Below are positions 1-64,000 of a DNA stretch of 64,000 bases, piece by piece. A program made the translations under genes and the position numbers. The notes under the pieces were generated by a model that was not told the origin of the DNA, made no database searches, and saw only the letters and a program-made list of their open reading frames with translations. Source of the stretch: Mustelus asterias (lineage: Eukaryota); NCBI RefSeq assembly GCF_964213995.1, contig NW_027590263.1, positions 62,001 to 126,000 on the forward strand. Direction: 5' to 3'. Position 1 is the stretch's first letter. Each line of letters starts with the position of its first letter.

Positions 1-25474: not shown

Positions 25475-25956
25475 AATAAGAAGTCTCACAACACCAGGTT
25501 AAAGTCCAACAGGTTTATTTGGTAGCAAATACCATAAGCTTTCGGAGCGCTGCCCCTTCATCAGATGGAGTGAAAATCTGTTCTCCAACAGTGCACAGAG
25601 ACACAACATCAAGTTACAGAATACTAATTAGAATGCAAATCTCTACAGCCAGCCAGGTCTTAGGGCATTCAGCCTTGGATCTTCAGGTAAGCATTCTCCA
25701 AGGCGGCCTTCACGACACACGACAGCGCAGATTCGCTGAGCAGAAACTGATAGCCACGTTCCGCACACACGAGGACGGCCTAAACCGGGATGTTGGATTT
25801 ATGTCACATTATCAGTAACCCCCACAGCTTGCCTCCTGATCTTGCAGAATCTCACTAGCTGTTCTGTCCGGAGACAATACACATCTCTTGAACCTGTGTT
25901 TAATGTTCCCTCCACCCACATTATCTGTACCTTTAAGACCTGGCTGGCTGTAGAGA
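25475..25956 (+). mobile_element. Penelope-like fragment (duplicate of 22723-23203)
   Basis: Near-identical sequence with the same 23-bp inverted repeat (25640-25662 and 25934-25956). Confidence 0.75.
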
Positions 25957-26051
25957 CCATCATGGACGCAATGGTTTCCGACAGCGCCGTGTATGTCTGT
26001 GCCATGGAGCCCACACTGCTGCAGAGACATATCGAATGCAGAACACAACCC
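25956..26051 (+). pseudogene. 3' V remnant with degenerate RSS (psiV-b)
   Basis: Same as psiV-a; CACACTG at 26012-26018. Confidence 0.8.
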
Positions 26052-26436
26052 CACACTGGCAGTTCCAGTTCGTGCCCAGCAGGGTGCGCTCGCACACGCG
26101 CGGCGAATTCCGTTTCCACCGAGCGAGTGACGGAGATTCTGAGCATTGCAACACAAAAACAGCACTTAAAAACAGCAACTGGCGTGGTCCAGCTGCACAG
26201 TTATATTAATTGATGACCGTTACTTACAGTTGCAGAATCATGGAATCGTAGAATCCTGACAGTGCAGACGGAGGCCATTCAGCCCATCGAGTCTGCGCCG
26301 CCCACCATCCAACCCAGGCCCTCTTCCCGCAACCCCACATATTTACCCTGCTAATCCCCCTTACACTAGGGTTAATTTAGCATGGCAAATCAACCTAATT
26401 GATTTAAGATTGTTCAATCGACCTGAGATGCATTAT

Positions 26437-27005
26437 AGAACATAGAACAGTACAGCACAGAACAGGCCCTTCGGCCCACGGTGTTGTGCCGAGCTTTATC
26501 TGAAACCAAGATCAAGCTATCCCACTCCCTATCATCCTGGTGTGCTCCATGTGCCTATCCAATAACCGCTTAAATGTTCCTAAAGTGTCTGACTCCACTA
26601 TCACTGCAGGCAGTCCATTCCACACCCCAACCACTCTCTGCACAAATAACCTACCTCTGACATCCTTCCTGTATCTCCCACCATGAACCCCATAGTTATG
26701 CCCCCTTGTAATAGCTCCATCCACCCGAGGAAATAGTCTTTGAACGTTCACTCTATCTATCCCCTTCATCATTTTATAAACCTTTATTAAGTCTCCCCTC
26801 AGCCTCCTCCGCTCCAGAGAGAACAGCCCTAGCTCCCTCAACCTTTCCTCATAAGACCTACCCTCCAAACCAGGCAGCATCCTGGTAAATCTCCTCTGCA
26901 CTCTTTCCAGCGCTTCCACATCCTTCTTATAGTGAGGTGACCAGAACTGCACACAATATTCCAAATGTGGTCTCACCAAGGTCCTGTACAGTTGCAGCAT
27001 AACCC
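26437..27005 (-). mobile_element. CR1 LINE 3' end with open ORF2 C-terminus (relatively young)
   Basis: [22 protein letters not shown]...[14 protein letters not shown]...RRLRGDLI. Confidence 0.9.
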
Positions 27006-27009
27006 CACT

Positions 27010-27335
27010 GACTCAAGTCGCGGAAAAGCAGCTAGCATAATTAAGGGCCGCATGCATCCCGACATTCTCTCTTCCACCTTCTGTTGGGAAAAAGATACAA
27101 AAGCCTGAGGCCACGTACTAACAGACTTAAGAACAGCTTCTTCCATGTTGCCATCAGAGTGTTGAATGGACCAAAGTTGATCTTTCTCTCCATCCTACCT
27201 CTGACCGTAGCCATACATGCTGTACTTTCCCCTTTCCTTCTTTAAGTACAATATGTTTATTCGGATAGTGTGCAAGAAACAACACTTTTCACTGTATGTT
27301 AATACATGTGACAATGATAAATCAAATCAAATCAA
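27010..27335 (+). mobile_element. Rex1/Babar-like LINE 3' end
   Basis: Decayed GKRYKSL..TNRLKNSFF C-terminus and (AAATC)n tail. Confidence 0.65.
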
Positions 27336-28614
27336 AAATGCAGTCTCGAGTTACTGAACTTTTCTGAGACTCACAAAGACCAGCGTCTGCAGCAGTTGTG
27401 GGTTGTCAGCAGATGGTAGCATTGTATCATTTGTAGACTCAAGATAAATAAACAGTTTTGAGGTGATTTTCAATATAAATTTAATACCTTGCTTCCCCAG
27501 AAAGCAACAGCATCCGCATCCCTCTCAATAATATCCACAAGGAAATCTGGCCCAAGGATAGGGAATTTAATACTTGATTTATATTCATCCACTCGCGAAT
27601 AAATGTGTCTCTTAACTGCTAATTATTTCTTTACATTCACTTTAATTTTTTGGAAGAGCTGGCTACTTTTTAAATCCAGATTTTATTAAGTATTATTTCA
27701 TTATAATTGGACACAAATCTAATTTTCTCTGAATTTTCCATTATTGAGTTCTCATGTGTTCCAGAGAGCCTTCACAACCCTGCCTGTATTCTGTTCCATC
27801 TATATTAAAATGTGTTTGCTTATTTGAAGATTACACTCCGGCACATTTGAGGCCTTAAGTCACTCTGACCTATAACACACACTGCAAAATTCAGGGGCGC
27901 ATTGGACTGATTTGCTGTGCAGTTATTTGAGTTCTCAGTGAATTGAAGCAAGTGCGCTGTCGAATGCTGGCACTGGATTTTATTAAATGTCGTCGCAGCT
28001 GCAACATGACTCTGATTGCAACTGAATGGATGTTTCGGGCTAATATTTTATGGACATTGTCGTCTCAGCACACGACAAATGACTCGCAACCGCCCACCAC
28101 CCCTCCCTTCAATTCCTCTTCCCCAATACCAGCCTTCATTAATCGCACATCCACTTCTTCAATTCACCATCACTAGATACAATAGTGAATACTTCCCGAA
28201 CGGGGTTGGGGGTGGTGGGGGGGGTGGGGGGGGCGGCGCAGGGGGACGTGTGATGTGAGAGATCGGGTGGTGGGGCCGGTACCGTGAGGCTGGTAGGGGT
28301 GGTGCTGGCAGATATTTTCGTTGTGGGATGACTGTTGATGTAAAATGCTAAGGTCAGTAACTTCCTCCCGAATTTGACAGGCGAATATTTTATTCTGGAA
28401 CTCAATGTGTCCAGCACGTGTTAAATCGCTGATTTTAACTGATTCAAATCCAGACAGCTTTGGATCTGAAGTCGTTTCCTTTTGAATTTCTACAATTGTT
28501 GTTCATGGATTTATCGGGATGAATAAAGCAAAATCGACATCAGTGTGTTTCTGATTGCGATGAGTTTCTGTAGCAAAACATCAGATAAATACGTTGTGGT
28601 GATAGAATAGCTTA

Positions 28615-30282
28615 TTACTGTTTAATGAATTTCAAAATTCCAGTTACTGGAAACATCACCACATTTTTCAGATCCTCTCTGAACTGTGTCTGTGTCACTG
28701 CATAGATGCATGTGTTGGTGCAGCAACTCAGGAGTTGGAGCATAAATCCTAATTCCTGAAGAAAATGTGGTAAACGCGACAGAAATAATTTAAACATGTA
28801 CAGTCGGTCATAAAAACAATAGAAGAGGAACACTGACCATAACAGGAGAAAATTTCCCGATATTGCAAACAGTATGATGATAGATTTTCTTCTTTTCTCT
28901 ATCTCTGGGTCACTTGGACTTTCCCCATTCTTGTGGGTCCGAAGTCTCCTGCGGACTTTACTCAACACCACAATGTATTTAACGGTTAAAACGTTGAACA
29001 GCACAACCAACACAAAAGGAATAGTCGGGGTTAAAATATAGTGGAGACTTTCAGCTGCTGTCCATGCTGGTGAGGAGGCGACATCAAAATCTACAGAACA
29101 GAAATAGGGAGTATTGGAAAGCCAATAGCTATTCTCACACATAAAGTACCAGAAAGTGTTTTTTACAGTGAATACCACACTCACTGTTCCTAGAACCACA
29201 GTTGCCGTTTCCTCAGTGCAGTATTTTATTTTCAGCTTCTGACAAGTAATGGCCACGAATCGATCAAAGGTAAAAGTGACAGTGAACCAGACAGAACAGT
29301 CAGTGACTGCGTAAAGCAGGACGGCATGGATATTGCACACTTTAACATGATACATGAAGACAAATTGATCTCTGAAACTGATGGGAATTTGCCTCAATAC
29401 GAGGTCGATGATGACGACGAGTAGATCCGCCGCTGACATGGAAATTAGGTAACGTGAGACACATTTGGAAAGTCCACACCTCCCTCGAGACAGGATAAGA
29501 ATCGTCAATAAGTTCACTGCAGGGAAGTGAGAGACAATTAACTCATATTTCAGACTGAGAACAGGAGCAGTAATCTGGCAGGTTTCTGGGGAACAGCTGC
29601 AGGATTTTGTTTTACAGAGTCCAGCCTCAGAAAAACATGGATTCACCTGTCCTGCTGAGACTGGGTTCACAGTAAGAAAGCATCGCACTGAGGTATCAAG
29701 AAACTAAATTTACCAACAGAGCAGATCTCCAATTCCCTGCCTTCTCTTTATTTGTATTTGGGAGACACAATGGTACCAATGGGTTTGGACGGAATGTTCC
29801 TGGTCTGGGTCACTCTGCTGTGGCTGTGCTGCAGACTGTGCATCTGAAGATATTGCATAAGTTGATTTGGAATTGGCTGTAAATCACAAAACTGGAAATT
29901 ATATATTTTATTTTACTGAGGCAGGACCCTGTAGATATTAAGGCAGGAATAGTGGAAGTGGCCGGTGAAGGTGTGGTGGGAGTGAGGAGAGGGGGTTGGT
30001 AGTGGGGAGGGGGGAGAGTGTGAAATAGAGAGCAACCACCAGGCAAGAGTAGGGAAATGTCTGCTGGGAAGATAGAGAAATTTTCCAATTGCATTAGCAC
30101 ATATGCAACATGAAGTTTGCACATTATAAAATTATTAATTGGGTCTCATGGACAAGTGCAATCAACAGAGTGAAATTTAACTCACCAGCTACACCAACTG
30201 CAGCGAGGAGTGGGTAGTAAATCCTTTGGATATCGTGAAGTACCCAAGCAACACGAAGCTCAAGTGGAATAATCCAGAACAT
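28615..30282 (-). CDS. Two-exon class A orphan GPCR, GPR139/GPR142-like (~332 aa): exon 1 30282-30186, exon 2 29516-28615
   Basis: Exon 1 starts TAA ACC ATG and reads MFWIIPLELRVAWVLHDIQRIYYPLLAAVGVA with a phase-1 GTGAGT donor. It joins ccctgcag|TG AAC to give VNLLTILILSRGRCGLSKC..SAADLLV..TFDRFVAI..PFVLV..SCCTNTCIY. Seven hydrophobic segments, no internal stops. Confidence 0.88.
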
Positions 30283-31914
30283 GGTTTAGTGACTCAGAGA
30301 TTCAATGATCACTGGTTGTACTGGAGACCACTCTCACTTTTAACACTGATGCGCACAATGAAAACATTCTATATTTACCGAGTGAGGAAAGTCCCCTGGT
30401 GAAACAATTAAATGATGTGCGGAATGACATTAATCACGATCAATGAACAAACATGATGACTTCGGCTTTTATTGCAAAATATATGTTTATTGAAAGTCTT
30501 TTGCACTCATATTATAGGAACTGACTGAAGGCAAACAGATTTGTCCAGCAGTTTGGTGAAAAAAGATGAATATTGATTAACACTATGTACTGAACTGAAG
30601 TGAATTAAAGGAGTTACGAATATTTCTATCACATAATGTCAGTCTACAATTTCAGAATTTGAATGAAATTGTAATCATGAAATTAGTGCAGATTCGGGAT
30701 TCTTCTGTTCATGCAAGAGAGGTGCCAGAAGCAGGATGATTGGAAACATCGCACTGCTGCTATTCAGCAAGAAACAGTTTAAAATCAATAAGACAGACAT
30801 TTACCCTCAAGTTGTTCACAGATAATATTTTATGGAGATTACTCCGAGAGAGGGGTAAATCACGTGTCCAAACTACTTTCGGAAACACATGTACAATTTC
30901 TGGTATCTTTGGAGATAAGTGAGGATGTGTCCTGTATCATTCATTCAAACTTTCATCTTCTTCCTTATGCCATGTTCCTTGCAGTCTGTGTGGAAGCTAT
31001 TCCCTCGATCTTGAACTGTTGCATTCTCGAAATGTCTTGGACTTTCAACTAACTTATCCTGGTAATATTCAAAGCCTTCGATTACTTTTGATTGGTAGAT
31101 TGAAAAAGAAAGTATCAGTCCAGAGTTTTTGTAAAACTGGCAATGAAATATTATTTAATCTGAAATATACCCGATATAATTTTATAAGTACCCTTTCAGT
31201 TTGCAAACCTCTGGTGAAAATAGAACAGTAGAAAGTCGATGGTGCAGGCAGTGGTCATTCAGCTGATCGTGTGGCGCCGGACACAACAGCGACAAATGGA
31301 GCTAGTAGCTCCTTTTAATACCACACTCTAACAAGTGACCCGAGGCTTTGACGGTTGCAGCACTGTGGATGGAGAACCCATATTAGAAATAACGTGTATA
31401 CTCCTGCGTCTCGTTATTTTATGGGAAATATAATTGCAGTCGAGGCGGTCCAGTTCAGATTTTCCAGATGATTAACAGGAATCGGTGGGTTTCCTTTTGG
31501 AGATGGTTGGCCAGGCTCTCCCTGCACAACCACTAAACCTCCTCACGCCTGGACTAGTGCTGTATGTACATTCAGCATCAGCAATTGAGCTCCAACTTCT
31601 ATCAGTCACCTCTCCCCACTCCAACTCTGTAGCGAACTACAGAACCTTTGCCTCTCTTAATAAACCGCCCCACATCAACATCGTCCTCATACTCCTATCT
31701 TTTCCGCCTCTCTCTCATTCTGTTTTTCATCGGCCAGATTGTGGAGAGCCAAAGGGAGAGAGAAAAATCCACACTCAGTCCTTCAATAAATTGCAATCAA
31801 AACGTTTCCTGCACATTCCACTCGTCCCATCAGTTGACTGCGAAGTCTAAAACTGCCAGCGTTGTCAGAGAATACAGATTGAAAGATGACCACTTTCATT
31901 TGGCGAGTGGTTAA

Positions 31915-32110
31915 CACTGAGGTTGAGTCTCTTTGACGACAAGAAGATATGGATGGAATGTTCAAATGGGCCGGTAAGTTGCAGATGGAATTTAACCCTG
32001 AAAAGAGTGGTGATAAAATTTAGAAGGAGCAATTTGACAACGAAGTATTCAACGAATGGCATGAAACTAGAAAGTTCTGTAGAACAAAGGGGGCTTGTCG
32101 TGTTCCCCAT
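31915..32110 (+). mobile_element. Old CR1 fragment
   Basis: gcagatggaatttaaccctgaaaag (WQMEFN-type motif), heavily decayed. Confidence 0.5.
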
Positions 32111-32804
32111 GTTGAAATTGATGAAATGCTGAGTAAATTGTGTTATAATTCTCTGGAGTCAGACGAAAGACATGAGATTGTTTCCCATTGTCTTTCCATC
32201 CCTTTATCTTTATTACTTAGCCTGAAAATTCCTGTGTTGCAGCATTTGCTTCCCTCTCGGGATCTCCATCTAAATCCTCAGTAATGTTCAATCCGTGGAC
32301 AGTTCTATTTACAATCGCAACCCGAGGAAATCTACCTGTCAGAACGAAGAGTTCAGCGTCAACAGGTCAAGCGCGTGGTAATAAGATTAAGGTTCTTGAG
32401 AAGTCGTCACAAACTGGTATAAAAATAAATAACATTTAACACGAGCGAGTTAATCCGATCAAATAAAACCACAGACATCTGAGGCCTCTGGGTTTGTACT
32501 TATAAACGTTAATAAGATTAAGTATACTCTTTCACTATTGTCGTTAATTTACTCTGACTAAAATGATTGAATTCTGACAGACGCACCGATAGATATCGTA
32601 ATTAATACTATACTGATGGCAACGGAAACATGGTCTATTGCAATATGAAGACAGGCTCTGGTGTCATAAAGAGCTGATCTCCGGTTGGAAGGAAAGAGAG
32701 TTAAACCGAGAAAGAGACAGAATGACTGAGAATGTGACAGAGAGCAAGAGGGTGAGAAAGACGCACTCAGCCTGGGCTACAATTTGATTGGAGAAAGCCA
32801 GCCG

Positions 32805-32945
32805 CACTTCGTCGTCAACTAACAGTAATTGGTCCAAAGCTAACATCATCTCAGGCAGACTAACCAATCGCAGCACTGAGAAACGCCCCCCAGTTCCCCA
32901 ATAATTGCAGTTGCCTCTGATCTGAGTTGACTCTGTGATATAAAC
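32805..32945 (+). promoter_or_regulatory. Putative V3 promoter: CRE-like half site (~32811), CCAAT (~32863), TATA-like GATATAAA (~32937-32944)
   Basis: Motifs lie within 200 bp upstream of ATG 33001. Confidence 0.4.
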
Positions 32946-33000
32946 TAGAAGCAGCAACATCGTTTAAACAGTGTGGCTGTTTACTGTCCAATCAGGAACC

Positions 33001-33436
33001 ATGTGTTCCCTGTGTGCTTTACTGATAATAATGGTCATGCTGCCCGGTGAGTCTGAGCTCAAATCCTCAGTGTGTGTTTCATCGGTTATATTCACTCAGA
33101 TTTCTCACACATTCTATATGTTGTTACAGGAACCAGTGGCCAAGATTCAGTTTTCCAGGACCTGCCCGAATTCACGGTCCAGGAAGGGCAGACGGTAATA
33201 TTGAACTGCAACTACACAACAAAATACACTGGCGAGACTCTCTTCTGGTACATTCAACATCCCGGGGACGCTCCGAGATATTTACTGAAAAAATACAGCA
33301 AGGGACAGGGGGAAAAGTCTCCAGATTTCCCTGACCGGTTTTCGGCTGAATTGGACAAAGACAAGAGAACAGTTCCTTTAACAATCACCGGGGTCCATGT
33401 CTCTGACTCTGCCGTGTATCACTGTGCGCTGAGCCC
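33001..33436 (+). CDS. TCR variable segment V3 (alpha/delta-like), intact: leader 33001-33046, V exon 33130-33436
   Basis: MCSLCALLIIMVMLP with a G|GTGAGT donor and ttacag acceptor; GTSG-QDSVFQ..VILNCNY..LFWYIQHPG..DRFSA..LTITGVHVSDSAVYHCALSP. Confidence 0.93.
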
Positions 33437-33475
33437 CACACTGTTACAGAGACACAGTCAGCCCGTACAAAAACC
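33437..33475 (+). other. 23-RSS of V3
   Basis: CACACTG (33437-33443), 23 nt, ACAAAAACC (33467-33475). Confidence 0.95.
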
Positions 33476-33804
33476 GGCAAAGGCAATCTCACCTCCTCTC
33501 ACTGAATCAGATCTGTGAGCTGGATTGTGGATTTGTAATTGAACCCAAATCATATAAAGACCAGCTTGGCTGGTCTTTAAGTCCCCTTGAAACACAAGGG
33601 GAATCAATTATATTTGCAAAAGTAAATCGAGAAACAATATTTGCAACATATTATTGATCACGCATTTATCATACATAACTTTAAAATGAGGGCAAACCTC
33701 ATTTTAAAATAATGCCTTTATTGGTGAAGTTAAACTTTAACCACTTTTATAAATGACAGTTACTGCAGTAAAGCAGTGTCCTGTTTTTTGGACAATTGAT
33801 TTGT

Positions 33805-33890
33805 TCACACGTGACCCGGAAGAGAAGCAGCTTCGGATCAACAACCACATCCTGATACCGGAAGCACGGAGTCTGATTCCAGCCAATCAG
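33805..33890 (+). promoter_or_regulatory. T-cell-type motif cluster upstream of V4: E-box, two ETS CCGGAAG, ETS:RUNX composite AACCACATCCTG, GATA-like, CCAAT
   Basis: CACGTG 33808-33813; CCGGAAG at 33816 and 33858; AACCACATCCTG 33843-33854; CCAAT at 33883. Confidence 0.6.
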
Positions 33891-34035
33891 ATTGCAGAAA
33901 ACCCAAGTGTCTGAAACTTTATCTGGTGCATCTTACATTTGCCAAATGTTGAAGACGTTGATTCAATCCATGCTCTTCTGCTGTGAGCTGTGCTCCGTAT
34001 TCTTACTGACATTGTTATTATATCACACGGTGCAA

Positions 34036-34299
34036 ATGAAACTGTTCCTTATCATTCTGGTGGTGCTAACTTGTAAGCGCAGGATATTTATTTGTGGAGC
34101 TATTTATTTATAATAATTTTGCTCCAGTGTCTCACTGTATGAATGTTTTTTTATAGATCGGTGTCACTCGGACCAAGTTTCACAAACTCCCACAGCGAGA
34201 ACAGTCCAGAGCGGGGATTCGGTGCAAATAAACTGCAGTTATGATATGTCCACCATTTATGGAATGTATTGGTACAGACAAAAACCCGGTCAGGGACTC
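34036..34299 (+). pseudogene. TCR V segment V4 truncated in FR2 by a satellite: leader 34036-34072, V exon from 34157
   Basis: MKLFLIILVVLT with a T|GTAAGC donor and ttatag acceptor; YRCHS-DQVSQTPTARTVQSGDSVQINCSYDMSTIYGMYWYRQKPGQGL, then satellite and a stop. No second Cys or RSS. Absent from the ORF track. Confidence 0.88.
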
Positions 34300-35115
34300 T
34301 CTGTTATGACAAATCTCTCTGTTATGACAATCTGGGCCTTGTATCAGTAAACTCTGCCCGAAGCCTCTCTCAGTTATTACAATCTGGGCTTTGTATCAGT
34401 AATCTCTGCCCGAAATCTCTCTCTGTTATGACAATCTGGGCCTTGTATCAGTAAACTCTGCCCGAAGCCTCTCTCAGTTATTACAATTTGGGCCTTGTAT
34501 CAGTAATCTCTGCCCTAAACCTCTCTCAGTTATTACAATCTGGGCTTTGTATCAGTAATCTCTGCCCGAAACCTCTCTCAGTTATTACAATCTGGGCCTT
34601 GTATCAGTAATCTCTGCCCTAAACCTCTCTCGGTTATTACAATCTGGGCCTTGTATCAGTAAACTCTGCCCTAAACCTCTCTCAGTGATTACAATCTGGG
34701 CCTTGTATCAGTAATCTCTGCCCTAAACCTCTCTCGGTTATTACAATCTGGGCCTTGTATCAGTAAACTCTGCCCTAAACCTCTCTCAGTGATTACAATC
34801 TGGGCCTGGTATCAGTAATCTCTGCCCGAAACTTCTCTCAGTTATTACAATCTGGGCCTTGTATCAGTAATCTCTGCCTAAACCTCTCTCAGTTATTACA
34901 ATCTGGGCTTTGTATCAGTAATCTCTGCCATAAATCTCTCTCAATTATTACAATCTGGGCTTTCTTTCAGTAATCTCTGCCCGAAACCTCTCTCAGTTAT
35001 TACAATCTGGGCCTTGTATCAGTAATCTCTGTCCTAAAACTCTCTCAGTTATTACAATCTGGGCCTTGTATCAGTAATCTCTGTCCTAAAACTCTCTCAG
35101 TTATTACAATCTGGG
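34297..35115. repeat. 52-bp satellite array 1 (~16 units)
   Basis: Unit cctctctcagttattacaatctgggccttgtatcagtaaactctgcccgaaa. Confidence 0.95.
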
Positions 35116-35189
35116 AAATTTGTGAGCCTTGTTTTGTGGAAAGCTTTAGTGTTTGGTCAGAATGTTAATTTTTGAGTGGACCTACCATA

Positions 35190-35510
35190 TGTTAAGCTGA
35201 TCTTTCTCTATACCCTATCGGTAACTGCAACACTGTATTCTGCACCCTCTCCTCTCCTCCCGAATGAACTCTATGAACGGTATGTTTTGTCTGTGTAGCG
35301 TGCAAGAAACAATCCTTTTCACCGTGTCCCAATACATGGGATAGGGCGACATGGTGGACAGTGTTTAGCACTGCTGCCTCACAGCACCAGGAACCCGGGT
35401 TCAATTCTCGGTTGGGAGTTGAGTATGCACATTCTCCCTGTGTCTGCGTGGGTTCCCTCCGGGTGCCCCGGTTTCCTTCCACAGTCCAAAGATGTGCAGA
35501 TTAGGTGGAA
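35190..35510 (+). mobile_element. Rex1/Babar-like 3' UTR fragment followed by an HE1-like SINE
   Basis: Similar to 27170-27310; SINE head ggcgacatggtggacagtgtttagcactgctgcc...gggttcaattc. Confidence 0.6.
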
Positions 35511-37859
35511 TCTGAGACGCTACAGAAGCAGGGTAAAGATTTGAAAATGAAGTGTTTCTTACCCACTTTTAAAAGACAATCCACATTCACACCAGTCACA
35601 TTTCACACACTCTGCTCAGTCCTGTGTTGGGGGGGTGTTTAGTGCGGGATCAGTGTTTGCTTTTCTCAAACCGCAGTGATATTCCCAACAAGGGCACGAG
35701 GTTTCAGTGTTTAAACATGTAAAGATTACAAAACTAAACCAGACAGAAAGTGATGAGGCCTCACACCTTCAATGTAGTAATCTTCGCTCAGAGTCAGAGA
35801 GATTGTGGGTTCAGGTCAGAGCCTGAAATACTAGGCCCTTAGCATCGAGACACACAGAGACAGAGAAACACAGAGACAGAGACAGATAGAGAAATGCAGA
35901 GACAGAGAGACACACACAGATACATAGAGAGATAGAGACACAGAGAGACGCACAGATACACAGAGAGACGCACAGATACACAGAGAGATAGAGACAGAGA
36001 GACACACACATAAACACACTAACAGAGAAATACAGAAAGAGAGTTTGGCAAAGTCAGATTTAATTTTCCATTCAATATTTATTTAAAAATTCAGAGAATA
36101 TTTTACAGGAAAGTTGATTTTAAAGTTAACAAAAGTGAATCTGACCTTTGAGCTTCACAATGAGATCAGAACCCCCCCGCTCTGAACTGCCCAATATCTG
36201 TACAGCTGTACCAGACACCAGAAAGAGAAAACCAGAGCTCAACATCACGGGAAATGAACAATTGTGAACAAGGAACGAGAAAAGTTATTAATTTATACCT
36301 GAGATTTAAACTACAGGAAAACTATTAACTACAATTACAGAACAACAAAAGTTACCGTATACATTTCACACTGAAAACTGAACTCCCGCCCACAATTGTC
36401 TCAGTGACAGATACAGAATGATAAACTGAGAGAATTTCACTGCTGGAGTCACCGACAGCAGATATTGTATTTGTGCCAATCAGGAATCTTAATAATCAGC
36501 TGAGGGAAATCTACACCGTCCAAAATTCAACCCATCACTTGATCTGTAAAAGAAAGATACAATAATGAAGCAGATGTTTATGATGCGGGACATTAATGTT
36601 AGAGTTTTTAATCAATGAATCATTTAGAGATTTTTCAAATCCCTTCTGTCAGTTTGAAAATACACTCTGACACCAGTCACATTTCACACTCTCTGCTCAG
36701 TCCTGTGTTGGGGGGGTGTTTAGTGTGGGATCAGTGTTTGCTTTTCTCAAACCGCACTGATATTCCCAACAAGGGCAAGAGATTTCAGTGTTTAAAAATG
36801 TAAAGATTTCAGAACAAAACCAGACAGAGAGTGATGAGGCCTCACACCTTCAATGTAGTGATTCCCCCTATCTTTCCTTTTGTATATTGTTTCCTTCCTC
36901 TGTCTGAAGTATTGGAGACGTCGACATCACTGAAACAATACAATCTCTCGGGACAATCACTGTAAACAGCTTCTGGAAACAAATTAACACTTTAATCACC
37001 CAAAAAGCTGAATGTCCATTCAAACACCTCCCTCCCCATATCCTTGTCAATGCAAAGATAACTCCCATTTCCCCAAAGCAGGAAGATGTGAAATGGAAAC
37101 ATCTTCAGCTTTTTACACACTGCACTTTTCCACGGACCAAAATGTTTCAAAACATTTGCTGAAGTTTTGTTTTAAACTCTTTATCAATGTCCTTCCAGGT
37201 TTAGTGTGAAGGTTTGTGTTCCACACTGAGCCCCTCTCAGTCTCCACACGGAGCTTGTGTGTGTGCTGATGCTCCTGTCATTTTGGATGGATACTGTGTG
37301 AAGCTGCATTCTCTCCCAGTGAGTTTCTGATCTACTTCACTCTCTCTGCGGCTGGAGCAATGTCCAGCAGGCAGCAGAGGATGGCAGTGTATCACAGTCA
37401 GCACAATATAGACAAACAGCCTTTAGCAAGAGAGGCTTTGACCCTTTTTCAAACCAAATCCCCAATTTGATGTTTCCAGCTGCGCTGTTTACAATGCTGC
37501 TGAATATTGTGTGTCTTTGGTAAACTGGGATGTGTAGCATTCAGTCACATTAAGTGGTCAATAAATACGTCCACACTGTGTATATCTTTCTGTGTGTGTG
37601 TGTCAGCGTGCATGTGTGTCAATGTATTTAAATCTCAAAGGAAAATAGGAGCAGGTGTAGGCCATTTGGCCCATCGATCCAGCGCCAGCATTCAAACAGA
37701 TCATGGTGCACGTACGCACACAAAACACGCACACACCAACATACACAAAACACGCACACACCAACACACACAAAACACGCACACACCAACACACACAAAA
37801 CACGCACACACACACACAAACACACATAAAACACGCACAATAAACACACACAGAAACAC

Positions 37860-38165
37860 AGCACTGCTGCCTCACAGTGCCAGGGACTCGGGTTCGGTTC
37901 CCACCTTGGGTCACTGTCTGTGTGGAGTTTGCACGTTCTCCCCATGTCTGCGTGGGTATCCTCCGGGTGCTCCGGTTTCCTCCCACAGTCTGAAAGACGT
38001 TCTGGTTAGGGTGCATTGGCCGCGCTAAATTGTCCCTCCGCGTCAGGGAGACGAGCTCGGGTAAATGCATGGGGTAATGGGGATAGGGCCTGGGTGGGAT
38101 TGTGGTCGGTGCAGACTCAATGGGCCAAATGGCCTCCTTCTGCACTGTAGGAGTCCAGGATTCTA
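37860..38165 (+). mobile_element. HE1-like SINE (duplicate at ~59435-59745)
   Basis: SINE body tgtctgtgtggagtttgcacgttctcccc and CR1-like tail. Confidence 0.8.
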
Positions 38166-38514
38166 TGAAAACACACAGAAACAGATATTCTCACCCAGTA
38201 ACACTCACACGCACACAGTAATAAACACACACGGAAACATGTCCACGCACACACACAAACACGCATGCACACACAAACANNNNNNNNNNNNNNNNNNNNN
38301 NNNNNNNNNNNNNNNNNNNNNNNNNNNNNNNNNNNNNNNNNNNNNNNNNNNNNNNNNNNNNNNNNNNNNNNNNNNNNNNNNNNNNNNNNNNNNNNNNNNN
38401 NNNNNNNNNNNNNNNNNNNNNNNNNNNNNNNNNNNNNNNNNNNNNNNNNNNNNNNNNNNNNNNNNNNNNNNNNNNNNNNNNNNNNNNNNNNNNNNNNNNN
38501 NNNNNNNNNNNNNN

Positions 38515-38770
38515 ACACAATCGATTTGCGTCTTGAACATGCTGAATGATTGGGCTTCCACATCCCCCTGGAATAGAAAATTCCAAAGATTCACCACCCT
38601 CTGAGTGAAGAAATTTCTCCTCATCTCAGTCTTCAATGGTCTGCCCCTGATTCTGAGATTGTGTCCCCTGGTTCTAGTCTCACCAGCCAGGGGAAACATC
38701 CAATCTACATCCACCCTGTCACACCCTGTAAGAATTTTAAGTCTGTTTCAATGGGATCGCCTCTCATTCT
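38515..38770 (-). mobile_element. CR1 3' fragment (duplicate at ~59890-60145)
   Basis: MFPLAGETRTRGHNLRIRG..RRNFFTQRVVNLWN. Confidence 0.85.
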
Positions 38771-38869
38771 TCAAGGGTTCAAGGCCGACTTCCAGACTTG
38801 ATGGCCATGGAAGGTGTGCTCATAACGGGGCCAAACAGCTGGATTATCAAACAGTAAATCCTGCCGGGA

Positions 38870-40132
38870 TCATGTATCCGTAAACTCTGCCCGAAACCTC
38901 TCTCAGTTATTACAATCTGGGCCTTGTATCAGTAAACTCTGCCCTAAACCACTCTCAGTTATTACAATCTGGGCTTTGTATCAGTAAACTCTGCCCGAAA
39001 CCTCTCTCAGTTATTACAATCTGGGCCTTGTATCAGTAAACTCTGCCCGAAACCTCTCTCAGTTATTACAATCTGGGCCTTGTATCCGTAAACTCTGCCC
39101 GAAACCTCTCTCAGTTATTACAATCTGGGCCTTGTATCAGTGAACTCTGCCCGAAACCTCTCTCAGTTATTACAATCTGGGCCTTGTATCAGTAAACTCT
39201 GCCCGAAACCTCTCTCAGTTATTACAATCTGGGCCTTGTATCAGTAAACTCTGCCCGAAACCTCTCTCAGTTATTACAATCTGGGCCTTGTATCAGTAAT
39301 CTCTGCCCGAACCCTCTCTGTTATTACAATCTGGGCCTTGTATCAGTAAACTCTGCCCTAAACCTCTCTCAGTTATTACAATCTGGGCCTTGTATCAGTA
39401 ATCTCTGCCCTAAACCTCTCTCAGTTACTACAATTTGGGCGTTGTGTCAGTACAATCTGCCCTAAACATCTCTCAGTTATTACAATCTGGGACTTGTATC
39501 AGTAATCTCTGCCCTAAACCTCTCTCAGATATTACAATCTGGGCCTTGTATCAGTAATCTCTGCCCTAAACCTCTCTCAGATATTACAATCTGGGCCTTG
39601 TATCAGTAATCTCTGCCCTAAAACTCTCTCAGTTATTACAATCTGGGCCTTGTATCAGTAATCTCTGCCCTATACCTCTCTCAGTTATTACAATCTGGGC
39701 CTTGTATCAGTAATCTCTGCCCTATACCTCTTTAGTTATTACAATCTGGGCCCTGTATCAGTAAACTCTGCCCGAAACCTCTCTCTGTTATTACAATCTG
39801 GGCTTTGTATCAGTATATACTGCCCTAAACCTCTCTCAGTTATTACAATCTGGGCCTGGTATCAGTAATCTCTGCCCGAAACCTCTCTCAGTTATTACAA
39901 TCTGGGCCTGGTATCAGTAATCTCTGCCCTCAACCTCTCTGTTATTACAATCTGGGCCTGGTATCAGTCATCTCTGCCCTAAACCTCTCTGTTATTACAA
40001 TCTGGGCCTGGTATCAGTAATCTCTGCCCTAAACCTCTCTGTTATTACAATCTGGGCCTGGTATCAGTAATCTCTGCCCTAAACCTCTCTCAGTTATTAC
40101 AATCTGGGTCTTGTATCAGTAAACTCTGCCCT
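38870..40132. repeat. 52-bp satellite array 2 (~24 units)
   Basis: Same unit as array 1. Confidence 0.95.
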
Positions 40133-40899
40133 TCAGCTGATTGCAGAATATCATTGTGAATATTACTGAGTTTGGGATGTAATATTTTCCTGCTGTTGCC
40201 AATATGGCTATTTTTAACATAGTTTCTGGGATCCTCCAGTCTCCCCTCAGCAGCTTTCTGGGCAGTGAGAGGTGACACACCGTTCACTAGCGGAGGGAGT
40301 TTTTGGTCCTGTCGCTGTCAATGGGATTTCCCATTGAAGTCACCTCACGCTAGCAGGAAACCAGAGGCAGGGGAACGAGAGCAGAGAATTCCCCACGAGT
40401 GAACAGCCGGAGAATCCCGGACATTCGCTCCTTTCCCAGTTATCACTGCACTCAACCCAGTCGCTGTTTATACGCTCAGTTGTCTCAGTGAATACTACAT
40501 TACACCATGCTGCTGTGGACACTACAATCAACCCTTTTTGAGTTCTCACTGTATTAATACCATGTATGGATTGATATTTCATTGGACAGTGTGCTGGGTT
40601 AGATGAATATTTATTGATTCTTGTGATGTGGGTGTCACTGGCTAGGTCAGCATTTATTGCCCATTCCTAGTTGCCCTGGAGAAGGTGGTGATGAGCTGCC
40701 GTCTTGAACCCGCTGCTGTCTATGTGGTGTAGGTACACCCACAGTGCTGTTAGGGAGGGAACCTGCTTAAATTATCACTGCATTTAACCATGTCACTCTT
40801 TATAAAAAATAAACTAGACCATGTCTGGGTAATGAATGTGGAGCATGTCTCCATTTCTCTTTACCTCAGCACTGTATCTGTGTATATAACACTTTATAC

Positions 40900-41195
40900 A
40901 GTTTAAATGTTATTTATTAGTGTCACAAGTAGGCTTACATTAACACTGCAATGAAGTTGCTGTGAAAATCCCCTAGTTGCCACACTCCGGCGCTGTTCGG
41001 CTTCACTGAGGGAGAATTTAGCATGGCCAATCCACCGAACAGCATGTCTTTCAGACTGTGGGAGGAAACCGGAGCACTCGGAGGAAACCCAGACACGGGG
41101 AGAACATGCAGACTCCACACAGACAGTGACGCTAGTCGGGAATCGAACCCGGGTCCCTGGCGCTGAGAGGCTGCAGTGCTAACCACTGCACCACC
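40900..41195 (-). mobile_element. HE1-like tRNA-derived SINE
   Basis: Reverse complement of gtggttagcactgc..gccagggacccgggttcgattcc. Confidence 0.8.
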
Positions 41196-44084
41196 CCTAT
41201 AAACTAGATACAGTTTCTCTTCTTAATGCATGGGGCCATCCCTCTGTATATACTACAATTGGTCTTTACTTAGTTATTGCTTCACTCAACTATGTCACTG
41301 TTTCCAATGCACTCAGTGAAGTCACAGTTATTGACGCACGCAGCCATGCCTCTATCTACACCACACCCGACAATTTCTAAGCTGTTGCTGCACTTCCCCA
41401 GGAATAGATTTGATCTGTTTCTCTTACATTCAGCATCATCGGAGATACTGCTGTGTTCGGCCTTGTTTCATTCATTACTCAACTCACCTGTGTCTCAGTT
41501 TTATTTTACACAAGTTCCTGTCTTTCTTATTCCTACATTCTACCCTGTTTCAGTTGTTACTGCACTGAAAAATCTCTCTGTTAGGTAGACAGAGAAAGAG
41601 AGTCAGCTGGATGGATAGACGAATATTCCTTTCAAGTTATATATTTGTGTGGGTCAGCTGGTGCCACCACTCTTGTTTGGAACAGTTTTTGTTTGGTCTT
41701 GTTACCAGCTATTGGGTGTTGTGTGAAATGTCCAATTGCTCCAGTATTGTGTGTGTAATATTGGTGTTGAAAGATTGGGTGAATTTCGCTCGAGTCTCTT
41801 GGAGATGAGCAGAAATTGAGGAAGGGAAATAAAGTTGAACATCGGTAAAGGGAAAGTGACCACAGTCCCAGATGACGATCTGCTGCTCTCCCCTTTGAGG
41901 GGGAGAACTCACTGGCGGTGATTTACCACACCTCAGGCCAGGGGAAAGGTTGAAAGGGTTGGGCTTTCATGACGTGTTGGAGACTTTGTGCATCTCAAAC
42001 CAGCTGTCCAGCCAACTGAGTGAAGCAACTTCCATATTGCCACATTTCAATGCATGTTGCACAACCTGGTCACAAACTATTGCATTGGAGATTACTCACT
42101 GATATTGGGATTGATCTGTGACAATTCTCACAGTCGCATATGTGTGTGTGTTTGTGTGTGTATGTTTCTGTCTGTGTGCATGTTAGTGGATATGTTTTTA
42201 CAGATTCCCAGAGAGAGAGAGAGAGCGAGAGATGCAGAGACCAACAGATGACAGGGTCAAGGAGAGTGAGAGAAAGAGAGAGCCAGATTGAGAGAGGCAC
42301 TGAGAGACAATGTCTGTCCAAATCCTCTTGAAGCCACTTTGCATTTTCCTCACAACTCACATTCCCACCGAGCTTTGTGTCAACCGCAAACTTGGAAATA
42401 TTACATTAGGTCCCCACATCCAAATCATTGATAAACATTGTGAACATCTGGGAACAAAGTCCAGATCCTTGTGGCACAGCCGGCCGACACAAGACGGAGA
42501 AATCATCTGGCCGGGAACACAACAGCGACATTTTTCAGGGAAGCTTGGAGCCAGCTGTGTCTCAGTGGATCATAATCTGCCCTCAGAATCATTCCATTGT
42601 GGCTTCAGTTACAGCATCAAATTCTCGGCCAGGCTGGAAAACAAATCACTCCTCAAATCCCCAAATAAAACGTTCTGGGATCTGAACTTAAAATGCTGTA
42701 ACTGATCATGGAGGAAAGAGTGGGGTCTAATAGACACTGAGAAGATAACTTGCATCTGAATCATAGAACGGTGACAGCGCAGGAGGCCATTCAGCCCCAT
42801 CAAGCCAGTGCGACACTCTGCAAGAGCAATGTCACTATTCCCACTCCTCCACCCTTTCCCCGTCACCCTGTAAATATTTCCCCTTCAGCTTCCCATTCAA
42901 CTTCTCCTGGAAGTCCTTGATGGAATCTGCTTCCACCTCACGCTCAGACAGTACATTCCAGATACTGGACACTCGCTACGTTAGAAACATTTCCTCATGT
43001 TGCCGCTGTCGCCATTTACCTGAATTCAGCATCCTCTGGTTTTCAACCTTTCCCCCAATGTGCCGATTATCTCAAAGCCGATCCTCTCAGTCCCGGGACG
43101 TCCCTGCAGGAGTTCCTCAGGGTGAGTGTCCGAGGCCCCAACCATCTTCAGCTGCTCCATCACTGACCTTCCCTCCATCACAAGGTCTGAAGTGGGGATG
43201 TTCGCTGATGATTGCACAATGTTCAGCACCATACGCAACTCCTCAGATACTGAACCAGAAAATAAGAACATACCAAACAGGTCAGGCAGCATCTGTGGAG
43301 AGAGAAACAGATTCTGGGACCAGGGGGACTGAGAGACAGGCAGATTGAGAAAAATATGCACACACACTAACACTCACACTCAGACAGCCTAAAACTAAAC
43401 AGATATATAATGGAGGAGGAATCCCTTCTCCCTCTGTAAATAGAGATTAACTAGATTTCTCTTCCAAAAAGACAGCACATCTGGATGGGCAGAATAGTCT
43501 CCAATTCTACCCATGGTCCTTTTCTGATCTCCATTCTTCACATCTGCACACGTTGGCTTCAGCTCCAGTTTGTGAATGAAAGCAAACCCCTGTTCATTAC
43601 AAATCCACTCAGCCTTTTCCCTCTGCTCTCTCCACACACAATCTACAAGACACAAACAGGAAAGATGGATTCCAGGAGAGAAAGGTCACACCTGATCCTC
43701 CTCTCAATGGATTCTCTGTCGCCAGAGAGAACATTCCAGCTCCTACAGAAAGTCACAACTGATTAATGTCAGGGACAGAATTGGAATGAATTAGACACAA
43801 GAGAGATGAAAGGTTTCTGCTCATCATAAAAAGCTAAAGAGTCACTCAATGCCATTAAGGGAGAGACCTCGCTGGTCTATCTTTGACCCAAGTCACACAC
43901 TGACTCTGAATGTCCTCACAGCAACTTGGGGGATGGACATTTCTAAAGTACTATTCATGGCTTTAGGGTTTCCAAAAGTGTTTCACCGACAATGGAGCGC
44001 TTTTGAAATGTTGTCAGTGTTATTTAGGAAATAAGCAAAATTTTGACGCCACACGCATTGAGTTTAAAAATTGGCAAGCCATGT

Positions 44085-47000
44085 TGCAGCTTTATAGAAC
44101 CATTGTTAGGCCGCACTTGGAATATAGTGTTCAATTCTGATCGACACACTACCAGAAAGATGTGGAGGCTTTGGAGACGGTACAGAAAAGATTTACCAGG
44201 ATGTTGCCTGGTATGGAGGGCATTAGCTATGAGGAGAGGTTGGAGAAACTTGGTTTGTTCTCACTGGAACGACGGAGGTTGAGGGGGCGACCTGATAGAA
44301 ATCTACAAGATTATGAGGGGCATGGACAGAGTGGATAGTCAGGAGCTTTTTCCCAGGGTTGAAGAGTCAATTACTAGGGGGCACAGGTTTAAGGTGTGAG
44401 GGACAAGGTTTAAAGGAGATGTACGAGGCAAGTTTTTTACACAGAGGGTGGTGGTGCCTGGAACTCGCTGCTGGGAGAGGGAGTGGAAGCAGATACGATA
44501 GTGAGTTTTAAGGGGCGTCTGGAGAAATACAAGAATAGGATGGGAATAGAGGGATATGGTCCCTGGAAGGGGAGGGGGTTTTAGTTCACACATGGTTGGT
44601 GCAGGCTTGGAGGGCCAAAGGGCCTGTTCTTGTGCTGTAATTTTCTTTATTCTAATTTCAGAGAGAGATATATACAGATACAGAGCCATAGAGAGACAGA
44701 AACAGGATGGGATTGTGCTGTACATGTTTCCGAGCTGACATTGAGACACACACGAGATGTACACCAATGATTTGGATGAGGGAACCAAAAATAATATTTC
44801 CAAGTTTGCTGATGCCATGAAACTTGTTGGGAATGTGAGTAGTGAGAAGGATGTTAAAATGTTTCACAGTGACTTCAGAAAATTGAGTGAATGGGTAAAT
44901 GCACGGCAGATGCTGTATAACGTGGACAAACGAGAATTTAACTACTTCGGACAGAGAAGCAGAATGGCAGAGGGTTATTTAAATGGTGATAGATTGGGAA
45001 ATGTTGATATACAAAGGGACCTGGGTGTCCCAGTACACCAGAGACTGAAAGCAAGCATGCAGCTACAGCAAACAGTTAGGAAGGCAAATGATATGTTGGC
45101 CTTCATTGCAAGAGAATTTGAGGAAAGGAGCAAGGATGTCTTACTGCAGCTGTACAGGCCCTCGGTGAGACCACACCTGGAATATTGTGTACAGTTTTTG
45201 TCTCTGTAACTATGAAATGCTGCACTTACCATAGAGGGAGAGCAGCGGAGGCACACCAGACTGATTCCTGGGATGGCAGGATTGTCGTATGAGGAGAGAT
45301 TGAGTCGACTGGGCCTGTATTCACTGGAGTTCCGAAGAATGAGAGGGGATCGAATTGAAATGTATAAATTCTGACTGGGCTGGAGTGACTGAATACAGGG
45401 ATGTTGTTTCCTCCAGCTGAGGGGCTGAGGGGGTGGGGAGAGGGGGGGGGGGGAGAGGCTGGAACAAGGGGTCACAGATGGTGAAACTTTGCAATATGTT
45501 TAATCTGTAGAAACCTATCCATCTCAGTCTGTGAACGATGACTGAGCCTCCACAGCCCCCTGGGACAGGGAATTCCAAAGATTCACCATCCTGCAAGCAC
45601 ATGGAATTCAGGAAAACTTGGCGAGATGGATCGGAAACTGGTTTAGTAATTGGACACAAAGGGTGGTGTTGGAAGGCTTTTTGAGTGGCTGGAGGCCGGT
45701 GTCCAGTGGTGCACCACAAGGCTCCGTGCTGGGGGGCTTGTTGTTGTTATACATAAATGAGACAGATGATAATGTGGGGGCAATGATAAGCAAGGTTCCA
45801 GATGACACCAAGATTGGTAGGATGGTTAATAGTGAAGAAGGTTGTAGGTTACAGGAAGATATCGCTGGGTTGGTCAGATAGGCAGAGCAGTGGCAGATGG
45901 TATTTGACCCTGATAGGTGCGAGGTGATGCACTTTGGAAGCAGTAACAAGGCAAGGGAGTATTTAATGAGTTGCAGGACACTGGGAAGCTCAGAGGAACA
46001 TATGGATCTTGGGCAATTATTCACAGATCCCTGAAGGCAGCAGAGCAGGTGAATCAAGTGGTAAAGAAGGCAGATGAGACACTTGCTTTTATCAGTCATG
46101 GCGCAGAGTAGAAGAGCAAAGAGTTAATGTTGGAGTTGTACAGAGCGTTGGTTAGGCCACAGCTGGAGTACCGTGTGCAGATCTGGTCACCACACCAGAG
46201 GAAGGATATGATAGCACTAGAGGGGGTACAGAGGAGGCTCAGCAGCAAGTTGCCTGGGATGGAGTATTTGAGCTATAAGGAGAGACTGGATAGGTTTGGA
46301 TTGTTTTCTTTAGAGCAGAGAAGGCTGATTGAGGTGTGTAAGATTATGAGGGGTATGGGACAGGGTGAATAGGAAACGGCTGTTCCCCTTGGTTGAGAGG
46401 TCAATCATGAGGGGACATAGTTTTAGGGCAAAGGGCAGGAGATTCAGAGGAGAGTTGAGAAAAACATTCACTCAGAGGGTGATGGGAATCAGGAATGTAC
46501 TGCCTGGGAAGGCAGTGGAGGTCGGAAACCTTACAACCTTTCAAAAGCATTTGGATGAGCACTTGAAACATCACAACATTCAAAGATATGGTACAAGAGA
46601 TGGAAAGTTGGATGAGCACAACTTTAGTGGTAGTTACTGTTGGTGCAGACTCAATGGGTCGAAGGGCCTTTTCTTCACTGTACCACTCTATGACTCTGAG
46701 GGAAGAAATTCCTCCTCACAGGAAGCAGAGAGTCGGAATAAATGGGTGCTTTTCTGGTTGGCGGATGGTAACTAGTGGCGTGCCGCAGGGATCGGTACTG
46801 GGGCCTCAACTATTTACCATTTATATAGACGATCTGGAGGAGGGGGATTGAGTGTAGGGTAACAAAGTTTGCAGACGACACAAAGATAAGTGGAAAAGTG
46901 AATCGTGTGGAGGGCGTAGAAGGTCTGCAGAGAGATTTGGACAGGCTGAGTGAGTGGGCGAGGATCTGGCAGATGGAGTATAACGTTGACAAATGCGAGG

Positions 47001-49250
47001 TTATTCACTTTGGAGGAAATAATAGTAAATTGGATTATTATCTAAATGGAAAAAAATTACAACATGCTGCTGTGCAGAGGGACCTGGGGGTCCTTGTGCA
47101 TGAGACGCAAAAACCCAGTCTGCAGGTGCAACAGGTGATCAAGAAGGCAAACGGGATGTTGGCATTTATCGCGAGGGGGATAGAATATAAAAGCAGAGAT
47201 GACTTGCTGCATCTGTACAGGGCATTGGTGAGGCCGCAGCTGGAATACTGTGTGCAGTATTGGTCCCCTTATTTGCGGAAGGATATATTGGCCTTGGAGG
47301 GAGTGCAGAGAAGGTTCACCAGGTTGATACCAGAGATGAGGGGTGTTCATTATCAGGAGAGACTGATGGAAACATCCTTCCTGTATCTACTCAGCTAATG
47401 TTTGGGGGTTGGGGAGAGTTATAGAACAAAGAGATCTCGGGGTACAGGTTCATAGCTTCTTGACAGTGGAGTCACAGGTGGACAGAGTGGTGAAGAAGGC
47501 ATTCAGCATGCTTGGTTTCATTGGTCAGGACATTGAATACAGGAGTTGGGACGTCTTGTTGGAGTTGTACAAGACATTGTTAAGGCCATGCTGGGAATAC
47601 TGTGTACAGTTCTGGTCACCCTATTTTAGAATGGATATTATTAAACTAGAAAGAGTGCAAAAAAGATTTACTAGGATGCTACCGGGACATGATAGTTTGG
47701 GTTTTAAGGAGAGGTTGCACAGATGGGACTTTTTTCCCTGTAGCGTAGAAGACTGAGGGGTGATTTTATAGAGGTCTATAAAATAATGAGGGGCATAGAT
47801 CAGCGAGATAGTCAATATCTTCTCCCAAAGGTAGGGGAGTCTAAAACTAGAGGGCATAGGTTTAAGGTGAGAGGGGAGAGATACAAAAGGGTCCAGAGGG
47901 CAATTCTTTTCACACAGAGGGTGGTGAGTGTCTGGAATGAGCTGCCAGAGGTAGTAGTAGAGGCGGGTACAATTTTATGTTTTAAAAAGCATTTAGACAG
48001 TTACATGGGTAAGATTGGTATAGAGGGATATGGGCGAAACACAGGCAATTGTGATTAGCTTAATGGTAAAAACTGGGCGGCATGGACAAGTTGGGCCAAA
48101 GCGCGTTTCCATGCTGTAAACCTCTATGACTCGACCCTGCTGAGCCCTGTAAGAATTGTCCAAGTTTGAATGAGGTCACCTCTCATGCTTCTCAAGTGCA
48201 TAAAGTAAAAGTCCAGTTTATTTTCTTTCCTCAGAGGACAATCCCTCCATCCCAGGAATTAATGCAGTGAAATGTCATTGAAGTCCCTCTCGGACAAGAA
48301 TGTCTTTCCTTAGGTAAGAGGATAAAACTGTCCACAACACTCCGTGTGTGGTTTCACCACTAATTCAGCCTCTCCCACATCCCCTTGAAGAGTCTACATC
48401 CTCCTCACAACTCACACTTCCACCTGCTTTCATGTCATCTGCAAACTCGGAAATATTACATTTGATCCCAAACGTCCAAATCAATGATATGGATTGTGAA
48501 TAGCTGGGCTCCCGAGTACTGATCCTTGTGATAAGCCGCTGGTCACAGCCTGCCACCCTGAAAATGACCCATTTGTACCTCAGCTCTGTTTTCTGTCCGT
48601 TAACCACTTCTCAATTCATGCCAGTATTATCAGGGTAAATACGTTGCATCACGGGGATAGGGCCTGGGTGGGAATGTTGCCAGCGCAGGCTCGATGGGCT
48701 GTATGGCCTCCTTCTGCACTGTAGGGATTCCATGATTCTAATATGTACATACGTCAGTGAAGGTGGCAGGGCACTTTGAGAGAGCAGTAAATGAAGTATA
48801 TGGTATCCCAACTTTTATTAATGGAGGAATTGAGGACAAGAGTAAGGAGTTCATATTGAACTTGTATAAGACACTTGTTAGGCCTCATCTGGAGACTGCG
48901 CCCAGTTCTGGGCACCGTACTTGAGGAGGGATGTGAAGACATTGGAGAGAGTGCAGAGGAGATTCACAAGAATGATTCCAGGGAATAAGATCCGTAGCTA
49001 CGAGGGTAGATTGGAGAGGTTGGGACTGTTTTCCTTGGAGAAAAGAAGGCTGAGGTGAGACTTGAGAGAGAGATTCAAGATCCTAAGGGGTATCCACAGG
49101 TTAAAGAGTGAGAAACTCTTCCCTCTCAAGAGATGGTCATGAACTAGAGGGCACAGATTCTAAATGATGGGGAAATGGATCAGAAGTGAAGTGAGGAAAA
49201 GCACTTCATCAAGAGGGTGTTTGGAATCTGGAACAATCTTCCTGAAAGCC
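44085..49250. mobile_element. Cluster of about 7 stacked CR1 LINE fragments (mostly plus; ~48130-48620 minus)
   Basis: Repeated RT and C-terminal motifs: G(V/A)PQGSVLG, KFADDTK, LY.ALVRP.LEYCVQ.WSP, LEGVQRRFTR; frameshifted. Confidence 0.9.
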
Positions 49251-50959
49251 TGTTCCAATATTCAATAAGATCCTGGCTGATCTGGGATCTAACTCTCTGT
49301 CTCTTAACCCCTTGGACTAAGGAAAATCTATCAACCCCAGATTTAAAATAATAACAAGTGACCGAGCATCAATAGCCATTTGCAGAAGATTGTTTCAAAC
49401 TAACTCCACACCACATCTGGCAATGTTTCCATTTCTACAATTCTAAAATTCTAAACTGAGGCTAACATTCAAATATTCCCAAATCCTGGAGTTCCCAGCC
49501 AGCAGAAAAACTTGTTCTTTATCAGCCTCTCCCTTTCCCTCATTATTTTCAATGTTTGATTAAATCAGCCCCCAACTTAAATTCCAGCGGTTAAGAATAA
49601 CGTTTAATCTGCACTGTTCATCAAATGTTCCCAACACAAATACTGTAATGGGGTAAATACAGAGTAAAATCCCCTCTGCTCTGTCCAAGGAATGTTTCAT
49701 CACAGATTTTTATTTTGAACTTTAGGAAAAACAGGAATCAAATTGCTCAGCATCCCAGTGTGGCCTCCTGTTTATTTCAATCAGCCCTTCACATTCAAAC
49801 ATGAAGTTGAAGCTTCGAATACTGTCTGTGGCAGCGTTTGTGGATTCAGTTGTTCTCCTGCTTTTTCACTTGTCTGAAGGATTTGAATTATAGACATTGT
49901 TTAATCATTCCTTTCTCTCAGCACATGGAACTTGTGAATCTTCAAGGCAGACAATCTCATGTAATTAACAACAAACTGCATCTTTATTCATCCGTCCATT
50001 TCCTATCTCTGAATGGATCACACACATTTCCAGAATGCAGGAAGCTCTCAATGGAAACTGCTTCCAATTATTCCCCAATACAATTGTTCACACTTGACTG
50101 TAAACTACATTCCACTGACATTCCCAAAGCAGCCACAGAAAAGTGATTCGTTATTTTAAACATTGAACCTGAACTATTTGAGCTGATGATTCACTCACAT
50201 TGTACAGAAATGTTGATCCTGTTTTGATGAGAGTGATCAGATTAACATTGTAACATGAAGACAGCCTCCGTACTGAGATTAACCACATTTACAACAATTC
50301 CGCAATATCAGACCCATTGCTGTGTGTATTGTGTGAATTCAGCTGTGAAATATCTGGACATTTGGAGCTTCCACTGTTTCTGTCATTTCATCATTTATTA
50401 AAGTACGCTGTTCTATCCCTTTTAAATCTAAGTTGTGTCAAATTACATTTCCCTGCACTGAAACCTCTCCACCAGTTTTGTCCATGTACAAAATATGAAT
50501 AACTCTTTGCAATGTGATGTTTCCAGCTATGCTGCTTACAATGCTGTCTAATGTTTTGTGTCATTGGCAAACCAGGATGTGTAGCATTCAGTCACATTAA
50601 ATGGTCAATAAATATNNNNNNNNNNNNNNNNNNNNNNNNNNNNNNNNNNNNNNNNNNNNNNNNNNNNNNNNNNNNNNNNNNNNNNNNNNNNNNNNNNNNN
50701 NNNNNNNNNNNNNNNNNNNNNNNNNNNNNNNNNNNNNNNNNNNNNNNNNNNNNNNNNNNNNNNNNNNNNNNNNNNNNNNNNNNNNNNNNNNNNNNNNNNN
50801 NNNNNNNNNNNNNNNNNNNNNNNNNNNNNNNNNNNNNNNNNNNNNNNNNNNNNNNNNNNNNNGTGTCAGCATGCATGTGTGTCAATGTATTTGAATCTCA
50901 AATATGTGCAGTTGGAGGCCATTTGACCCATCGAGCCTGCTGCACCACTCAAACAGATC

Positions 50960-51495
50960 ATGACAAACACACACACACACACACACAGACACACACACAC
51001 AGACAAAGAGAGAGGGACACAGACACTCACGGACACACACACACAGAGAGACACAAACACACATTCACGGACACACACGCAGAGAGACACAAACACACAC
51101 TCACAGACACACATGCACAAAGACACAGAGAGAGACACACACACAGACACACACACACACAGACAAAGAGAGAAACACACAGACACTCACGGACACACAC
51201 GCAGAGGGACACAAACACACACTCACAGACACACATGCACAAAGACACAGAGAGAGAGACACACACACAGACACACACACAGACACACAGACAAAGAGAG
51301 AAACACACAGACACTCACGGACACACACACAGAGGGACACAAACACACACTCACAGACACACATGCACAAAGACACAGAGAGAGAGACACACACAGACAC
51401 ACACTCACTCACAATCACACACACAGAAACACACATTGAAATAGACACTTGCACACACTTAGAAACTGTCTCTCTCTCACACACACACACACAGA
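50960..51495. repeat. (CA/GA)-rich compound repeat with a ~120-bp higher-order unit
   Basis: agacaaagagag..cacagacactcacggacacacac recurs at ~51001, ~51161 and ~51289. Confidence 0.75.
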
Positions 51496-51899
51496 AATAC
51501 AAAAACATAAGTGCACCGACAGTCTCATTCCTATTTCTGTTTTACTCCTCAATGCCCCAACTTAAAAGTACTGGGATCTGAACTTGAAATGCTGGAACTG
51601 ATCATGGAGGAACGAGTGGGGCCTAATAGACACTGAGAAATTAACTTGTGTGTGAATCATAGAATGGTGACAGCACAGGAGGCCATTCAGCCCGTCAAGC
51701 CTGGATCGACACACTGCAAGGGCAGTTTCACTATTCCCAATCCTCCGCCCTCTCCCCGTAACCCTGTCAATATTTTCCCTTCAGCTTCCCATTCAATTTC
51801 CTCTTGATGGAATCTTCTTCCACCTCTGACTCAGGCAGAACATGATGTGGAGATGCCGGCGTTGGACTGGGGTAAACACAGTATTTTTGTCTAAACCAC

Positions 51900-52210
51900 A
51901 ATATACATAGAATCCCTACAGTGCAGAGGAGGCCATTCGGCCCAACGAGTCTGCACCAACCCACAATCCCACCCAGGCCCTATCCCCATATATTTACCCT
52001 AGCTTGTCGCTAAGGGTCAATTTATCATGGCCAATCCACCCAACCCGCACATCTTTGGACTGTGGGTGGAAACCGGAGCACCCGGAGGAAACCCACGCAG
52101 ACACGGGGAGAATGTGCCAACTCCGCACAGACAGTGACCCAAGCTGGGAATGGAACCCGGGTCCCTGGTGCCGTGAGGCAGAAGTGGTAACCACTGTGCC
52201 ACCGTGCTGC
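51900..52210 (-). mobile_element. HE1-like SINE, near full length
   Basis: Reverse-complement tRNA head and CR1-like tail. Confidence 0.85.
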
Positions 52211-52687
52211 CACTGTCCTTTTGGAGAATCCTCCTTAGTTCCATTTATTCTCCGAGGCAAAACTTCCATTTCCCAGCTCTTGTCTGTAAATGCTCAGTCT
52301 CTTGTTCCAGGGATTTTCCCAGTATTTCCACACGCTAACCTGCTGTGGGTCATTGGCCCAAATTTTCTTCAACCATTTTCAGAATTTCATTCAAATACTT
52401 CTGATGTTTAAGCAAAATGGTTTGCTGCTCCTGTTTGGTCTTTGAACTTTTCATAACCCTGGAGTTTCTCCTGATCTCATTCAGATTGAGTTTTATTTAA
52501 TTTCTTTCCAGCGATGTCAAAACGTATTCATTCTGGACTTTCATTTTGTTTTCTAATATTGAGTCTATCTCGTCACTCACAAACTACTCATTCGAATCAT
52601 TTGAGGGGGTTTAAATAATGTTTTTTTAAATAATTTGTCAACTTCCCTGAACTCTGCCGTTGTTATACCTTGTTCTGTCTCAGCAAT

Positions 52688-53020
52688 GGGCGGCACGGTA
52701 GCACAGTGGTTAGCACTGCTGCTTCACAGCTCCTGGGTTCGATTCCCGGCTCGGGTCACTGTCTGTGTGGAGTTTGCACATTCTCCTCGTGTCTGCGTGG
52801 GTTTCCTCCGGGTGCTCCGGTTTCCTCCCACAGTCCAAAGATGTGCGGGTTAGGTTGATTGGCCGGGTTAAAAATTGCCCCTTAGAGTCCTGAGATGCGT
52901 AGGTTAGTGGGATTAGCGGGTAAATATGTGGGGGTAGGGCCTGGGTGGGATTGTGGTCGGTGCAGACTCGATGGGCCGAATGGCCTCCTTCTGCACTGTA
53001 GGGTTTCTATGATTTCTATG
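52688..53020 (+). mobile_element. HE1-like SINE, near full length
   Basis: gggcggcacggtagcacagtggttagcactg...gggttcgattcc...tail ttctatgatttctatg. Confidence 0.9.
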
Positions 53021-53189
53021 AAGCCCCTTAAATTAAAATGAGCAGCTACTCAGTGTTAATTGTCATTAACCCTTGGAGCTCTTATTTCCTCTGGGGTGAA
53101 CTTTTATCTTGATGTTTCGGGCACTTTTCCTGCCTCTGCACTGACCATTACCAGGGTGGATACATCAATATCTTTACTCACATCAGTTT

Positions 53190-53590
53190 GACTTGATTTA
53201 TTCTTATCACATTAATATACAGTGAAAAGTATTGTTTCTTGTGCACTATACAGACAAGGCATACCATTCATAGAGAAGGAAAGGAGAGAGTGCAGAATAT
53301 AGTGTGACAGTCATAGCGAGAGTGTAGAGAAAGATCAACTTAGTGTGAGGCAGATCCATTCAAAAGTCTGATGGCAGCAGGGAAGAAGCTGTTTTTGAGT
53401 CGGTTGGTACAAAACCTCAGACCTTTGTGTATTTTTCCGACAGAAGAAGGTGGAAGAGAGAATGTCCAGGTGCGTGGGGTCCTTAATTATGCTGGCCGCT
53501 TTTCCGGGGCAGCGGGAAGTGTAGACAGTCAATGGATGGGAGGCTGGTTTGCGTGATGGACTGGGCTTCATTCACAACCCTTTGTATAGT
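53190..53590 (-). mobile_element. Rex1/Babar-like LINE 3' fragment
   Basis: Homologous to 55300-55710. Confidence 0.7.
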
Positions 53591-54199
53591 CCCCACCAGT
53601 CACACACGACACACACACAGTCCAGAAGAGACACACGTGTGGAAGGTGATGCTGTCGGAGGCAGAGGTGCCTCGAGCTGTCCGTGCAGCAACGCAGGTCC
53701 AGTGCGCTGAAGGCTGTCCTCCTCGGCAGCAATGACCTGCCACCGGTCTGCGCCTTCACAAGACTCTGGACACAATGGGTGAAGAGAGATAGAGAGTGAG
53801 AGATGGATTGATATATATCCATGATGAGAGAGAGAGAGAGAGATTGCCCCAATACAAACATCGCTCCCCAACCTCTCTATCCCCCCTCCCCAGCAACTAT
53901 CTGAAGCTAAATTAATGTCACAACATCACTGCCATCTTTTACCCAAAACTTAGCTTCAGACCCTGTCCCTCTATATTTAACCAGCCCGTCTCTGACATCT
54001 CCTCCAGTCACACAACCCTGTGAGATGTCTGCACCGCTCTAATTGTGGCATCGTGAGCGTTCCACATGCAACATGACTTGCATCGATAAACTCTCATCTC
54101 CAACATTTCAATTGAAGTTTCAAAGCTCAATGGCTTTGAAGCCGAATGGTCCAGATTGCCATGGCCTTCAATGTGAACAAGTTGTTTGTGATGTCACTA

Positions 54200-54800
54200 C
54201 AGAGGTTGCCTAGGAAACAATGACTGAACACAGGGGGTGAATGTGAGAAGCTGAAGTTTCCACTTGAAGACATTCCCAGTGTCTCTGAGCAGCTGAACTG
54301 GGGAAGCCTTTGGGCAGAGACTGTGCTGCTGCTATTGCCCTTCCTGGCCACCAGGCGTCGCTGTAACACTCCCGGGGGGGGGCTGCTCCTCCCCAGTGTC
54401 ACCTCTTGCCCACTCCGGCCCGGCCCCATGCTCGTTGGCGGGACAACAGGGGGACTTGTCGAGGGTGCGGGGCGGCCTGTGCGCATGTGCGGGACGGGAA
54501 TGCTCCCAGAGGTCAGCGCGCGCGGACGTCGCCGCATTGATGCCGCCTCCCCTGGCAACGCAAGATGGTCGCCGCCGCCGTCTCCCTTGGCAACGGAATA
54601 GGGCCGCTGGCCGTCTCCCTTGGCAACGCAAGATGGCCGCCAGCGATGGGTGTCATTGCGGCGCGTGCGCAGTAAGGTCTGCCTGCAGCCATTGTCCAGA
54701 TTGCCCCCAGTGGATGGGGTTGGGATTGTGCAGCAGATGGAGCAACAATCCCAGTTTCAATAGGGGGACAGAAGCTGCAATGCTGCCCCCTGTTGGTCAC
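54200..54800. promoter_or_regulatory. CpG-rich promoter-like island with RFX X-box, YY1, NRF1-like and CTCF-like motifs
   Basis: High CpG over 54330-54680; GTTGCCTAGGAAAC 54205-54218; three ..CCYTGGCAAC boxes; CAAGATGGCCGCC at 54629; TGCCCCCTGTTGG at 54784. Confidence 0.55.
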
Positions 54801-54869
54801 TTCTCCCAGTCTCAGCATTGCAGAGTGTTTAAACAAGAGTGCATTGTCACAGCAGCACCTTGACCTTCA

Positions 54870-55078
54870 GTTTCAGTTTATTTATTAGTGTCAGAAGTAG
54901 ACTTACATTAACACTACAATGAAGTTACTGTGAGAATCCCCTAGTCGCCCACACTCCGGCGCCTGTTCGGGTTACACTGAGGGGGAATTTAGCACGGCCA
55001 ATGCACCCTAACCGGCACATCTTTCAGACTGTGGGAGGAAACCGGAGCACCCGGAGGAAACCCACGCAGACACGGGGA
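54870..55078 (-). mobile_element. HE1-related SINE fragment
   Basis: Homologous to 40900-41100. Confidence 0.75.
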
Positions 55079-55299
55079 CGGGACAGCCCGGGGGAAAGCT
55101 CCATTCCAACTGTCCCTGGAGTGTCAGATTAACCTGGGTCACTCACGCCCCCCCCCGGCTAAGACTCACCTCCCTCAGACAGTGAGACCCTCCTGTATCA
55201 CTCACCTTACTGCAGTCAGATACCCTCAGACACAGCACTGGGCCCTGGGCGTGTTCTTTAAATGCTGCGACCTATCGTGGAGGAAAGAATTGGGAGGAT

Positions 55300-55935
55300 T
55301 TTGATTTGATTTGATTTATTACTGTCGCATGTATTGGGATACAGTGAAAAGTATTGTTTCTTGTATGCTGTACAGACAAAACATACCGTTCATAGAGTAC
55401 ATCGGGGAGAAGTAAAAGAGAGGGTGCAGAATGTAGTGTTGCAGTCATAGGTAGGGTGTAGAGAAAGATAAATCTAATATGTAGCAGGTCCATTCACAAG
55501 TCTGAGGGCAGCAGGGAAGTTCTTGAGTCGGTTGGTACGTGATCTCAGACTTTGTACCTTTTTCCTGACGGAAGAAGGTGGAAGAGAGAATGTGTGCATG
55601 AGGTCCTTAATTATGCTGGCTGCTTTTCTAAGGCCGCGGGAAGTGTAGACAGAGTCAATGAATGGGAGGCTCGTCTGCGTGATGGACGGGGCTACATTCA
55701 CGACCTTTTGTAATTTCTTGCAGTCTTGGACAGAGCAGAAACCATACCAAGCCGTGATACAGAAAGGATGCTTTCTATGGTGCATCTGTAGAAGTTGGTG
55801 AGAGTCGTAGCTGACATGCCAAATTTCCTCAGCCTCCTGAGAAAGTAGACGTGTTGGTGGGCTTTCTCAATTATAGTGTCGGCATGGGGGGACCAGGACA
55901 GGTTGTTGGTGATCTGGACACCTAGAAACTTGAAG
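55300..55935 (-). mobile_element. Rex1/Babar-like LINE 3' region
   Basis: FKFLGVQITNNLSW..KAHQHVYFLRRLRKFGMS..LTNFYRCTIESIL and (AAATC)n tail. Confidence 0.8.
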
Positions 55936-55959
55936 TTGAGACCCAAATGACAAGTTGTC

Positions 55960-57340
55960 ATAGTGTCACAGATGTTTACAGCATGGAAACAGGCCCTTTG
56001 GCCCAACTTGTCATGCTGCCCTTTTTCTTTTAACGCCTAAGCTGGTCCCAATTCCCCACATTTGGCCCATATCCCTCTATATCTATCTTACCTATGTAAC
56101 TGTCTAAATGCTTTTTAAAAGATAAAATTGTGTCCATCTCTACTACTACCTCTGGCAGCTTGTTCCAGACGCTCATCACTCTCTGTGTGAAAAGATTGCC
56201 CCTCTGGACACTTTTGTATGTCTCCCCTCTCAACTTAAACCCATGCCCTCGAGTTTTAGACTCCCCTACCTTTGGGAAAAGATATTGACTATCTATTGTG
56301 TGTCAACCATAGAATAGCCACAGAATGAAGGAGGCCATTCAGCCCATTCAGCTGGTGTCGACTCTCTGCTAGAGCAATCGAGCCAGTCCCACTGCTCCAC
56401 CTTGTCCCTGGAGCCCTGCAAATCTTTTCCCATCAGCTTCCCATCCCATTTCCTCTGGAAAGACAGCGAGGAGCAGAGAGGAAAGAGGTACTTGGGGAAT
56501 GGAAAGTTTCATCTGATGTTCTTGTTGGCAGATGCTCTGTGGTGGATAAAGCTGGCAGCCTCCTCCAGAAAGCAGCACAGAGTGAATGGAAGGGGCAGAA
56601 TGTGAGTGAGATGAGACACGAGAGAGAGAGAGAGAGGTGAAAGCTTTCTGTTTGTCAGCAAAAAGCACAATGGTGGCCCTGTGTCCTTCAGGGAGCGGCC
56701 CAGGCCTCGCTCAAAGCCTGCCCTGTCCTCACACTCACTGGGAGACGGCCATTTCTAACATGTTGTCCATGCTTCTGAGCTGACACTGAGACAAACACAA
56801 CAACAGCAGCCACTATCCGGACAAGTCATCACGGAGAATGAAATGTCCAAAGGCACTTCAAAGGTAGATTGCGCGGCAGGATTTGTCCCCGAGCTGCGGA
56901 GGGAGAGATTTGGATGGATGACTAGAAGCTGGGTCAGTGAGGTTGTGTTTTAGCAATGGAGGTCCAGAGAACAGAAAAGGCCCTTCGGCCCATTGCATCT
57001 GTGCCGGTCAAAGACAAATCACCCAACTTGGCTCACGGCCTGGTAAGCCTTGGCATTGCAAATGCATAGCTAAGCACTTCTTAAACGTTCTGAGGGTCTC
57101 TGCCTCCACCACCCTTTCAGGCAGAGAGTTCCAGACTCCCACCACCCTCTGGGTGAAAAAGGTTTTCCTCACATCCCCTGTAAACGTCCTGCCCCTTACC
57201 CTAAATCTATACCCCCTGGTCATTGATCCCACCACCAAGGGGAAAGCTTTCTTCCCGTCTACTCTATCGATGTCCCTCATAATCTTATCCATCTCCATCA
57301 TGTTCCCCCTCAGCCTCCTCTGCTCCACGGAAAACAACCC
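55960..57340 (-). mobile_element. CR1 3' fragments (55960-56295 and 56960-57340)
   Basis: FTQRVMSVWNKLP and RRLRGNM..FFTQRVVGVWNSLP. Confidence 0.8.
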
Positions 57341-57342
57341 CA

Positions 57343-57478
57343 GGGTGGAATCTTATCACCGTTCAGGCCGGCAGGATTTTCCCATCCCACTGCAGTGAAA
57401 GGAGATTTGGCTGGTCACCAGATTCTCCGACCTCGCTGAGCGGGAGTGTGGCGTCAACAGGTGGTAAGATCACACCCT
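57343..57478. mobile_element. Small MITE-like element with imperfect terminal inverted repeats
   Basis: Left end gggtggaatcttatcacc versus reverse complement of right end gggtgtgatcttaccacc. Confidence 0.45.
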
Positions 57479-57508
57479 CAGTCTATAAAATCTCTCTTCA
57501 GTTCGAGT

Positions 57509-58215
57509 GGCGGCACGGTAGCACAGTGGTTAGCACTGCTGCCTCACAGCGCCAGGGACCCGGGTTCAATTCCGGCCTCGGGTTACTGTCTGTGTGGAGT
57601 TTGCACATTCTCCCCGTGTCTGCGTGGGCTTCCTCCGGGTGCATTGTCCATGCAAAATTGCCCTGACGGTCCCATGATGTATAGGTTAGGGGGATTAGCG
57701 GGAAAATACGTGGGGTTACGGGGTAAGCCTGGGTAAGAGTCCATGCAGATTTGATGGGTTGAATGGCCTCATTCTGGACTGTAGGGATTCTATGATTCCA
57801 TGAACTAAAACTCTCCAGGCCAGGCAACATCCTGGTGAATCTCCTCTGCACCTTTTCCAGTGCTATCACATCCCTCCTATCCTGTGCATTCCACAACTGC
57901 ACAATGTTTCGATGAGGGGCGGCACAGTGGTTAACACTGCTGCCTCACAGCGCCAGGGACCCGGGTTTGATTCCTGGCTTGGGTCACTGTCAGTGTGGAG
58001 TTTGTACATTCTCCCCGTGTCTGCGTGGGTTTCCACCGGGTGCTGCGGTTTCCTCCCACAGTTCGAACGACGCGCTGGTTAGGTGTATCAGCCATGCTAA
58101 ATTCTCCCCAAGTTGCCCAAACAGGCGCCAGAGCATGGCAACTACGGATTTTCCACAGTAACTTCATTGCAGTGTTAATGTAACCCTACTTGTGACACTA
58201 ATAAATAAACTTTTA
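57509..58215 (+). mobile_element. Two HE1-like SINEs (57509-57800 and 57917-58215) around a short CR1 piece
   Basis: Both have tRNA-like heads with A and B boxes. Confidence 0.8.
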
Positions 58216-60244
58216 AACCCGATACTCGATTCCCCCATGTTGGCCTTGTTCTGTGATAATTAATGCGGATGTTTAGATTATTCAATAGTTCTTTAAGGAC
58301 AGCAGACACAGGGAAAAAAAAACATGTGACTCTGTACACAACAGATATATTTCAAGGGGATATTGCAGCCAGCTGTATCTGAGTGGCAGTAATCTTCCCT
58401 CAGAATCAGACAGATTGTGGGTTCAGCTCAGAGCCTCAAATACTAGGCCCTTAGCATCGATCAGAGACTCCGCGCACAGCATGATGGGAGAGCGGACAAA
58501 GGAAAGTGTTGTTGAATTTGTGAGCCTTGTTTTGTGGAAAGCTTTAGTGTTTGGTCAGAATGTTAATTTTTGAGTGGACCTACCATATATTAAGCTGATC
58601 TTTCTCTATACCCTCTCGGTAACTGCAACACTGTATTCTGCACCCTCTCCTCCTGACAGTTTTGTTTTAAACTCTTTATCAATGTCCTTCCAGGTTTAGT
58701 GTGAAGGTTTGTGTTCCACACTGAGCCCCTCTCAGTCTCCACACGGAGCTTGTGTGTGTGCTGATGCTCCTGTCATTTTGGATGGATACTGTGTGAAGCT
58801 GCATTCTCTCCCAGTGAGTTTCTGATCTACTTCACTCTCTCTGCGGCTGGAGCAATGTCCAGCAGGCAGCAGAGGATGGCAGTGTATCACTGTCAGCACA
58901 ATATAGACAAACAGCCTTTAGCAAGAGAGGCTTTGACCCTTTTTCAAACCAAATCCCCAATTTGATGTTTCCAGCTGCGCTGTTTACAATGCTGCTGAAT
59001 ATTGTGTGTCTTTGGTAAACTGGGATGTGTAGCATTCAGTCACATTAAGTGGTCAATAAATATGTCCACACTGTGTATATCTTTCTGTGTGTGTGTGTCA
59101 GCGTGCATGTGTGTCAATGTATTTAAATCTCAAAGGAAAATAGGAGCAGGTGTAGGCCATTTGGCCCATCGATCCTGCGCCAGCATTCAAACAGATCATG
59201 GTGCACGTACGCACACAAAACACGCACACACCAACACACACAAAACACGCACACACCAACACACACAAAACACACACACACCAACACACACAAAACACGC
59301 ACACACACAAAGTACGCACACACAAACACACATAAAACACGCACAAAAAGCACACACACAAATTTACACACACAAACACAATAAACACACACACACAAAC
59401 ACACAGAAAAACACACACACACATCAAACTCACAGTTAGCACTGCTGCCTCACAGTGCCAGGGACTCGGGTTCGGTTCCCGCCTTGGGTCACTGTCTGTG
59501 CGGAGTCTGCACGTTCTCCCCGTGTCTGCGTGGGTTTCCTCCGGGTGCTCCGGTTTCCTCCCACAGTCTGAAAGACGTTCTGGTTCGGGTGCATTGGCCG
59601 TGCTAAATTGTCCCTCCGCGTCAGGGAGACGAGCTCGGGTAAATGCATGGGGTAATGGGGATAGGGCCTGGGTGGGATTGTGGTCGGTGCAGACTCAATG
59701 GGCCAAATGGCCTCCTTCTGCACTGCAGGAGTCTAGGATTCTATGAAAACACACAGAAACAGATATTCTCACCCAGTAACACTCAGACGCACACAGTAAT
59801 AAACACACACGGAAACATGTCCACACACAAACACGCATGCACACACGCACACAAACACACACACACACACAGATTCCTATTTTATTTCACACAATCGATT
59901 TGCGTCTTGAACATGCTGAATGATTGGGCTTCCACATCCCCCTTGAATAGAAAATTCCAAAGATTCACCACCCTCTGAGTGAAGAAATTCCTCCTCATCT
60001 CAGTCTTCAATGGTCTGCCCCTGATTCTGAGATTGTGTCCCCTGGTTCTAGTCTCACCAGCCAGGGGAAACATCCAATCTACATCCACCCTGTCACACCC
60101 TGTAAGAATTTTAAGTCTGTTTCAATGGGATCGCCTCTCAATCTTCAAGGGTTCAAGGCCGACTTCCGGACTTGATGGCCATGGAAGGTGTGCTCATAAC
60201 GGGGCCAAACAGCTGGATTATCAAACAGTAAATCCTGCCGGGAT

Positions 60245-63200
60245 CATGTATCAGTAAACTCTGCCCGAAACCTCTCTCAGTTATTACAATCTGGGCCTTG
60301 TATCAGTAAACTCTGCCCGAAACCACTCTCAGTTATTACAATCTGGGCCTTGTATCAGTAAACTCTGCCCCAAACCTCTCTCAGTTATTACAATCTGGGC
60401 CTTGTATCAGAAATCTCTGCCCGAAACCACTCTCAGTTATTACAATCTGGGCCTTGTATCAGTAAACTCTGCCCCAAACCTCTCTCAGTTATTACAATCT
60501 GGGCCTTGTATCAGTAAACTCTGCCCCAAACCTCTCTCAGTTATTACAATCTGGGCCTTGTATCAGTAATCTCTGCCCTAAACCTCTCTCACTTATTACA
60601 ATCTGGGCCTGGTATCAGTAAACTCTGCCCGAAACCTCTCTCAGTTATTACGATATGGGCCTGGTATCAGTAATCTCTGCCCGAAACCTCTCTCAGTTAT
60701 TACAATCTGGGCCTTGTATCAGTAAACTCTGCCCGAAACCACTCTCAGTTATTACAATCTGGGCCTTGTATCAGTAAACTCTGCCCCAAACCTCTCTCAG
60801 TTATTACAATCTGGGCCTTGTATCAGAAATCTCTGCCCGAAACCACTCTCAGTTATTACGATCTGGGCCTTGTATCAGTAAACTCTGCCCCAAACCTCTC
60901 TCAGTTATTACAATCTGGGCCTTGTATCAGTAAACTCTGCCCCAAACCTCTCTCAGTTATTACAATCTGGGCCTTGTATCAGTAATCTCTGCCCTAAACC
61001 TCTCTCAGTTATTACAATCTGGGCCTTGTATCAGTAAACTCTGCCCCAAACCTCTCTCAGTTATTACAATCTGGGCCTTGTATCAGTAAACGCTGCCCGA
61101 AACCTCTCAGTTATTACAATCTGGGCCTGGTATCAGTAAACTCTGCCCGTAACCTCTCTCAGTTATTACGATATGGGCCTTGTATCAGTAAACTCTGCCC
61201 TAAACCTCTCTCAGTTATTACAATCTGGGCCTTGTATCAATAAACTCTGCCCGAAACCTCTCTCAGTTATTACAATCTGGGCCTTGTATCAGTAAACTCT
61301 GCCTGAAACCTCTCTCAGTTATTACAATCTGGGCCTTGTATCAGTAATCTCTGCCCTCAACCTCTCTCAGTTATTACAATCTGGGACTTGTATCAGTAAT
61401 CTCTGCCCTAAACCTCTCTCAGTTATTACAATCTGGGACTTGTATCAGTAATCTCTGCCCTAAACCTCTCTCAGTTATTACAATTTGGGCCTTGTATCAG
61501 TAATCTCTGCCTGAAACCTCTCTCAGTTATTACAATTTGGGCCTTCTTTCAGTAATCTCTGCCTGAAACCTCTCTCAGTTATTACAATCTGGGCCTGGTA
61601 TCAGTAATCTCTGCCCTAAACCTCTCTCAGTTATTACAATCTGGGCCTTGTATCAGTAAACTCGGCCCGAAACCTCTCTCAGTTATTACAATCTGGGCCT
61701 TGTATCAGTAATCTCTGCCCTAACCTCTCTCAGTTATTACAATCTGGGCCTTGTATCAGCAATCTCTGCCCTAAACCTCTCTCAGTTATTACAATCTGGG
61801 CCTTGTATCAGAAATCTCTGCCCGAAACCACTCTCAGTTATTACGATCTGGGCCTTGTATCAGTAAACTCTGCCCCAAACCTCTCTCAGTTATTACAATC
61901 TGGGCCTTGTATCAGTAAACTCTGCCCCAAACCTCTCTCAGTTATTACAATCTGGGCCTTGTATCAGTAATCTCTGCCCTAAACCTCTCTCAGTTATTAC
62001 AATCTGGGCCTTGTATCAGTAAACTCTGCCCCAAACCTCTCTCAGTTATTACAATCTGGGCCTTGTATCAGTAAACGCTGCCCGAAACCTCTCAGTTATT
62101 ACAATCTGGGCCTGGTATCAGTAAACTCTGCCCGTAACCTCTCTCAGTTATTACGATATGGGCCTTGTATCAGTAAACTCTGCCCTAAACCTCTCTCAGT
62201 TATTACAATCTGGGCCTTGTATCAATAAACTCTGCCCGAAACCTCTCTCAGTTATTACAATCTGGGCCTTGTATCAGTAAACTCTGCCTGAAACCTCTCT
62301 CAGTTATTACAATCTGGGCCTTGTATCAGTAATCTCTGCCCTCAACCTCTCTCAGTTATTACAATCTGGGACTTGTATCAGTAATCTCTGCCCTAAACCT
62401 CTCTCAGTTATTACAATCTGGGACTTGTATCAGTAATCTCTGCCCTAAACCTCTCTCAGTTATTACAATTTGGGCCTTGTATCAGTAATCTCTGCCTGAA
62501 ACCTCTCTCAGTTATTACAATTTGGGCCTTCTTTCAGTAATCTCTGCCTGAAACCTCTCTCAGTTATTACAATCTGGGCCTGGTATCAGTAATCTCTGCC
62601 CTAAACCTCTCTCAGTTATTACAATCTGGGCCTTGTATCAGTAAACTCGGCCCGAAACCTCTCTCAGTTATTACAATCTGGGCCTTGTATCAGTAATCTC
62701 TGCCCTAACCTCTCTCAGTTATTACAATCTGGGCCTTGTATCAGCAATCTCTGCCCTAAACCTCTCTCAGTTATTACGATCTGGGCCTTGTATCAGTAAT
62801 ATCTGCCCGAAACCTCTCTCAGTTATTACAATCTGGGCCTGGTATCAGTAATCTCTGCCCTAAACCTCTCTCAGTTATTACAATCTGGGCCTGGTATCAG
62901 TAATCTCTGCCCGAAACCTCTCTCAGTTATTACAATCTGGGCCTTGTATCAGTAATCTCTGCCCTAAACCTCTCTCAGTTGTTACAATCTGGGCCTTGTA
63001 TCAGCAATCTCTGCCCTAAACCTCTCTCAGTTATTACAATCTGGGCCTTGTATCAGCAATCTCTGCCCTAAACCTCTCTCAGTTATTACAATCTGGGCTT
63101 TGTATCAGTAATCTCTGCCCGAAACCTCTCTCAGTTATTACAATTTGGGCTTTATATCAGTAATCTCTGCCATAAACCTTTTTCAGTTATTACAATCTGG

Positions 63201-63380
63201 GCACTGTATCAGTAATCTCTGCCCTACAACTCTCTCAGTTATTACAATCTGGTCTTTGTATCAGTAAACCTTGCCCTAAACCTCTCTCAGTTATTACAAT
63301 CTGGGCCTTGTATCAGTAAAGTCAGCCTGAAACCTCTCAGTTATTATAATCTGGGCCTTGTATCAGTAAGCTCTTCCCTT
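60245..63380. repeat. 52-bp satellite array 3 (~60 units)
   Basis: Same unit and same flanks as array 2. Confidence 0.95.
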
Positions 63381-64000
63381 CAGCTGATTGGAGAATATCA
63401 TTGTGAATATTACTGAGTTTGGGGTGTAATATTTTCCTGCTGTTGCCAATATGGCTGTTTTTAACATAGTTTCTGGGATCCTCCAGTCTCCCCTCAGCAG
63501 CTTTCTGGGCAGTGAGAGGTGACACACCGTTCACTAGCAGAGGGAGTTTTTGGTCCTGTCGCTGTCAATGGGATTTCCCATTGAAGTCACCTCACGCTAG
63601 CAGGAAACCAGAGGCAGGGGAACGAGAGCAGAGAATTCCCCACGAGTGAACAGCCGGAGAATCCCGGACATTAGCTCCTTTCCCAGTTATCACTGCACTC
63701 AACCCAGTCGCTGTTTATACGCTCAGTTGTCTCAGTGAATACTACATTACACCATGCTGCTGTGGACACTACAATCAACCCTTTTTGAGTTCTCACTGTA
63801 TTAATACCATGTATGGATTGATATTTCATTGGACAATGTGCTGGGTTAGATGAATATTTATTGATTCTTGTGATGTGGGTGTCACTGGCTAGGTCAGCAT
63901 TTATTGCCCATTCCTAGTTGCCCTAGAGAAGGTGGTGATGAGCAGCCGTCTTGAACCCGCTGCTGTCTATGTGGTGTAGGTACACCCACAGTGCTGTTAG

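What the first reader, a model, noticed from the sequence alone, without database searches (positions are those of the whole stretch)
28615..30282. Intact GPR139-like orphan GPCR embedded in the TCR V cluster at the orientation switch
Seen: a complete two-exon receptor (true exon 1 at 30282-30186, not the ORF-track N-terminus) in a repeat-poor stretch between V2(-) and V3(+). All intact V genes here point away from it. Inference: if J-C has the usual orientation on either side, these V genes would rearrange by deleting away from the receptor or by inversion, so they would not excise it. This parallels olfactory receptors at the mammalian TRA/TRD locus. It raises the possibility of a lymphocyte-coregulated orphan receptor family co-amplified with V genes. 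This is my best candidate for an undescribed system.
Basis: partly seen in the sequence, partly recalled or inferred. Interest (0 to 1): 0.75.

Follow-up and report, generated by a model that had tools for sequence, protein, structure and literature searches.

The report
Receptor gene pasted into shark TCR
This intact receptor gene is one of about two thousand related copies spread across a shark genome; a single recent copy was pasted among T-cell receptor V genes and duplicated along with them, most likely as a passenger rather than as part of an immune system.

Summary
The gene is real: two exons, 332 aa, class A GPCR, between TCR-alpha-type V genes. The proposed system is not supported. 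It belongs to a shark family with 1,969 exact motif matches in this genome; 2 of 55 subsampled sites lie on contigs where V hits were listed. V genes lie within ~10 kb of 10 of 14 copies at 97% identity or more, but of only 1 of 37 more distant copies. The ten V-linked copies form one clade, born by one insertion of a 5.2-kb cassette (27017-32184). Donors continue retroelement sequence across both junctions, and empty sites exist. The 'orientation switch' is not special: 8 of 9 sister copies have an intact V pointing at the receptor. No J segment lies on 564 of the contig's 567 kb. Variation since the insertion looks neutral (15 nonsynonymous, 2 synonymous). Expression and cross-species synteny are untested. 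The scan has reported the family many times on other DNA, once beside V pseudogenes in another genome. My literature searches did not find it described.

The parts
30186..30282 (-). GPCR exon 1 (ATG, N-terminus and first half of TM1; phase-1 GT donor)
   Evidence: same 97-nt exon and GTGAGT donor in 14 of 14 other close copies
29517..30185 (-). GPCR intron, 669 nt, GT-AG
28615..29516 (-). GPCR exon 2 (rest of 7TM domain, TAA stop); AATAAA at 28394
27017..32184 (-). Inserted 5.17-kb GPCR cassette: the stretch shared with V-free donor copies, with sharp junctions at both ends
26436..27008 (-). Young retroelement fragment at the left junction (97-98% identical to copies elsewhere; CR1/LINE label is recalled, not from a call)
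31900..32184 (+). Retroelement fragment cut at the right junction; it continues in 4 of 4 V-free donor copies (left limit approximate)
   Evidence: (very high depth bin)
21836..22395 (-). V1, intact TRAV-type gene: leader 22395-22362, V exon 22167-21875, 23-RSS 21874-21836
24591..25149 (-). V2, intact TRAV-type gene, tandem duplicate of V1 (about 2.75-kb unit): leader 25149-25116, V exon 24922-24630, 23-RSS 24629-24591
33001..33475 (+). V3, intact TRAV-type gene, head-to-head with the GPCR (ATGs 2.7 kb apart): leader 33001-33046, V exon 33130-33436, 23-RSS 33437-33475
23180..23300 (+). Broken V remnant (3' end, degenerate RSS) pointing toward the GPCR; left limit approximate
   Evidence: no Pfam match
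25935..26053 (+). Duplicate broken V remnant pointing toward the GPCR; left limit approximate
34036..34299 (+). V4, cut off after the first half of the V exon by a 52-bp satellite; whole in sister copies
19580..21329 (.). 69-bp satellite bounding the island on the left
34314..35115 (.). 52-bp satellite bounding the island on the right

Best explanation
The gene is an intact member of a shark receptor family of about two thousand copies, and its place among T-cell receptor V genes comes from one recent 5.2-kb insertion that was then duplicated with the V array, most likely as a passenger with no role in T-cell receptor biology. Shown: the gene structure; the family size and spread; the cassette and its junctions; donor and empty-site states; one clade of V-linked copies; V genes in both orientations around them; and decay of some copies. 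Inferred: the donor lay on the same antigen-receptor chromosome; the copy arrived by a duplication joined at short microhomology, with a retroelement at the left end; and it keeps its own inherited promoter. Also inferred: the protein would work as a class A receptor for a small ligand, using a pocket that keeps two of four GPR139 ligand residues.
For: Family: 131 scored of 5,915 candidates; 1,969 exact motif matches, 0 in the reversed control. Of 55 rare-variant sites, 1 is on C71, 1 on C90, and the rest on C5, C8, C15, C16, C20-C23, C25, C69, C70, C72, C73, C76 and small contigs. 1,667 related protein clusters at E<=1e-30; 119 of the 120 listed are named 'GPR139' in sharks (one has no name), many on 30-172 Mb contigs. 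Flank test on 51 of the 131 hits: V within ~10 kb of 10 of 14 copies at 97% or more, 0 of 1 at 90%, 1 of 18 at 69-76%, 0 of 18 at 59-64% (the V-free and more distant copies re-scanned with a V profile). Direction: 4 of 4 V-free close copies, and the 86% copy at the left end, continue the retroelement sequence across the junctions; 2 of 13 V3-like loci are empty sites whose homology ends at 32184. The 10 V-linked copies form a clade, support 97/98. Selection: 15 nonsynonymous (1 nonsense) against 2 synonymous variants, neutral expectation not rejected (p 0.39); dN/dS is 0.28 on the older branch. One further cassette copy is truncated and one has lost the gene. Eight other GPCR hits lie 18-29 kb from a V hit, and each of those V hits has a stop codon. 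The V-to-J stretch of the J-bearing contig C546 (first 170 of 249 kb) has 10 V, more than 40 J and no GPCR.
Against: 9 of 10 V-linked copies keep an open frame and splice sites, and 8 of 10 keep V3 head-to-head at the same distance; recent origin explains both, but so would selection. The neutral-looking variant ratio also holds for the V-free close copies (14:3), rests on 17 variants, and may include sequence errors. Several independent GPCR/V juxtapositions exist on this chromosome: a different paralogue fragment joined 7 bp from the same site in C386 and C815; a full-length paralogue 14 kb from a V array at C71:19.34 Mb; and C119. An earlier unchecked note saw the same mixing in another genome. 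The 70-76% subfamily lies mostly on C71 and scaffolds with V or C1 hits. Copies are not independent, so the contrast is one event, not ten. Read depth suggests fewer copies (about 5-7 in one run) than the 14 assembled (the tool warns that depth is no copy number, and the other run disagrees).
Confidence: 0.78

Rival explanations
1. Bystander activation: the insertion was accidental, but when the head-to-head V3-type segment rearranges, the receptor promoter 2.7 kb away would come under the TCR-alpha enhancer, giving clonally distributed receptor expression on some T cells.
For: Head-to-head geometry kept in 8 of 10 V-linked copies; V3 has an intact leader, exon and near-consensus RSS; 9 of 10 copies have open frames. 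That rearranged V promoters come under the alpha enhancer is recalled knowledge.
Against: The geometry dates from one insertion. The cassette brings its own upstream 1.9 kb from a V-free donor. This copy has no J within at least 82 kb left or 470 kb right. No excess of synonymous change.
Confidence: 0.1
2. Immune receptor family: the whole family is a leukocyte receptor repertoire whose clusters are kept near immune loci for co-regulation.
For: The close subfamily is concentrated on C71 and similar scaffolds, which carry TRAJ, V and C1 exons. A large C8 cluster (21-44 Mb) surrounds MHC class II-like exons at 34.4-34.7 Mb. An earlier unchecked note (e1-9500982) saw mixing with V pseudogenes in another genome.
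Against: 53 of 55 subsampled family sites are off contigs with listed V hits. The C5 cluster (30 sites) has no exact 23-RSS. Tandem families tend to gather in the same unstable regions (general knowledge). No enrichment test against other tandem families was run.
Confidence: 0.1
3. Assembly artefact: the many near-identical GPCR+V copies are uncollapsed haplotypes or chimeric scaffolds.
For: All 14 close copies are on contigs under 3 Mb; C91a and C91b are identical over the 3.1-kb core; depth in one run suggests about half the assembled number.
Against: Copies differ by about 1-3% and have distinct flanking rearrangements. Two copies and an empty site share contig C315. Cassette contigs are several times deeper than the J region in both runs. 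At most this inflates the count; it does not create the junctions.
Confidence: 0.02

Closest known systems
Olfactory receptor genes in the mammalian TRA/TRD locus (human OR10G2, OR4E2; mouse Olfr1507-1509; PMC4574546, passages read)
   Same: Class A GPCR genes sitting between TRAV genes.
   Different: The mammalian genes sit at the 5' edge in synteny shared by human, mouse and sheep. This one is a different receptor family, entered recently (about 3% divergence from the donors), lies inside a mixed-orientation array, and was multiplied with it at least ten times in the assembly.
Elasmobranch antigen receptor complex (AgRC; PMC12227049, abstract and sections 6 and 15 read, supplements searched)
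   Same: C71 and associated scaffolds carry TRAJ segments, many C1-set exons and TCR-alpha/delta-type V exons scattered between them, as the paper describes.
   Different: The paper has no occurrence of GPR, GPCR or G protein in the main text and none of four GPR139-type terms in 2 supplementary files; these receptors are not part of its description. PSMB5 and UrIg2 were not looked for here.
GPR139 (and GPR142), Trp/Phe-activated orphan class A receptors (PMC5430874, abstract read)
   Same: Best and only PDB sequence match; H187 and W241 kept, F109 replaced by Tyr; DRF in place of DRY.
   Different: Only 30.9 bits; N271 replaced by Phe, the TM6 proline is lost, and there are about 2,000 copies against a conserved brain receptor. 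Fold search on a weak model did not single out GPR139.
RefSeq/UniRef 'probable G-protein coupled receptor 139' models of sharks
   Same: Same family: 61-71% identity for most listed hits, full coverage.
   Different: No hit above 71%, so this clade has no close counterpart among the candidates scored; the label is automatic.

Membership tests
Class A (rhodopsin-like) GPCR | 7tm_1 domain above the curated cut-off | tested here: met
   59.2 bits, cut-off 30.5
Class A (rhodopsin-like) GPCR | Seven-helix fold like solved class A receptors | tested here: inconclusive
   Exon-2 model has seven long helices but pLDDT 57; the 50 listed Foldseek hits are all class A receptors or their complexes, at TM about 0.5-0.6
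GPR139 orthologues | Ligand residues F109, H187, W241, N271 (PMC5430874 abstract) | tested here: not met
   Y101, H191 (placed from the TM5 proline), W259, F290; F at the N271 site in 49 of 52 relatives
GPR139 orthologues | Highly conserved gene across vertebrates (PMC12208981, search listing); single copy (recalled) | tested here: not met
   30.9 bits to human GPR139; 1,969 motif matches in this genome
GPR139 orthologues | Brain (habenula) expression and activation by Trp/Phe | not testable with these tools
   No RNA holder listed; no assay
Shark 'probable GPR139' expanded family | High full-length identity to the shark models and the family TM3 motif | tested here: met
   Up to 71% identity at full coverage; motif present in the window copy; Atlas first hit 0.97
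TRAV/TRDV-type V genes (V1-V3) | Leader exon, V-set exon, 23-spacer RSS | tested here: met
   TCR alpha chains are among the PDB hits but scFvs rank higher, so alpha versus delta is not resolved
Functional TRA translocon segment | J segments and constant region in cis | tested here: inconclusive
   No J on 564 of 567 kb of C231; TRAJ clusters on C71 (18.37 Mb) and C546; C231 is unplaced, and its right flank matches the block upstream of the first V on C546
Conserved GPCR-in-TRA linkage (OR-like) | Same receptor at the same locus position across species | not testable with these tools
   No other shark genome can be searched; within this genome the linkage is confined to a clade about 3% from its V-free donors
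Lymphocyte-coregulated receptor system | Family enriched beside V genes | tested here: not met
   1 of 37 copies below 97% identity has V within ~10 kb; 2 of 55 sampled sites lie on contigs with listed V hits
Lymphocyte-coregulated receptor system | Expression in thymus or T cells | not testable with these tools
   No RNA holder listed

The most novel reading that the evidence does not exclude
The inserted receptor has been captured by the T-cell receptor locus. Rearrangement of the head-to-head V3-type segment switches it on, so shark T-cell clones carry a ligand-sensing GPCR tied to V-gene choice. The same capture has happened more than once (a second paralogue is joined 7 bp from the same site; a third lies beside the V array on C71).
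Probability: 0.08. Interest if true: 0.8.

Novelty: new variant of a known kind. Interest (0 to 1): 0.33.

Why it matters
As it stands, it shows that the shark TCR-alpha V array takes in foreign genes and multiplies them, in a mixed-orientation, segmentally duplicated array. That matters for annotating the elasmobranch antigen-receptor chromosome and warns against reading function into adjacency there. The receptor family itself (about 2,000 copies, not found in my literature searches) is the larger open question, but this window adds little to it. If the novel case held, it would be a first link between V-gene choice and expression of a non-immune receptor, testable with one single-cell experiment.

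Tried and rejected
Expression: no RNA holder listed; the four runs laid showed no joint over the intron and are of unrecorded kind. This is no evidence either way. Cross-species synteny: two protein searches with V3 gave only 2 and 1 hits, so contigs of V and GPCR homologues in other sharks could not be compared. TCR constant region: not located; the C1-set search lists only its best 150 of 793 candidates, and the last 79 kb of C546 and the C71 J-C region were not read. My C1 queries for C231 were light-chain-like and MHC-like, so a TCR C exon there could be missed. Target-site duplication: the sequence left of the empty site was not found at high identity beyond any V-linked cassette (best 78-83%, paralogous), so a clean transposition is not shown. 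RAG-mediated joining at the right junction was considered and rejected: the heptamer-like word there lacks the invariant CAC. Structure: low-confidence model, fold search not discriminating. The bacterial promoter scan is irrelevant for this organism. Literature: searches for GPR139+shark (4 papers), 'coupled receptor 139'+shark+tandem (1 with all terms, on a snail), GPR139+cartilaginous+expansion (1), elasmobranch+GPCR expansion (31, 15 listed) and GPR142+GPR139+evolution+chondrichthyan (44, 10 listed) showed, by listing only, no description of the family or its TCR linkage. Term look-ups in the Squalomix preprint (its supplements are closed and its tandem-cluster table may bear on this), the catshark genome paper and PMC12227049 were also blank. 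Subscription papers are not searched. The Fisher test on V proximity (p 1e-6) treats related copies as independent and is not used as evidence.

Full report
1. Observation. The minus strand carries a two-exon gene: exon 1 at 30282-30186, a 669-nt GT-AG intron, and exon 2 at 29516-28615, giving 332 aa. It matches Pfam 7tm_1. Among solved structures it matches only human GPR139, weakly (30.9 bits). V1 and V2 (minus) and V3 (plus) are intact V genes with 23-spacer RSS and point away from it. The window also has two broken V remnants pointing toward it and a fourth V cut by a satellite. The core observation stands.

2. The family. A search of the own genome scored 131 of 5,915 candidates, the weakest listed still at 59-64% identity. 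One 23-nt family motif has 1,969 exact matches, control 0. The first 100 in contig order lie on C4 (1), C5 (30) and C8 (69). Two rare variants of the motif gave a rough subsample of 55 sites: 1 on C71, 1 on C90, and 53 on other chromosomes and small contigs. This subsample is not strictly random, and the lists of V-bearing contigs are lower bounds. In the protein collection 1,667 clusters pass E 1e-30. Of the 120 listed, 119 are shark models labelled GPR139 and one is unnamed; many lie on contigs of 30-172 Mb, and the best is 71% identical. The label is loose. Of four GPR139 ligand residues (PMC5430874, abstract), two are kept (H191, W259), one is conservative (Y101) and one is replaced (F290). 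It may work like a small-ligand class A receptor; it is not a GPR139 orthologue.

3. The chromosome. TRAJ clusters lie at C71:18.37 Mb and on C546. C71 (20.4 Mb) and many unplaced scaffolds carry C1-set exons, V hits and family members intermixed. This fits the elasmobranch antigen receptor complex, where TCR-type V exons lie between IgH clusters (PMC12227049, section 6); the match is inferred, as marker genes were not checked. The window's contig C231 is unplaced. In 564 of its 567 kb there are only these V genes, one GPCR and no J; the rest is duplicated satellite and retroelement blocks. Window 35.8-58.6 kb matches, in pieces at 95-98%, the block upstream of the first V on C546. Whether this island can rearrange is therefore open.

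4. Is the receptor tied to V genes? I read about 9 kb upstream and 10 kb downstream of 51 of the 131 hits (one downstream flank was only 382 bp). V genes were found beside 10 of 14 copies at 97% identity or more, 0 of 1 at 90%, 1 of 18 at 69-76% and 0 of 18 at 59-64%. A V profile run over the V-free and more distant copies found nothing more. The ten V-linked copies form one clade (97/98), with the V-free copies outside it (15 rows, none dropped). At wider range, eight other hits lie 18-29 kb from a V hit: four on C71, two on C119, one each on C90 and C106. Each of those V hits has a stop codon. A full-length paralogue lies 14 kb from a V array at C71:19.34 Mb. So mixing recurs on this chromosome, but it is not a property of the family.

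5. How it got there. The window shares exactly 27017-32185 with the four V-free close copies. In these donors, retroelement sequence runs on across both junctions, and at the left junction also in the 86% copy; in the window it is cut. Of 13 V3-like loci without a listed GPCR, 2 are empty sites that share 32184-34299 and then diverge. One holds a truncated cassette and one a remnant without the gene. Two hold a different paralogue fragment (44% identity) joined 7 bp from the same point. Seven share little beyond V3 itself, one of them with a diverged version of the empty junction. The GPCR cassette was therefore inserted into the V array (shown) and then duplicated and rearranged with it. The right junction has 1-2 bases of microhomology; the left abuts a young retroelement piece; no target-site duplication was found. 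A non-homologous duplication is inferred. Donor scaffolds C91 and C173 carry V and C1 hits, which suggests a local source.

6. The orientation argument. Around the ten copies, 13 intact V genes with good RSS point toward the receptor and 30 away, and 8 of 9 sister copies have at least one pointing toward it. On C546, 7 V genes are on the J strand and 3 are opposite. Strand changes are routine in this array. Whether the gene is excised depends on J position and on all upstream V genes, and with many copies, four of them outside V arrays, retention would hardly matter.

7. Selection. Nine of ten V-linked copies are open. Their variants are 15 nonsynonymous (one nonsense) and 2 synonymous, compatible with neutrality (p 0.39) and unlike the older branch (dN/dS 0.28; Fisher p 0.006). 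The V-free close copies show a similar ratio (14:3), so this reflects recent duplicates in general and is weak evidence. Contig depth over the cassette is several times that of the J region, about 5-7-fold in one run and more in the other, so the clade is multi-copy but 14 may be inflated.

8. Comparison and verdict. The arrangement resembles olfactory receptor genes among mammalian TRAV genes (PMC4574546, passages), but it is recent and amplified rather than old and syntenic. My searches found no paper on the family or its linkage (listings; look-ups). Earlier notes of this scan report the family in many genomes, and once beside V pseudogenes; these are unchecked. Best reading: a passenger insertion co-duplicated with the V array (0.78). 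Bystander expression after V3 rearrangement (0.10) and a family-wide immune role (0.10) remain open because no expression data were available. Interest 0.33; new variant of a known kind.

Noticed in passing
L155:6912-7216 (G000:C386) and L162:3156-3461 (G000:C815): A different GPCR paralogue fragment (44% identity, TM1-TM4) is joined to the V3 upstream region 7 bp from where this window's cassette is joined: two apparently independent breakpoints at one spot.
   Followed up: partly
L055, L067, L069 (G000:C232, C1506, C386): In three copies a V gene with a 24-spacer RSS has been joined convergently about 50 bp behind the GPCR stop codon, replacing the 3' flank and its AATAAA.
   Followed up: partly
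G000:C8:21-44 Mb; L015: A large cluster of this family surrounds MHC class II-like exons at 34.4-34.7 Mb (label from my reading of the translation), with light-chain-like clusters at 50-51 Mb; reminiscent of MHC-linked olfactory receptors (recalled).
   Followed up: no
G000:C326, C374, C334, C332: Near-identical family members recur with a period of about 61.6 kb, i.e. large tandem arrays.
   Followed up: no
L050 (G000:C71:18.37 Mb) and L051, L225-L228 (G000:C546:138-170 kb): Two TRAJ clusters with related but different J sequences; C546 has more than 40 J segments in repeated sub-units. Duplicate locus or two parts of one is unresolved.
   Followed up: partly
G000:C71:19.36-19.40 Mb; L232-L234: A tandem V array (2.46-kb period, 11 exact 23-RSS on the minus strand) lies about 1 Mb downstream of the J cluster and points back toward it, 14 kb from a full-length GPCR paralogue.
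   Followed up: partly
window 4080-4220 and 13280-13420: Two copies of a short stretch reading D-x-A-x-Y-F-C-A-L with an upstream stop and no RSS; possibly old V remnants in the left satellite block, not matched by the V profile.
   Followed up: partly
window 35800-58700: Right flank matches G000:C546:6-31 kb in reverse at 95-98% in pieces, and repeats several times along C231.
   Followed up: partly
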